Assembly (NCBI GenBank): GCA_031520405.1
Contig: GCA_031520405.1_4842.1
Origin: a phage
Reading direction: 5' to 3' (one strand)
DNA length: 64,000 nucleotides
Every line of letters starts with the position of its first letter. Position 1 is the first letter of the stretch. Positions 1 through 64,000 of this stretch are shown piece after piece. The notes beneath the pieces were generated by a model. It ran no database searches. It was not told where the DNA came from and saw only the letters and a program-made list of their open reading frames with translations. Both the position numbers and the translations under genes were made by a program.

Positions 1-473
1 GAAACTGGGCAACTCCTCAATGGCAAATGGCTCAAGCAATGCTTGTCCCCAAAGCAGCGCTGGTTTCTATTCGTCTCATTGATTATGTTTCCATGCAACA
101 ACGCCTGTCGGATATCACAAGCGTCTTAAATGTTCGCCGTAATTTTGTGTACAAGAAGTTCCAGCGACGCCTTTACCCGCAGTTTGCTGCCATTGTTGAT
201 GAAACTCTGGCTTTTCGTTGTTATCAAAATATCGACCCCGAATCGGAAGAAAACGCTGAAGCATGGAATGATATGTGGTTGAAAGCGTATGCGACTGCAT
301 TGGTCAAGCGCCGTTGGGCAGAGGTGCTTAAGAAGGCAAGAGGCATCCGTCTCCCTGGTGGTATCGAACTGGATGGTGATAGTATGTTCAGTGAGGCCGA
401 GACCGAGATAGAGCGGCTGGAGGAAGAATTGCGTACTGGTCAGCAATACCCTATCGATTTTATGATGGGATAA
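1..473 (+). CDS. neck/head-completion protein gp13-like, 5'-truncated at window edge (codon phase starts at nt 3)
   Basis: ORF open to window start; position immediately upstream of gp14/gp15/terminase in T4 order; intrinsic terminator follows. Confidence 0.45.
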   Translation, partial: NWATPQWQMAQAMLVPKAALVSIRLIDYVSMQQRLSDITSVLNVRRNFVYKKFQRRLYPQFAAIVDETLAFRCYQNIDPESEENAEAWNDMWLKAYATALVKRRWAEVLKKARGIRLPGGIELDGDSMFSEAETEIERLEEELRTGQQYPIDFMMG

Positions 474-476
474 GAG

Positions 477-503
477 AAGGCGGGTTATCCCGCCTTTCTT
501 TTT
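477..503. terminator. bidirectional rho-independent terminator
   Basis: 8-bp stem AAGGCGGG/CCCGCCTT with TTAT loop followed by T-run; sits between convergent stops of 1..473(+) and 502..714(-). Confidence 0.6.
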
Positions 504-714
504 ATAACTTGATGTCGCGTCCGGAAGGATCTGAATTTGCTAGAATATAACCATCAACCACGTTCTTTTCGTCCCACCATTCAATAAAATCATTATCCTT
601 TTCGCCTTTGATAAGACCCACAATGTTATATGAACCATCGGCGATTTTAGCATCTACACAGATAATTCTCACACGCCTTCCGTCACGAGTTTCTTTAATA
701 TCTTCAACCTTCAT
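502..714 (-). CDS. hypothetical protein (70 aa)
   Basis: reverse ORF in gap between gp13-like and gp14-like genes; GGA SD-like upstream; stop abuts the terminator hairpin. Confidence 0.4.
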   Translation of the reverse strand: MKVEDIKETRDGRRVRIICVDAKIADGSYNIVGLIKGEKDNDFIEWWDEKNVVDGYILANSDPSGRDIKL

Positions 715-775
715 TTATCAATTCCTCAAAAGAATTAATGATTGACTAAATACCTTCAAAATTGAGGGTAAAGTC

Positions 776-1417
776 ATGGCTACTTCAAAATATTTCAACT
801 ATACAGCACATCAAGGTACTCAAAAATTAATTGATGACTTGGTGGTCGAGATGATACAATTGCGTGGGATTGACGTCAAGTATATCCCACGTTCTATTGT
901 TGAAAAATACCCAATTTTAAACGAGGCCGAACACAAATTCGACCAAGCGTTTGACATCGAAGTGTATATGCAGGATTATCAAGGCTTCAACACACAGATG
1001 TGGGAAAAGTTCGGCGGTATCCAATTACAAGATGAAGTGACCTTCACTATTGCTCGTCGTCGTTTTTCAGAAGTTATTGGTAATGGTCCAGGCCTTGAAC
1101 AAATGCCTCAAGAAGGTGATTTGATATATCTGCCTATGGCTAACAAAATATTTAAAGTGAATAACCCGAACAACGATGAAGAATTCATGCAATTTGGGAA
1201 ATGGTACACATATTCCCTACCATGTACGTTGTTCCAATACGGTAACGAAGATTTCGATACAGGTGTATCTGAAATAGACGATATCGATAAACGGTTGCAG
1301 GATCTGGAAGGAGACGGTGTGTACAAAGACGCCAGCCTGCAAACGGATAACCAATTTGCGGACGAAATAGAGAAAGATCTTTCGCCCAATAAAATGAAGA
1401 TAGACTTCGGGGAATAA
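776..1417 (+). CDS. neck protein gp14-like
   Basis: synteny (between gp13-like and gp15-like); GAGGG RBS; ACTAAATAC motif 23 nt upstream. Confidence 0.5.
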   Translation: MATSKYFNYTAHQGTQKLIDDLVVEMIQLRGIDVKYIPRSIVEKYPILNEAEHKFDQAFDIEVYMQDYQGFNTQMWEKFGGIQLQDEVTFTIARRRFSEVIGNGPGLEQMPQEGDLIYLPMANKIFKVNNPNNDEEFMQFGKWYTYSLPCTLFQYGNEDFDTGVSEIDDIDKRLQDLEGDGVYKDASLQTDNQFADEIEKDLSPNKMKIDFGE

Positions 1418-1419
1418 TC

Positions 1420-2118
1420 ATGGCCAGACCATTTGAAAAATATTTCTACCATGAATCGTTGTTGAAATATATCCATGTTTTCAACGCTATCATGTCGGAT
1501 TTAAAAGTCAAAACCGAACGTGGCTTGATGGAAATCCCGCTGCATATGGCCATTGGCCGCCGTAATGACCTCAACAGGAACGTGCCAGCCAATATGCTGC
1601 CATTTGCAACAATGTCCTTTGGTCAGTTCGAAATCAATAAACAGGTGACCAAGTCGTATCATAATCAGATATCGACTGCAACTGCGCGGTCCAAACAACG
1701 AATTCCGATCATTATAGATTTTGAATATAACATCAGAACGAAGAAACTGGTCGAAATGCTACAGGTGTTGGAACAAATTTATTCTGTGTTCACTCCTTCT
1801 GTTGACTGTCAGATAAAGGACAACGACACTTTATCTCAAGATCAGAACGTGAAGATAATGTTGGTAAATCACACGATTTCTGACAACTGGGAAGGAGACG
1901 CAACAGAATCACCACACATAGATTGTTCATTCAATTTTCAATTACATGGTCACATCTATGGAGAAGATTATTGGGTTGATGATGGTTCGGGCGGTGGGGA
2001 TCCAAACGTCATCAAAGAGATAATTATTGAAATGTCTAATGATTTGAACATGCCATGGTCGGAACTTCCTGAATGGTTCCGAGTTGATAAAGACGGCATA
2101 CATCATCCGGAGGATTGA
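1420..2118 (+). CDS. tail sheath stabilizer/tail completion protein gp15-like
   Basis: synteny and loose similarity to T4 gp15; start abuts gp14 stop. Confidence 0.55.
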   Translation: MARPFEKYFYHESLLKYIHVFNAIMSDLKVKTERGLMEIPLHMAIGRRNDLNRNVPANMLPFATMSFGQFEINKQVTKSYHNQISTATARSKQRIPIIIDFEYNIRTKKLVEMLQVLEQIYSVFTPSVDCQIKDNDTLSQDQNVKIMLVNHTISDNWEGDATESPHIDCSFNFQLHGHIYGEDYWVDDGSGGGDPNVIKEIIIEMSNDLNMPWSELPEWFRVDKDGIHHPED

Positions 2119-2120
2119 TC

Positions 2121-2801
2121 ATGAGCAATATGTCAGAAAGGTTACTCGCCACACTTGATGCGGTGACTGCCCGAGACGAAGTTGGGAAGGAGGCAATGGA
2201 GGCTGTCGCCCCTCGTCCAGGTATTGACTTCGATGAAAATACAGGTGAATGGTTTGGTGAACGTCCGGAAGGGTATCAGCCGATTCCTGAACCGCCTTCA
2301 TTGGAGGATATTGCTTCCAAGGAATCCAAAGTACCTGAGTTTGCGGACACTGATGCTACAACGGATTACAAACGGATACGCGACACAACATATGCCATGC
2401 AAGAAGCCACAATGTTCATGATGGGACAAGCCGCTAAATTGGCTGCATCCACAGAAGCTCCGCGAGCATTTTCTGTTTTCCGTGAATTGGGTGAACTCAT
2501 GCGAGGTCTGAATAAAGACTTGATGGAAAACCAGAAAACCATCAAGGCGGTAACAGGTGATAAAGAACCACCTGTTGATGACACGACAGTGGATGTTACA
2601 ACTTCACCAGACGGAACAACAACAGTATCGGTTGGGAAAAAGGCGCGATCTTCTCGCGATTTATTGAAGACGATCGAAGATGCACGCCGCCGCGCTGAAG
2701 AAAGAGCACAAGCAAAGGCCGCACAACAACCAGAAGATGAAATCATTGATGGTGAAACAGTTGATGTGAAGGAAGAAGACGATGGCGTATCAGAAGCGTG
2801 A
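2121..2801 (+). CDS. terminase small subunit (gp16-like)
   Basis: ATG 2121 preceded by GGAGG (track start 2115 is TTG); central region resembles T4 gp16; overlaps start of large terminase. Confidence 0.6.
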   Translation: MSNMSERLLATLDAVTARDEVGKEAMEAVAPRPGIDFDENTGEWFGERPEGYQPIPEPPSLEDIASKESKVPEFADTDATTDYKRIRDTTYAMQEATMFMMGQAAKLAASTEAPRAFSVFRELGELMRGLNKDLMENQKTIKAVTGDKEPPVDDTTVDVTTSPDGTTTVSVGKKARSSRDLLKTIEDARRRAEERAQAKAAQQPEDEIIDGETVDVKEEDDGVSEA

Positions 2802-4992
2802 TATAGAATATGCCCCAATTAAAACGGGGTTCAAAATAGACGATGTGAAATTGCGTATGGACCAAACGTTCATGCGCAAACCTTCTGTGCGTGCTCCTCG
2901 AGTCGAGTTAATGCTGACAGATGAACAAGAAGACGAATTCGTTGAATGTTCTATGGATGCACACTACTTCGCCGCCAACTATTACAAGATAACCACGATC
3001 GATAAGGGCTTTATCCTTTTCGATATGCATGATTATCAGAAGCAGTTGTTCCACGACTTTCAGGACTATCGATTTAATGCGGTCGTCCAGGCTCGTCAGT
3101 CCGGAAAATGTGTAAAAGGCGACACGCTTGTCACAGTTTACGATACTCTCAGCCAAGAGGAGTTGCTCCTGACTATAGGGGAGCTTCACAGCCGCTTCGA
3201 GGACGTCAACCACGCTGTGCCGCTGAATACCATTGGCAACCATGACAAGTTCGTGGACAGCCGCTTCGGCAAACGTTACTTTGTACAATCCGATAGTGGC
3301 TGGGTTCCGGTTATCGCAGCGCATAAGACGAAGAAATATGCGGAATTCGTTATTGTCACCGTTACCGGAAGGCGAATTAACGTGGCTGATGAACATATGT
3401 TCTTCACTCCGGACATGAAGGAGATATTTGCCAAAGACCTGAATGCTGGGTCATACATCATGACGACAGAAGGTCCAGAAGAAATCCGTGAGATTTGGCA
3501 GACTGGTGAATATCACCATATGTACGATCTTCAGGTCAAATCTAGTGATCAACGTTATTACACGAATGGCTTTCTCAGTCATAACACGACCGTGGTGGCG
3601 GCGTTTCTTCTTTGGTATGCGATGTTCCATTCTGATAAGGAAATCGCAGTACTGGCAAACAAAGAGAAACAAGCGATAGAAATTCTTGACCGTATCAGAA
3701 AAGCATACCAAGACCTTCCATTCTTCCTTCAGCAGGGTTGTGAGAAGTTTGGTTCTACCCTGATAGAGTTTGAGAATGGTTCTAAGATATACGCTTATGC
3801 CACGTCTTCGGACTCCATCCGTGGTCGTTCTGTATCGCTCTTGTACGTTGACGAAGTCGCGTTTATCGAAAACGACTTTGAATTTTGGGAATCAACTTTC
3901 CCAGCCATTGCATCTGCCGATACATCACGCTGTATTTTGACAAGTACTCCGAAAGGCCAGCGAGGGTTGTTCTATGATATTGTCACCAAAGCAGATCCGC
4001 GCCATCCACAATACAACGACTTCCACCTAACTGAAGTCCCATGGTATAAGGTTCCGGCATATACCAAAGATCCAGATTGGGAAACCAAACAACGTGCCCG
4101 TCTGGGGGATGCTCGTTTCGATCAAGAATTTGGCATTAAGTTCCGTGGTTCCGTGGGTTCATTGATTCCGGCCAAATGCTTAGATAAAATGACGTCCAAG
4201 TTGTATCGGGAACCTAATGAATTCACCAAGATTTATAAGGAATACGACCCACAACGTCTCTACTTTGGGATTGCGGACACTGGGAAGGGGGTGGAAGGAG
4301 ATTATTCCGTCTTAACAATTCTGGATATAACTGAATATCCGCATGTCATAGCAGCCAAGTACAGGAATAATACGATACCTCCTATGATGTATGCATACAC
4401 GATAGCTGATATGTGCACCGAATACGGGGAATGTCCTGTCCTTGTTGAAACAAACAACGACGTCGGCGGTCAGGTTATTACAATTCTTTATCAAGAGATA
4501 GAATATCCAGAAATCATATTCACATCAACAGATAACAAAGGGACGGGGAAACGGATTGGTGGACGTAAACCGGAACCTGGTATCAATACCAACAGAAAAG
4601 TCCGATCTATCGGTTGTGCTAACCTGAAAGCGCTCATTGAGAAAGAAATGTTGGTGATAGAAGACCAGGACACGATAGATGAACTCAGTACATTTGTGTT
4701 CAAAGGCGCTCGGTATGAAGCCGATGACGGTTGTCACGATGACTGTGTCATGCCGTTGGTCTTATATTCATGGGCAGTAAAACAAGAATGGTTCAGTGAT
4801 TTGACATCTACAAGTATTTCTCAGGACATGAGAAACCGAATGTCTTCAACTGAATCTCAGCAGGTATTCCCATTTGGTGGTTTAGTCGTTGGAGACACCC
4901 CATCCGAAACTGAGCATTTGCCTGGTTTCGGGGGTATTCAAGTTTTCAACGAAATGTCAGGGATGACCATGGATGAGTGGGTTAAGAATTGA
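2782..4992 (+). CDS. terminase large subunit (gp17-like), intein-containing
   Basis: strong similarity to T4 gp17 around TTVVAAFL...YVDEVAF...TSTP; Walker A RQSGK|T interrupted by 159-aa insertion. Confidence 0.9.
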   Translation: MAYQKRDIEYAPIKTGFKIDDVKLRMDQTFMRKPSVRAPRVELMLTDEQEDEFVECSMDAHYFAANYYKITTIDKGFILFDMHDYQKQLFHDFQDYRFNAVVQARQSGKCVKGDTLVTVYDTLSQEELLLTIGELHSRFEDVNHAVPLNTIGNHDKFVDSRFGKRYFVQSDSGWVPVIAAHKTKKYAEFVIVTVTGRRINVADEHMFFTPDMKEIFAKDLNAGSYIMTTEGPEEIREIWQTGEYHHMYDLQVKSSDQRYYTNGFLSHNTTVVAAFLLWYAMFHSDKEIAVLANKEKQAIEILDRIRKAYQDLPFFLQQGCEKFGSTLIEFENGSKIYAYATSSDSIRGRSVSLLYVDEVAFIENDFEFWESTFPAIASADTSRCILTSTPKGQRGLFYDIVTKADPRHPQYNDFHLTEVPWYKVPAYTKDPDWETKQRARLGDARFDQEFGIKFRGSVGSLIPAKCLDKMTSKLYREPNEFTKIYKEYDPQRLYFGIADTGKGVEGDYSVLTILDITEYPHVIAAKYRNNTIPPMMYAYTIADMCTEYGECPVLVETNNDVGGQVITILYQEIEYPEIIFTSTDNKGTGKRIGGRKPEPGINTNRKVRSIGCANLKALIEKEMLVIEDQDTIDELSTFVFKGARYEADDGCHDDCVMPLVLYSWAVKQEWFSDLTSTSISQDMRNRMSSTESQQVFPFGGLVVGDTPSETEHLPGFGGIQVFNEMSGMTMDEWVKN
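3109..3585 (+). mobile_element. mini-intein (Hint domain only, no homing endonuclease domain) in terminase P-loop
   Basis: insert begins Cys (CVKGDTLV), ends His-Asn (FLSHN) followed by Thr +1; excision restores RQSGKT Walker A matching T4 SRQLGKT. Confidence 0.75.
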
Positions 4993-4993
4993 T

Positions 4994-5002
4994 CACTAAA
5001 TA
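4994..5002 (+). promoter_or_regulatory. putative late-promoter-like motif CACTAAATA upstream of tail sheath gene
   Basis: ACTAAATA-type box ~43 nt upstream of ATG 5045; same motif recurs upstream of other late genes. Confidence 0.3.
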
Positions 5003-5044
5003 TCTTTCAAATTGAGCGAAACTCTACCGAGAAGGAATGATATT

Positions 5045-6940
5045 ATGGCAACTCAAAGCTTCAGCGTTGCGCCGTCCGTTCAGTGGACTGAGCGTGATGC
5101 CACGCTTCAGACGTCCCCGTCCGTTGTTGTTCAGGGCGCGACCGTCGGCAAATTTCAATGGGGTGAAGTTGAACTTCCAGTGCTGGTGACTGGTGGTGAG
5201 ACAGGTTTGGTGAAGAAATTCTTCAAACCCAACGACAGTACTGCGACCGATTTTCTTGTAATCGCGGACTTTTTGTCTTACAGCTCTATGGCATGGGTGA
5301 CCCGTGTTGTTGGTCCTCTGGCCAAGAACTCTGTTACCAAAGGTCAGACAGCGATTGCGATCAAAAACAAACTGGATTTTGAAACAGCAAGTCCTTCGGC
5401 GTCCATCACTTGGACTGGTCGTTATCCAGGTTCCCTGGGTAATGATATTGCTATCAATGTTTGTGATGCTGCTGGATTCTCAACTTGGGAATTCCGTAAT
5501 AACTTTGCATACGCACCTCAGTCTGGTGAATTCCATGTAGTTGTCGTAGACAAAGTTGGTCGCATTACCGACTCTGCTGGCGCGGTCGGTCAGGTTGACC
5601 GTATCTCCGTTTCTGGTACGGCTACTGCTGCTGGCACCATCAGTGTGGCAGGTGAAGATATCGCATATCTGGATACTGATACTCCAGCCGATTTGGCAAC
5701 CAAAATCGGTACAGCACTAACTTCCCTGACAAGTGTTTATTCTTCTGTTGTCGTGAAGTCCAACACTGTCATCGTGACCCATAAAGCTATTGGTCCCCAG
5801 ACAGTTACTGCTATTGTTCCAGATGATAAGGGGCTGACTGCAACCGCCGTGATTACCACTGTTGGCGCATCTGGTTCTATTATCGAAAAATACGAACTCA
5901 TGCAGAACACACAGGGTTCCAAAAAGTCCGATGGCGCGAATGCGTACTTCAAAGATGTCATCAATGATACATCAAATTGGGTGTACACCTTCGCTACCGC
6001 TCTGGCCGCAGGTGTTGTTGAATTAGAAGGCGGCGTAGACGATTATAACATCAACCGCGTGGCAGCTATCCAAGTCTTGAACAATGCTGAAGCATATGAT
6101 GCGAAGCCAGTATTTGCGTACTGTGAAGAACTGATTGAGCAACAAGCATTGATCGACTTATCTACTGAGCGAAAAGATACGGTATCTTTCGTATCCCCGC
6201 TCCGTGATACGGTTGTTGGCAACCGTGGTCGTGAAATGGATGATGTCGTTGCTTGGCGTGAAAGCCTTGTTCGCGACTCTTCTTATTTCTTCATGGATGA
6301 TAACTGGGCATATGTGTACGACAAGTACAACGACAAAATGCGTTGGATTCCGGCTTGTGGTGGCACCGCAGGTGTTTGGGCGCGAAGCATTGAAATCGCG
6401 GGTATCTACAAATCTCCGGCGTTCCACAACCGTGGTAAATACAACAACTATAATCGAATGGCGTGGTCTGCTTCTTCTGATGAACGTGCTGTGTTGTACC
6501 GCAATCAGATCAACAGCATCGTAACCTTCTCCAATGAAGGCATCGTCCTGTATGGTGACAAAACTGGCCTGACCCGCCCGTCGGCGTTTGACCGCATCAA
6601 CGTTCGTGGTCTGTTCATCATGGCTGAGCAGAACATCGCCGCAATCGCCAAATACTATCTTGGTGAGAACAATGACGCGTTTACACGTGGTCTGTTCAGC
6701 AATGCGGTTCGTCCATATATTCGCCAGCTGGCAAATATGGGCGCGATTTACGATGGTAAAGTCAAATGTGATGAAGACAACAACACTGCTGATATCATTG
6801 CGGCAAACCAAATGGTTGCTGGTATCTGGTTGAAGCCTGAGTACAGCATAAATTGGGTGTATCTTGACTTTGCTGCAGTTCGACCAGATATGGAGTTCAG
6901 CGAAATCGAATCCGGTGGCGGCATCGTTGCTGCTTCATAA
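5045..6940 (+). CDS. tail sheath protein (gp18-like)
   Basis: GKFQWG and C-terminal GDKTG...FDRINVR similarity to T4 gp18; ATG 5045 with GAAGGAA RBS (track start 5012 is TTG). Confidence 0.9.
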   Translation: MATQSFSVAPSVQWTERDATLQTSPSVVVQGATVGKFQWGEVELPVLVTGGETGLVKKFFKPNDSTATDFLVIADFLSYSSMAWVTRVVGPLAKNSVTKGQTAIAIKNKLDFETASPSASITWTGRYPGSLGNDIAINVCDAAGFSTWEFRNNFAYAPQSGEFHVVVVDKVGRITDSAGAVGQVDRISVSGTATAAGTISVAGEDIAYLDTDTPADLATKIGTALTSLTSVYSSVVVKSNTVIVTHKAIGPQTVTAIVPDDKGLTATAVITTVGASGSIIEKYELMQNTQGSKKSDGANAYFKDVINDTSNWVYTFATALAAGVVELEGGVDDYNINRVAAIQVLNNAEAYDAKPVFAYCEELIEQQALIDLSTERKDTVSFVSPLRDTVVGNRGREMDDVVAWRESLVRDSSYFFMDDNWAYVYDKYNDKMRWIPACGGTAGVWARSIEIAGIYKSPAFHNRGKYNNYNRMAWSASSDERAVLYRNQINSIVTFSNEGIVLYGDKTGLTRPSAFDRINVRGLFIMAEQNIAAIAKYYLGENNDAFTRGLFSNAVRPYIRQLANMGAIYDGKVKCDEDNNTADIIAANQMVAGIWLKPEYSINWVYLDFAAVRPDMEFSEIESGGGIVAAS

Positions 6941-6946
6941 ATGACC

Positions 6947-6973
6947 AACCCCGCTTCGGCGGGGTTTTCCTTT
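6947..6973 (+). terminator. rho-independent terminator
   Basis: AACCCCGC-TTCG-GCGGGGTT hairpin followed by T-run. Confidence 0.7.
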
Positions 6974-6996
6974 GTCTTATTGATTTGAGTTATTGA

Positions 6997-7455
6997 ATGA
7001 TATACGCATACAAAATTGAAACGATAACTAATGGAAAGGTCTACATCGGTGTGACCAATGACCCACAACGAAGATATGATCAGCATTTTGCGAATGCTTT
7101 TCATCATGGAGTCCAAAGTGAATTGTATGATGCCATGCGTAAGTATGGAACATCTGGATTTACTTTCGTTGTAATTGCTCAGACCGATGAAGTCCATAAA
7201 TGGGAATTAGAGAAGCAACTCATCTCTCAATATAATTCTTATGAGATGGGTTACAACATGAATAAAGGCGGTAATGATGGAAGTCATATGCTGGGTAAAA
7301 CTGCAGCAAAATTGACATCCACAGGTGAACACATTGGTCTTGTTTCTCTCATAGATCCCCGTTGGGAATTGTGTGAAATCGAACCCGTTTTAAGCAATGT
7401 TGACCACGGATTTGATTTTTCTTCCATGAAGATTAAAAGATTGACGACTAATTAG
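6997..7455 (+). CDS. GIY-YIG endonuclease (putative free-standing homing endonuclease)
   Basis: N-terminal IYAYKIE...GKVYIGVT...RRYDQH, later Glu and Asn: GIY-YIG catalytic core; inserted between gp18 and gp19 after terminator. Confidence 0.65.
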   Translation: MIYAYKIETITNGKVYIGVTNDPQRRYDQHFANAFHHGVQSELYDAMRKYGTSGFTFVVIAQTDEVHKWELEKQLISQYNSYEMGYNMNKGGNDGSHMLGKTAAKLTSTGEHIGLVSLIDPRWELCEIEPVLSNVDHGFDFSSMKIKRLTTN

Positions 7456-7485
7456 AATTGTGTACTCTTATTTGGAGATATAAAA

Positions 7486-8019
7486 ATGGCGACAGTCAAT
7501 GAGTTTCGCGCAGCCATGTCACGAGGGGGCGGCGTACAACGCCAACACCGCTGGCGTGTGACTGTAAACTTTCCTTCTTTTGTTGCTGGTTCCGACACAA
7601 TTCGTGACGTGTCCTTGCTGGCTGTAACCACCAACACCCCAACAGGTCAGCTGGGCGAAATTCTGGTGCCCTGGGGTGGTCGTGAACTTCCGTTCCCAGG
7701 GGATCGTCGTTTCGAAGCGCTTCCTGTGACGTTCATTAACGTGGTGAACAACGCTCCATACAATGCTTTTGAAGTGTGGCAGCAATTCATCAACGGTAGT
7801 GAAAACAACCGCGCCAGCGCGAATCCAGATGATTATTTCCGTGATATCATCATGGAACTTCTGGACGCGAATGACAACGTGACTAAGACATGGACTTTAC
7901 AGGGCGGCTGGCCTCAAAACCTCGGCCAACTGGAACTCGATATGTCGGCAATGGACTCTTACACACAGTTCACTGTCGACTTGCGTTATTTCCAAGCCGT
8001 TTCTGACAAGTCATTGTAA
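7486..8019 (+). CDS. tail tube protein (gp19-like)
   Basis: C-terminal GGWPQNLGQLELD...FTVDLRYFQ resembles T4 gp19 GLWPTNVGELQLDW...EVTLALDYWE; GGAG RBS. Confidence 0.8.
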   Translation: MATVNEFRAAMSRGGGVQRQHRWRVTVNFPSFVAGSDTIRDVSLLAVTTNTPTGQLGEILVPWGGRELPFPGDRRFEALPVTFINVVNNAPYNAFEVWQQFINGSENNRASANPDDYFRDIIMELLDANDNVTKTWTLQGGWPQNLGQLELDMSAMDSYTQFTVDLRYFQAVSDKSL

Positions 8020-8086
8020 TGTCCTCGGTGCTGGGGGAATGTTATTCCCCCTCACTAATTACAAGAAAACGTTGAGGACTTAGATC

Positions 8087-9769
8087 ATGGCTGGATACGG
8101 CAGAGGGTTCTTCGGTTTGTTTGGTGGTGGCGGTTTAGTCAATGCCAAAGTCGACACCGATAAGTTAGCCCAAAAACAAGATGAATTGTTGCTCACCAAG
8201 GCGACAGTTGTTGCTCTGGACGATGCTCAAGACGGTTCTATAATCCTTCAGGGCGGTGCAAACACCTACAACTATGTTGGCGTTGAGAGTGAACTTCTCA
8301 GCGTTAAAACAGTTGTGGAAGAATATCAGTCCATGGCCCAGCAGCCAGAAATACGCAAAGCTGTGGACATCATTGTTAATGACGTTGTCACATGTGAGGA
8401 AGACGAAACTCCGGTGACAGTCAATCTTGACAAAGTTGATGGTATTTCTGAATCAGTCAAAGAATCTATCACCGAATGTTTCAAAGAAGTGATTCATTTG
8501 ATGGATTTTGAAAATACGGCGTATCAAAAGATTCGGAAATGGTATGTAGATGGTCGACAAGCGTATCATGTGATTGTTGACCCAACGAATAAGAAGGGCG
8601 GGATCAAGAAATTGGTCATGCTGGATTCTCGTTGTATTCGTCCTGTGTACATCGTTGAAAAGGCAATGCGTGAAGGTGGTATAGAAGCGATCGAATCTGT
8701 AACGCTGAAATACTATTACAATCCGAATTATAATCGAAACCAATTCACTGGTCAATCAGGTACTTCTCAAAACTTCCAACCTTCACAACAAGAACTCGTG
8801 TTTGATGACGAAAGTATCGTTTATATCGATAGTGGTGAAGAACCATTGGCTAACGGTATTGTCCCAGGGCTTTTAAATCCTGCAATCCGCCCGTTGAACA
8901 ACTTGGTTACGACTGAAGACGCAACAGTAATTTATGCCATCACTCGCGCCCCTGAGAAACGCGCATTCTATCTTGACGTCGGTACTCTCGGCAAGAAATC
9001 TGCTGAAGAATACATGACCATGATGATGGGTAAATTCAAAAACCGCAACGCATATGACCGCACCACTGGTAAGATAACAGGTAATGCCCATCTTATGGGT
9101 ATTGCAGAGGATTATTGGTTGCCGCGCCGCGAAGGTCAGAATGCTACAGAGATTGCGACTGTTGGGGGTGGGAATCAATTGGGCGAAATGGATCACGTGA
9201 ACTATTTCCGTGAAAAACTCTATGATGCTCTAATGATCCCTAAGAGCCGCCTCCAAGAGGAAGGATCTATTAACATTGGGGGTTCCAACCTCGCGGAGAT
9301 TACACAGGAAGAGCTGCGTTTCAGCAAGTTCTGTGCTGGGTTACGTCGTCGTTACTCCCATTTCTTTATGGAGTTTTTACGTCGCCAATTAATTTTGAAA
9401 GGCGTGACTGACGAAAAAGATTGGAATGAAAAAATCAAGCCGTTTATTAAGTTTGAATTCACTTCTGATAGCTATATTCGTGAGCAACAAGAAAACGCCA
9501 TATTAAATGATCGCCTGGCTTCTCTGAACACTGTTGAGCCTTTTGTTGGTTCTATATTCTCCATAGACTACGTCATGAGAAATGTATTGCGTATGTCTGA
9601 TGAAGAAGTTAAAGAACAACAAACGAAGATCGCGGAAGAGAAGAAGAAAGGTCTCTATCCGAAGGTTCAAGCAGATGAAACTGGCAATTATAGCGGTTCA
9701 GATGTTAGTCCGTTGAAGTTTAAACCTGAGACTATCCCATTCTCCGGTTCAACAGACGATAGTATTTAA
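8087..9769 (+). CDS. portal vertex protein (gp20-like)
   Basis: similarity to T4 gp20 (ITRAPE...YLD, EDYWLPRREG, NYFR); GAGGA RBS. Confidence 0.9.
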   Translation: MAGYGRGFFGLFGGGGLVNAKVDTDKLAQKQDELLLTKATVVALDDAQDGSIILQGGANTYNYVGVESELLSVKTVVEEYQSMAQQPEIRKAVDIIVNDVVTCEEDETPVTVNLDKVDGISESVKESITECFKEVIHLMDFENTAYQKIRKWYVDGRQAYHVIVDPTNKKGGIKKLVMLDSRCIRPVYIVEKAMREGGIEAIESVTLKYYYNPNYNRNQFTGQSGTSQNFQPSQQELVFDDESIVYIDSGEEPLANGIVPGLLNPAIRPLNNLVTTEDATVIYAITRAPEKRAFYLDVGTLGKKSAEEYMTMMMGKFKNRNAYDRTTGKITGNAHLMGIAEDYWLPRREGQNATEIATVGGGNQLGEMDHVNYFREKLYDALMIPKSRLQEEGSINIGGSNLAEITQEELRFSKFCAGLRRRYSHFFMEFLRRQLILKGVTDEKDWNEKIKPFIKFEFTSDSYIREQQENAILNDRLASLNTVEPFVGSIFSIDYVMRNVLRMSDEEVKEQQTKIAEEKKKGLYPKVQADETGNYSGSDVSPLKFKPETIPFSGSTDDSI

Positions 9770-9810
9770 AGTTCAACTAAATATAGAAAATTAATTCGGA
9801 GATCAAAATC

Positions 9811-9981
9811 ATGAGCGCAATTGATATCGTTCGTGCAGTAATTGACGGTGACACTGAAACTGCTGTTGCAGAATGCAACATGGAACTTGATGCACGTAGT
9901 CAAGAACTATTAAACCAAGGCACAGCATATGTTCTGGATTCTATCGCAGCTGATATGAATTCAAACAACAACGGCCAGTAA
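9811..9981 (+). CDS. small protein (56 aa), possible prohead core protein
   Basis: not in ORF track (<60 aa); ATG with GGAG RBS; position between portal and protease as gp67/68 in T4; AACTAAATAT motif upstream. Confidence 0.4.
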   Translation: MSAIDIVRAVIDGDTETAVAECNMELDARSQELLNQGTAYVLDSIAADMNSNNNGQ

Positions 9982-9989
9982 GGAGATGC

Positions 9990-10307
9990 ATGATGGAAAT
10001 CACAGAGATCGCCACGTTCGCTGATTTCCTGGCCTCTCGTATGGACGAGCAGCGAGTCATCGATAAAGTGAACGCTCGTGGTAAACGCCGCCGCCGTCTG
10101 AAATGTGCCCCTGGGTTCAAATTGTCGGCTGATGGTTCACGTTGTGAAGTCATGGATGCCAGCGAACGTCGTGTTCGCAAGATCGGCAACCGCAAAGCCC
10201 TCCGCTCTAAAAAGCGTATGGGAATGGGCTATCAACGTAAAATCGAGCGCCGCAAGAAAAAGGCTATGAAGTTCCGCAAAATGATGGGACTGAGTAAGAA
10301 CAAGTAA
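9990..10307 (+). CDS. highly basic small protein, possible prohead core/internal protein
   Basis: Arg/Lys-rich 105 aa; GGAG RBS; location between portal and prohead protease. Confidence 0.5.
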   Translation: MMEITEIATFADFLASRMDEQRVIDKVNARGKRRRRLKCAPGFKLSADGSRCEVMDASERRVRKIGNRKALRSKKRMGMGYQRKIERRKKKAMKFRKMMGLSKNK

Positions 10308-10314
10308 GGAGTTT

Positions 10315-10983
10315 ATGATGAAACTGTTGCGTGAGATCACAGCGATAGGGAAGGATCTTCTAATCGGTGAGGCCACAACCTCAACTGGTGGGAAGGCCAT
10401 GTTCATCGAAGGTCCGTTTGTGATGTGTAACCAAGTCAACCGTAACGGGCGTAACTATGATCTGCAGAAAGTGGGTATTCCTGCTGTCGAAGCATACGAC
10501 AAAGAGTATATCCAAGATCGTCGCGCAATCGGTGAAGTCACACATCCTGACTATCCTTTCCCTAATCTGGTGGAAGCAGCGCTCAAAACCGAATCCCTTC
10601 GCTGGGAAGGCACTAATGCCATCGGTCGGGCGCGAATTTTAAATACACCAAAAGGCCAAATCATACGTGCATTGGCTGAAGCAGACTTCAATCTGGCCGT
10701 GTCTACACGTGGCCTGGGTGAGACCAAGTCAGTAAACGGTTATGATGACGTTCAGCCTGGCTTTATGCTCACCGCTGTTGATGCAGTCGACCGTCCTTCT
10801 GGACAAGTTTGTTATGTTAAGGCTGTGAGTGAATCTGTTGAATGGCAGCTTGATGAGGCTTCGGGTATTTGGATGCCTCGTGATGTTAAAGGGAAAGTTG
10901 TAGACCAGTTGGTGAAAACCAATATCCAGGTTGAAGACGATTTCCTGCGCCGCCTTGATGCAGCATTGAATCATCTGGGCTGA
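10315..10983 (+). CDS. prohead core protease (gp21-like)
   Basis: similarity to T4 gp21 (GEVTHP, LAVSTRGLGE). Confidence 0.85.
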   Translation: MMKLLREITAIGKDLLIGEATTSTGGKAMFIEGPFVMCNQVNRNGRNYDLQKVGIPAVEAYDKEYIQDRRAIGEVTHPDYPFPNLVEAALKTESLRWEGTNAIGRARILNTPKGQIIRALAEADFNLAVSTRGLGETKSVNGYDDVQPGFMLTAVDAVDRPSGQVCYVKAVSESVEWQLDEASGIWMPRDVKGKVVDQLVKTNIQVEDDFLRRLDAALNHLG

Positions 10984-10992
10984 AATTCAGCT

Positions 10993-11002
10993 CACTAAAT
11001 AC
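10993..11002 (+). promoter_or_regulatory. putative late-promoter-like motif CACTAAATAC upstream of scaffold gene
   Basis: motif ~28 nt upstream of ATG 11030. Confidence 0.3.
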
Positions 11003-11029
11003 TGAAAAATCGTTCAGAAGGAAACTATC

Positions 11030-11869
11030 ATGAAACCTGAATTGCAAAAACTGTTTGAAGGCGTTAATGGCCTCAGCACCGATTTCTTGGACAAAGTATC
11101 TGGTCTGCTGGAATCTAAAGTTGAAGCCGCCCGTCTGCAAGCTATTCAAGAAACTGAAGCGGCTGGTAACGTTGAGCGCCTGACTCTGGTAGAAGCCCAC
11201 CAGAAAGAAGTCGCAGACCTTAAAGAAAATTTCACTCTTCAGTTGGCGGAAAAAGTTGATTCGTTCCTCAACGCGGTGGTTGAAGAATGGGCTAACAAAA
11301 ATGCTCCGGCTATTGACGCTCAGATCAAAACCGAAGCTGCTGAACGCTTCCTCACTGGTTTCTCTAATGTTCTGAAAGAAGCAGGTGTTAGTTTCGCCAC
11401 TGACCCAGACGGTCAGATTGCAGCTCTCACCAACCGCCTGGCTGAAGCAGAGCAACGCGCCAGCATTGCCAATACTGAATTGGCCCAGCTCAAAGAAAGT
11501 GAAACCAAACGCCAGCGCAATGATGTCATTGATCGTATTTGTGAAGGTATGGTTGACACCAAGAAAGACACTGTTGTCAACCTGCTGGAAGGTATTGAAT
11601 TCCAGACCGAGTCTGAATTTGAATCCCGTGTGCGCACCTTCCGTAACCTGGTAGAAGGCAAAGATGACTTCTCTGATAAAGTCGGCAAAGACAATGAAAA
11701 AGGCAAGCCGGATGGCGACAAGTCTGAAAAAGACATCAAAGAAGGTAAAAAACCGAAGAAAGAAGGTGAAGCCGACGATGATGACGATGACGATGATGAC
11801 AAAGACGAAGTTGGCAAAGAAGTCAACGAAGCCGTCCGTCGCCAGATCAGTGCTTTGCTGAACGGCTAA
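11030..11869 (+). CDS. prohead core scaffolding protein (gp22-like)
   Basis: coiled-coil acidic protein with poly-Asp tract, between protease and major capsid as in T4. Confidence 0.75.
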   Translation: MKPELQKLFEGVNGLSTDFLDKVSGLLESKVEAARLQAIQETEAAGNVERLTLVEAHQKEVADLKENFTLQLAEKVDSFLNAVVEEWANKNAPAIDAQIKTEAAERFLTGFSNVLKEAGVSFATDPDGQIAALTNRLAEAEQRASIANTELAQLKESETKRQRNDVIDRICEGMVDTKKDTVVNLLEGIEFQTESEFESRVRTFRNLVEGKDDFSDKVGKDNEKGKPDGDKSEKDIKEGKKPKKEGEADDDDDDDDDKDEVGKEVNEAVRRQISALLNG

Positions 11870-11960
11870 TTTTAGCAGCCACAGCCCTCGAAAGGGGGCT
11901 TGATTTTGAACTACTAAGTAATTTCAACTTAACTGAATATCAATGTAAGGAACGAGCATC

Positions 11961-13283
11961 ATGACTAAGAAACTTGTAACCGAAGAAATGCGCAAACAGT
12001 GGCTGCCAGTTCTCCAAAAAGAATCTGAAGCTATTCAACCTCTGTCTGCCGAAAACGTAACCATCCGTCTGATGCAGAACCAGGCTGAATGGAACGCAAA
12101 AAACCTGGGCGAATCTGACGCACCTGGTTCTGTGAACAGCACTGTCGGTAAATGGCAGCCAGTTCTGATCGACATGGCAAAACGTCTGGCGCCGATCAAC
12201 ATCGCGATGGACTTCTTCGGTGTTCAGCCGCTGTCTGGTCCTGACGGTCAGATCTTTGCACTGCGCGCTCGCCAGGGTGTTGGTGACAGTTCCAACACCG
12301 CACAGTCTCGTAAAGAACTGTTCATGCAGGAAGCCGATTCCGGCTATTCCGGTGATGGTACTGTACAGGCTGGCGACCCGTCAGGCTTTAGTCAGGCTGA
12401 GATCGAAGGTTCCGGCTCTGTCGTGACCACTATCGGTAAAGGTATGCCGTCAACCGACGCGGAACTGCTGGGTACTACCACCAATCCGTGGGCGCGTGTT
12501 GGTATCACCGTTCAGAAAGCGACCGTTACTGCCAAGTCTCGCGGCCTGTACGCTGATTACAGCCATGAACTGCGTCAGGACATGATGGCAATTCACGGCG
12601 AAGACGTGGACAATATCCTGTCTGACGTGATGGTAACTGAAATTCAGGCGGAAATGAACCGTGAATTCATCCGTACCATGAACTTCAGTGCTGTTCGCTT
12701 CAAAAAATTCGGCACCAACGGTGTTGTTGATATCGCGCAGGACATCTCCGGTCGTTGGGCGCTGGAAAAATGGAAGTTCCTAACTTTCATGCTGGAAGTT
12801 GAAGCGAACGGTATCGGTGTTGACACCCGTCGTGGTAAAGGCAACCGTGTTCTGTGTTCTCCGAACGTGGCATCCGCTCTGGCGATGTCTGGCATGCTGG
12901 ACTATGCTCCGGTTCTACAGGAAAACACTAAACTGGCTGTTGACCCGACTGGCCAGACCTTCGCTGGTGTTCTGTCCAACGGTATGCGCGTCTATGTTGA
13001 CCCGTATGCTGTAGCAGAATATATCACTCTGGCATACAAAGGCGCAACTGCGCTGGATGCCGGTATCTTCTTCGCGCCGTATGTGCCGCTGGAAATGTAC
13101 CGCACCCAGGGTGAAACCACCTTCGCTCCGCGTATGGCGTTCAAAACCCGTTACGGCATCTGTGCTAACCCGTTCGTACAGATTCCGGCTAACCAAGACC
13201 CGCAGGTTTACGTGACTGCTGACGGTATTGCTCAAGACAGCAACCCGTATTTCCGCAAAGGTCTGATCAAATCTCTGTTCTAA
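11961..13283 (+). CDS. major capsid protein (gp23-like)
   Basis: FFGVQPLSGPDGQIFALRA matches T4 gp23 ICGVQPMNSPTGQVFALRA; strongly biased codon usage. Confidence 0.9.
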   Translation: MTKKLVTEEMRKQWLPVLQKESEAIQPLSAENVTIRLMQNQAEWNAKNLGESDAPGSVNSTVGKWQPVLIDMAKRLAPINIAMDFFGVQPLSGPDGQIFALRARQGVGDSSNTAQSRKELFMQEADSGYSGDGTVQAGDPSGFSQAEIEGSGSVVTTIGKGMPSTDAELLGTTTNPWARVGITVQKATVTAKSRGLYADYSHELRQDMMAIHGEDVDNILSDVMVTEIQAEMNREFIRTMNFSAVRFKKFGTNGVVDIAQDISGRWALEKWKFLTFMLEVEANGIGVDTRRGKGNRVLCSPNVASALAMSGMLDYAPVLQENTKLAVDPTGQTFAGVLSNGMRVYVDPYAVAEYITLAYKGATALDAGIFFAPYVPLEMYRTQGETTFAPRMAFKTRYGICANPFVQIPANQDPQVYVTADGIAQDSNPYFRKGLIKSLF

Positions 13284-13301
13284 TCGACAGGTTTTGATAA
13301 C

Positions 13302-13329
13302 AAACCCCGCCGAAGCGGGGTTTTTCTTT
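13302..13329 (+). terminator. rho-independent terminator
   Basis: AAACCCCGC-CGAA-GCGGGGTTT hairpin plus T-run. Confidence 0.7.
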
Positions 13330-13377
13330 ATAGGGATATGTAAGATAATAAAGCCTCATTTATCAAAGGAGGTTAAA

Positions 13378-13614
13378 ATGTCTCATCAATTATCCGGCGG
13401 TGCCGTCGATACTCTATTCGTTCTTTTCTGGTTTGGACCTCGTGAAGCTGGGGAAATACCTGCTAAATCTGGAGAAGCCGAATTGGCCTCCCTGGGGTTT
13501 TGTAAACGAGTTGATGTTAAAAACGTACCAAAAGGTCGAGATACACATCTGTGTGTACTCACCGAGGAAGGTTACAAATACGCATATCTGAAATATGTTT
13601 CTCAAAATACGTGA
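13378..13614 (+). CDS. hypothetical protein
   Basis: ATG after AAAGGAGG RBS (track start 13294 spans the terminator). Confidence 0.4.
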   Translation: MSHQLSGGAVDTLFVLFWFGPREAGEIPAKSGEAELASLGFCKRVDVKNVPKGRDTHLCVLTEEGYKYAYLKYVSQNT

Positions 13615-13701
13615 TTGTTTATCGTAACGATTTAATACGCGAATAGTTCAATAACAATTCCTGTTGTACGATATAACTTTCTTACAACAGGAGTATCAGT
13701 C

Positions 13702-14016
13702 ATGACAACCCGAAATATTACCTCTGAACAATCCGTGTCACAAATCCTCATTAATTCCCGCACCCAAAAAGAACGTCTTTTTGACATCCTCACTAATGTG
13801 ATCAATATTCGTCGACAATTAGATGGTGAATTTCCCGAATCTGATTCTGAAGAAAAATCAACACACAATCCAGGTCTTGTTGGTGCTATCCTTAACATAC
13901 AAGGAGAGCAGGACGATATCATCGATAGAATCAATGCTCACATGGACGTCATCCATACTAAACTGGGAACGTTTTATCACCCAAATTGTGAAGACGAGTC
14001 TAAAGATAATTGTTAA
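13702..14016 (+). CDS. hypothetical protein
   Basis: ORF with AGGAG RBS. Confidence 0.5.
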   Translation: MTTRNITSEQSVSQILINSRTQKERLFDILTNVINIRRQLDGEFPESDSEEKSTHNPGLVGAILNIQGEQDDIIDRINAHMDVIHTKLGTFYHPNCEDESKDNC

Positions 14017-14077
14017 TGTTTTCAATAAATGGGTAATGAACCATCATTACCCAACTTTCACAATAGGAATACAACTC

Positions 14078-14272
14078 ATGGCAAAAGAAACTCTTAACAA
14101 TGAAAACTCCAACTTTGCAGAATGGCATACCGAATTAGAGCGCGTTGCCCGTTCTCAACATGGTTCTGCCGCTGATGCAGATGCTTGGCGTGAAGATTAT
14201 GAATCTGGAAAAACTCCACGTCAGGCTTGGGAAGACGAATGGGGGTGGGATGATGCCGACTCTAATCCGTAA
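14078..14272 (+). CDS. hypothetical protein (64 aa)
   Basis: in-frame ATG with AGGAA RBS inside longer track ORF. Confidence 0.4.
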   Translation: MAKETLNNENSNFAEWHTELERVARSQHGSAADADAWREDYESGKTPRQAWEDEWGWDDADSNP

Positions 14273-14483
14273 GATATATCTGGATAAGAACTATTTGGAA
14301 TCTAAAATCGAAGTTTTCACGGCTCAAAAAATATTTGAAGACGGTGAAACGAGATATTATCTGAATCCAGACCTTTATCTCCCAGGAAGTAATTTGAATC
14401 GCGACATATCCCAAATAGATGGCACAATCATTCGTTGGGAAATAGCGACGCAAGAAGACAACTGTCACAACATAACACTTTGA
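14250..14483 (+). CDS. hypothetical protein
   Basis: ATG preceded by G-rich RBS; overlaps upstream stop. Confidence 0.4.
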   Translation: MMPTLIRKIYLDKNYLESKIEVFTAQKIFEDGETRYYLNPDLYLPGSNLNRDISQIDGTIIRWEIATQEDNCHNITL

Positions 14484-14498
14484 AGAGAGAACTACATC

Positions 14499-14945
14499 AT
14501 GTCTAAACAAAATTATATCTTTATTAGTCCAGGACGTTCCCAGTTTTTTCGTAGCGACATCGATACACCTATCGAAGGTTTTCGCATTTTCAAATGCTAT
14601 AAATTGGCCAGCGGTGACATTGATTATCAAAGTCACGACAATGACCGCCAAGACTTGGTTGATAACGGTTGGGAAGAAATAGATTCTCCTCAATATCTGA
14701 CCGTCAACCTTTATTATATGAAGGAAAGCGGTAAATATTATTCGACTGGGGAGTTGAAAATCCGAGTTTCAGAAGCCCAATCCAATCCAGCAAAAAGTTG
14801 GTATGACACGCAAGAGTTAGTGCGTGATCTCCTGAAGAAAGGCGAACTGCCTGGCTTGGTTAAAGGTTCCCGTTTTGATACCTTCATGTCCTGCGAACAA
14901 CACCCGTGCTATGTTCCGACTTTATTTAAAATCAGCAACATGTGA
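14499..14945 (+). CDS. hypothetical protein
   Basis: ORF with GAGAGA RBS-like sequence. Confidence 0.5.
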   Translation: MSKQNYIFISPGRSQFFRSDIDTPIEGFRIFKCYKLASGDIDYQSHDNDRQDLVDNGWEEIDSPQYLTVNLYYMKESGKYYSTGELKIRVSEAQSNPAKSWYDTQELVRDLLKKGELPGLVKGSRFDTFMSCEQHPCYVPTLFKISNM

Positions 14946-14956
14946 GAGATTAATAT

Positions 14957-15331
14957 ATGAGCAATTTACCACTGCTTCAAGTCGGCGATGTGTTCGTTCT
15001 CACAGAAGAAATGACCATTGAAACTCAGGTGCCTAAGCATTTCTTGTATTCTAATTGCAAGGGAGATTGGCAAACGGACTCTGGTTATATCACCCCTGAG
15101 GGATTCTTCGGTTACATGCAAGGGCATTATGTCGTTACCAAAACAGCTCTACAAGGAGGTAGCGCTGGTCACGACCCATACCCAGACGGTCATCATGTTT
15201 GGGCACAGCATACCGAAAATGAACGCATCAGGATCTGTTTTTATCAGACAGGCAGCTTCAGAAACATGCACCGTAACGTTCCAGTAGTCGGAAAAGCCAA
15301 GGCGCAAACATGGACTTGGGAGAAATTATGA
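14957..15331 (+). CDS. hypothetical protein
   Basis: ORF closely following previous gene. Confidence 0.5.
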   Translation: MSNLPLLQVGDVFVLTEEMTIETQVPKHFLYSNCKGDWQTDSGYITPEGFFGYMQGHYVVTKTALQGGSAGHDPYPDGHHVWAQHTENERIRICFYQTGSFRNMHRNVPVVGKAKAQTWTWEKL

Positions 15332-15564
15332 GAATCAAAAAGATTGGAGCAAGCCCGTTGACGGGCACTATCTTCCAGGGCACTCTGAATACTAAGACCA
15401 GCATGTGGGTCGGTGAGAAGACTGATGTGACTAACGACTGTGTAGCGGCTACGGCTGAACACATGCGCCACATCAAGAAAGACTACTGCTTCCCTACTAA
15501 AGACGGCAAGTTCCTGGTGCTGAGCGCTGAGGTTCACGACACTCTTCCTGATCGCTTCAAATAA
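15328..15564 (+). CDS. hypothetical protein
   Basis: ATG with GGAG RBS, ATGA overlap with upstream stop. Confidence 0.45.
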   Translation: MRIKKIGASPLTGTIFQGTLNTKTSMWVGEKTDVTNDCVAATAEHMRHIKKDYCFPTKDGKFLVLSAEVHDTLPDRFK

Positions 15565-15583
15565 ATTTAAAATTTATTCAATA

Positions 15584-15618
15584 AACGGGGTTTACTTCTT
15601 CAATAAACCCCGTATACT
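15584..15618 (+). promoter_or_regulatory. early-promoter cassette: hairpin overlapping -35 GTTTAC, 17-nt spacer, -10 TATACT
   Basis: ACGGGGTTTA...TAAACCCCGT hairpin; GTTTAC(15590-15595)-N17-TATACT(15613-15618); conserved leader to ATG 15667. Confidence 0.45.
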
Positions 15619-15666
15619 TCATTCCATAAGCAGCACAACACTGACTCTGAAATGAAGGACTACACC

Positions 15667-15963
15667 ATGAACAACATGCCAACCACCAAAACTGCTCTGG
15701 AAATCGATTCTCGCTTTATCGTTGAAGCATGGGCCAACAGCCAAAACTCTTATGTGTATTCCCTTTATGTCGGTGACACTTATGTTTCTTGCCTCGGCAT
15801 CGACGGCTCCAAGAACGAGCACGGCGTGAACGAGCGCTATACCAAAAAGCAGGCTATCGCTGATGCTACCAAATTCGCGACCGACATTCTGGGTCGCATC
15901 AATGCGGGTAAACCGTACAAACGCGGTGAAAAGGGCTATGTCACCCAATTGCTTGGTGCTTGA
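15667..15963 (+). CDS. hypothetical protein (N-terminus MNNMPTTKT; member of recurring early gene module)
   Basis: AAGGA RBS; leader and N-terminus resemble those of genes at 51770 and 57644. Confidence 0.5.
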   Translation: MNNMPTTKTALEIDSRFIVEAWANSQNSYVYSLYVGDTYVSCLGIDGSKNEHGVNERYTKKQAIADATKFATDILGRINAGKPYKRGEKGYVTQLLGA

Positions 15964-16032
15964 TTTGTTCTAAACCTTTGAACGGGGTATGTTAACCGCA
16001 TACCCTATCCCCTACAAATAGAGGACTTTACC

Positions 16033-16377
16033 ATGACAGTCGACACCAAACTGAATAATTCCGTGGAGATCCCCCACATCGTCAAATTCGAAAAGCCGAG
16101 CGAGCGTAAGCCACGCAAAACGCGCCGCCTGGTCACCAAGCTGGATCTTCTGAAACAGAAGTTCGGCGATCACAGTGTGTTCACTCGCATCCGTAACGCA
16201 TTAAAGGAAGGGCGAACCGAGTTGGAGCTATATCGTCCAAACGGTTCCACTCGTGCGTATCAGACCACCGACGGCTTGCTGGAACTGATCCGCCTCTCGG
16301 GAATGAGCATAGAACCTCGTTCATCAGGGACTCCCTTGTGCAGCCTGTATGTAATCGGCAATCTTGGGGCGCTGTGA
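16033..16377 (+). CDS. hypothetical protein
   Basis: ORF with GAGGA RBS. Confidence 0.5.
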   Translation: MTVDTKLNNSVEIPHIVKFEKPSERKPRKTRRLVTKLDLLKQKFGDHSVFTRIRNALKEGRTELELYRPNGSTRAYQTTDGLLELIRLSGMSIEPRSSGTPLCSLYVIGNLGAL

Positions 16378-16382
16378 GTTCT

Positions 16383-16805
16383 ATGAAGAAGTATATCGTT
16401 CTTATAACGGGTTCCCGTTCTATAACTGAGCGGGATAAAATATTTGCCAAATTAGATGAACTCTTAATCCCTCACGAGATAGAGACGTTTATTGAAGGTG
16501 AAGCAGTAGGTGTGGATCTGATATCCCGTGATTGGTGTGAAATCAATTATGTGCATATTACACCAATGCCGATTCCTCAAAATTACCATACGTTATATGG
16601 GAAAGGTGCGGGCAATCAACGTAACAAAGATATGCTGGACAAGGCTCTAACATTGGCGAAGCAAAAAGATCTTGAGGTCTTTGGAATTGCATTATGGGAT
16701 GGTTCGTCTACTGGGACGCAAGACATGATCAAGCGCATGAAGAAAGCGGGAATAAATGTCAATATCACTCTCATGGGCAAACCCAAAACCAAACGATTGT
16801 TATAA
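16383..16805 (+). CDS. SLOG-like (DprA/LOG Rossmann-like, DUF2493-type) protein
   Basis: IVLITGSRS strand, GEAVGVDLISRDW, WDGSSTGTQDMI: motif pattern typical of SLOG nucleotide-binding domains. Confidence 0.45.
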   Translation: MKKYIVLITGSRSITERDKIFAKLDELLIPHEIETFIEGEAVGVDLISRDWCEINYVHITPMPIPQNYHTLYGKGAGNQRNKDMLDKALTLAKQKDLEVFGIALWDGSSTGTQDMIKRMKKAGINVNITLMGKPKTKRLL

Positions 16806-16808
16806 ATA
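16801..16808 (+). promoter_or_regulatory. T4-type late promoter box TATAAATA
   Basis: only perfect TATAAATA in the window; 28 nt upstream of ATG 16836. Confidence 0.3.
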
Positions 16809-16835
16809 AATTTGCCACCCATGAGGAGTTATACC

Positions 16836-17006
16836 ATGTTACAAATACTGTTGGTGCTTTGTGTCGCATTTACCATGTACTTCATGGCGCGCATCTGTTT
16901 TATTACTTTAGATGACATGAAGGGTATCCCACGTGACCACAAATTCATCTTTCTGAAGAAGTTTGCCAAAAAGTTCTCAGAAAACTTTATTTATCATCTA
17001 CCATGA
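16836..17006 (+). CDS. small hydrophobic protein (56 aa)
   Basis: ATG with GAGGAG RBS; hydrophobic N-terminal segment. Confidence 0.35.
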   Translation: MLQILLVLCVAFTMYFMARICFITLDDMKGIPRDHKFIFLKKFAKKFSENFIYHLP

Positions 17007-17036
17007 TTAAATACCCCCAAAATTGGGGGTATTTTT

Positions 17037-17765
17037 ATGAACGCACAAATCTACGATGTCCTTTCCTCTGGTAACGCATTTAGCAATCCGCTTCCGTCCC
17101 TCTCCGGTCCCTCACAGGATTTAATCACCAGTGGTAGTACCAATATACCATTGATAACTGCCAACGCGACTCCGGAAATGCAGGTGGCTATGTCAGCAGG
17201 TGGATTAACACCAGATAAACTTACAGCAGCCACAAACATGTATAGCTCTGCCAACACGGGGATAACGACACTGAACACATATGGCGACCAGAGCATAAAT
17301 GAAGCGTATTCAAGAATTGGGACTTCCGTTTCATATAAATCAGGTTTGAAAAGTATATCACGGGAACCAAACAATTGTGACCTGATCAACAAAGCATTCG
17401 GTGTTATTCAGGATCTAGGCCGCCAATGGTTAAACGCTATGGAAGGCGCTCTCCAGACTGTGACTAACAAGATATCGGAATTGTATGACATGATTATGGA
17501 AGGTGCCTCAGAAGGGATGGCAAAACTACAGCAATTGGCTGCTGAAGTAACAGGACATATCAATGAGGCAATAACCGCCGTCAATGGAGTTATAAATGAT
17601 ATCACCGATGGGATAGCTGCAGAACTTGCTCATATTGAAAGTATGATCAAAGAATGTCTAAACTTCTCTTTTGCGAATGTTCTTGGAGAATGGGCCAAAG
17701 ATCTCTGTGCTGGAGGCGTTATTGATAAAATAGGGACTCCAGAATTAAAAGAGTCCCTGAAATAA
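17037..17765 (+). CDS. hypothetical protein (242 aa)
   Basis: ORF starting just after a G/C hairpin; no recognisable domain. Confidence 0.5.
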   Translation: MNAQIYDVLSSGNAFSNPLPSLSGPSQDLITSGSTNIPLITANATPEMQVAMSAGGLTPDKLTAATNMYSSANTGITTLNTYGDQSINEAYSRIGTSVSYKSGLKSISREPNNCDLINKAFGVIQDLGRQWLNAMEGALQTVTNKISELYDMIMEGASEGMAKLQQLAAEVTGHINEAITAVNGVINDITDGIAAELAHIESMIKECLNFSFANVLGEWAKDLCAGGVIDKIGTPELKESLK

Positions 17766-18386
17766 TCAATGTCTAGCGGGGAGAACTCCCACTGGTTCGA
17801 TACCTTCCATCACCAGGGAGTTCACCCCAACATCACTCATTCGAATCCATACTTTACCGCCTGGTCTTATTTCATAGATGTTCATTTCATTACCCACAGC
17901 AGATCCATTAACGAAAACACCCTGAGTGGCAATTCGGATCGGAGATTTGGTGTTATTAACTATCTGAAATGATATTGCAACGTCTCTGGTGATTTCTACG
18001 TCCCTTGCTTGAGTATTCCTTCTGAGTTTGTCAAAGAAAGAAGGGTTGAAAGTCGCTATGATGCTATTATTCTGAGAGTAATAAATACTTGCGGATAGAT
18101 ATGGGATCTTTCCTTCGTCACCTTTCCTCAATAGGGGAATCGTGGTTTTCCAGTATGGTCTCAGTGACTGGTTGTTATCATCAAAACAACCAACAGCTTG
18201 AAGAGTCTGGAAGTTCTGAAAATCAGATACTACTTGATTCAGAATATTTTTATTGCATTTATCAATGTCGGCTGAGATGTTAACAGGTATGGTTCTGATT
18301 TCAGGATCCCAGAGGTCGGTTACAGAAATGACGGACGTGACAAAGATACGGCAACTTGTGAGTGCAAGCACCATTATCATCGTCAT
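17766..18386 (-). CDS. putative lipoprotein (reverse strand)
   Basis: N-terminus MTMIMVLALTSC with lipobox LTSC; long uninterrupted reverse ORF where forward frames are fragmented; stop abuts stop of convergent 17037..17765. Confidence 0.45.
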   Translation of the reverse strand: MTMIMVLALTSCRIFVTSVISVTDLWDPEIRTIPVNISADIDKCNKNILNQVVSDFQNFQTLQAVGCFDDNNQSLRPYWKTTIPLLRKGDEGKIPYLSASIYYSQNNSIIATFNPSFFDKLRRNTQARDVEITRDVAISFQIVNNTKSPIRIATQGVFVNGSAVGNEMNIYEIRPGGKVWIRMSDVGVNSLVMEGIEPVGVLPARH

Positions 18387-18449
18387 GATCCATTTTCTGA
18401 ATCCGCGTGTCAGGAACACTAAAACGTTCTCCACAGCAAAGGTGCTAAC

Positions 18450-18947
18450 ATGACAGGTGTACAATTCAAAAACGAAAATCCTAATTTCGCGGCTTCCGAT
18501 AAATGGCGCTTAACTATCGGAGACCTGATATTGCTTACTCGTTCAATACATGACTTCAGTATTCCTGGAGTGTATTCTGAAGGTATCGAGGGTCCATCCC
18601 CTGGCGATGTGCTCAACTCCATACCTTCAGAACGTCTCACGTATGACCCCATCGTATTTACGTTCGTTATCGATGAGAGTTGGTACAACTGGGAACAGAT
18701 TTACAATTGGATTGCGTCTAATGCTGGATCTGATTTAGCTGTTAGCCGCGACATCACCATCGACCTTCTTGATAACATGAATCGACCTATTGGTCTACAA
18801 TTGTTGTTGGAAGAAGCCCGTCCCACAGCTTTGGATAACGTATTGGTGGATGTGGATGCTGCGGTTCCCCAACTGGTCACGACTGTTACGTTCAAATATT
18901 TGAAACTGACTCCGACTCGCGTCACCCGCGAAATTGATAAACAATAA
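18450..18947 (+). CDS. hypothetical protein
   Basis: ORF with RBS-like AAGGTG upstream. Confidence 0.5.
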   Translation: MTGVQFKNENPNFAASDKWRLTIGDLILLTRSIHDFSIPGVYSEGIEGPSPGDVLNSIPSERLTYDPIVFTFVIDESWYNWEQIYNWIASNAGSDLAVSRDITIDLLDNMNRPIGLQLLLEEARPTALDNVLVDVDAAVPQLVTTVTFKYLKLTPTRVTREIDKQ

Positions 18948-18985
18948 GTTATAATACAGAGAGTTGAAACAGCAGGGAATAAATC

Positions 18986-19441
18986 ATGAGCGAAACAAAA
19001 CTTGAAACGATGAAAACCGAAGATATAATGGCAGAATTGGAACCTCTTATTTCGGTAAATCCTGAAGACATGAACTTGGACCAAATGTCATTGAAAATTG
19101 GTCGTTCGTGGATGACTGTGCAACGCCATTATATTCGTGAAGGAAGATATCTGGAGTATCTAACTGGCAAATTCCGCCAAATAGATCTCTATTTACGCCG
19201 ATTTTATGCAGGGGAATTGCCGCCCAACGTTTATGTTGAACGCCCATTAAAAGTTCGACCCCTGAAATCTGATATAGATGTATGGGTAAAAGCAGATGAT
19301 GATTATATCGAATTGTCTAGCATGCTTCAAGAGCAGAAAGCCAAAGTCAAGTTCATCGAAAGTTGCTTAGATCGTTTGAACAAACTCGGATATGAAGTGA
19401 AGAATGCTATTGATTGGCGAAAATATTTGGATGGGATGTAA
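18986..19441 (+). CDS. hypothetical protein, possibly UvsY-like recombination mediator
   Basis: weak resemblance of N- and C-terminal segments to T4 UvsY; adjacent to UvsW. Confidence 0.35.
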   Translation: MSETKLETMKTEDIMAELEPLISVNPEDMNLDQMSLKIGRSWMTVQRHYIREGRYLEYLTGKFRQIDLYLRRFYAGELPPNVYVERPLKVRPLKSDIDVWVKADDDYIELSSMLQEQKAKVKFIESCLDRLNKLGYEVKNAIDWRKYLDGM

Positions 19442-20187
19442 TGGTTTCTCTACAGGCTTTGCGCAAACTTAATGACTTTGAAAATCGTCATCATACATTT
19501 CAGCAATATTCCTTGCCGTTTAAGGAACTGACTTGCGTAACTACCGAAAATGGTCGTCACTATGTTTCTCCCACTGGAGTCAAACTGACTTCAGTGACGA
19601 CCATGTTAGGGCGTACTGGTGACCACACATGGTTAGAAGCCTGGCGGGACAAGTTGGGGCATGAAGCTGCTGATATAGAAACGCATCGTTGCGCAGACCG
19701 TGGGGAAAAACTTCATTTGGCTTGTGAGTTGTATCTCAAAAACAGACCAATGAAAGAAGTTCTGGAAGCTGCAGGGGAATACGTGTTTATGTTCAAACAG
19801 GTTTTCCCCTACCTTAACAAAATGAGCAAGATATATGCACAAGAGATTCCATTATATAGCGAAGTCCTGGGTCTTGCTGGTCGTGTTGACCTCATCGGGG
19901 TTTACGAAGGAATTCCAAGCATAATCGATTTCAAAACATCCAACACCCTAAAAACTCGAAGCATGATAGAAGATTATAGTATTCAATTGTGTCTATACTC
20001 AGTCATGTTTCAACAAATGTTTAATGTCAAGATAGAGCGTTTAATCAATATTATATCCAACGAAAATGCCCTTGTTCCCACCATAATCGAATTCGATCGC
20101 AAAGACGTTATTTCTAAAATGTTTGACCGTGTCCGTCTGTATCACAAAATGGACAAAGAACAGAAAGGAATCTGGGCGGATCGCTAA
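19441..20187 (+). CDS. PD-(D/E)xK family nuclease-like protein
   Basis: GRVDLIG...IIDFKTS matches D...(D/E)xK core; ATG overlaps upstream stop (TAATG). Confidence 0.5.
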   Translation: MVSLQALRKLNDFENRHHTFQQYSLPFKELTCVTTENGRHYVSPTGVKLTSVTTMLGRTGDHTWLEAWRDKLGHEAADIETHRCADRGEKLHLACELYLKNRPMKEVLEAAGEYVFMFKQVFPYLNKMSKIYAQEIPLYSEVLGLAGRVDLIGVYEGIPSIIDFKTSNTLKTRSMIEDYSIQLCLYSVMFQQMFNVKIERLINIISNENALVPTIIEFDRKDVISKMFDRVRLYHKMDKEQKGIWADR

Positions 20188-20216
20188 ATACTCCATAATA
20201 TTGGGGGAAATTAGTG

Positions 20217-21716
20217 ATGTCTGAGATCCAAATAGTCAAAGTGAACGAAGTTAGAATGCGGATCCTTGCCGAGGATTATATCCGTGAAGAACTCAACGAT
20301 TACTTCAAATTTGAAGATCCTAATTTCCAACCGAATCCGTTCAGTAAATGGGACGGCGTAGTGCGGTTGTTCACAAAGAGTTCTGGGCTTATCGACATCG
20401 GCCTGTTATTTGAGGTGTTCAAATTCTGTAAGATGAACGGTTACACCATCAAATTAGATCCGGCCTTAAAATATATTCAAGATATTCCGGATGAAGAAAT
20501 TCATGCGTTCATCGATACATTGAATGCGGTGTACCGAGACGAAAACAAACAATATCAAAAAGCGATTGTCCGCGATTATCAATTTGATTCTGTTGCCACA
20601 GCAATACGCCAAAGCAGATGTGTCCTCGAAGCTGCCACGAGTGCTGGCAAATCCTTTATTTTGTACATCATGGCGCGTTACTACAGGCAACGCAGAGATG
20701 CCCTCGAAAGTAATCTGAGGACGTTAATCGTTGTACCATCCATTCATTTGGTGACTCAGTTGTATGACAACTTCGAAGAATATAGCCACGGGACAGAATG
20801 GAAACCATTGATGAATGTCCAGACAATATACGAAGGGGCAACGAAAGAGATTTTCAAACCCATAGTTATTTCAACTTGGCAAGGTATCCAGAACCAACCC
20901 AAAGAGTGGTTCCATCAATTTGGAGATATCGTCGTCGACGAAGTACATACATCAAAATCAGATAAATTGTCTTACATCTTGAATAACTGTATTAACGCTG
21001 ATCAACGTTTGGGAGTAACCGGAACCCTGGCGAATACAAAGGTCGCAGGGTTACAAGTCGTTGCTCACTTTGGCGCATATCATAAAATTATTACAGCGCG
21101 CGATTTAATCGATCTAGGATATGCGGCAGACATCAATGTTAATATGATTGAAGTCATACATCCTATGGCAGACTGTATTGAAATGCACGGTGCTGAGTAT
21201 CAAAAGGAAATAGAATTCCTCATTGCTAACGAACGCCGCAATGAATTGATAGCTCGAATGGCTCTATCTTTGAAAGGGAACGTCGCAGTAATGTTCGAAC
21301 GTATCGATGCACACATGATGTTGGTTTATGAAATGCTATCGACAGTCAAGAAAAACGTATTCGTCATCAACGGGGAAGTCAAGACAGAAGTTCGTAAACA
21401 GATTCAGGCTGCTATGGAAGAAGGTGAAGATATAACACTGTTGGCTTCATACGGTACTATGCAACAGGGCGTATCTATCAAAAAACTCCATCATCTGATA
21501 TTGGCCCATCCCAGCAAATCTTATATCCGTGTTATACAGACATTGGGGCGTTTGATGCGTCAGCATTCCTCTAAGGATGTTGCGCGAATCTGGGACCTGG
21601 TAGACAACCTGCGTTACAACGGTTCCTACAACCATGCTCTCAGGCATTCTCATGAGAGATATAAATTTTATCTTATGGAGCGCCACCCTGTTAAAATGAA
21701 AAAAGTGGCGCTCTAA
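20217..21716 (+). CDS. uvsW: UvsW-like SF2 DNA helicase
   Basis: ATSAGKSFILYIMARYY and TWQGIQNQPKEWFHQFG...DEVH closely match T4 UvsW; similar length. Confidence 0.85.
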   Translation: MSEIQIVKVNEVRMRILAEDYIREELNDYFKFEDPNFQPNPFSKWDGVVRLFTKSSGLIDIGLLFEVFKFCKMNGYTIKLDPALKYIQDIPDEEIHAFIDTLNAVYRDENKQYQKAIVRDYQFDSVATAIRQSRCVLEAATSAGKSFILYIMARYYRQRRDALESNLRTLIVVPSIHLVTQLYDNFEEYSHGTEWKPLMNVQTIYEGATKEIFKPIVISTWQGIQNQPKEWFHQFGDIVVDEVHTSKSDKLSYILNNCINADQRLGVTGTLANTKVAGLQVVAHFGAYHKIITARDLIDLGYAADINVNMIEVIHPMADCIEMHGAEYQKEIEFLIANERRNELIARMALSLKGNVAVMFERIDAHMMLVYEMLSTVKKNVFVINGEVKTEVRKQIQAAMEEGEDITLLASYGTMQQGVSIKKLHHLILAHPSKSYIRVIQTLGRLMRQHSSKDVARIWDLVDNLRYNGSYNHALRHSHERYKFYLMERHPVKMKKVAL

Positions 21717-21721
21717 CTATT

Positions 21722-22087
21722 TCAAAGATCTTGGTTCACATAGGCGGGGGTTGCCTCGCCTTCTTTGTTGGAACCAAATAAACAGTCGATCGTGCCAATA
21801 CATTGTTGTAGCACTTTCGGCTCAAGAATCTGAGAAAACAATTCTTCATTAGATGCCAGCAATGGAACAACTTTCACTTCCCGCGCCTGGCCTTGTTGAA
21901 TAATGCCAACATACAGACCTTTGTTATTTGGGAGTAATGGTATCACCATCATCGGTGTCACAACAAACCCCGATGTACAGAAAAGGCTTTGTAAATAAAC
22001 GCCTTTTAATGACGAACGTTGTTCTGATATGGAAAGAATTGCTTCTTGGTCTTCCCCTACTGCGTATAAACCAACAAATTGCTTCAT
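21722..22087 (-). CDS. hypothetical protein (reverse strand)
   Basis: 121-aa reverse ORF with no competing forward ORF; convergent with uvsW. Confidence 0.45.
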   Translation of the reverse strand: MKQFVGLYAVGEDQEAILSISEQRSSLKGVYLQSLFCTSGFVVTPMMVIPLLPNNKGLYVGIIQQGQAREVKVVPLLASNEELFSQILEPKVLQQCIGTIDCLFGSNKEGEATPAYVNQDL

Positions 22088-22425
22088 ATGTATTTCTCGC
22101 GTGTTAGCAAACTTGGCTACATAATAATGTCATGCTCTGTTTAGACCAAATAAAATATTTTAATTGTTGAATAAAAATCGCTTTCTTGTTGAACAATCCG
22201 TGCGTAATATACGAGTTGTGAGCTTTGCGAGCAACGAGTATTATCACGAGCGAAGCGAGTAGACTGATAAAGAAAGGTTTTATTAAAACAGAATATTATA
22301 AATGCCGTCAGGCATTTATTTATCGCGCGTAGGGCAATTTATCACTTGTTCTATAACTACAAACACGCGATACTAATTTGCGTCAAATATGACTTGAACC
22401 CCACTATATTTTGAGGATACAACTA

Positions 22426-23094
22426 ATGCAAGAGATCACTCTCTCCGAACGCACTTTACAACTGCTGGCTAACTTTGAAACCATCTGCCCCTCTATCGTT
22501 CTGGCACCTGGTAAAAAGTTGCGCACTGTTAACGATTCCAGTACAGTTATCGCTATTGCCGACATTGACGAAGACTTCCCGTTCGAATTCCCGATTCTGG
22601 ATCTGACCAAATTGCTGGCAATCCAGCGTCTGCCGAGTTTTAAAGGCGGTAAAATTGAAATGTCGGAAGACCACATTTTGCTGAAAGGTGAAAACTCCCA
22701 ACTGCAATTCTGGCGTTCCGCTAAAGAACTGACTGTCGTTCCAGCAGACAGCATCGATCTTCCGTCTGTAGAATTTGAAGCAACAGTCACTCCTGAAAAA
22801 ATGAAAGAGCTGACTCGCGCCTGTTCTACTCTGGGCCACAAAACTGTACGCCTGGTGGCCAGCGGCGGTAAAACTCGTCTGGTGGGCACGACCACTACTA
22901 TCGACAATTCCAACGATTACACTGTTGAGTTGGGTGAAACAACTCTGGGTGATTTTGCTATGCCTGTTGATGTGGTCAACCTGAAAATGATCGAAGGCAA
23001 CTATGTGATCCGCGCCTGTGCCGAAATGCAACTGGTTAACTTCCAATCCGCAGATGGCACCATCAACTATTACGTCGGCATGCAGCTGGATTAA
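22426..23094 (+). CDS. sliding clamp (gp45-like)
   Basis: length, position before clamp loader, and loose similarity to T4 gp45; ATG 22426 (track start is alternative codon). Confidence 0.8.
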   Translation: MQEITLSERTLQLLANFETICPSIVLAPGKKLRTVNDSSTVIAIADIDEDFPFEFPILDLTKLLAIQRLPSFKGGKIEMSEDHILLKGENSQLQFWRSAKELTVVPADSIDLPSVEFEATVTPEKMKELTRACSTLGHKTVRLVASGGKTRLVGTTTTIDNSNDYTVELGETTLGDFAMPVDVVNLKMIEGNYVIRACAEMQLVNFQSADGTINYYVGMQLD

Positions 23095-23123
23095 TCAATA
23101 ACGATTCGGCGCTTTATTATCGG

Positions 23124-23146
23124 TGGCGGGGTTTCCCCGCCCTTTG
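23124..23146 (+). terminator. hairpin terminator-like element
   Basis: GGCGGGG-TTTC-CCCGCC hairpin with weak T-run. Confidence 0.45.
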
Positions 23147-23171
23147 AAACGTTTTATCTAAAGAGGCTGCA

Positions 23172-24161
23172 ATGTCTAACATCACTATCGTCACAGATCA
23201 ATACGCGTGGGAAAACAAATATCGCCCTGACAATCTGGATGAGATCGTCCTCCCTTCAGACGTCCGTGCAAAAATCCATGGCTATGTTACATCAGGCAAT
23301 GGAAACATCCCCTCAATGCTGTTCTATTCCCCTCAGCCTGGTACGGGCAAGACTACTTCTGCTCTGGCTGTTTGCAACGAAATCGGTTGTATCAAACCGT
23401 TGATGATCAATGCGTCACTGGATAACAGCATTGATGTCATCCGTGACCGTGTTATTCAATACGCAACTGGCGTCAGTGTTTTCGGTGGCCGCAAAGTCGT
23501 TATCCTCGATGAAGTTGAGCGACTTTCCATGGCGGCGCAGGAATCCCTGAAAGGCATCGTAGAGAAAGTCTCAAAAAACTGCTCCTTCATCCTGACGACT
23601 AATGCGAAACAGCGCGTTAACGAACCTCTGCGTTCCCGCTGTCGTGAAATTGATTTTATCTGGTCTGAAAAGGAAGCAGATGAAGTTAAACTTCAATTCA
23701 TGCGTCGTTGCGCAACTATCCTGACAGAGGAAGGCATTCCGTATGAAGCTGGTGTAATTGCTTCCATTGTGAAATCATATTTCCCAGATAATCGCAAAAT
23801 TATGGGAACTCTTCAGGATAATGCCACCACGTTTGGTAAAATCGATGAACGCGCTCTGGCACAGGTTAAAGCAGGGGAATTCCAAGCGTTGGTGGATTTC
23901 CTAAAAACCAATGATTGGGCTGGGATGAAGCAGTGGGTGACCGACAACCAAAACTACATCACTGAAGATTTTTATTCCCGTTTCTTCCATTTCTGCGTTC
24001 CCCAGAACAAGGAAAAGACTCCTTTGATTCAAAACGAGTCAATCCCTGATCTGGTATGCGTCTGTGGTCAGTCTCAGATTGAACATCGTTCCGTCGGCGA
24101 CGTCTGGTTACACGGCGTTTACTTCTTGACTAACGTCATGCTCAACATCAAATGGAAGTAA
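23172..24161 (+). CDS. clamp loader large subunit (gp44-like AAA+ ATPase)
   Basis: Walker A PQPGTGKTT, Walker B ILDEVE, SRC-like RSRC motif. Confidence 0.85.
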   Translation: MSNITIVTDQYAWENKYRPDNLDEIVLPSDVRAKIHGYVTSGNGNIPSMLFYSPQPGTGKTTSALAVCNEIGCIKPLMINASLDNSIDVIRDRVIQYATGVSVFGGRKVVILDEVERLSMAAQESLKGIVEKVSKNCSFILTTNAKQRVNEPLRSRCREIDFIWSEKEADEVKLQFMRRCATILTEEGIPYEAGVIASIVKSYFPDNRKIMGTLQDNATTFGKIDERALAQVKAGEFQALVDFLKTNDWAGMKQWVTDNQNYITEDFYSRFFHFCVPQNKEKTPLIQNESIPDLVCVCGQSQIEHRSVGDVWLHGVYFLTNVMLNIKWK

Positions 24162-24165
24162 TATT

Positions 24166-24588
24166 ATGGCCGCTCCGTCACTGTTCGATTACCTCGGTGC
24201 GTTGAATAGCACCAAAGAGAATCTGTTGATGACCGAAGACCCCGAAATCAGAAAGGCATTTGATCCTTTCATGACTCGGCGCGGCCTTGCTCAGAGTAAA
24301 GACACGCTTGTGGTTGCCGAACAAATGAACCGCTTCCATGCCATTACTCCTTGGATGCAATGGAACCTGGCGTTTCATAGCATTCCGGCAAAACGTCGCT
24401 ATGACAAGTGGTCTAAGAAGGGAGCTATGGATCCTGATGTGAAATTGATTTCTGAGTATTATTACATCAGTCCTGAAAAGGCTTCAGAATATGTTCGATT
24501 CCTGCCGAAAGAAGTCCTGGCTGAAATCAAGGCGAAGGTCGAACGTTCCAACAGCAACGAAAAAGCCAAACCGCGCAAGGCTAAGTAA
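24166..24588 (+). CDS. clamp loader small subunit (gp62-like)
   Basis: synteny directly after gp44-like gene and before regA. Confidence 0.6.
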   Translation: MAAPSLFDYLGALNSTKENLLMTEDPEIRKAFDPFMTRRGLAQSKDTLVVAEQMNRFHAITPWMQWNLAFHSIPAKRRYDKWSKKGAMDPDVKLISEYYYISPEKASEYVRFLPKEVLAEIKAKVERSNSNEKAKPRKAK

Positions 24589-24617
24589 TTCAAATAATTG
24601 TTAAAGGGGTATGAGTC

Positions 24618-25082
24618 ATGGCGCGTAATACGCTGGACATCTTAAAACTTTCAGCTGTCAACGATGAGGCCAGCATTGTTGACTGTATGGTTGAAGTCCA
24701 ATTGAACCAAGACAAACCAGGGATTTTCCTGGGTATCAAGGAAACGCTGAGTCGGATAGGGGTTAACACTCGTCAAGAGCCTAACACCTTGTATCAAACG
24801 TGCCATATCCTGCATAAATTTGGCAGATATCACATCGTGCATTTCAAGCATTTGTTCATGCTAGATGGGCACTACAACGGCTTTACGCGTGAAGATGTCC
24901 TGCGTATGAATCGGATTATACGGCTTCTGGAGCAATGGAATATGGTTAAGATCTTGCATCCGGAACAAATAACCGAAGTGGCTGACATGTCTCGGATCAA
25001 AGTTGTAAAACATGACCAAGTTTCTGAGTGGAAATTGGTTCCAAAATACACTATTCGCCCAAGTCGGGCAAAAAGCGAATAA
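24618..25082 (+). CDS. regA: translational repressor RegA
   Basis: LYQTCHILHKFGRYHIVHFKH and EWKLVPKYTI match T4 RegA. Confidence 0.85.
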   Translation: MARNTLDILKLSAVNDEASIVDCMVEVQLNQDKPGIFLGIKETLSRIGVNTRQEPNTLYQTCHILHKFGRYHIVHFKHLFMLDGHYNGFTREDVLRMNRIIRLLEQWNMVKILHPEQITEVADMSRIKVVKHDQVSEWKLVPKYTIRPSRAKSE

Positions 25083-25098
25083 CTGGAGTCGCTATATT

Positions 25099-25968
25099 AT
25101 GACAACTACATTTAATAAAAACGTGAGATTGAATTTGGCCTTTGGTAATGCGGCTGGAGATATTACAGCCCCTGACTTCGGTAAAATTCGCAATCAGGCC
25201 AAACTGGTTCTGGAAGAGACCCGCGAATTACTGGAAGCGGCTTATTTCGACCACGAGGTGAAAATTGAGTTCACTGCATCTCCGCGAGTCCTGAAAGAAC
25301 CTGCTGTTGTCGACATCAAAGACATTATGCGCCAGATTTTGGACGCTCAGGGCGACATCACAACAGTCAATGACGGCGTGGCACACATTGCTGGTTTCAA
25401 CGGCGATGAGTGCTTGCAGCGTGTTTATGCCTCCAACATGAGCAAATTTATTCGCTCAGAAGATGAAGTCGGTCCGGCACTGGAATATTATTATTCACGC
25501 GGTTTCCCAGTTGGCCAGTTACGCGTTGAAGGTGAATTCCCTCAGGCATGCATCAAAGTGAATGAGACTGTGATGTGGAATGGCAAAGAATATCCGAAAG
25601 GAAAATTCCTGAAAAACATGGCTGTGTTCAAAGAGCCTGATTTCTCTGATATGCTGACGAATACCCCTTCCCGTCAGATCAATGACATCGTTGTCAGCAT
25701 GGCAATTGAAGAAGGACAGGTATTTGTTGATGATCTGAACGGCGTGGCGTTGGTATCTCCAAAAACGTTGGAAGTAATTCTTTCTATGGCAGTTGAAAAA
25801 TCTTCTCGACCCGTAGATGTTAACGGCCAAATTGAAAGTTATGTGCCAGCGTATATCATTAACGATACCAATATGCCTAAGCTGTGTGGGGTGTGGGGTG
25901 CTAATGTTCGTGTATACGCGTGCGCACCTGTTCAAAACACTGTGACACACCTCTCTCGCTTCGATTAA
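25099..25968 (+). CDS. hypothetical protein (possible MazG-like NTP pyrophosphohydrolase N-terminal domain)
   Basis: ATG 25099 with GGAG RBS; LVLEETRELLEA helix reminiscent of MazG-type EExxE motif, weak. Confidence 0.5.
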   Translation: MTTTFNKNVRLNLAFGNAAGDITAPDFGKIRNQAKLVLEETRELLEAAYFDHEVKIEFTASPRVLKEPAVVDIKDIMRQILDAQGDITTVNDGVAHIAGFNGDECLQRVYASNMSKFIRSEDEVGPALEYYYSRGFPVGQLRVEGEFPQACIKVNETVMWNGKEYPKGKFLKNMAVFKEPDFSDMLTNTPSRQINDIVVSMAIEEGQVFVDDLNGVALVSPKTLEVILSMAVEKSSRPVDVNGQIESYVPAYIINDTNMPKLCGVWGANVRVYACAPVQNTVTHLSRFD

Positions 25969-25992
25969 TATAATCCGTTATTCACTAAACAA

Positions 25993-26019
25993 CAGAGGCT
26001 ATAATGGCCTCTGTTTTTT
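25993..26019 (+). terminator. rho-independent terminator
   Basis: CAGAGGC-TATAATG-GCCTCTG hairpin then T6. Confidence 0.6.
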
Positions 26020-26038
26020 GTATTCTAGAGAGGATACC

Positions 26039-27244
26039 ATGAAAGATAAACCGTGTGACATTCCTTATTGCGGTGTTCGGGAAGCTAAAATTAAATCTGC
26101 ACATCCCATGTTAAGCCCATTCCATAAACAACTCGCATACGAATGGATGAGCGAGCGTTATAAGATCCACGTGAGAAAGGACGTCCAGCGTCTTCCTGCT
26201 CCTTGGACGGATAATCCCATACTACGGCAGGTCAAGTTCTGTAACGTCCGGAGAGAGCACGATAGGCAGTCTCGAAATTTGATCAATAATATCATCCTCG
26301 ATCAGGATCTCACGCTATCTGACAAAATGTTTAACTGTGTATTGTTCCGCATGTACAACATGTGGGAACCTATACAGGCTTTGGGTGGTCCATGGACGAT
26401 CGAAGAATTCGGAAACATAAATCTTGAATGGTGTCGAGATGTTCTTCAGGAATTCGAATCTAAAGGTGGCAAAGTTTTCACCAATGCGTTTAATACAGGC
26501 GGTCTGAAACAATGCCTGGCTTTCCCTGAACTAGTTGTCAACCACAAGGAGCAACGCTTTGGCGGCATGAAGGTAAAAGTCCATCGGGTTGGCGGTGTTA
26601 TAGATGAAATGGATTACAAGGTTGCCAAGAAGCTGGCCGAAGATAATCCTGGTGAATACAAAATAGAAGGCTGGGAACCATACATGCCGATGCGAGTCAT
26701 CCGCTCTTTGAAGGCATTCGTCAACAAACACCCTCATTACTTTGATCGCCTCAGGGAATTTAGCCGTCCCGACTCTGTTTACCAGGCGATGTATGACGAC
26801 ATTGAGGGGCTTGGACCATTCTTGGCATACCAGATTTGGGTTGATTTTACATACATCGATGAATATCCATTCAGTGAAAACCACTTCACTATCGCTGGTC
26901 CAGGTTGCCGTGCTGGTATCGATCTGTTATTTTTGGACAAGGACGGCATGACGCATGAAGAATGCATATTCTGGGTTCGTGATCATCAAGATCAATTGTT
27001 CGCTCAGTACGGGTATAAACGTAATGAATTTTGGTCGGCAGAAGAACCGGAAGACCGTTGCATGAATGTTATGCAGTTGGAGAACATGTTCTGTGAACTT
27101 CAGAAATATACCCGCTGCGTTGAGGCGGTGATGCGCGGGGAGAAACCTCGAGGAAAGGTGGGGTATAATGGTGGTGAAGTTAATCAGCCATTACAGAAGA
27201 CTCCCGTTCGTTCTATTAATCTGTTAGAGAAGATGAAAAAATGA
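26039..27244 (+). CDS. hypothetical protein (401 aa)
   Basis: ATG with GAGAGGA RBS (track start 26018 is TTG); no domain confidently recognised. Confidence 0.5.
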   Translation: MKDKPCDIPYCGVREAKIKSAHPMLSPFHKQLAYEWMSERYKIHVRKDVQRLPAPWTDNPILRQVKFCNVRREHDRQSRNLINNIILDQDLTLSDKMFNCVLFRMYNMWEPIQALGGPWTIEEFGNINLEWCRDVLQEFESKGGKVFTNAFNTGGLKQCLAFPELVVNHKEQRFGGMKVKVHRVGGVIDEMDYKVAKKLAEDNPGEYKIEGWEPYMPMRVIRSLKAFVNKHPHYFDRLREFSRPDSVYQAMYDDIEGLGPFLAYQIWVDFTYIDEYPFSENHFTIAGPGCRAGIDLLFLDKDGMTHEECIFWVRDHQDQLFAQYGYKRNEFWSAEEPEDRCMNVMQLENMFCELQKYTRCVEAVMRGEKPRGKVGYNGGEVNQPLQKTPVRSINLLEKMKK

Positions 27245-27648
27245 AACCCGTAAAACATCATCGTTCATGGAAAGTATGCCCAGCGTGTTCAAGTCGGGCG
27301 ACAAAATTGTTCAACATGAATACTGGGAAATATGAATGTCAAGTCTGTCGGCATCATTATGATGATCCAAAATGTCGATCTTTGGTCGACAAAATTTATA
27401 AATTTATCATTTTGTTGGGTAATTGCGAGCAATATCAATATACCGTGTATGGTGATAGTTTAAGCCAGATCGATAAACATCTTTTGAAATTGATTTCGAA
27501 ATACGATAAAGAAAGCAAGCGCCCTGTGCGCGTTGTGAGTACTCCAAAGGGTTATCCAAAGGGAACAAGATCAGTTACGGTTGTTGGTTACACCAGTTAT
27601 GACGGGAAACGGTTCAGAAGTATTCGAGTAAACATGATTCCCGTTTAA
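27241..27648 (+). CDS. zinc-ribbon protein
   Basis: CPAC...CQVC pair near N-terminus; ATGA overlap with upstream gene. Confidence 0.45.
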   Translation: MKPVKHHRSWKVCPACSSRATKLFNMNTGKYECQVCRHHYDDPKCRSLVDKIYKFIILLGNCEQYQYTVYGDSLSQIDKHLLKLISKYDKESKRPVRVVSTPKGYPKGTRSVTVVGYTSYDGKRFRSIRVNMIPV

Positions 27649-27744
27649 ACTTTTCAATAAATCTTTTCAGCGTATATTGACCTCACTTTAACGACGCGCC
27701 CCGATAAGGGCGCTCACTTTGAACTGAAACAGGAAGACTATACC

Positions 27745-36330: not shown

Positions 36331-36780
36331 ATGTTCCTTACATCCTTTATTGACTGGATGAATATCATAAATGGCCTGAGGATTCCTGTTGGGAACCTCG
36401 GGCTTTCTCGTTCTTCTATGCCGCAAATCGATGCCGACAAACAAGAAGATTTTCACAAATATCTTGAAGACAACGGCGTGTCCATAGATGCTGCGCAAGT
36501 GCCCATCAAAATGCTTCGTCTTACCCAGAACGAAATCAATAAAATGAAGGTCTGGAAGATTATGAAGCAGATCAGAAATAAGAAGCCCATGGGTCGAGTT
36601 TGGGTGTCTTCTGACAATTACGTTGTTGACGGGTCTCACCGATTTGTCGCTGCGTTGAACATGGACGGCAAACAGCGCATGAAGGTCTACAAAGTTGATT
36701 TGCCAGCGATGGAATTTGTTAAACTCGCTAAACAGTTTCAGGGTGTGCGATACAGAACGGTCAGCGATACCCGTTTCTGA
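36331..36780 (+). CDS. ParB/Srx-like nuclease-domain protein
   Basis: YVVDGSHRFVAAL matches the DGxHR..AA core of ParB N-terminal domain; GAGGTG RBS. Confidence 0.5.
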   Translation: MFLTSFIDWMNIINGLRIPVGNLGLSRSSMPQIDADKQEDFHKYLEDNGVSIDAAQVPIKMLRLTQNEINKMKVWKIMKQIRNKKPMGRVWVSSDNYVVDGSHRFVAALNMDGKQRMKVYKVDLPAMEFVKLAKQFQGVRYRTVSDTRF

Positions 36781-36859
36781 ATACGATAGTTTATTGAAAC
36801 CCTTTACTCAACATGGTGACAGCCCTATCATTTTATCCAATGAAATAAGGAGAATCACC

Positions 36860-37549
36860 ATGAAACGTTTAATCATCGGGGTTGTGCTGGCTGGTCTGGC
36901 ACTTCCTGCCACCGCCAAGCTGAATCCCACAGGTGAAAAACTGTGGTCTGATCTTTCCTACTGTGCTGGGTTCTCCCAAGCCGTCGCTATAGACAAAACT
37001 GGTTCCATAGAGAACTTTGCTGAACTCTGGGCCACAGGTAATGTCACAGATGCCGTTGTAAACGCTGGTATTGAGTTTAATCGATATAAGCAAGGCGCGT
37101 TCAACCTGAAAGGATATATGAACGACAAAGAATTTAACCGAGGAGGTATGGAGGCTGGCGATCTCATCATGACTGGTCGTATGGGCACACAAGGACGAAT
37201 GACCGTAAGACAGTGCCGTTCTCTTCCTTCTCCAGCATTACAAAAAGGTGTGCAGGTTGGCCGACGTCAGCTGGATCTCATCAATGATGGCAACCAATGC
37301 ATCAAGGTGTTTGAATATAGTGCCGACCAAGAATCAGATCGACGTTTGAAAAAGGAATGGCGGACTCGCGCCCTTGGCCTGAGAGCATGGCTAGTGGAAA
37401 ATGATCATTATTATGAAGACCGTGTTCAGAATGGTTTGAAAGATCTTTCCACTAATTTGTCTGTCAATCTAGACGACCCAAGGCTTTCGCGTGAACTCAA
37501 GCAAACAAGAATTGACTGTGATAATATGATGAAGGAGAACGAAAGATGA
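36860..37549 (+). CDS. secreted protein (signal peptide)
   Basis: MKRLIIGVVLAGLALPATA|K signal peptide with AxA cleavage site; AAGGAG RBS. Confidence 0.5.
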   Translation: MKRLIIGVVLAGLALPATAKLNPTGEKLWSDLSYCAGFSQAVAIDKTGSIENFAELWATGNVTDAVVNAGIEFNRYKQGAFNLKGYMNDKEFNRGGMEAGDLIMTGRMGTQGRMTVRQCRSLPSPALQKGVQVGRRQLDLINDGNQCIKVFEYSADQESDRRLKKEWRTRALGLRAWLVENDHYYEDRVQNGLKDLSTNLSVNLDDPRLSRELKQTRIDCDNMMKENER

Positions 37550-37866
37550 AAATCAAAATCTTATTGTTATTCCTGTACGCTTTCATGTCTTCCCAAGTAT
37601 TGGCAGCTCCGGCCAGTAAGTTGAATATTTGTGCTGCTTGGTTGTCTACATATCAACAATTTCATCCGGATGATAAGGACACATCAATCCTTTTATCTGA
37701 TTATGAAGGTGAATTGAAACGCCTTGATCTCTATAGTGTGGACCAGATAGAGAATGCGCTTGATTTACCCATGATGGAATCTGCTGCAGACAACAGCAAA
37801 CAGACTATTAAAGATTTGACTATGTGCCGTGAAATTGCAACTAATTTCGTTGGAAATCAAAGATAG
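37546..37866 (+). CDS. small secreted protein (signal peptide)
   Basis: MKIKILLLFLYAFMSSQVLA|AP signal peptide; ATGA overlap with upstream gene. Confidence 0.5.
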   Translation: MKIKILLLFLYAFMSSQVLAAPASKLNICAAWLSTYQQFHPDDKDTSILLSDYEGELKRLDLYSVDQIENALDLPMMESAADNSKQTIKDLTMCREIATNFVGNQR

Positions 37867-37915
37867 TTTCAGGTTAAAATTTTATTCCCCATTGAACTGA
37901 AAGGTGTATTTCGTG

Positions 37916-38707
37916 ATGATCATTACCAAAAAGATCGCTGAGGCGATCGTTGAAAAGAATAAAATGTTCGCACCTAGCAAAGCAAAGGTTATTCTGATCC
38001 ATGATGATGGTCGCGTGGTCTTCGCTGAAAAATTTGAGCAAGGGTGTGCTTTCTGGTTTGCAGACACTATGCGTGAAAGCAAGCTACAGGGCATCATTTA
38101 CAAATTAACTCTGGTTGCCAAGCGCAACGATCAGGGTGACTGGGTTACGGTTTGTGATTTCAGCTCCAAGGTTGATACTCGACCAAAATCTCGCCAAGAG
38201 AGAATTCTGGAAGCTCAGGAAAAACTTGTTGCTGCTCGTACTTCACCAGTCATTAAGCCAGCAGTCATCTCCCCTTCTATTGATCTGCCGCCTGTCAGCC
38301 AAAAGGCTGTTGAGCAATATGCAGAAAAACGAAAAGAAGAACCCGTGAAGTCTCCGGTTGAGAATAAAGAAGAATCTGAATTTATTTCAATCAGGCAGTT
38401 ATGTCCGCAAGAAAGACGATTTTCTTCACCAAATGATTTATTCGTGTCTTTCCGGTCTAATGGGAAGATTATATTGTGCAAAACCCTACGGGAACAATTG
38501 CAGTGGACTAACATCAATATGATGGTGAGTCGGAACTTCAAACGATTCGCAATCGGTGAAGGTAAAGATTATCCTGTTAATAAGAGCGGAACATATGCAA
38601 ATCGTCATATGTGCGACAAATTGTCTTTCCCAAACGATTCTGGCACTATTCGTGTTCGTTTAGAATGGGATGAAAGTTTGAACATGTATGTCGGTGATAT
38701 AAAATAA
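37916..38707 (+). CDS. hypothetical protein
   Basis: ATG 37916 downstream of GAAAGGTG (track start is GTG). Confidence 0.5.
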   Translation: MIITKKIAEAIVEKNKMFAPSKAKVILIHDDGRVVFAEKFEQGCAFWFADTMRESKLQGIIYKLTLVAKRNDQGDWVTVCDFSSKVDTRPKSRQERILEAQEKLVAARTSPVIKPAVISPSIDLPPVSQKAVEQYAEKRKEEPVKSPVENKEESEFISIRQLCPQERRFSSPNDLFVSFRSNGKIILCKTLREQLQWTNINMMVSRNFKRFAIGEGKDYPVNKSGTYANRHMCDKLSFPNDSGTIRVRLEWDESLNMYVGDIK

Positions 38708-38721
38708 TTCTATAATACAAG

Positions 38722-38750
38722 GGCGGTTATTATTAAACCGCCTTTATTTG
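38722..38750 (+). terminator. rho-independent terminator
   Basis: GGCGGTT-ATTATTA-AACCGCC hairpin then TTTATTT. Confidence 0.55.
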
Positions 38751-38763
38751 AGAGATCTATATT

Positions 38764-39432
38764 ATGAACAACAAGAGCCGTATTATCATCGGGGCTGACC
38801 AGGGTAATTTATATTTTGAAAGATCTGGTGTTGTCGCCCACGCTATCCTTCCCACTGGAATTTCTGTTTATTGTGTGGAACATCCTGACCCTACAGTTAA
38901 ACGTCTTTGCTATGTCTCCCGTGAAAATGGACTAATTGTATTGCCAGAAGGCGCGATTATGCGTGCACGATTTTGGCCGATCGATTTTAATTCCATGAGC
39001 AATAGGGAGATCGACGCCCGTTTCTTCGCATATAATATGAACCGGACTCTGAAAAATGAAACTCAGAGAGTTGTTCATTTCGACAATGAAACTCATGGAG
39101 TGACGTTAGAATTCAGAACTCGTGGTGAAGCTCTTCAGGTGAAGAAATCAAGCTGGAAAACTGAAGGGACGTTCACACATGATTATGCGTTAATCGACAA
39201 ATTGTGCAATCAGTTTCGCATTAACCTGACTGCCAACGACGATTTAGGTCAGTATGTTGTATGGACAGCCCGTTCACCACATATGAACGGTATCATGGTG
39301 GAGAGTGAAACTCGTAATCGCGCTGTGCTCCAACTGCTGCTGTTAGACGCGTATTCTCGCAACCCGTTGGAATATCTGTCTCGGGAACAGATTGATAACG
39401 CGCTTTCTCATTGTAACCGTCTGGAGGTGTAA
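38764..39432 (+). CDS. hypothetical protein
   Basis: ORF following terminator. Confidence 0.5.
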   Translation: MNNKSRIIIGADQGNLYFERSGVVAHAILPTGISVYCVEHPDPTVKRLCYVSRENGLIVLPEGAIMRARFWPIDFNSMSNREIDARFFAYNMNRTLKNETQRVVHFDNETHGVTLEFRTRGEALQVKKSSWKTEGTFTHDYALIDKLCNQFRINLTANDDLGQYVVWTARSPHMNGIMVESETRNRAVLQLLLLDAYSRNPLEYLSREQIDNALSHCNRLEV

Positions 39433-39433
39433 T

Positions 39434-39721
39434 ATGTCCGGCGTATGGTGTGATGTATTGTTGGTAAGATTTTCAAACGGGATGGATAACCAGATTATTT
39501 CATTCTTTTATCCTGTTCCCTTTTCTTCTATGGGTCTGACTGTCAAGCGCGTTCTTGATATAGAAGAAAAACTCAACGCCATGCCGTATATGGCGCGACC
39601 ACATGTTCTGGGTTGTGAACTGTTAAACGAAATGATGATTGACGAGAACCTTGTTGAAACAATTATCACGCGTGAACAGATGAAAACCATACTGTCTCAG
39701 GGAGAACCCCATGTCGAATAA
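39434..39721 (+). CDS. hypothetical protein
   Basis: ATG with GGAGG RBS. Confidence 0.45.
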   Translation: MSGVWCDVLLVRFSNGMDNQIISFFYPVPFSSMGLTVKRVLDIEEKLNAMPYMARPHVLGCELLNEMMIDENLVETIITREQMKTILSQGEPHVE

Positions 39722-40031
39722 ACCGTTTGAACTTAAATTTCGCGTTTGGCATATTCCCCAGGTTCCTGGGATCGCTTTTCATGTTGAGGTTCCAACATTT
39801 GAAGAAGCGCAACGTCTGAAGAATACTCTGGCCGATTACGACCTGTTTCAGTATAACAATAACATCAAGCCGGATTATTGTAATGCTTCCGGCGTTCAAA
39901 TATACCAACATGATCTGACTGAAGAAGATCTAAATGATATGGGACTGGATGATCGTTGGGTTGATATCGAAGATATTGACGAACTCAACGATTATTTTGA
40001 TCATCTGCGTAGCACAGGGTGGGAAATATGA
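39711..40031 (+). CDS. hypothetical protein
   Basis: ORF with GGGAGAA RBS, overlapping neighbours. Confidence 0.45.
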   Translation: MSNKPFELKFRVWHIPQVPGIAFHVEVPTFEEAQRLKNTLADYDLFQYNNNIKPDYCNASGVQIYQHDLTEEDLNDMGLDDRWVDIEDIDELNDYFDHLRSTGWEI

Positions 40032-40237
40032 TCGGGTTAATCCGTTATCTGTTCATATTCGTAATAACAACATTCATTTTATTTTTCTTTTTCAAATACT
40101 TGAAAGAGACTAAAATCTACCGGAGTAAACGTTGGCGCAAACGGGTGAGAGTAACTTTCCTACTGCTGATTTCTTCGGTTACAATAACTGCACTCACGTT
40201 GGGTGCTTATATTTACATTTTTGAAGGAGTACATTGA
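40028..40237 (+). CDS. small membrane protein with two predicted TM helices
   Basis: two long hydrophobic stretches separated by RSKRWRKRVR basic loop; overlaps start of downstream lipoprotein gene. Confidence 0.45.
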   Translation: MIGLIRYLFIFVITTFILFFFFKYLKETKIYRSKRWRKRVRVTFLLLISSVTITALTLGAYIYIFEGVH

Positions 40238-41028
40238 TGTTCAAGAAACTGGTATTTGGCGCAATTATGGTCCTAGCAACAAGCCTTCTTTCAGGCTGCG
40301 GCGGTGTTATCGATGAAGGAAACGTCGGTGTTCGAACCCAATGGGGTGAAGTGGACATGAACCCTGTAACCGCAGGTATCTACACCAGTTTCGTTTCAAG
40401 TGTAGATGTCTATACGACTAAAGAAGCCGTCGTGAGTCTGACGAAAATGACGCCAAAGGCCAAAGACAACCTGACCTTGGAAGATCTGGATGTGGACGTT
40501 TATTACACACCGAACGTCGCGAAGGTTCCTTGGTTCCATACCAAATTTGCAGGTCAGAGCGCTGAACTCGGTGACGGCACGATAGCGGTGGGATTCAACC
40601 TGGTTAAAACCGCCGCAGCATCCTCAACGATGGACGCCGTTTCCTCTTTGGATTCTATGACAATTCACACCCAACGGGCTGAGTTAGAAAAGATGATCAA
40701 GGAACGCACCCAGCAGCAATTAGAAACAGCTGCGCCTGGCATGTTCACAATCACACGCGTGTTGGTCAAAAAGGCGCTGACAGATCCTTCGATTGAGCAA
40801 TCTATCCGTGATAATGTCATGGCCGACAAACGTTTGGATACAGCAAGAAAGAACGTTGAAATTCGCGACCAAGAAGCCAAGGCGAATCAGAAACTGACGA
40901 CATCTCTGACACCTGAATATTTACAACACGAATATAACATGGTGTTGCAATCTTGCGCCAACAGCGGGAAATGTACTCTGATTGTTGATGGTTCAGGCTC
41001 AAGTAAAATGCTAAACGTCGGCAAATAA
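40237..41028 (+). CDS. SPFH/band-7 domain lipoprotein
   Basis: lipobox LLSGC after hydrophobic leader; VGVRTQWGEV and PKAKDNLTLEDLDVDVYY match the SPFH core; GAAGGAG RBS. Confidence 0.55.
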   Translation: MFKKLVFGAIMVLATSLLSGCGGVIDEGNVGVRTQWGEVDMNPVTAGIYTSFVSSVDVYTTKEAVVSLTKMTPKAKDNLTLEDLDVDVYYTPNVAKVPWFHTKFAGQSAELGDGTIAVGFNLVKTAAASSTMDAVSSLDSMTIHTQRAELEKMIKERTQQQLETAAPGMFTITRVLVKKALTDPSIEQSIRDNVMADKRLDTARKNVEIRDQEAKANQKLTTSLTPEYLQHEYNMVLQSCANSGKCTLIVDGSGSSKMLNVGK

Positions 41029-41111
41029 ACGCTTTATTCAATAATATTTGTTAGGTAAGCTGTAGTCCTCTTGTAGTGAAACATTGTAAACAACTAACTG
41101 GAGTAATCCGA

Positions 41112-41390
41112 ATGAACCGTACTGATTTTATTGCTCACATCGCCCAGACTCAGGGTATGACCAAAGGCGAAGCTGAGAAAATCGTTGCATCTTTTATCAA
41201 TGGCGTGAAAACTGCAGTCGCGGCTGGCCAATCTGTCCAATTCGTAGGCTTCGGCGCGTTCGAAGTTAAACATCAGGAAGCGCGCACTGGCCGCAACCCG
41301 CTGAACGGACAACAGATCCAGATCGAAGCGAAAAATGTAGTTAAATTCAAAGTCGGTGAAGGTCTGAAAGCTGCTGCCAACGGCCAGTAA
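41112..41390 (+). CDS. HU/IHF-like DNA-binding protein
   Basis: MNRTDFIAHIA...VQFVGFGAFEVKHQEARTGRNPLNGQQIQI matches bacterial HU ([21 protein letters not shown]). Confidence 0.8.
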   Translation: MNRTDFIAHIAQTQGMTKGEAEKIVASFINGVKTAVAAGQSVQFVGFGAFEVKHQEARTGRNPLNGQQIQIEAKNVVKFKVGEGLKAAANGQ

Positions 41391-41450
41391 TCACACCAGG
41401 CGTCGGCCCAGCGCATGTCTGCAGTGCAGCGGCGCAAGGCTAAAAGGAGA

Positions 41451-41477
41451 AGCCGAGGTTAATGCCTCGGCTTTTTC
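41451..41477 (+). terminator. rho-independent terminator
   Basis: AGCCGAGG-TTAATG-CCTCGGCT hairpin followed by T5. Confidence 0.65.
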
Positions 41478-41525
41478 GTTGTTGGGATTCGGGTAAACTA
41501 TAACAGAATCCAAAGGAGGAACAAC

Positions 41526-43247
41526 GTGACAGCATTTAATCAACACCGAAAGGCGATTGACGCCATAGGCCGTAAGGTTCCTGTGGAAGAAATACAACGC
41601 CTTACCAAAGATGAATTCCCATATGACAAAGCGAACCCAGGCCAGATGGAATGCATCGTCGAAGCCATAGATGCGCTTATCAACAAAAAGGTTAAACATG
41701 TCATCATTGAAGCTCCGACAGGTGTCGGTAAATCTTTGATTGGCACTACCATTCATAAAGTGATTCGCCATCTAGTTTTACAGGCTGATCCTTATGGGCA
41801 ATTTCGCACTTCTATCAGCACCCCGACCAAAGGTCTGCAAGATCAGTATGCTGCTGAAAAGGCGGTGGCGATAGACATCCTAAAAGGCAAGAAGAACTAT
41901 CGTTGCCACGTACATCCAGATGTGTATTACAATGCTGTCCAATGCCGTATAGCATGCCGTGACGGGCATTGTAGCAAACGCCGCTGTCCTTATGTACAGG
42001 CGCGTAATTTGTGGACGGATATTTCATCATTGCGTTGTACTAATGCTGCCATGATGATCGAAATGTGTACAACCATCTGCATGAAGCCCGAAAACCGTTC
42101 CGATATGCTGATCCTTGACGAGTGCCATAAAATGCCCTCTACGCTCCTAGAGCACACGATCATGGAATACAATACAAAGGCCGTGGAGGGGCTGCGTTCT
42201 ATCCCTGAGGGAAAGGAGATCGTCTCTACCATTGGTGATATCGTAGAACGCACCAAGGACTATGTCCTGGGCAAGTTATATTCTTTGTCTGGTGAACTAC
42301 ATTCAATGTTTGAAGACCTCCATCTCAAAGTAGAAAATTTGTTGGAAGTCCTTGAAGAATTGGTCGAAGATGATCGCTTGAGTGAAAGCCAAGTGATGAA
42401 ACTCGCAGACATTATAGATGTCTTGCATAACTTGAGTGATTATTGCGGTATTATGTCACAAACCCAAGCAAGTACATTTATTGTGCAAGAAAAGGGGGAA
42501 GATTTTATCCGGTTTAAACCTGTTATGCCTTCTGATGTAAGTGAATTCGGGTTATTCCGAAAAGCTGATTATCACGTTCATATGTCAGCAACGATCTGTG
42601 GTATAGATTCGTATGCTCGTTCATTGGGTATTCGACAGGGGGATTATCATTCCATTCAGATCGGCAACCCTATCCCGATTGAAAACAGAAAAGTCAACTA
42701 TATGCCCATAGTGAAGATGACTAACAATATGGGTGACTATGAAATGAAAAGGTTGACGGAATATATTGATGAAATAATCGCGTTCCACCCAGGTCAGTCC
42801 GGCATTATCCATACAGTGAGTTATGATCGCGCCTTGGCAATACAAAAATTCAGCAAATATCAGAATTTTATCCATGTTCCGCGTACCCGAAAGGCGTTGA
42901 TGGATATTATGGAAAATGCTTTTAGAACAAAGTCCCCATGCGTCATTGCCAGTCCTGCCATGGAAGAAGGTTATGATTTCAAAGGGGATTACAGCCGTTT
43001 CCAAATACTGATCAAAGTCCCTTATGATTATCTGGGCGATCCACTGATAGCACATATCAATTCAGTGGATCCGTCGGCATATTTCCGCAATGCAGTACTG
43101 CGCATTGTTCAAATGTGTGGGCGTTCGGTCAGGGGTGTTGATGACTGGGCTGCGACATACATCATTGATTCATCCTTTGAATCTCTTATGATGCGCAACC
43201 CAGAATTCTTCCCAACCTGGTTCACCGATGCAGTGTTTGAGGTTTAA
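41526..43247 (+). CDS. DinG/XPD-like Fe-S SF2 DNA helicase
   Basis: GTG start 6 nt after AGGAGG; Walker A APTGVGKS, DECH box, Cys-rich insert between them. Confidence 0.6.
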   Translation: MTAFNQHRKAIDAIGRKVPVEEIQRLTKDEFPYDKANPGQMECIVEAIDALINKKVKHVIIEAPTGVGKSLIGTTIHKVIRHLVLQADPYGQFRTSISTPTKGLQDQYAAEKAVAIDILKGKKNYRCHVHPDVYYNAVQCRIACRDGHCSKRRCPYVQARNLWTDISSLRCTNAAMMIEMCTTICMKPENRSDMLILDECHKMPSTLLEHTIMEYNTKAVEGLRSIPEGKEIVSTIGDIVERTKDYVLGKLYSLSGELHSMFEDLHLKVENLLEVLEELVEDDRLSESQVMKLADIIDVLHNLSDYCGIMSQTQASTFIVQEKGEDFIRFKPVMPSDVSEFGLFRKADYHVHMSATICGIDSYARSLGIRQGDYHSIQIGNPIPIENRKVNYMPIVKMTNNMGDYEMKRLTEYIDEIIAFHPGQSGIIHTVSYDRALAIQKFSKYQNFIHVPRTRKALMDIMENAFRTKSPCVIASPAMEEGYDFKGDYSRFQILIKVPYDYLGDPLIAHINSVDPSAYFRNAVLRIVQMCGRSVRGVDDWAATYIIDSSFESLMMRNPEFFPTWFTDAVFEV

Positions 43248-44011
43248 TAACCCGCAATAAACGATAAATGACACTTGATATTTGGTTCAAGTGTCGTTAT
43301 CGTGATAATCATATTGTCCACATCTTGGCTGAAAGATATATTTGCGATCGGTTTGGTTTGAACATGATTATACAGGCTATAAATCAGATCTTCACCACGA
43401 TAACCGATTTTGCCATCAGTGTCCTGCCAATGACCGAGGGTAGACTCTCGAGCGTGTACTCGGAATTCGACCATATGAAACAATGCTTTTGGGATTGTCT
43501 TCAGTATGCTGGTCCCAACAACCGGAATATCAATAGAAGAGTCGTTGGAGTTTCCTTCATAAACAGATTCCCAACCAAATATTGGATCCCCGCCAGCTAC
43601 AGGAGTTCTTTTCCAGTATTGGAATTCTGGGTTTCCGGCGGAGTTCTTTTGTAGGAGTATTACTTCACCGCCTTCAAAATTGGAAGTGTCTATATCGTCC
43701 CTTGCTAATAAATCTGCCGGAGAACCAATAAATTTCCAAGTTTCGCGATCTAAAATAGACTTATAATGATCGGTGAATACGTTACTGTCGCCAGCTGAAT
43801 TAATTGCGTCTTTAAGACCTTCACCTGTGACCATCTCATTAAGTTTTAGCCACATGTTTTTGACAGCTGACGCAGCTGCGACTTGACCTTCAGTCCCACC
43901 CGCCGTGTAGTCATAAATGATGTCCAGCTTTTGTATGGAATCATTTATAGACAAGAGCAAACGCTCAATTTCTGGGGCGGTCAGACTGAAACGATATGCG
44001 CGTTCTGACAT
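43244..44011 (-). CDS. hypothetical protein (reverse strand)
   Basis: 255-aa reverse ORF with GAGG RBS; stop overlaps stop of convergent helicase gene. Confidence 0.45.
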   Translation of the reverse strand: MSERAYRFSLTAPEIERLLLSINDSIQKLDIIYDYTAGGTEGQVAAASAVKNMWLKLNEMVTGEGLKDAINSAGDSNVFTDHYKSILDRETWKFIGSPADLLARDDIDTSNFEGGEVILLQKNSAGNPEFQYWKRTPVAGGDPIFGWESVYEGNSNDSSIDIPVVGTSILKTIPKALFHMVEFRVHARESTLGHWQDTDGKIGYRGEDLIYSLYNHVQTKPIANISFSQDVDNMIITITTLEPNIKCHLSFIAGY

Positions 44012-44053
44012 GATTCGTTCCTCATCGATAAAACCAGTTTGGGATACTTATAC

Positions 44054-44581
44054 ATGATTGAAATATACACTGACGGGGCATCATCCCCTCAGAAGACACG
44101 AGCCGCTGGTTGGGCATTTGCCATCAGTCCAATCACTGGAGAGCAATGGAAAGTGTTTTATGGGTATTTACCCCCGCCGTCAACGAACAATATAGCTGAG
44201 TTACTCGGGGTTATAAACGCGATGAAGATCCTATGGAAATTCTCTAATTGCGGTGAACGCTGCATTCCCCCAGCCCGCATTATATCCGACAGCCAATATG
44301 TTATCAATAGCGTTTTGGAGTGGCGTCGTAAATGGGAATATGAAGGAATGCCGCCTAAGAACACAGAACTTCTGCTCGAGTTGTTCGATTATTATGACAA
44401 AGTTTGTTCAATTTGTGAACTTGAATTAAAATGGGTGAAAGGTCATGCAGGAACGATGGGCAACGAAATTGCGGATCAGTGGAGCGTTAGAGCCAAAGAA
44501 GATAGTTCAATGGTTCTTGAAAATAACCGTTTCTCGGTCAAGAAAGTCGTTGGTTCTTTCAATGAATTCATTGGTATTTGA
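44054..44581 (+). CDS. RNase HI-like ribonuclease H
   Basis: IEIYTDGAS, NNIAELLGVINA, DSQYVIN, WVKGHAG...NEIADQ match bacterial RNase HI catalytic motifs. Confidence 0.75.
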   Translation: MIEIYTDGASSPQKTRAAGWAFAISPITGEQWKVFYGYLPPPSTNNIAELLGVINAMKILWKFSNCGERCIPPARIISDSQYVINSVLEWRRKWEYEGMPPKNTELLLELFDYYDKVCSICELELKWVKGHAGTMGNEIADQWSVRAKEDSSMVLENNRFSVKKVVGSFNEFIGI

Positions 44582-44591
44582 GGATTATGCA

Positions 44592-45314
44592 ATGGGTATT
44601 CCATTCGTTTACTGTTTGGAAAGTAAGGATGGTCATTTGTATTTTGGTTCCAAGATTGGTGAAGAGTCTGATCCAAAGCAGCTCATGGAAACATATTTCA
44701 CTTCATCAAAATATGTAAAAGATTTGATGAAATCAAAAGGAAATGATTATTTTCAGGTAGTGGGTATAGAAATATTCCCCAACCAACCTGAAGAAGCGTT
44801 TTGGAAAGAACAACAATTGATAGAGTCCTTTTACGGCAACCCCATGCTACTAAACAAACATTATCAAACTGCTGGAACTAAACCGTGGACTCAATTAGGT
44901 AGAAAGGGGAATCAACAGTATTTGTTTGGCAATGGGCACCTCCGCGCTGGCAAAAACAATCCTATGTATGGCAAACAAGGAGCCATGAAAGGTATTACAG
45001 GGAAAGACCATCCTGCCTATGGCGCAGATCGTTCAGGTTCCAAAAATGGCATGTTTGGAAAATATGGAGAATTACATCACCATTATGGAACTCCTCCATG
45101 GGAAGTTCCAATAAGCAAGAAATTGGGAACTTCTAAACATTGGTTGGATGCAGAAGAAATACGTTTGGAATGGATTGCTGGCGCAAGGCAATGCGACTTG
45201 TCAAGAAAATATGGAATTAGCATAAAGACTATTGAAACTATGGTCGGCAAATTCCGTTCCGGTTGGATACCTTCACAAGACCCTCAGTGGATTAATTTTA
45301 AAGGTGGTGTATAA
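44592..45314 (+). CDS. Seg-like GIY-YIG homing endonuclease with NUMOD3-like repeats and C-terminal HTH
   Basis: FVYCLESKDGHLYFGSK GIY-YIG core; repeated G-x-N-P-x-Y-G-K linker motifs; HTH-like segment near C-terminus. Confidence 0.6.
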   Translation: MGIPFVYCLESKDGHLYFGSKIGEESDPKQLMETYFTSSKYVKDLMKSKGNDYFQVVGIEIFPNQPEEAFWKEQQLIESFYGNPMLLNKHYQTAGTKPWTQLGRKGNQQYLFGNGHLRAGKNNPMYGKQGAMKGITGKDHPAYGADRSGSKNGMFGKYGELHHHYGTPPWEVPISKKLGTSKHWLDAEEIRLEWIAGARQCDLSRKYGISIKTIETMVGKFRSGWIPSQDPQWINFKGGV

Positions 45315-46108
45315 TGTGCGCTATGAATTATGTGGACAGGGGTGATAATGTCACCAAATATTTCACTGACGAAGATAATGACCGTGTTGTTGGAATATTG
45401 AGAGATTGGATTCCGGCTCGCAAAAAGGCTTTGGCCGAAGGAACACCCCTACCAAGAATCCCCAATTATGTGGCCATGAATGTTCAGATGATTATTAAGA
45501 ACATGAGTATGCGCTACAACTATCGTGATTATCCATACCGCGAAGACATGGTCAGTGAGGCCGTTGTCAACATCCTTCGTTACCTCCATACATTTGACGT
45601 CAGTCATATCGGCAAGAAAGGAAAAATCAATTTCTTCTCTTGGGTAACGATGTGCGCCGATCGTTCATTCGCCAAGAAACTCACCAGTGAAGAAGAACAC
45701 AATTATATCAAGTTGCGTTCATTTGAAGAAGCAGGTGGTTTCGCTGCATTATCAGATGACCCAGACTTCCAGCAACAGACATTCGTAGACAGCACTGGTA
45801 TAACAATGGACTTTCGTGAGCGTATCGGAAATTTTGAAACTAAGAAAGAAGCCCAGCGCGAAAAGGAACGCCAAAAGCAAATCGCCATCAAAGAAGAGGA
45901 AAAGAATAAGAAAATTCCTCGCGGTATACTTCAATGTCTCACAAAGAGTGAAAATACCATTACCGCCGACGCCGAAGATAATTCAGACTATGACTTCGGC
46001 TCTACTCAATTCAATCTGGAAGACGAAATATGTTCTATGGAACCAGATTGGGAAGAAGCAAAGAAACGAGCATTAGAACGGGAGCAACAAAATAATGGCG
46101 ATTGCTAA
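45314..46108 (+). CDS. late sigma factor gp55-like, with extended acidic C-terminus
   Basis: VAMNVQMIIKNMSMRYNYRDYPYREDMVSEAVVNILRYLHTFD parallels T4 gp55 core; adjacent to gp47 as in T4. Confidence 0.6.
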   Translation: MCAMNYVDRGDNVTKYFTDEDNDRVVGILRDWIPARKKALAEGTPLPRIPNYVAMNVQMIIKNMSMRYNYRDYPYREDMVSEAVVNILRYLHTFDVSHIGKKGKINFFSWVTMCADRSFAKKLTSEEEHNYIKLRSFEEAGGFAALSDDPDFQQQTFVDSTGITMDFRERIGNFETKKEAQREKERQKQIAIKEEEKNKKIPRGILQCLTKSENTITADAEDNSDYDFGSTQFNLEDEICSMEPDWEEAKKRALEREQQNNGDC

Positions 46109-47210
46109 AATTGGCGATTTACATATCGGGAGCCGTAATGGTTCCCGTTACGTTCGAGAATTCATAAAGAATTATCTCATCAATTATTTTATTCCAGAAT
46201 TGGTTGACGCCGATATTAAAGAAGTGTGGCAATTTGGTGATACGTTTGATGTTCGCAAATTCATGTATGGTCGCGATAAAGATTGGTTGAAAGATGAATT
46301 GACGCCAGCGCTGCGCAAAGCAGGTATTAAATGGAATGGCATCGTCGGCAACCATGATATCACGTTAGAAGAGTCCAATCGTATTAACTGGCCTTCTTAT
46401 CTTAATGAATTGGCACCGGATGTTTATCATTATTACAGCGAACCAACTGAAGTAATGATTGAAGGTGTCAAGACCCTCCTACTGCCGTGGATTAACAAAG
46501 AGAACTATGATGCGTCCATTAAAGCGATACAAGATACAGACGCCAAGTACTGTTTTGCGCATCTGGAGTTGGCAGGGTTCAAAATGTACCAGTCCTCTGT
46601 ATGTGATAAAGGTCAGATCGACTTGGCGCTCCTTTCGAAATTCGAGCGCGTGGATACCGGACATTTCCATACCCGTTCGATGGAAGGTAACATTCAGTAT
46701 ATTGGGACTCCTTATCACCTTACCTGGGAAGACCACAAAGACGGGACGAACCGAGGATTCTATGTAGACGACATGAATGGCGGGGAATTGTTTATCCCCA
46801 ACAACGAACAACAAACGTTGTTCCGGTTCGTGGAATACGACTACACCCAAATGTCTTCTGATACTGAAGGTAATTGGATCGACCCCGATTGGTTAAACAA
46901 TGTTTTGGGTATTGAAGGGCAAATCGTTAAGGTGATTGTACAGAACCGTGACAATGCCAAGCATTATGAAAAGTTCTGTGACGCATTGAAGCGCTGTAAA
47001 TGCATCGATTACAACTTCATCGATCGGACGATTACTGTTGCTTCCGAGAAGGTAGAAGTCACTGAAGAGATGGTGGCTACTGATGCGGTGGAAGTCTTGA
47101 AGAAAGATATCCGCGCCGCCAATAATATCCAGCGCCCTGAAAATGTTTGCAAATTAGCAGAACAATTCTATAATGCTGCCCAACAACGCCTGAACACATT
47201 GGATGCATAA
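46095..47210 (+). CDS. recombination endonuclease subunit gp47-like (Mre11/SbcD family)
   Basis: N-terminal GDLHIG metallophosphatase motif, GNHD, GHFH. Confidence 0.8.
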   Translation: MAIAKIGDLHIGSRNGSRYVREFIKNYLINYFIPELVDADIKEVWQFGDTFDVRKFMYGRDKDWLKDELTPALRKAGIKWNGIVGNHDITLEESNRINWPSYLNELAPDVYHYYSEPTEVMIEGVKTLLLPWINKENYDASIKAIQDTDAKYCFAHLELAGFKMYQSSVCDKGQIDLALLSKFERVDTGHFHTRSMEGNIQYIGTPYHLTWEDHKDGTNRGFYVDDMNGGELFIPNNEQQTLFRFVEYDYTQMSSDTEGNWIDPDWLNNVLGIEGQIVKVIVQNRDNAKHYEKFCDALKRCKCIDYNFIDRTITVASEKVEVTEEMVATDAVEVLKKDIRAANNIQRPENVCKLAEQFYNAAQQRLNTLDA

Positions 47211-47212
47211 TA

Positions 47213-49546
47213 ATGAACAATGTAGACCTATTATCAAAATTTGGTTCGCTGTTGAAAGAAGCGGACACTCCTGTTTCTGTTGAAGCACCATTTGAAATCC
47301 GTGGGGAAATTACCCACAAACTGACATTCCATCGCGGTCGCGCTAAAAACTTCCGTTCCATCGGTAATGAATTCATGGAAATTGATTACCAACGCAATTC
47401 GGCAACCTTGGTTACATCCGATGACAATGGCGCTGGTAAATCCACCATGCTTGTCTGGCTGCTGTTCTTCGTTCTGTATAATGACACATATAGCAAGAAA
47501 GAAAAGAAAGCCGGATTAGTCAATTCCCAAAACAAAAAGGAATGCGTGGGTGAAGTTGAGTTCTCCACTCGAGGAAGTGAATGGAAAGTCCGTCGTGGTA
47601 TCAAACCTGATTTCGTAGAAGTCTATCAGATGGTAGACGGTGAGTGGAAGCAGGTCGTGAATGATGCGGCCAAAGCTGACATGAACAAATATATTGTGAA
47701 CCTGATTGGCGTAGACCAGAAGATGTTTGAGAACTCCCTGGTTCTAGGCAAAGAGAAGTTCATCCCATTCACGGAAATGTACACTGCCGACCGTCGCGCT
47801 ATGGTAGAGACAATCTGGGATTTGGGGTTCTTCAGTCTGATGAATGAAGATGTAAAAGCATCTATCAAGACAGTAACGAATGAACTCACGACGGTCACCA
47901 ATGATTACGCCTTTCATGATGTAAATTTAAAAGGCCAGCAAGCGCAGTTGGAACAGATCAATAATTCCAATGCGATGATCCAGCAACAATCTGCGGATAT
48001 CCTTGTCCAAGAGAAGGAACGTCTGAATAGCCTGAATTCAGATATCAACGCAGTGCAGGAACAACTGACAGAGTCCCGTGCTCAAGACTCTAAATTGGAA
48101 TCAGAATTATCAGAAGTCCGTAATCGCCTGAACGCTGAAATGAAGGTGGATATCGATTCCATCAATGACGAGTATTTTGCCAAAATTCAAGCGGTTCAGG
48201 ATGAGGCTGATACCAAGGCTGAAGACTATGAGCGTATCGAGGTGTCTGATGGCGAACGTTCATTACAAGAAATTCGGGAGAGAATGGCGGTAGTCGCGGA
48301 ACGTAAAAATGATCTGGTTAGCCAACGGAATGCTAACCTGGATGAACTGAACAAAGCATTAGCGCGGCGTCAGCAGGGTGAGAACTTCCGTATCAAATTC
48401 GTAACAGAAATGGAAGGACATGAATCTGCCATCAAACGTTTCCACGATATGGGCACTTGCCCTACGTGTACGCAATTAGTGTCGGACGATACCAAATCAC
48501 GCATTGAAAGTCAATATTATCCACAAATCAGTGAACTGACTGACAAGATTCTTCAGGTTGATACAGCCCTAGAAGAAGTGAATTCCCTGATTGAGAATTA
48601 CAATGTCAGAGATTCAGAATTATCTTCTCAGATTTCGGTTATTGACAAAGAACTGGATGCTTTGCGCAATGAAATCCGAGAAGCGGAATCGGCGATCGCT
48701 GCATTAAAACGCGACATCCAAGGATTCTATGATGTCGCTGCTGTTGAGAAAACATCTTTACAGCGGGAACAACAGTCCAAAATTAACGACGTCCTCAAGG
48801 CCGTAGACACCCGTTACGAAGATATCACGACGTCAATCCGTCAAGCGCGTGAGCAGCTCTCTAAGAGCATCAACGACACGGCTGATAAACTCACCAGCCT
48901 GAAATCACGCCGTGCCCCTCTGGAGGCATCCATTGCCGATTTAGAGCGTAAATTGGCGGTTAAGCCGACACCAACTGACGCCCTGGAAGAAGAGATCGCT
49001 CGCATCACGGCATTAATGGAAGATCTGAATGCGCGGCGCGTAGAATTGGATGAGAAATTGCAAGACCTGAACCATCTTCTGTTCTTCCTAAAAGATGATC
49101 AGACCAAGGCTCGAATTATCAGCCTGTATTTGCCTTTCCTCAATAGTAAAATAAACGAGTATCTTGAAGCACTCAATATGTTCTTGGATATTGCAGTTGA
49201 TGATACATTTGAAATCACCATGAGCGCTGCAGGTCGTAAAGGGCAAAGCATATTCTCGTTATCTACTGGTCAGCGTAGTCGCCTGAACCTGGCTGTGACA
49301 TTAGCTTTACGAGATGTTGCAAACCTCAAGGCGTCGGTGCAATGTAACCTGTTTGTGTTAGATGAAATCCTTGAGAACATGAGCGAGCGCGGCGTACAAG
49401 AATCGGTTGAGATGCTGAAGCATAAATTTGGCGGGAACAATCTGTTCGTTATCAGTCAACGCGAGCAGGAATTCCAAGAGTATTTCCAACACAACATCCG
49501 TTATGGTCTACGTAATGGCATGACTGAAGTGATTAAGAAGGATTGA
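47213..49546 (+). CDS. recombination endonuclease subunit gp46-like (Rad50/SbcC family ATPase)
   Basis: Walker A GAGKST, long coiled coil, CPTC zinc hook, C-terminal LSTGQRS signature and D-loop FVLDE. Confidence 0.8.
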   Translation: MNNVDLLSKFGSLLKEADTPVSVEAPFEIRGEITHKLTFHRGRAKNFRSIGNEFMEIDYQRNSATLVTSDDNGAGKSTMLVWLLFFVLYNDTYSKKEKKAGLVNSQNKKECVGEVEFSTRGSEWKVRRGIKPDFVEVYQMVDGEWKQVVNDAAKADMNKYIVNLIGVDQKMFENSLVLGKEKFIPFTEMYTADRRAMVETIWDLGFFSLMNEDVKASIKTVTNELTTVTNDYAFHDVNLKGQQAQLEQINNSNAMIQQQSADILVQEKERLNSLNSDINAVQEQLTESRAQDSKLESELSEVRNRLNAEMKVDIDSINDEYFAKIQAVQDEADTKAEDYERIEVSDGERSLQEIRERMAVVAERKNDLVSQRNANLDELNKALARRQQGENFRIKFVTEMEGHESAIKRFHDMGTCPTCTQLVSDDTKSRIESQYYPQISELTDKILQVDTALEEVNSLIENYNVRDSELSSQISVIDKELDALRNEIREAESAIAALKRDIQGFYDVAAVEKTSLQREQQSKINDVLKAVDTRYEDITTSIRQAREQLSKSINDTADKLTSLKSRRAPLEASIADLERKLAVKPTPTDALEEEIARITALMEDLNARRVELDEKLQDLNHLLFFLKDDQTKARIISLYLPFLNSKINEYLEALNMFLDIAVDDTFEITMSAAGRKGQSIFSLSTGQRSRLNLAVTLALRDVANLKASVQCNLFVLDEILENMSERGVQESVEMLKHKFGGNNLFVISQREQEFQEYFQHNIRYGLRNGMTEVIKKD

Positions 49547-49548
49547 TC

Positions 49549-49722
49549 ATGAACTGGGATCATCTGTGGTTGGCCATCAGTGTCTTTGTGTTCTTTGATG
49601 CGTTGTTGGGAACATACGAGATGAGCAGGGAGTCCAGAGTCGGGGTGATGGTTTGTTGCTCCCTTATCGGTGTGGTATCCCTTTACTTCGCGATTGGGTT
49701 TGCTGTAGAGATCTTCAAATGA
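49549..49722 (+). CDS. small hydrophobic protein (57 aa)
   Basis: not in ORF track; ATG 2 nt after gp46 stop; two hydrophobic segments. Confidence 0.35.
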   Translation: MNWDHLWLAISVFVFFDALLGTYEMSRESRVGVMVCCSLIGVVSLYFAIGFAVEIFK

Positions 49723-50048
49723 AAGTCGTCCACTTCAAGAAGGAGCCATACGACGTCTACATTGGGCGGCCTGGCAAATGGGGTAATGACTTCGAAGTCA
49801 AAGACCATGGGCGCGGCGTTTGTATCGAGTTGTTTGAAGACGACTTGTATGTGCGCCTGATTGAAGGGGCAATCACCGAGGATGAACTCCTTGAACTGGA
49901 CGGGAAGATTCTAGGGTGCTGGTGTAAACCACGCCCCTGCCACGGGGATGTTTACGTCAAAGTGATCGGTCGTATTAAACTATTCCGTAAGTTGGGTAAA
50001 TCTTTTACTGAATATTTGAGACAAACATATGTCAGAAGAGAAAGATGA
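49719..50048 (+). CDS. DUF4326-like protein
   Basis: GKWGNDF...CWCKPRPCHGDV motif pattern; ATGA overlap with upstream small ORF. Confidence 0.4.
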   Translation: MKVVHFKKEPYDVYIGRPGKWGNDFEVKDHGRGVCIELFEDDLYVRLIEGAITEDELLELDGKILGCWCKPRPCHGDVYVKVIGRIKLFRKLGKSFTEYLRQTYVRRER

Positions 50049-50313
50049 AATACAGATTGCTTGTGATATCGCTGTGGAATTATGGAATCAGCGAAATAAA
50101 CATCATCAGGTAGCATTGACACCAAAACGTTACCTAGAGCAAGGTGGGTTGATCGTTGTTGACGCCGTCTTGGGTTTCAACAAGTACACAGATATGCAAA
50201 TCCTCCAAGGGGATTTCATAGTGGCATCAAAATCAGCATGGGACGATCCTATGGAGTTTGTCTACGGCTGGTTAGAGTGCATTGAGGAATCATACCATCT
50301 GATCTACGAATAA
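50029..50313 (+). CDS. hypothetical protein
   Basis: ORF overlapping upstream gene end. Confidence 0.4.
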   Translation: MSEEKDEIQIACDIAVELWNQRNKHHQVALTPKRYLEQGGLIVVDAVLGFNKYTDMQILQGDFIVASKSAWDDPMEFVYGWLECIEESYHLIYE

Positions 50314-50317
50314 GGTG

Positions 50318-50351
50318 AAGGGCACTAAATATCACGTGCCCTTTATCTTTT
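50318..50351 (+). terminator. hairpin terminator-like element
   Basis: AGGGCAC...GTGCCCT stem with large loop, then T-rich run. Confidence 0.4.
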
Positions 50352-50409
50352 AACCCTGTCAGGAGGCTCCAGCGAGCTGCAAGTCGACAAATACATAAGG
50401 AACGCCATC

Positions 50410-51027
50410 ATGACGATGACAACGTTGAAGGCCATGGCCTTGTCTGTGACCTTTACCATTGCCAGCGGGAGTGTGCACGCTTCCCAAAGTACCACCCAAT
50501 GTGATTACGAATTTTCTGATCAGCAACTTTCAACTATGGCCACTGCCTATCACATAGGCAAACAGCAAGACCTTGGTTTCACCCTCGCCGCGATATCATG
50601 GAGGGAAAGCCGCGCCGGAGAAGATGTTGTATCCATGCGGAATAACCTGAAATCGGCTAACATGGGGGCATTTCAAAATCGCGTCCAAACCGTCGGGAAA
50701 CGGGAGGGATGCAAAACACAGAAGTGTTACGCCAACGTGGCGATTAAATTGCTGGTCAATCAAGAGTACGCAGCCAATGCAGCCCTTGATGAAATGAATT
50801 TCTGGCTAGAATATCATAACCAAAACATCCGCAAATCGCTCTCCTCTTACAATGCCGGTTTCAGTCGTAACCAAAAATCCAATTCATACGCTGCTGATGT
50901 CGTGAAGAAGGCTAAATATCTTCAACGATGTGTGTCTTTCAAAGGCATGGCAATAAACCCAAAGGTCGACCCAGGAGTGATCGCCATGAATAAGCGCACG
51001 ATTGAGAAACTCAAGAGGACCAGATAA
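50410..51027 (+). CDS. secreted lytic transglycosylase (SLT)-like protein
   Basis: signal peptide ...SGSVHA|SQ; AISWRESRAG...ANMGAFQ resembles SLT catalytic-Glu motif; AAGGA RBS. Confidence 0.45.
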   Translation: MTMTTLKAMALSVTFTIASGSVHASQSTTQCDYEFSDQQLSTMATAYHIGKQQDLGFTLAAISWRESRAGEDVVSMRNNLKSANMGAFQNRVQTVGKREGCKTQKCYANVAIKLLVNQEYAANAALDEMNFWLEYHNQNIRKSLSSYNAGFSRNQKSNSYAADVVKKAKYLQRCVSFKGMAINPKVDPGVIAMNKRTIEKLKRTR

Positions 51028-51665
51028 TGAATATCACTCCATCTCAGACCGGATACGAACATTTAATGGTGTTTATTGCGATTCAGGGGGCAAAAGAAGG
51101 CATCATCAGTTCTGAATATTCTGGAACGATGCGCCTGGCTGATTATGTTGCTTCCGAAGCGTTTATCAAGAAATGTATCGACGCATGGTGCCTTTATGCT
51201 ATCGGCACGTATCCTACTCCTCCGGCAGGTGAGCTACTGTTTACCGTTCCGACCCCAGCCGCTGGCGACACAGACGCGATCTTTGCTGATATGTTGGCCA
51301 AAGGTTATCTGGCATATGATAGTGCTCACAATGTCTATGACTTCTCGGCGTTGAATCGTATCTTCGGATACACCATAACATCCGAAGCCAATATTCCAGA
51401 CTATGGAATTCTGGCATGGGGTATTGACGGTCTCGGCGCAACATATGCGTCTTCTGATGTTGGTCCTGTATTGATTGACCCAGGTGTGACAATGGAGCAA
51501 TACATGTCACAATTCCCTCAGCATAATGTTACCGGAAGCGACATCATTATTGTCTATCCTGGTTCTAATGCGTTGTCTCGCCTGGTGGACGGCTGGAAGC
51601 CTCAGCTGAAGGACATCGTTGCTGGAATCAGATTTCACATCCATGTCGTCAATCCCACACCTTAA
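51027..51665 (+). CDS. hypothetical protein
   Basis: TAATG-coupled ORF downstream of SLT-like gene. Confidence 0.5.
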   Translation: MNITPSQTGYEHLMVFIAIQGAKEGIISSEYSGTMRLADYVASEAFIKKCIDAWCLYAIGTYPTPPAGELLFTVPTPAAGDTDAIFADMLAKGYLAYDSAHNVYDFSALNRIFGYTITSEANIPDYGILAWGIDGLGATYASSDVGPVLIDPGVTMEQYMSQFPQHNVTGSDIIIVYPGSNALSRLVDGWKPQLKDIVAGIRFHIHVVNPTP

Positions 51666-51678
51666 ATTATTCAATAAA

Positions 51679-51721
51679 AGGGGCGTTTGCCCCTTTACTT
51701 CTTCAATAATCCACGTATAAT
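51679..51721 (+). promoter_or_regulatory. early-promoter cassette: hairpin, -35 CTTTAC, 17-nt spacer, -10 TATAAT
   Basis: AGGGGC-GTTT-GCCCCT hairpin overlapping CTTTAC(51693-51698)-N17-TATAAT(51716-51721). Confidence 0.45.
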
Positions 51722-51769
51722 TCTAAACATAAGCAGTACGACACCAACTTGAAACGAAGGAACTATATT

Positions 51770-52129
51770 ATGGCTATCACCACAAAAACTGAATTGAACG
51801 CGATCCTGAAAGAAGCTGGCTTCGGTAGTATCAAACGCCAGGGCAAGGTTTTACGCGATGGCGGTAAAATTGTAAAGGGCATCATGTTGGGAAGTACTGG
51901 CCCGTTGAGCATCAGCTCCCCTCAGTATGACAATCTTCGTAAACTGGCGCGTGAACTTCTCCAAGAAGACCTCCATATCACGACGCAAGAAACCAATTAT
52001 GTGGTTTTGGAATGCAACAAATTCATCGTCAGCCTTTACATCTGCAGCACCCGCTCATATCCGGTGTCTGAAGGTTATGACCCAATGTATCTGACCCATT
52101 ATGCTCAGGTTACTGTCAAAGCAAAATAA
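51770..52129 (+). CDS. hypothetical protein (N-terminus MAITTKT; recurring early gene module)
   Basis: leader GAAACGAAGGAACTATATTATG; N-terminus resembles 15667 and 57644 genes. Confidence 0.5.
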   Translation: MAITTKTELNAILKEAGFGSIKRQGKVLRDGGKIVKGIMLGSTGPLSISSPQYDNLRKLARELLQEDLHITTQETNYVVLECNKFIVSLYICSTRSYPVSEGYDPMYLTHYAQVTVKAK

Positions 52130-52140
52130 TCAAATTCAAC

Positions 52141-52166
52141 GGGGAGCTTCGGCTCCCTTTTGGTTT
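52141..52166 (+). terminator. rho-independent terminator
   Basis: GGGAGC-TTCG-GCTCCC hairpin then T-run. Confidence 0.55.
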
Positions 52167-52213
52167 CGCTAATTAAGGGAAACCGCACCGATTTTATAAT
52201 CAGGAGAATTACA

Positions 52214-54196
52214 ATGGCCATCCCATCTTTCTTGAACTTTCTTGAAGAGTCTAAACAATTAGACGAAGCGTTTAACTCATCCCCATATGAATTGACATTC
52301 GGCAAGAAGAACGCTGGCGACATTTTCTTCACATTTGTTGATGAAGACGAAAAAGAATTCCGTATTCAATTCTATACCCCACAAGGTCTAGGCAAGAATG
52401 TTCGCCAAGTCTTTATCGGTCAGAAGCGTGGTTCCACATATCCCGATGCCATCGGTCGCTTTAAGAATCCGATGCGTGTTATCGCATCCATGATTGAAGC
52501 AACAAAGCAATTCATGGCGACGCCTTTGGGGAAAACCATTGACGGCTTTGCAATTAACTTCTCCAAGAAAGCATTGGAGCGTGGTGTTACCCTCCTGCCG
52601 AAGATTATCCGTCAGTCTGGACTGAAGCAAAAGCTCAATGTCATGGACCTGACGTATACCCCTATCCCTGATCGTGCATTCGTATGGGTTGTGCGTAAAG
52701 GCAAGGATCCTGCTCAGGTATTCGATGGCCCGAAAATGAAAGGTGTCACATGGGATGATCCAGACAAGGTCGGCGACGTTCCGGTTCAGAACAGCGTTGA
52801 TGGCGTTGTGGGTGGAACTGGCCAAACCATTGTTGTTGGTGTTGATTTCCGTTCTGAAATGGAAGACTTGGATATTTCGGTTTCTGGAAATGATATCGCA
52901 GTGATGGATGGGCGTAAACTCGTAGTGTCTTTCACTGATCCCGAGACAGCTAGAATCATTTCTGGGATGAAAACCCCTTCTGCTGCAATTACCAATTTCA
53001 TGCAAAAAACGAATCCAGGAAGATACACTGGAAACATCAAAGTTAACAGCACGAGTACCCGCAGTGGCAAGAAATATGAATTTATTGCTTCCGACTCATC
53101 TGGGAAACAATTGTTCAATCTAAACGTAGAAGATTCCAGAAAAACAAACTTGGGAACCGGGGATGGTTCTTCATCTTCTGTTGATGATTCCAACGGATGG
53201 AAATTAACTTCAAACGGGGATCAGCCCATGTTGATCTGGGCTGGCAAGGAGAGAGGCCGCATGAACACGGCAAATATCGCTCCCCACTATAATGAACCGG
53301 GCGTGTATGTTGGTGCTTACATGAATGAGAAATCTGTGCGTGGGCAAAGTGCTGATTTCATTGCTCGTCAGTTGAAATTACCGCAAGTCCCTATCAGTAT
53401 CCTGAATGATTTCACCACGGCGTCCACAAAATTTTGGAAAGGTTCTCAGCAGAAGTCCGCGCCAGCTGACTCCAACACCCTCAGTTCTAACGACCTAAAA
53501 ATCCCGCGCAACGCCGACGTGTTTGGTGAAACTAGTAGTGGTTTCTCCGTTCGGTGGGCTGTCAATTTCCCCGAAACGGGAAAATATGCCGGTACTTCTA
53601 TGATAACCAACGTAACCTATTATCATGACAAAGGCAAAGTTGCATTCACCCCAATTGTCTCCCAGAAAGGGCGTACCCTGAACAATCCGAAGACCTATGA
53701 ACTCCCTTTGAACAAAGATTTGGTCCAGAGTGTGATTGATGAGATTTCATCAAAAATGGAATATCTTTCCAGAAACCTCCAACAGTTGAAAAGTCAGACA
53801 TACAACCCAAACCAGGTTTTCTTGAATGATATAACCATCACGGATAAAGGTGAAGTGATTTGGAACGATTACTACTTGTCTGACGGCAAAGTTACACAAA
53901 TTATGCTGTCCATGATAAGCGCAGAAAATAAACGCTTGGAGAAAGTGACAAACAAGCCGGATATCACATTACCAAAGAAACAAGCCGAAGTAGTAGAATT
54001 TATAAACCGGATGATTGATATTGATCTCGGACCTTATTTGAGAGAACCCAAAAAACGTGATGTGGTATTATTTGACTCTTCTGAATTGTCGATAAACCAA
54101 CTCAACAACATAGAACGCCTGGGAAGAGAAACAGGAAAATGGTCTCTTCAGCCAAACGGTGGTATGGGCCATGCACTATTTCTGAATGTTTGGTGA
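52214..54196 (+). CDS. hypothetical protein (660 aa)
   Basis: ATG 52214 with AGGAG RBS; bracketed by terminators. Confidence 0.55.
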   Translation: MAIPSFLNFLEESKQLDEAFNSSPYELTFGKKNAGDIFFTFVDEDEKEFRIQFYTPQGLGKNVRQVFIGQKRGSTYPDAIGRFKNPMRVIASMIEATKQFMATPLGKTIDGFAINFSKKALERGVTLLPKIIRQSGLKQKLNVMDLTYTPIPDRAFVWVVRKGKDPAQVFDGPKMKGVTWDDPDKVGDVPVQNSVDGVVGGTGQTIVVGVDFRSEMEDLDISVSGNDIAVMDGRKLVVSFTDPETARIISGMKTPSAAITNFMQKTNPGRYTGNIKVNSTSTRSGKKYEFIASDSSGKQLFNLNVEDSRKTNLGTGDGSSSSVDDSNGWKLTSNGDQPMLIWAGKERGRMNTANIAPHYNEPGVYVGAYMNEKSVRGQSADFIARQLKLPQVPISILNDFTTASTKFWKGSQQKSAPADSNTLSSNDLKIPRNADVFGETSSGFSVRWAVNFPETGKYAGTSMITNVTYYHDKGKVAFTPIVSQKGRTLNNPKTYELPLNKDLVQSVIDEISSKMEYLSRNLQQLKSQTYNPNQVFLNDITITDKGEVIWNDYYLSDGKVTQIMLSMISAENKRLEKVTNKPDITLPKKQAEVVEFINRMIDIDLGPYLREPKKRDVVLFDSSELSINQLNNIERLGRETGKWSLQPNGGMGHALFLNVW

Positions 54197-54268
54197 AACT
54201 AGCTGGGCTTGAACAGAACAAAGCCCCTTCGGGGGCTAATTACATCTAAATCCCCGAGGAGAGATCCA

Positions 54269-54838
54269 ATGAAACCTTTTATCGAATATTTTAAAGAGCA
54301 AGCTGCACAGCCTCAGACCCATGCTGGTGTCCAGGGTAAGACCGTATCCATCACCAAGCAAGCTGACGGAACTCAATGGTGTACTGGTACCACCGTGACC
54401 CAGATCACTCCAGATAATCAGGCCGACATCTATAATCTGGAATTGACTAATGGCAACACCACCAAAGTAAAACTCACACCAGACCAGGTTCATGCAGTTT
54501 CTGTCGGTAAAGATGTGGTTGCCGTTCATGACGGTTTTGAGTTCTTCTTTGGGAAAGATGCCAGCAAAGGTCAGGTCACAGAATCCTATGCCCAAGAATT
54601 GGCGAACATGGATAAGATGATCGGTAAAGCGCTGGGCGTTGGCAAATCTCGTAAAAGCGGTCGTACAGAGTTTGAATATTCCGGTATTCCTGGTATTGGA
54701 AAACCTGTCGCAATCGACTTCGGCGGAGAAGACGATCCATATGTAATTGTCACAGTCGCTGGCAAACAGCATGACATCAGTAAGGGGAAAACCCTAGCTG
54801 CGGACATTGCCAAATATATCGGCGTTAAACCTGTCTAA
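54269..54838 (+). CDS. hypothetical protein
   Basis: ATG with GAGGAG RBS. Confidence 0.5.
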   Translation: MKPFIEYFKEQAAQPQTHAGVQGKTVSITKQADGTQWCTGTTVTQITPDNQADIYNLELTNGNTTKVKLTPDQVHAVSVGKDVVAVHDGFEFFFGKDASKGQVTESYAQELANMDKMIGKALGVGKSRKSGRTEFEYSGIPGIGKPVAIDFGGEDDPYVIVTVAGKQHDISKGKTLAADIAKYIGVKPV

Positions 54839-54847
54839 GGAGGTTGT

Positions 54848-55090
54848 ATGAAAGGATTCCAGGACTTCCTCTTGAAGGAAGCAAAGGTTGACCATCGCCG
54901 TCTTGGACAGCAGGGCATGTATGACATCACCGATGTTGGCCGCCCAACCAAAGGCGAACTGATCGATTACTACAATCGCAACGGTGATAAGCGGCAGGGG
55001 AAAGTGAAGTCCGTGAACGCGCAAGACATCATGACCCTGACAGACACCGACACGGGTGAAACCGTCAAGATGACTCTGGTCAAGCCGTGA
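54848..55090 (+). CDS. hypothetical protein
   Basis: ATG with AAGGAGG RBS. Confidence 0.45.
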   Translation: MKGFQDFLLKEAKVDHRRLGQQGMYDITDVGRPTKGELIDYYNRNGDKRQGKVKSVNAQDIMTLTDTDTGETVKMTLVKP

Positions 55091-55095
55091 TTACA

Positions 55096-55126
55096 ATCCC
55101 CCTAAATACAGGGGGATTTTCTTTTT
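55096..55126 (+). terminator. rho-independent terminator
   Basis: ATCCCCC-TAAATAC-AGGGGGAT hairpin followed by T-run. Confidence 0.65.
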
Positions 55127-55139
55127 AGGGGTAAATATC

Positions 55140-55493
55140 ATGGTCAATGCGAGTATATTCATCAACCGTGGACTGCTTGCTATAGCCCACTCTCATGCCC
55201 TCCACTTCGTTACAACGTCCTATGCCAAGCACAAGGCACTCGGGGAGTTCTACGGGGAACTGGAGGACTTGCTGGACACCTTTACGGAAGCGTATATTGG
55301 TGCGGGTGGTATATACATTCCAGGATTCGAGAACATCAAATTATACAATCCTGAACCGATATCGTATATCAACAGCGTGGTCATCGACGTTAATGGGATC
55401 TACAATCAGTGTGATAGCCATTTACAAAACACGCTTGACGAAATCAAAACTTTGTGCTATCAAACGATTTACAAACTGAAGCAATTGTCCTAA
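55140..55493 (+). CDS. hypothetical protein
   Basis: ORF immediately after terminator. Confidence 0.45.
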   Translation: MVNASIFINRGLLAIAHSHALHFVTTSYAKHKALGEFYGELEDLLDTFTEAYIGAGGIYIPGFENIKLYNPEPISYINSVVIDVNGIYNQCDSHLQNTLDEIKTLCYQTIYKLKQLS

Positions 55494-55556
55494 CTCAATA
55501 GGATCATCATCAGGTTATAATTTTGCCCATTCGTCATCAATAGGATACAGATAACA

Positions 55557-56174
55557 ATGGGCAAAATCTTTATACCTTCTCACTCAGAAGGTTGTCAAAT
55601 CGCTGCAAAATTTCTACACAAACAAATGAATTGTGGTGCTGTGTTCGTAGAACCAAATTCATTCGATAATCGTGAATCCCCTGACGCCATCGGGTTCAGA
55701 CCTGGAGGTTGTTCTATATTAATGGAAGTTAAAGTCTCCCGCGCCGACTTCCTGACAGACAAAAAGAAACCTCATCGCATGAATCCTTCCATAGGCATGG
55801 GGGCATATCGTTTCTATGTTTGCCCAGCAGATGTTATTAAAATTGAAGACCTCCCTCCCAAATGGGGTTTGTTGTACTTCACCCCTAGAAAATCTTTGAA
55901 GCCCGTTCACGTTCCGAATATGCAATATTCCTCTTTGTCTTCACCGGAACATTATGCATCATATTTGTCTAAATCTTTGGACAAAAGAAGACCTACAGAT
56001 ATCCCTCATTATCTATTAGGGTACAAACAGATGCTGGAAGAATTCGCCCACTTTGAACGCAATCAGGTTGCGGAACAAAATATTCTGTATGGGGCTTGGC
56101 GACAGCTTTGCATAGCTCAAAGTCGCGGGGTGGATTATAATGTGACAGAAGTGTTCCAGAGGCCAAATATCTAA
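55557..56174 (+). CDS. PD-(D/E)xK nuclease-like protein
   Basis: ESPDAIGF...ILMEVKVSRADF matches D...(D/E)xK core. Confidence 0.4.
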   Translation: MGKIFIPSHSEGCQIAAKFLHKQMNCGAVFVEPNSFDNRESPDAIGFRPGGCSILMEVKVSRADFLTDKKKPHRMNPSIGMGAYRFYVCPADVIKIEDLPPKWGLLYFTPRKSLKPVHVPNMQYSSLSSPEHYASYLSKSLDKRRPTDIPHYLLGYKQMLEEFAHFERNQVAEQNILYGAWRQLCIAQSRGVDYNVTEVFQRPNI

Positions 56175-57238
56175 TGAAATTCTTGGACGAACAATACATC
56201 AATTTTCTCGCCCCCCGACTTGATAAATTCAGCTGGGAACGTGTTGGCGCTGTCGCCAAATTTCGTTGCCCATTATGCGGGGATTCTAAGAAGAGTGCCA
56301 ACAAGCGTCGTGGTCACTTCTTTTATGATCGTGATGACGATGTGTTTCGTTTCAAGTGCCACAACTGTAATGAAATGAGCGGTTGGGCGTTTGAATTCTG
56401 GTTGAAGAAGTTTGACGAGCGTCTGTATAATGAATACAACCTTGAAAAATTCAGGATCATGGGGGATACCAGTTCCCGCCCGTTACAAAAACTCAAACCA
56501 CTACAGCGCCTGACCCAGACAGCGCGTATCGGTTCTCAGGTCGCCAAACGGGATGAAGAGCACCTTGGGAATATGATACGCCTTGATCTTCTTGACCGTG
56601 ATCATATCGCCCGTCGTTACGTTGAAGGCAGGGGAATGCCGGAGAGCACGTTATCTTTGTTGTATTACAGCAGGAATTTTCGTCAAGATCTTCTGAGTTT
56701 CGAAACGGATGTTGAGAAGCAAAAGAAGATACCCGAAGATGAGCGGCTGGTAATCCCATTCTGGACCCAAGACGGGCGCATGAAGATAGTTCAGGGGCGC
56801 GCATTCGGCGATAACCTTCCTGATGGGGTATTACGGTATGCCACTGTCAAGCCTAAGAACGAAGATACTAAGATCTACGGGGAAGAGCGCATCATTTGGA
56901 ACAAAACAAAGTTGGTGGTAGAAGGTCCAATTGATAGCTTGTTTCTACCCAATTGTCTTGCGACTGCCGATGCCGACTTATTAAGTGCTAAGGGAGACAT
57001 CTATATCCCCGATAACCAATACAGGAACAAACAAGTTTGTGACGGTATACAGAAGATGATAGACAGCGGAGTCAAAGTCGTTCTGTTTCCACCGGAAATA
57101 CCGTGGAAGGATATCAATGATATGGTTCGCCCCGACAAGGGAAATATCCCGATACGGGATCTGCTTCAGATCATAGCCAAGAACGTATATCAGGGACTGT
57201 CGGCGTCCTTACGATTTTCTGACTTGAGGAAGATATGA
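56174..57238 (+). CDS. DNA primase (gp61-like)
   Basis: FRCPLCGDSKKSANKRRG...FKCHNCN zinc ribbon and LYNEY match T4 gp61; TOPRIM-like EGPIDSLF. Confidence 0.8.
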   Translation: MKFLDEQYINFLAPRLDKFSWERVGAVAKFRCPLCGDSKKSANKRRGHFFYDRDDDVFRFKCHNCNEMSGWAFEFWLKKFDERLYNEYNLEKFRIMGDTSSRPLQKLKPLQRLTQTARIGSQVAKRDEEHLGNMIRLDLLDRDHIARRYVEGRGMPESTLSLLYYSRNFRQDLLSFETDVEKQKKIPEDERLVIPFWTQDGRMKIVQGRAFGDNLPDGVLRYATVKPKNEDTKIYGEERIIWNKTKLVVEGPIDSLFLPNCLATADADLLSAKGDIYIPDNQYRNKQVCDGIQKMIDSGVKVVLFPPEIPWKDINDMVRPDKGNIPIRDLLQIIAKNVYQGLSASLRFSDLRKI

Positions 57239-57444
57239 TGGATTTAAAAGAACTGAATAGTATGGACGATGAAGAGATTCTTCGCGGGTATATGCAAGCC
57301 CGTGAAGGATATGTTCTATCTGGTTTAGAATCTAAGAGTTTCATCCATGGTTGGAGGAACGGAATGGTGGACTTCGGCGGTTGTCCTATCACTGAAGAAC
57401 AAATGAATTTGGCTCGCCAGTATTTGAAAAAGAAGCCGACCTAA
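57235..57444 (+). CDS. hypothetical protein (69 aa)
   Basis: ORF coupled to primase stop, GAGGA RBS. Confidence 0.4.
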   Translation: MMDLKELNSMDDEEILRGYMQAREGYVLSGLESKSFIHGWRNGMVDFGGCPITEEQMNLARQYLKKKPT

Positions 57445-57473
57445 AACTTTTTAACTCAAAAACCTTCTCTCTA

Positions 57474-57498
57474 GGCCTCATTCTACGAGGCCTTTTAA
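57474..57498 (+). terminator. rho-independent terminator
   Basis: AGGCCTC-ATTCTAC-GAGGCCT hairpin then TTTT. Confidence 0.5.
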
Positions 57499-57536
57499 AA
57501 TACTTCAAAAATAATTTAAAAATTTATTGAAAAAGA

Positions 57537-57566
57537 CTTTACTCTTCAATAATCATGCACTATTAT
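57537..57566 (+). promoter_or_regulatory. early promoter: -35 CTTTAC, 18-nt spacer, -10 TATTAT
   Basis: same -35/-10 architecture as cassettes at 15590 and 51693. Confidence 0.4.
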
Positions 57567-57643
57567 AGTTCACATAGGGCGGTACACAACACCCCGCCGA
57601 ATGAAAAGTGAAACGACCCAACTACATTATGAGGAATTACATC

Positions 57644-58132
57644 ATGGCTACTACCAAAACTCTGATCACCAACGGCACCATCTCTTTTGAACTGAACACC
57701 GAAGTTGCAAAAGTTGAAATGTTCCGCATCGCTCAGGCAGCTGGCTTCACTGGTGGCAAAACTTCCTTCATGAATCTGCTGAACGGCAAAGTGAAAGCGA
57801 CCAACGGCTTCACCCTGGTAGAGCAGGTTGTCGTAGACAAAGCTGTAGTTGCCAAGACTGCTGACAAGGTTGGCATGCTGAAAGACCTGGGTCATGACAT
57901 CCACGTTGTCGAAGCGAATACTGAAACTTACGGCACCATCGTAGTCGGCAAAGGCCGCATTCAGCTGAACCCGCTGAACAACGGAACCTTCTCCGTGATG
58001 GTATTCCCGAAAAAGGGTTATGACAACAGTGATATCGTGAAAGCCGCTGGCGGTGAAGCGAAATCCCAGTATGTCAAAATGGGTAAACTGAGCGCCGACG
58101 CAGTAGAAACTCTGGTGAACAAACTGGCTTAA
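57644..58132 (+). CDS. hypothetical protein (N-terminus MATTKT; recurring early gene module)
   Basis: GAGGAA RBS; strongly biased codon usage; followed by terminator. Confidence 0.55.
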   Translation: MATTKTLITNGTISFELNTEVAKVEMFRIAQAAGFTGGKTSFMNLLNGKVKATNGFTLVEQVVVDKAVVAKTADKVGMLKDLGHDIHVVEANTETYGTIVVGKGRIQLNPLNNGTFSVMVFPKKGYDNSDIVKAAGGEAKSQYVKMGKLSADAVETLVNKLA

Positions 58133-58138
58133 TTGAAA

Positions 58139-58162
58139 GGGGGAGGTTTCTCCCCTCTTTTT
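58139..58162 (+). terminator. rho-independent terminator
   Basis: GGGGAG-GTTT-CTCCCC hairpin then TCTTTTT. Confidence 0.6.
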
Positions 58163-58187
58163 CAAAGTTTTGGTAGGAGAATGAGAC

Positions 58188-58376
58188 ATGAGTAGAGCAA
58201 TTATCCAAGCCTCTCCTGGCGCTCTATGGGTTGCCGACCGAATTCCCAACGCGCACTTTCCTCAGTTCCAAGAGGAACTGGAACAAGCGATGTTGAAAAT
58301 ATTTGAAAAATATGGGTATGATTCCGAAGTTAGGACTTCCTTCAAAGAAATCATGCCTATCGTCGTAGTCAGATAA
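58188..58376 (+). CDS. hypothetical protein (62 aa)
   Basis: ORF with AGGAGAA RBS. Confidence 0.4.
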   Translation: MSRAIIQASPGALWVADRIPNAHFPQFQEELEQAMLKIFEKYGYDSEVRTSFKEIMPIVVVR

Positions 58377-58445
58377 TCAACACTAAATCCTCAAGTTCGA
58401 CTTTCACTTTAAATACCTTTGCATACATTGCGGAGGTATTTTCTT

Positions 58446-59240
58446 ATGGCCATTCTAAAACTTGGCAACCGAGGTTTTGAAGTCAAAGCACTTCAACAAA
58501 GCCTCAACAAAATCGGTTTCTCTATTACAGCCGATGGCATATTTGGTAAGGCAACAGAGAATGCTGTCAAATCCGTTCAGGCAGGTGCTGGATTGGTTAT
58601 TGATGGTATTGCTGGGCCAAAGACCTTCTATGCTATCCGCAACGCTGGAGACGCTCATCAGGAACATCTGACCGAAGCGGACTTGGTTGACGCAGCACGT
58701 GAACTTGGTGTTGAGCTGGCCAGTATGAAAGCTGTGAATCAGGTAGAATCCCGTGGCACGGGTTTTACCAAAACTGGCAAGATCAAAACTCTGTTTGAGC
58801 GCCACATCATGTACAAAAAGGTGACGGCCAAATTCGGGCAAGCAAGAGCCAATGCTCTGTACCAACTCTACCCAACATTGGTTAACCCCAATTCTGGCGG
58901 GTATATCGGCGGAGACGCGGAGTTGGAACGCCTTCAGGGTGCAATCGCCCTTGACGAGGACTGCGCTTACGAGAGTGCTTCCTACGGCCTATTCCAGATC
59001 ATGGGGTTCAACTGCCAAATCTGTGGCTATTCAAATGCCAAAGAGATGTTCACTGATTTCCTGACTGGTGAACGCGCTCATCTTCTGGCATTTGTCAAGT
59101 TCATCAAGGCTGATGCCAATATGTGGAAAGCCCTGAAGAACAAGAATTGGGCCGAGTTTGCTCGTCGGTACAATGGTCCGGCATATGCGAAAAACCAGTA
59201 TGATACTAAACTGGCGGCAGCATACAAGAGTTTCTGTTAA
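58446..59240 (+). CDS. endolysin: N-terminal peptidoglycan-binding domain plus C-terminal muramidase-like domain
   Basis: LQQSLNKIGF...DGIFGKATENAVKSVQ PG-binding repeat; C-terminal domain with conserved Glu (VNQVESRGTGF); GGAGG RBS. Confidence 0.7.
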   Translation: MAILKLGNRGFEVKALQQSLNKIGFSITADGIFGKATENAVKSVQAGAGLVIDGIAGPKTFYAIRNAGDAHQEHLTEADLVDAARELGVELASMKAVNQVESRGTGFTKTGKIKTLFERHIMYKKVTAKFGQARANALYQLYPTLVNPNSGGYIGGDAELERLQGAIALDEDCAYESASYGLFQIMGFNCQICGYSNAKEMFTDFLTGERAHLLAFVKFIKADANMWKALKNKNWAEFARRYNGPAYAKNQYDTKLAAAYKSFC

Positions 59241-59347
59241 TTCTCAAGGCCGGAAACGGCCTTTTTCTTTATCTGATATACAGGTATGCTGGGCGTGTCG
59301 CTTAATTAAAGGTGTCGACAACCCCTGTAGATATAGGAAGGTTCAAC

Positions 59348-60187
59348 ATGCAATCTGCGTCTAAAGTTGTATCCATGAAGCCAGCGAAGACAAAATCTGC
59401 TCGTAAGAAAGACACCATCCAGAAGGAAGAAGACTGGATGAAGTTTTCCAAAGGCGATTTCAAAATTGCTCCGTTCAATGGCCTCTCAGAAAATCAGAAC
59501 CTCGCATATCAATCCGCACTCAATGAACATCTCACTATCGCTATCGGTCCGGCAGGTACAGGCAAATCCTATTGTGGTGCATCTGCTGCAGCAAAACATC
59601 TGATTGACAAAACCATCAACAAGATTATCATCACGCGTTCTCCCCTTCCAACTGGCACCACAGCAGGGTTCCGGCCTGGTGATACATATGAAAAGTTGAT
59701 GCCTTATTTGATGCCGCTCATACAGACATTCAAAAAGGTTCTCAAAACAGATACGGGTTCCGACGGTTTCTTCAACTATCTGTGGGAGAAACGCATCATA
59801 GAAATTCAAGACCTTGAAACTGTAAAGGGAATGACCTTCGATGATTGTTTCCTGATTATCGAAGAGGCGCAGGAATGCGATATGGAGCAGCTGAAAAACT
59901 TGTTGACTCGCGCTTCAGATTCTTCGTACATCTTCGTGAATGGAGATATCAAACAGTCTAACAAGCGACTGCGTGATAGTGCGTTACAGACGTATGTGGA
60001 TTCCTTTAAAGACTTCAACAACAAGCTGGAAACAGGTTCCTTGCAAATTGACGGTGTAGAAATCGGAGATGAATATCCAGAGTGGGTTCAACCATTCAGC
60101 ATCATCGAATTCGATAAGTCTGATCGTAATGGTCGCGGCAACTTCACCCGCCTGATGTTAGAAATTAACGACCTGTACAACATTTAA
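59348..60187 (+). CDS. phoH: PhoH-like ATPase
   Basis: Walker A GPAGTGKS and overall PhoH-like architecture. Confidence 0.8.
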   Translation: MQSASKVVSMKPAKTKSARKKDTIQKEEDWMKFSKGDFKIAPFNGLSENQNLAYQSALNEHLTIAIGPAGTGKSYCGASAAAKHLIDKTINKIIITRSPLPTGTTAGFRPGDTYEKLMPYLMPLIQTFKKVLKTDTGSDGFFNYLWEKRIIEIQDLETVKGMTFDDCFLIIEEAQECDMEQLKNLLTRASDSSYIFVNGDIKQSNKRLRDSALQTYVDSFKDFNNKLETGSLQIDGVEIGDEYPEWVQPFSIIEFDKSDRNGRGNFTRLMLEINDLYNI

Positions 60188-60271
60188 ATACCACACGAAC
60201 TTCCCCGTCGCCTTCAATCCATGGAGGCGACGTATAATAACAGCCTGCATAAACACAAACCGAGGATCGCT

Positions 60272-62554
60272 ATGATTAACATCATAAAGCGGGACGGATC
60301 TTCTGTCCCCTTTGACATTGAAAAACTCCATACCGTTATTGAACGAGCATGTGACGGCCTTGAAGGAGTATCGGTGTCTGAGGTGGAAGCCGCATCGAAG
60401 ATTCAATTCACCGATAACATGAAAACCGAACGCATTCAGGATATCATTATCCAAGCTGCGGCCACCTTAATTTCTGTTGATAAACCCAACTATCAATATG
60501 TTGCTGCCCGCCTGAAGTCGTATGACCTGCGCAAGGTTGTCTATGGTCAGTACAAGCCACCTCATTTGCTGGATATTTTTGCAAAGAACACCAAGCTGGG
60601 TGTTTATGACCGCGAATTCCTCGAACTTTACTCTAAAGAAGAATTCGAAGAACTTAACACAGTCATCAACCACAAACGCGACAAGAATTTCACTTGGGCA
60701 GCAATGGGCCAGCTGACTCAAAAATATCTTTTGCGTGATCGTTCTTCTGACAGCAAAGTGTATTATGAAACCCCTCAAGTCATGTACATGGCAATCGCTA
60801 TGGCATTATTCTCAGCGTGGGATAAAGAAAGCAGACTGACAATGGTGAAGAAGTTCTATGAATACGCCAGTACAGGCAAATTCAGTCTTCCAACACCTAT
60901 TATGTCCGGCGTCCGCACCCCGACCCGACAGTTCAGCTCTTGTGTATTGATCAAAACTGGTGATACATTGGACTCAATTAATGCCACTGCGAAAAGCATC
61001 GTGGATTATGTTTCCAAACGTGCTGGCATCGGATTCGATGTTGGGGCAATTCGTGGCATCGGTAGCCCTATCCGTAAAGGGGAAATGGTCCATACAGGTC
61101 TGGTTCCATTCATCAAGTATTTGACTGGTGCCCTGAAGTCTTGCTCTCAAGGCGGTATCCGTGGTGGATCGGCAACATGCTATGTTCCCATCTGGCATTA
61201 TCAATTTGATGATGTCGTTGTTCTCAAAAACAACCGTGGATTGGAAGAGAACCGTGAACGCCGTATCGACTATGGGATTCAGATTAACCGCGTTATGTTC
61301 GAGCGCCTGGTGAACAAACAGCCTCTATACCTGTTTGATCCAAAAGACAACCGCGAAATGTATGAAGCATTTTTCGCAGACGTCAATAAATTCCGAGAAA
61401 TGTACGACAATATGATCAAGGCCGCCGACGCCGGATTATGTCGTTCCAAAAAGCTGCAAGCTGAAGAAGTGTTCCAAATGCTACTAGACCAGCGTTCTGA
61501 CACTGGACGGATCTACATCGCATTCGTTGATCACATGAACGAGTATAGTCCGTTCAATTTGGACACGATTTATAGCTCTAATCTGTGTTTAGAAATCGCG
61601 CTTCCGACTCGTGAGTTCCAACAGTATGATGATGAAGATGGTCGCATTGCCCTGTGTACACTCGCATCATTTAACCTGACGGCATTTGAAGATCCAACAG
61701 AAATGGAAGATGTTGCTTTCGTTCTGGTTTCAGCTTTGGATATGTTGTTGGAATATCAGGACTACCCAGCTCGCCAAGCCCGTTTGGCCGTAGAAGAATA
61801 TCGTCCTCTGGGTATCGGTATCGTCAACGTCGCACATTTCCTGGCCAAGAATTTCACGGGTTATGGATCGCCTATCGGATTAGAACTTCTAGACAAGTGG
61901 ATGGCGCATCTTCATTTCTACTTGGTCAAAGCGTCCAACCGTCTGGCCATGCGTTTCGGATCTTGTAAGAAGTCAACTATCCATGATTCCGGATTTGTGA
62001 CAGCCGACCTTCAGCCTCTCCCGCTGGACATCCTACCCAATGGCAAAAAGCCTGTTGGGCAAGCCTATGGTCTTGACTGGGAAGGTCTTAAGCAGAACCT
62101 ATCCGAGTATGGGATCCGTAACGCCACGTTGTTAGCCGTAGCACCAACTGAAAGCTCCTCTCAGGTGCTGAACGCAACGAACGGTATAGAGCCACCAAAA
62201 GGTCTCATCAGCATCAAAGGCAGCAAGGACGGCGTCTATAAACAGATCGTTCCGGATGTAGAAACCCTTGGTCCTCTATATGACCTGAAATGGAATCTGG
62301 ATTGTATTGAATACCTGAAGACGGCTGCGGTCATACAACGTTGGGTAGATCAATCTATCAGCACCAACACATGGTATGACCCAGAGAAATATCCAGAAGG
62401 CAAGATCCCGCGCTCTCTTATGATGCAGGATATTCTGTCTTTCTACATGTGGGGTGGTAAAACTCTGTATTACAACACCAACAAAGACTCCAAGGAAGAC
62501 GAGGAGTTGAAACAAATTGAAGATCCGAATCACTGCGACACCTGTGTTGTCTGA
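60272..62554 (+). CDS. nrdA: ribonucleoside-diphosphate reductase alpha subunit (class Ia NrdA)
   Basis: extensive identity to E. coli NrdA (IKRDGS, PTPIMSGVRTPTRQFSSCVLI, SNLCLEIALPT, C-terminal Cys pair). Confidence 0.9.
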   Translation: MINIIKRDGSSVPFDIEKLHTVIERACDGLEGVSVSEVEAASKIQFTDNMKTERIQDIIIQAAATLISVDKPNYQYVAARLKSYDLRKVVYGQYKPPHLLDIFAKNTKLGVYDREFLELYSKEEFEELNTVINHKRDKNFTWAAMGQLTQKYLLRDRSSDSKVYYETPQVMYMAIAMALFSAWDKESRLTMVKKFYEYASTGKFSLPTPIMSGVRTPTRQFSSCVLIKTGDTLDSINATAKSIVDYVSKRAGIGFDVGAIRGIGSPIRKGEMVHTGLVPFIKYLTGALKSCSQGGIRGGSATCYVPIWHYQFDDVVVLKNNRGLEENRERRIDYGIQINRVMFERLVNKQPLYLFDPKDNREMYEAFFADVNKFREMYDNMIKAADAGLCRSKKLQAEEVFQMLLDQRSDTGRIYIAFVDHMNEYSPFNLDTIYSSNLCLEIALPTREFQQYDDEDGRIALCTLASFNLTAFEDPTEMEDVAFVLVSALDMLLEYQDYPARQARLAVEEYRPLGIGIVNVAHFLAKNFTGYGSPIGLELLDKWMAHLHFYLVKASNRLAMRFGSCKKSTIHDSGFVTADLQPLPLDILPNGKKPVGQAYGLDWEGLKQNLSEYGIRNATLLAVAPTESSSQVLNATNGIEPPKGLISIKGSKDGVYKQIVPDVETLGPLYDLKWNLDCIEYLKTAAVIQRWVDQSISTNTWYDPEKYPEGKIPRSLMMQDILSFYMWGGKTLYYNTNKDSKEDEELKQIEDPNHCDTCVV

Positions 62555-62586
62555 TTAGGTCTATACAACACAAACGTTTAATATCA

Positions 62587-62610
62587 GGGGTGATTCGTCA
62601 CCCCTTATTC
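62587..62610 (+). terminator. hairpin terminator-like element
   Basis: GGGGTGA-TTCG-TCACCCC hairpin followed by T-rich run. Confidence 0.5.
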
Positions 62611-62624
62611 ATCAGGAAAGAAAC

Positions 62625-63728
62625 ATGAACGAACAAAAGCAATTTTCAGTATTTGACCCATCTTCAGATAATACAGGTTTGCCGTTCTTTGGCGACCCTG
62701 TGAGCATTCAGCGCTATGACAAAGTCGCATGGCCTTTTGTACAGAAATGGTATGAAAAAGGTCTTAGTCAATTCTGGCGTCCGGAAGAAGTGGATGTCAC
62801 CAAAGACAAAGCAGACTTTGCCACTCTATCCGCTGCGGAACAACACATCTACTTCAGCAACCTGAAACGCCAAACCATGCTGGACTCTATTCAGGGCGCT
62901 GCTCCGTTCGAAGCGTTTGGCCCATGGGCATCAACACCAGAAGCGCAATTTGCTATTCTGGAGTGGACGCGCCAAGAAGCCATCCACTCACTATCCTACA
63001 CGCATATCCTTCGTAACACAGTGAATGATCCTGGTATCGTTTTTGACCATGTTCTGGACGTTGAGGAGATCGTAGATTGCGCCGGACAGATCAGCGTATA
63101 CTACGACGACATGGTGCGTTACAGCGGGATGCGTATGGCTGGACGCGCGTTCACCCGTGAAGACATCATGAACGCCAAGCGTGCATTCTGGCGTGCTCTG
63201 TTTGCCGCCAACTCCCTCGAAGGCGTCCGTTTCTATGTTTCATTTGCGTGTTCTTGGGCATTCATGCAATTCCTCAACAAAATGGAAGGCAATGCCAAGA
63301 TTATTCGCCAGATCGCTCGTGACGAGCAAGATCACCTCATTCTGACACAGACTTTCCTGAATCGTCTTCCGTTGTTGGACCCTGATTTTGGTATCATCCG
63401 TGAAGAACTGCGCGGCGAAATGACCCAGATGTATGTCGACGTTGTCAACCAAGAAAAAGAATGGGCGAATTATCTGTTCAAAGACGGCTCAATGCTGGGA
63501 CTGAATGCCAATATCCTTCATCAAATGGTGGACTGGTTGGCAACACATCGTATGGGAGCTATTGGCCACCCATATCCAGGACAAGCCCGTAAAGACAATC
63601 CGGTGCCATGGATAAATGAGTGGCTAGATAATAAAACAATGCAATATGCATTACAGGAAGCGGAAGCCCCTGATTATCTGACTGGTGTCCTTACTGGATC
63701 AGTCTCCGACGGTCTGAAATTTGCCTAA
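62625..63728 (+). CDS. nrdB: ribonucleoside-diphosphate reductase beta subunit (NrdB)
   Basis: strong similarity to E. coli NrdB (FWRPEEVDV, LDSIQG, RFYVSFACS, NAKIIRQIARDE, PWINEWL). Confidence 0.9.
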   Translation: MNEQKQFSVFDPSSDNTGLPFFGDPVSIQRYDKVAWPFVQKWYEKGLSQFWRPEEVDVTKDKADFATLSAAEQHIYFSNLKRQTMLDSIQGAAPFEAFGPWASTPEAQFAILEWTRQEAIHSLSYTHILRNTVNDPGIVFDHVLDVEEIVDCAGQISVYYDDMVRYSGMRMAGRAFTREDIMNAKRAFWRALFAANSLEGVRFYVSFACSWAFMQFLNKMEGNAKIIRQIARDEQDHLILTQTFLNRLPLLDPDFGIIREELRGEMTQMYVDVVNQEKEWANYLFKDGSMLGLNANILHQMVDWLATHRMGAIGHPYPGQARKDNPVPWINEWLDNKTMQYALQEAEAPDYLTGVLTGSVSDGLKFA

Positions 63729-63737
63729 AGGTGAGAA

Positions 63738-63962
63738 ATGATTACGATTTATTCCAAACAAGGTTGTGCGCAATGTTTACAAGCTGAAAACATCTGTCGC
63801 ATTCGCGGTATTGAACACCAAATTCTGAAGCTAGACAAAGATTACAAGCTGGAAGAATTACAGAAAATCACTGGTAAGCAACGCATGTCTATGCCCGTGA
63901 TTGTTCTGGCTGACCAAACCGTGACCGACGTTACTGGACTCGCCGCAAGTTTGAAACGCTGA
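63738..63962 (+). CDS. glutaredoxin-like protein (NrdH/NrdC-type)
   Basis: CAQC redox motif near N-terminus, ~74 aa, directly downstream of nrdAB. Confidence 0.7.
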   Translation: MITIYSKQGCAQCLQAENICRIRGIEHQILKLDKDYKLEELQKITGKQRMSMPVIVLADQTVTDVTGLAASLKR

Positions 63963-63970
63963 CCTTTCAA

Positions 63971-64000
63971 AGCCCCCATTATACGGGGGCTTTACTTTTC
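63971..64000 (+). terminator. rho-independent terminator
   Basis: AGCCCCC-ATTATAC-GGGGGCT hairpin then T-rich run. Confidence 0.6.

Follow-up and report, generated by a model that had tools for sequence, protein, structure and literature searches.

Three loci in a 64,000-nt stretch of phage DNA (the window) are copies of one dispersed regulatory cassette, which probably shuffles genes as the PeSL (promoter-early stem-loop) cassettes of T4-like phages do. The anatomy of the cassette, its family of copies, the lack of homology among the genes behind it and the footprints of exchange in related phages were observed directly. The source phage is, as judged by sequence comparison, a ViI/CBA120-like Kuttervirus of the Ackermannviridae; the window shares ~96% identity with Salmonella phage vB_SalA_KFSST3 and is collinear with CBA120. 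Kutter et al. (2011, PMC3184105) stated that informatics had failed to identify early promoters in phages of the ViI/CBA120 type. The cassettes supply concrete candidate early promoters for this phage family, with predicted start sites. The cassette elements, hairpins and cargo genes described below lie on the + strand.

Anatomy of the cassette

The cassettes extend from 15565 to 15669 (locus A), 51666 to 51772 (locus B) and 57473 to 57646 (locus C). Common to all three are an AT-rich tract, a GC stem-loop, the promoter motif TTTACT-N16/17-TATAMT, a C/A-rich leader and the ribosome-binding region TGAAAYGAAGGAACTAYAYYATG. AAGGA or GAGGA is found 7-8 nt before the ATG codons at 15667, 51770 and 57644, and the fold z-scores of the stem-loops span -4.1 to -4.6. 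The first-pass annotation had described a common architecture at these loci, and all of its elements are in place. The stem-loop of locus A, however, encloses the -35 element and does not precede it. Similarity of the leaders was also proposed. This is correct for A and B, which match closely, but not for C, which has the same archetype with an altered leader.

At locus A, an AT-rich, UP-element-like tract ATTTAAAATTTATTCAATAA (15565-15584) lies directly 3' of the stop codon of the upstream gene (15562-64). The stem-loop ACGGGGTTTA / TAAACCCCGT (15585-15613; -14.0 kcal/mol, z -4.6) is kept in all A copies. The candidate promoter (15591-15618) consists of TTTACT (15591-96), a 16-nt spacer and TATACT (15613-18). 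Apart from the 16-nt spacer it conforms to the T4/PST PeSL consensus TTTACW-N17-TAYWAT. Because the stem-loop overlaps the promoter and has no U-tail, it is a poor candidate for a terminator. The leader CATAAGCAGCACAACACTGACTCTGAAATGAAGGACTACACC (~15625-15666) carries AAGGA at 15655-59 and is followed by the ATG at 15667.

Locus B begins with the AT-rich tract ATTATTCAATAAAA (51666-51679) and the stem-loop AAAGGGGC-GTTT-GCCCCTTT (51677-51696; -13.6 kcal/mol, z -4.1). This stem-loop is terminator-like, with a T-rich tail that follows the stem and overlaps the -35 element. The candidate promoter (51694-51721) contains TTTACT (51694-99), a 16-nt spacer and TATAAT (51716-21), and the leader CATAAGCAGTACGACACCAACTTGAAACGAAGGAACTATATT (~51728-51769) has AAGGA at 51757-61 before the ATG at 51770. 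Copy B is annotated in phage LIMEstone1 as a terminator (stem-loop) and a putative promoter. The LIMEstone1 annotators labeled this promoter "middle". The label was not adopted, since MotA and AsiA were not recognized in this group according to PMC3184105 and the sequence fits the early consensus.

Locus C starts with a stem-loop, AGGCCTC-ATTCTAC-GAGGCCT, plus TTTT (57473-57493; -12.1 kcal/mol, z -4.4). An AT-rich tract (57494-57537) and a candidate promoter with TTTACT (57538-43), a 17-nt spacer and TATTAT (57561-66) together occupy 57494-57566. Within the leader (57573-57643) a 5' hairpin (57578-57598) precedes a degenerate copy of the ribosome-binding region, GTGAAACGACCCAACTACATTATG (57608-57631); the active GAGGA occupies 57631-35 and is followed by the ATG at 57644. 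Relative to the archetype, the 5' hairpin of locus C is an insertion and the ribosome-binding region is tandemly duplicated.

Leaders A and B are unstructured. They fold no better than shuffled sequences (z +0.3 and +0.5, respectively), which rules out a structured RNA leader at these two loci. An Rfam scan of the whole window matched no RNA family.

Copies of the cassette and the genes behind them

Pairwise alignment of loci A and B gave a local score of 46 compared with 9.1 +/- 1.4 for shuffles (z = 26), and the alignment runs from the AT-rich tract into codon 9. Scores for A-C (z = 6.7) and B-C (z = 5.8) also exceeded those of shuffles. Chance similarity of AT-rich DNA is ruled out by the A-B score. 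Within the window TTTACTYYTTCAATAA has 4 matches with up to 2 mismatches (0.27 expected), and TTCAATAA is over-represented with 19 matches (4.5 expected). There are 6 TTTACT-N16/17-TATNNT sites, all intergenic and all on the coding strand, and the promoter sequence matches TTTACW-N16/17-TAYWAT at 6 window sites. CBA120 has 9 TTTACT-N16/17-TATNNT sites on the corresponding strand; its RefSeq record contains no promoter features. Generic sigma-70 scans of the cassette regions revealed no enrichment over shuffles.

The window holds 7 cassette copies (6 full and one cut by the window end), so at least 4 occur besides A, B and C. The truncated copy (63972-64000) begins with the hairpin GCCCCC-ATTATAC-GGGGGC (63972-63990), followed by TTTACT at 63991. 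Two copies are in tandem (repeat family D1). The first (34684-34754) has a terminator-type hairpin ATCCCCAAC-GTTT-GTTGGGGAT plus a T-run, with GTTTAC at 34720 and TATTAT at 34744. The second (35040-35110) is 93% identical with the hairpin loop flipped; the stem-loops lie at 34684-34705 and 35040-35061. A further candidate promoter, TTTACT-N17-TATCAT (36803-36831), lies 34 nt downstream of the end of a 300-nt indel relative to CBA120. A second kind of repeated leader-start unit (repeat family D3) consists of a 5' hairpin, TTTGAAATGAAGGAA, an ATG and MTDQ codons (35403-35467). Its partner (35962-36026) is 83% identical, and the two proteins downstream are unrelated. Blastn searches located the cassette in 279 phage records from several genera, usually with two copies in each. 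Alignment of 44 unique copies defined at least 6 paralogous sites.

Cassette A precedes a 98-aa ORFan (MNNMPTTKT..., 15667-15963), which is replaced by an unrelated gene in CBA120. A 119-aa ORFan (MAITTKTELNAILKE..., 51770-52129) follows cassette B, and a 162-aa conserved gene (MATTKT..., 57644-58132) follows cassette C. Among relatives at least 3 unrelated protein families occur downstream of cassette A and at least 5 downstream of cassette B. Conversely, the same gene follows cassette C in 20/20 genomes with a readable downstream gene, and site C is stable and not swapped. Since C keeps the same gene in every sampled genome, a cassette alone does not make a site plastic. Pfam and PDB sequence searches with the three cargo proteins returned nothing significant, and all three are classed as ORFans.

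The edges of the swapped segments are sharp. Homology with CBA120 at site A stops at 15675, 9 nt past the ATG. At site B it stops at 51772, in the ATG itself, and resumes at 52152 inside a terminator-type hairpin, GGGGAGC-TTCG-GCTCCCT plus a T-run (52141-52158), which forms the right boundary of the segment. At site A, too, a conserved hairpin (15984-16006) borders the swappable gene on its right and is common to phages with different alleles; both A and B have right flanks that different alleles share. Junctions occur in 5/6 promoter-bearing intergenic gaps compared with 9/44 gaps overall (hypergeometric P = 6e-4). Modular promoter-5'UTR-start units on different gene bodies, as the first-pass annotation suggested, are therefore what is found: the cassettes are homologous, unrelated genes stand behind the same cassette and the breakpoints lie at the start codon. 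Exchange driven by a homing endonuclease was considered for sites A and B and rejected, as no endonuclease gene was identified beside them: each neighboring ORF either is a DUF or lacks a Pfam match.

In locus L031 and phage maane, a B-type cassette and the gene behind it are also found ectopically, after the tail-sheath gene. Endonuclease genes adjoin this post-sheath site. The gene family of the ectopic unit occurs in T4-like Bragavirus phages as a unit with a GTTTAC promoter and a terminator. A word-indexed search with the B1 protein gave 1 match, and an exhaustive HMMER search gave only 16 representatives. The B1 gene family is found in both Ackermannviridae and Straboviridae behind GTTTAC-type promoters, a distribution that hints at passage between the families.

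Proposed gene exchange through the cassettes and its alternatives

In the mechanism that we propose, an AT-rich, UP-like tract would be followed by a GC-rich stem-loop that ends the upstream transcript, then by the promoter, the leader and the ribosome-binding region. The promoter, TTTACT-N16/17-TATAMT, would be of the sigma-70 type used by the host and of the early kind known from T4. It would produce a C/A-rich leader of ~40 nt ending in the fixed ribosome-binding region TGAAAYGAAGGAACTAYAYY-ATG. The cassette could thereby turn a small downstream gene into a self-contained, insulated unit of transcription and translation, with another hairpin bounding its 3' side. Promoter activity and early timing are predicted, the timing from the match to the T4 early-promoter consensus. 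Termination at the stem-loops is likewise predicted, from hairpin energy and the T-rich tail. Because cassettes and hairpins are the only sequences common to otherwise unrelated units, they may offer the recombination system of the phage its patches of homology. Genes could in this way be replaced, inserted, deleted, stacked and moved between cassette and terminator sites, both inside one genome and among phages that infect the same cell.

The recombining unit may be larger than the classical PeSL, a possibility that we raise tentatively. It would include the unstructured 40-nt leader and the first codons (ACC-ACM-AAA-ACT, encoding TTKT), so that crossovers would be in frame and the cargo would inherit a highly expressed, possibly RegA-controlled start. 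The same docking would pass units between Ackermannviridae and T4-like Straboviridae.

The identity of the leaders and the TTKT codons could both be covered by a post-transcriptional operator, a model that is compatible with cassette shuffling. The leader, ribosome-binding region and first codons would then form a candidate regulator site (e.g., for a RegA-type repressor) or a translational enhancer. In T4, many early mRNAs are bound by RegA at their translation-initiation regions, and a RegA homologue is encoded in the window at 24618-25082 (PF01818, E = 4e-35). Leaders A and B, though devoid of structure, are ~97% conserved across genera. The pattern GGA-N1-2-TAYAYY-ATG occurs at only 6 window genes, and 5/6 of these genes immediately follow a cassette or repeated leader. 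Threonine makes up ~26% of positions 2-6 in cassette-driven alleles by hand count, compared with 7% genome-wide. However, MTKTELN is a native feature of B1 proteins throughout their family, also of those from other phage families. Within the C family TTKT is not kept, another clade of that family reading MKTIKT, and many alleles behind the same leader lack TTKT. We regard the operator as unlikely.

We also considered whether the cassettes are passive boundaries, that is, strong and strongly selected promoters and ribosome-binding regions beside which genes are replaced by illegitimate recombination or by crossovers in flanking genes. Swaps would then appear to end at the cassette as the nearest sequence held identical by selection. 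Cassettes (up to 97% identity) are indeed more conserved than the neighboring coding DNA (~73%), as expected of regulatory sequence under selection. For cassette A, an identity of 97% compares with 72-80% in the adjoining coding DNA. Cassette conservation is somewhat inflated by loci L006-L035, which were retrieved by an exact 22-nt leader pattern. In agreement with a passive role, cassette C was never swapped and the indel near 36803 has no duplicated cassette.

Several arrangements argue against this reading. A 76-aa ORFan (34799-35029), found in only 32 phage records, is flanked by the 71-nt direct repeat of the tandem cassette, while CBA120 lacks the ORF and has a single cassette copy. The ectopic module of maane lies between 26-nt identical terminator repeats. 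Mosaic cassettes, in which A-type and B-type segments are joined, are present in the 44-copy alignment, and stacked alleles are joined solely by the 24-nt ribosome-binding region. The same allele is also found in diverged backgrounds, with identity falling exactly outside the unit. The A-site gene of locus L013 shares 97.3% identity with that of the window, compared with 72% for the upstream and 81% for the downstream DNA. This result points to recent horizontal transfer. The duplicated cassette, terminator repeats, mosaics, stacked alleles and identity drop are the apparent footprints of crossovers within repeated elements. Passive boundaries are unlikely, and the cassettes probably mediate the exchanges actively, beyond bordering them. 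The breakpoints do not prove active mediation, since purifying selection on a promoter yields the same ones after any replacement.

It is very improbable that the three genes are paralogues, derived from one early gene duplicated with its promoter: a TTKT near each N-terminus and homologous upstream regions favor such an origin, but the products differ in length (98, 119 and 162 aa), give no BLASTP alignment with one another, are assigned to three different PHROGs and have hhalign probabilities of 0.1-0.5%. The N-terminal similarity noted in the first-pass annotation is real. TTKT occurs 5 times in the six-frame translation of the window, and 3/5 occurrences are the N-termini of these genes. 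The shared stretch is confined to these four residues, and the family of paralogous early proteins that the annotation envisaged found no support in the protein alignments (none by BLASTP) or profile-profile comparisons (probabilities below 1%).

Dispersed, shuffling cassettes would account for the sites and the manner in which variable small genes are exchanged in a therapeutically used phage family. These genes likely have host-takeover or anti-defence functions. The cassettes are useful for annotation and for predicting differences between strains, and in Kuttervirus engineering they may guide the choice of safe insertion sites and strong native expression signals.

Comparison with known systems

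Morons, described by Hendrix and colleagues in lambdoid and other phages, are promoter-gene-terminator units inserted between genes. Their definition rests on temperate phages, where expression typically takes place from the prophage. The units described here are similar in that an autonomous promoter-ORF-terminator unit lies between conserved genes, for example after the tail-sheath gene in maane and L031. Morons differ in lacking a shared, repeated cassette to act as a patch for recombination.

Shuffling at the internal-protein (IP) locus of T4 (Repoila et al. 1994, discussed in PMC4122927) likewise exchanges small, unrelated genes while the 5' sequence before them, with the first codons, is conserved. 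The IP N-terminus is a capsid-targeting sequence of ~10 residues with a protease site, whereas the cassettes contribute ~4 residues (TTKT) with no indication of targeting.

The candidate promoters resemble the T4 early-promoter consensus of Liebig and Rueger 1989 (quoted in PMC4122927). They have a -35 element of the GTTTAC/TTTACW type in place of TTGACA; an A/T-rich tract lies upstream, and a -10 element resembling TATAAT is found at 16-17 nt. The likeness is one of sequence alone, and the conserved spacer sequence TTCAATAA distinguishes the present promoters. According to Kutter et al. (PMC3184105), neither Alt/ModA, the modifiers of T4, nor MotA/AsiA, its middle-mode factors, were recognized in ViI-like phages.

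The closest resemblance is to the PeSL cassettes of T4-like myoviruses (Arbiol et al. 2010, PMC2839356; Comeau et al. 2014, PMC4122927), for which gene shuffling via cassette recombination was proposed. Both have an AT-rich tract, a GGGG...CCCC stem-loop just upstream, a promoter sequence of the sigma-70-like early type with the T4/PST consensus TTTACW-N17-TAYWAT, and a Shine-Dalgarno sequence and ATG at the 3' end. Both occur in many copies per genome before small ORFans that differ between close relatives, have insertions between two cassettes and leave crossover footprints between the -10 element and the ATG and in the stem-loop. Our literature search found no paper linking PeSLs to Ackermannviridae, and nothing relevant on Ackermannviridae transcriptomics or Kuttervirus promoters. 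PeSLs were described in Straboviridae and the present host genome belongs to the Ackermannviridae, a limit of the descriptions and not a mechanistic criterion. Beyond the consensus no nucleotide similarity to T4-like PeSLs was detected, the 279 blastn matches all being apparently of the Ackermannviridae type by organism name. The homology unit is longer here (~105-120 nt), including the ~40-nt leader and first codons. Copies A and B occupy fixed positions across several genera, and the stem-loop of copy A overlaps the promoter. Mini-circles, terminator activity and promoter strength are experimental findings in RB49/phi1, whereas the present cassettes are known from their sequences. Modular shuffling of the PeSL type, a kind already known, would thus extend beyond the T4-like phages into another phage family.

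Anatomy and conservation of the repeated units

The window belongs to a Kuttervirus (Ackermannviridae, ViI/CBA120 group) and carries nearly all of its genes on the + strand. Bases 40000-64000 are 96% identical to Salmonella phage vB_SalA_KFSST3 with 97% of the length covered. Along its full length the window runs collinear with Escherichia phage CBA120 (minus strand, ~113 kb to 50 kb), and identity is 97-99% except in a few replaced segments. A 722-nt segment (44600-45321) flanked by the RNase H and gp55-like genes is missing in CBA120 and may be a mobile insertion; its ORF (44445-45314, +, 289 aa) has no Pfam match. In the product of 50410-51027 (+), an SLT lytic-transglycosylase domain (PF01464) is matched at the gathering threshold; the name 'RegB' given to the orthologue in some GenBank records of relatives looks like a mis-annotation.

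The first-pass annotation had described a hairpin, a promoter and a leader before the start codon at three loci, and inspection of the sequence located these elements in all three (A, 15565-15669; B, 51666-51772; C, 57473-57646). Locus A has TTTACT (15591-96), a 16 nt spacer, TATACT (15613-18), AAGGA (15655-59) and ATG at 15667. The order is the same at B, with TTTACT (51694-99), a 16 nt spacer, TATAAT (51716-21), AAGGA (51757-61) and ATG at 51770, and at C, with TTTACT (57538-43), a 17 nt spacer, TATTAT (57561-66), GAGGA (57631-35) and ATG at 57644. Each locus has an upstream AT-rich tract with (T)TATT(C/G)AA(T/A)AAA, and TTCAATAA lies in each promoter spacer.

The hairpins are stable and fold far better than shuffled sequences: −14.0 kcal/mol at A (15585-15613, z −4.6), −13.6 kcal/mol at B (51677-51696, z −4.1) and −12.1 kcal/mol at C (57473-57493, z −4.4). 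The T-rich tail of hairpin B extends into the -35 element, hairpin C is positioned 44 nt upstream, and hairpin A, which lacks a U-tail, encloses the -35 element and spacer. The leaders of A and B are unstructured (fold z +0.3 and +0.5, respectively). The leader of locus C is of the same archetype, CATA(A/G)GC(A/G)G.AC.ACAC ... TGAAACGA...AACTACATTATG, with an inserted 5' hairpin and a tandemly duplicated ribosome-binding region (57608-57646). The first copy (ATG 57629) has lost its Shine-Dalgarno sequence; the second, GAGGAATTACATCATG, overlaps it and is the working one. The duplication resembles a product of recombinational slippage inside the cassette. An Rfam search of the window gave no match.

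Chance was excluded as the source of the similarity by motif counts and shuffled alignments. The extended -35/spacer motif has 4 matches against 0.27 expected, and TTCAATAA has 19 against 4.5. The A-B local alignment, which runs from the AT-rich tract to the ninth codon, scores 46 compared with 9.1 ± 1.4 in shuffles (z = 26); z is 6.7 for A-C and 5.8 for B-C.

Cassette B matches 279 phage records, mostly at two places per record, among them phages of Salmonella, Escherichia, Shigella, Klebsiella, Dickeya, Serratia, Enterobacter and Yersinia. These appear to be Ackermannviridae-type genomes. The cassette is conserved more than the adjacent coding DNA. Among loci retrieved by an exact 22-nt leader pattern, which biases the set toward conserved copies, identity to the window is 97% for cassette A where the upstream gene is only 72-80% identical, and 84-94% for cassette B compared with 74-84% for its upstream gene.

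A dispersed cassette family and footprints of gene exchange

Further putative promoters of the cassette type were found by sequence match at 34721, 35077 and 36803, and a seventh copy, starting at 63972, is interrupted by the window end. On its corresponding strand CBA120 has nine such promoter sites. When 44 unique cassettes, taken from the window, CBA120 and IMG/VR contigs, were aligned with MAFFT, they fell into at least six paralogous sites with a common plan: an AT-rich tract, a GGGG...CCCC stem-loop, TTTACTTCTTCAATAA-N6-TATAMT, a C/A-rich leader and TGAAAYGAAGGAACTAYAYYATG. Just six window genes have GGA-N1-2-TAYAYY-ATG, five of them the first gene after a cassette or repeated leader. 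A second leader-start unit is repeated at 35403-35467 and 35962-36026 (83% identical, MTDQ codons included) before two unrelated proteins. In the tandem hairpins at 34688-34705 and 35044-35061 the stem is the same and the loops, GTTT and AAAC, are reverse complements; the loop is flipped inside an otherwise 93%-identical tandem cassette repeat. A near-identical terminator family, AACCCCGC-N4(5)-GCGGGGTTTT, occurs at 6947-6968, 13303-13324 and 30194-30215.

Unrelated genes lie behind the same cassette. At least three protein families follow cassette A (MNNMPTTKT..., MTTVKISVWAF..., MTTKAQL...) and at least five follow cassette B (MAITTKTEL/MTKTELN..., MKIILDAY..., MTQLKNF..., MNAIKTDF..., MTTVTGF...). 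Cassette C is a stable site, followed by the same 162-aa gene in 20/20 genomes with a readable downstream gene. Homology to CBA120 stops at 15675, 9 nt past the ATG, at site A and at 51772, the ATG itself, at site B, where it restarts at 52152 within a predicted terminator hairpin (52141-52158). At both sites different alleles share the downstream hairpin and next-gene leader directly after the stop codon. Homology junctions between the window and CBA120 fall in 5/6 promoter-bearing intergenic gaps compared with 9/44 of all gaps (hypergeometric P = 6e-4). Another highly variable segment (52783-55091) lies a short way downstream of site B; its homology to CBA120 is patchy (69-81% or none) across a 678-aa ORF (52160-54196) and the following genes. 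Beside swappable site A, the first ~135 nt of gene 16033-16377 (16036-16170) do not align to CBA120 and the remainder is ~98% identical; its 5' end has been replaced.

There are also footprints of insertion, transfer and relocation. A 76-aa ORF (34799-35029), present in only 32 phage records, lies between 71-nt direct repeats of hairpin and promoter (93% identical), and CBA120 has a single cassette copy there and lacks the ORF. The 98-aa gene at site A (A1) is patchily distributed, occurring in 65 records. Because A1 in one related locus (L013) is 97.3% identical to the window and its flanks are only 72% (upstream) and 81% (downstream) identical, the comparison indicates that the unit was transferred horizontally in the recent past. 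In L031 and phage maane (L055), a B-type cassette with a gene of the B1 family, that of the window's 119-aa gene at site B, lies ectopically after the tail-sheath gene. The maane module sits between two identical 26-nt copies of a terminator, CCCCGCTTCGGCGGGGTTTTTATTTG, of the same family as those in the window. B1 also occurs in T4-like Bragavirus phages (Proteus Pm5461, Shigella SdyM_006), adjoining the tail-tube gene in a unit with a GTTTAC-N17-TATTAT promoter and a terminator. Some cassettes are themselves mosaic: B copies of Limestone-like phages have an A-type -10 and discriminator, and A copies of Klebsiella and Serratia phages have a B-type leader. At site B of two IMG/VR contigs (L028, L016), two different genes in tandem are joined by TTGAACCGAAGGAACTATATCATG only, with no promoter between them, so the 24-nt ribosome-binding region alone can serve as a junction.

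Downstream proteins and their common start

The proposal of modular promoter-leader-start units thus holds, with unrelated genes behind the same cassette; the accompanying suggestion that the proteins are paralogous does not. BLASTP among the products of A, B and C gave no alignment, and the three belong to different PHROGs, all of function unknown. No Pfam or PDB relatives were found for them, and hhalign of the B1-family alignment against the other proteins gave probabilities of 0.1-0.5%.

The six-frame translation of the window contains TTKT five times, three of them at the start of a cassette-driven gene. In CBA120, which has other alleles at A and B, only the C gene has it. Threonine makes up ~26% of positions 2-6 in cassette-driven alleles (manual count) compared with 7% genome-wide. 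Such starts could arise from crossovers at the microhomology ACCAAAACT within the opening codons, or from selection for A/C-rich unstructured codons after AUG. The start region could also be an operator for a repressor of the RegA type: 24618-25082 (+) encodes a RegA-type phage regulator of translation (PF01818, E = 4e-35), which is a candidate to bind the conserved ribosome-binding regions. That TTKT is a functional tag is argued against by MTKTELN, native to the entire B1 family, and by MKTIKT, which takes its place in one clade of the C family.

The cassette model and comparison with PeSLs

The best-supported reading is a cassette that terminates, restarts and recombines. Its anatomy and the comparative footprints of exchange are observed directly. 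The stem-loop, a predicted terminator, would end the upstream transcript, and a putative host sigma-70 promoter of the T4 early type would then restart transcription, presumably early in infection. With the unstructured leader and optimal ribosome-binding region that the cassette would also provide, its small downstream gene would be an insulated expression unit. Cassettes and flanking hairpins are the sole homology common to the units, and homologous recombination within them may actively replace, insert, delete, stack or relocate genes.

Kutter et al. (PMC3184105) reported that CBA120 early promoters were not identifiable by informatics and gave only eight sigma-70-like candidates. The LIMEstone1 cassette copy is already annotated 'putative middle promoter' and 'putative factor-independent terminator'; the promoters of that phage were predicted by its authors from similarity to T4. 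The literature searched yielded no paper connecting PeSLs, the promoter-early stem-loop cassettes of T4-like phages, with Ackermannviridae, and a search of phage records found no nucleotide similarity of cassette B to T4-like PeSLs beyond the consensus.

In a PeSL an AT-rich region is accompanied by a stem-loop that immediately precedes a sigma-70-like early promoter, and the 3' end carries a Shine-Dalgarno sequence and ATG (PMC2839356, PMC4122927); the T4/PST consensus is TTTACW-N17-TAYWAT (PMC4122927). PeSLs adjoin ORFans that differ between close relatives, mini-circles have been observed, and crossovers seen in experiments map to the stem-loop, to the Shine-Dalgarno sequence and to the stretch from the -10 to the ATG (PMC2839356, PMC4122927). 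Unlike PeSLs, the window cassettes come from a different phage family, share a longer unit with a conserved leader and first codons, hold fixed positions across genera in two copies and include an atypical copy, A, whose hairpin overlaps the promoter. They match PeSLs in layout and in behaviour, the latter as read from comparative footprints. The cassettes of this Ackermannviridae phage probably form a PeSL-type family with roles in regulation and recombination.
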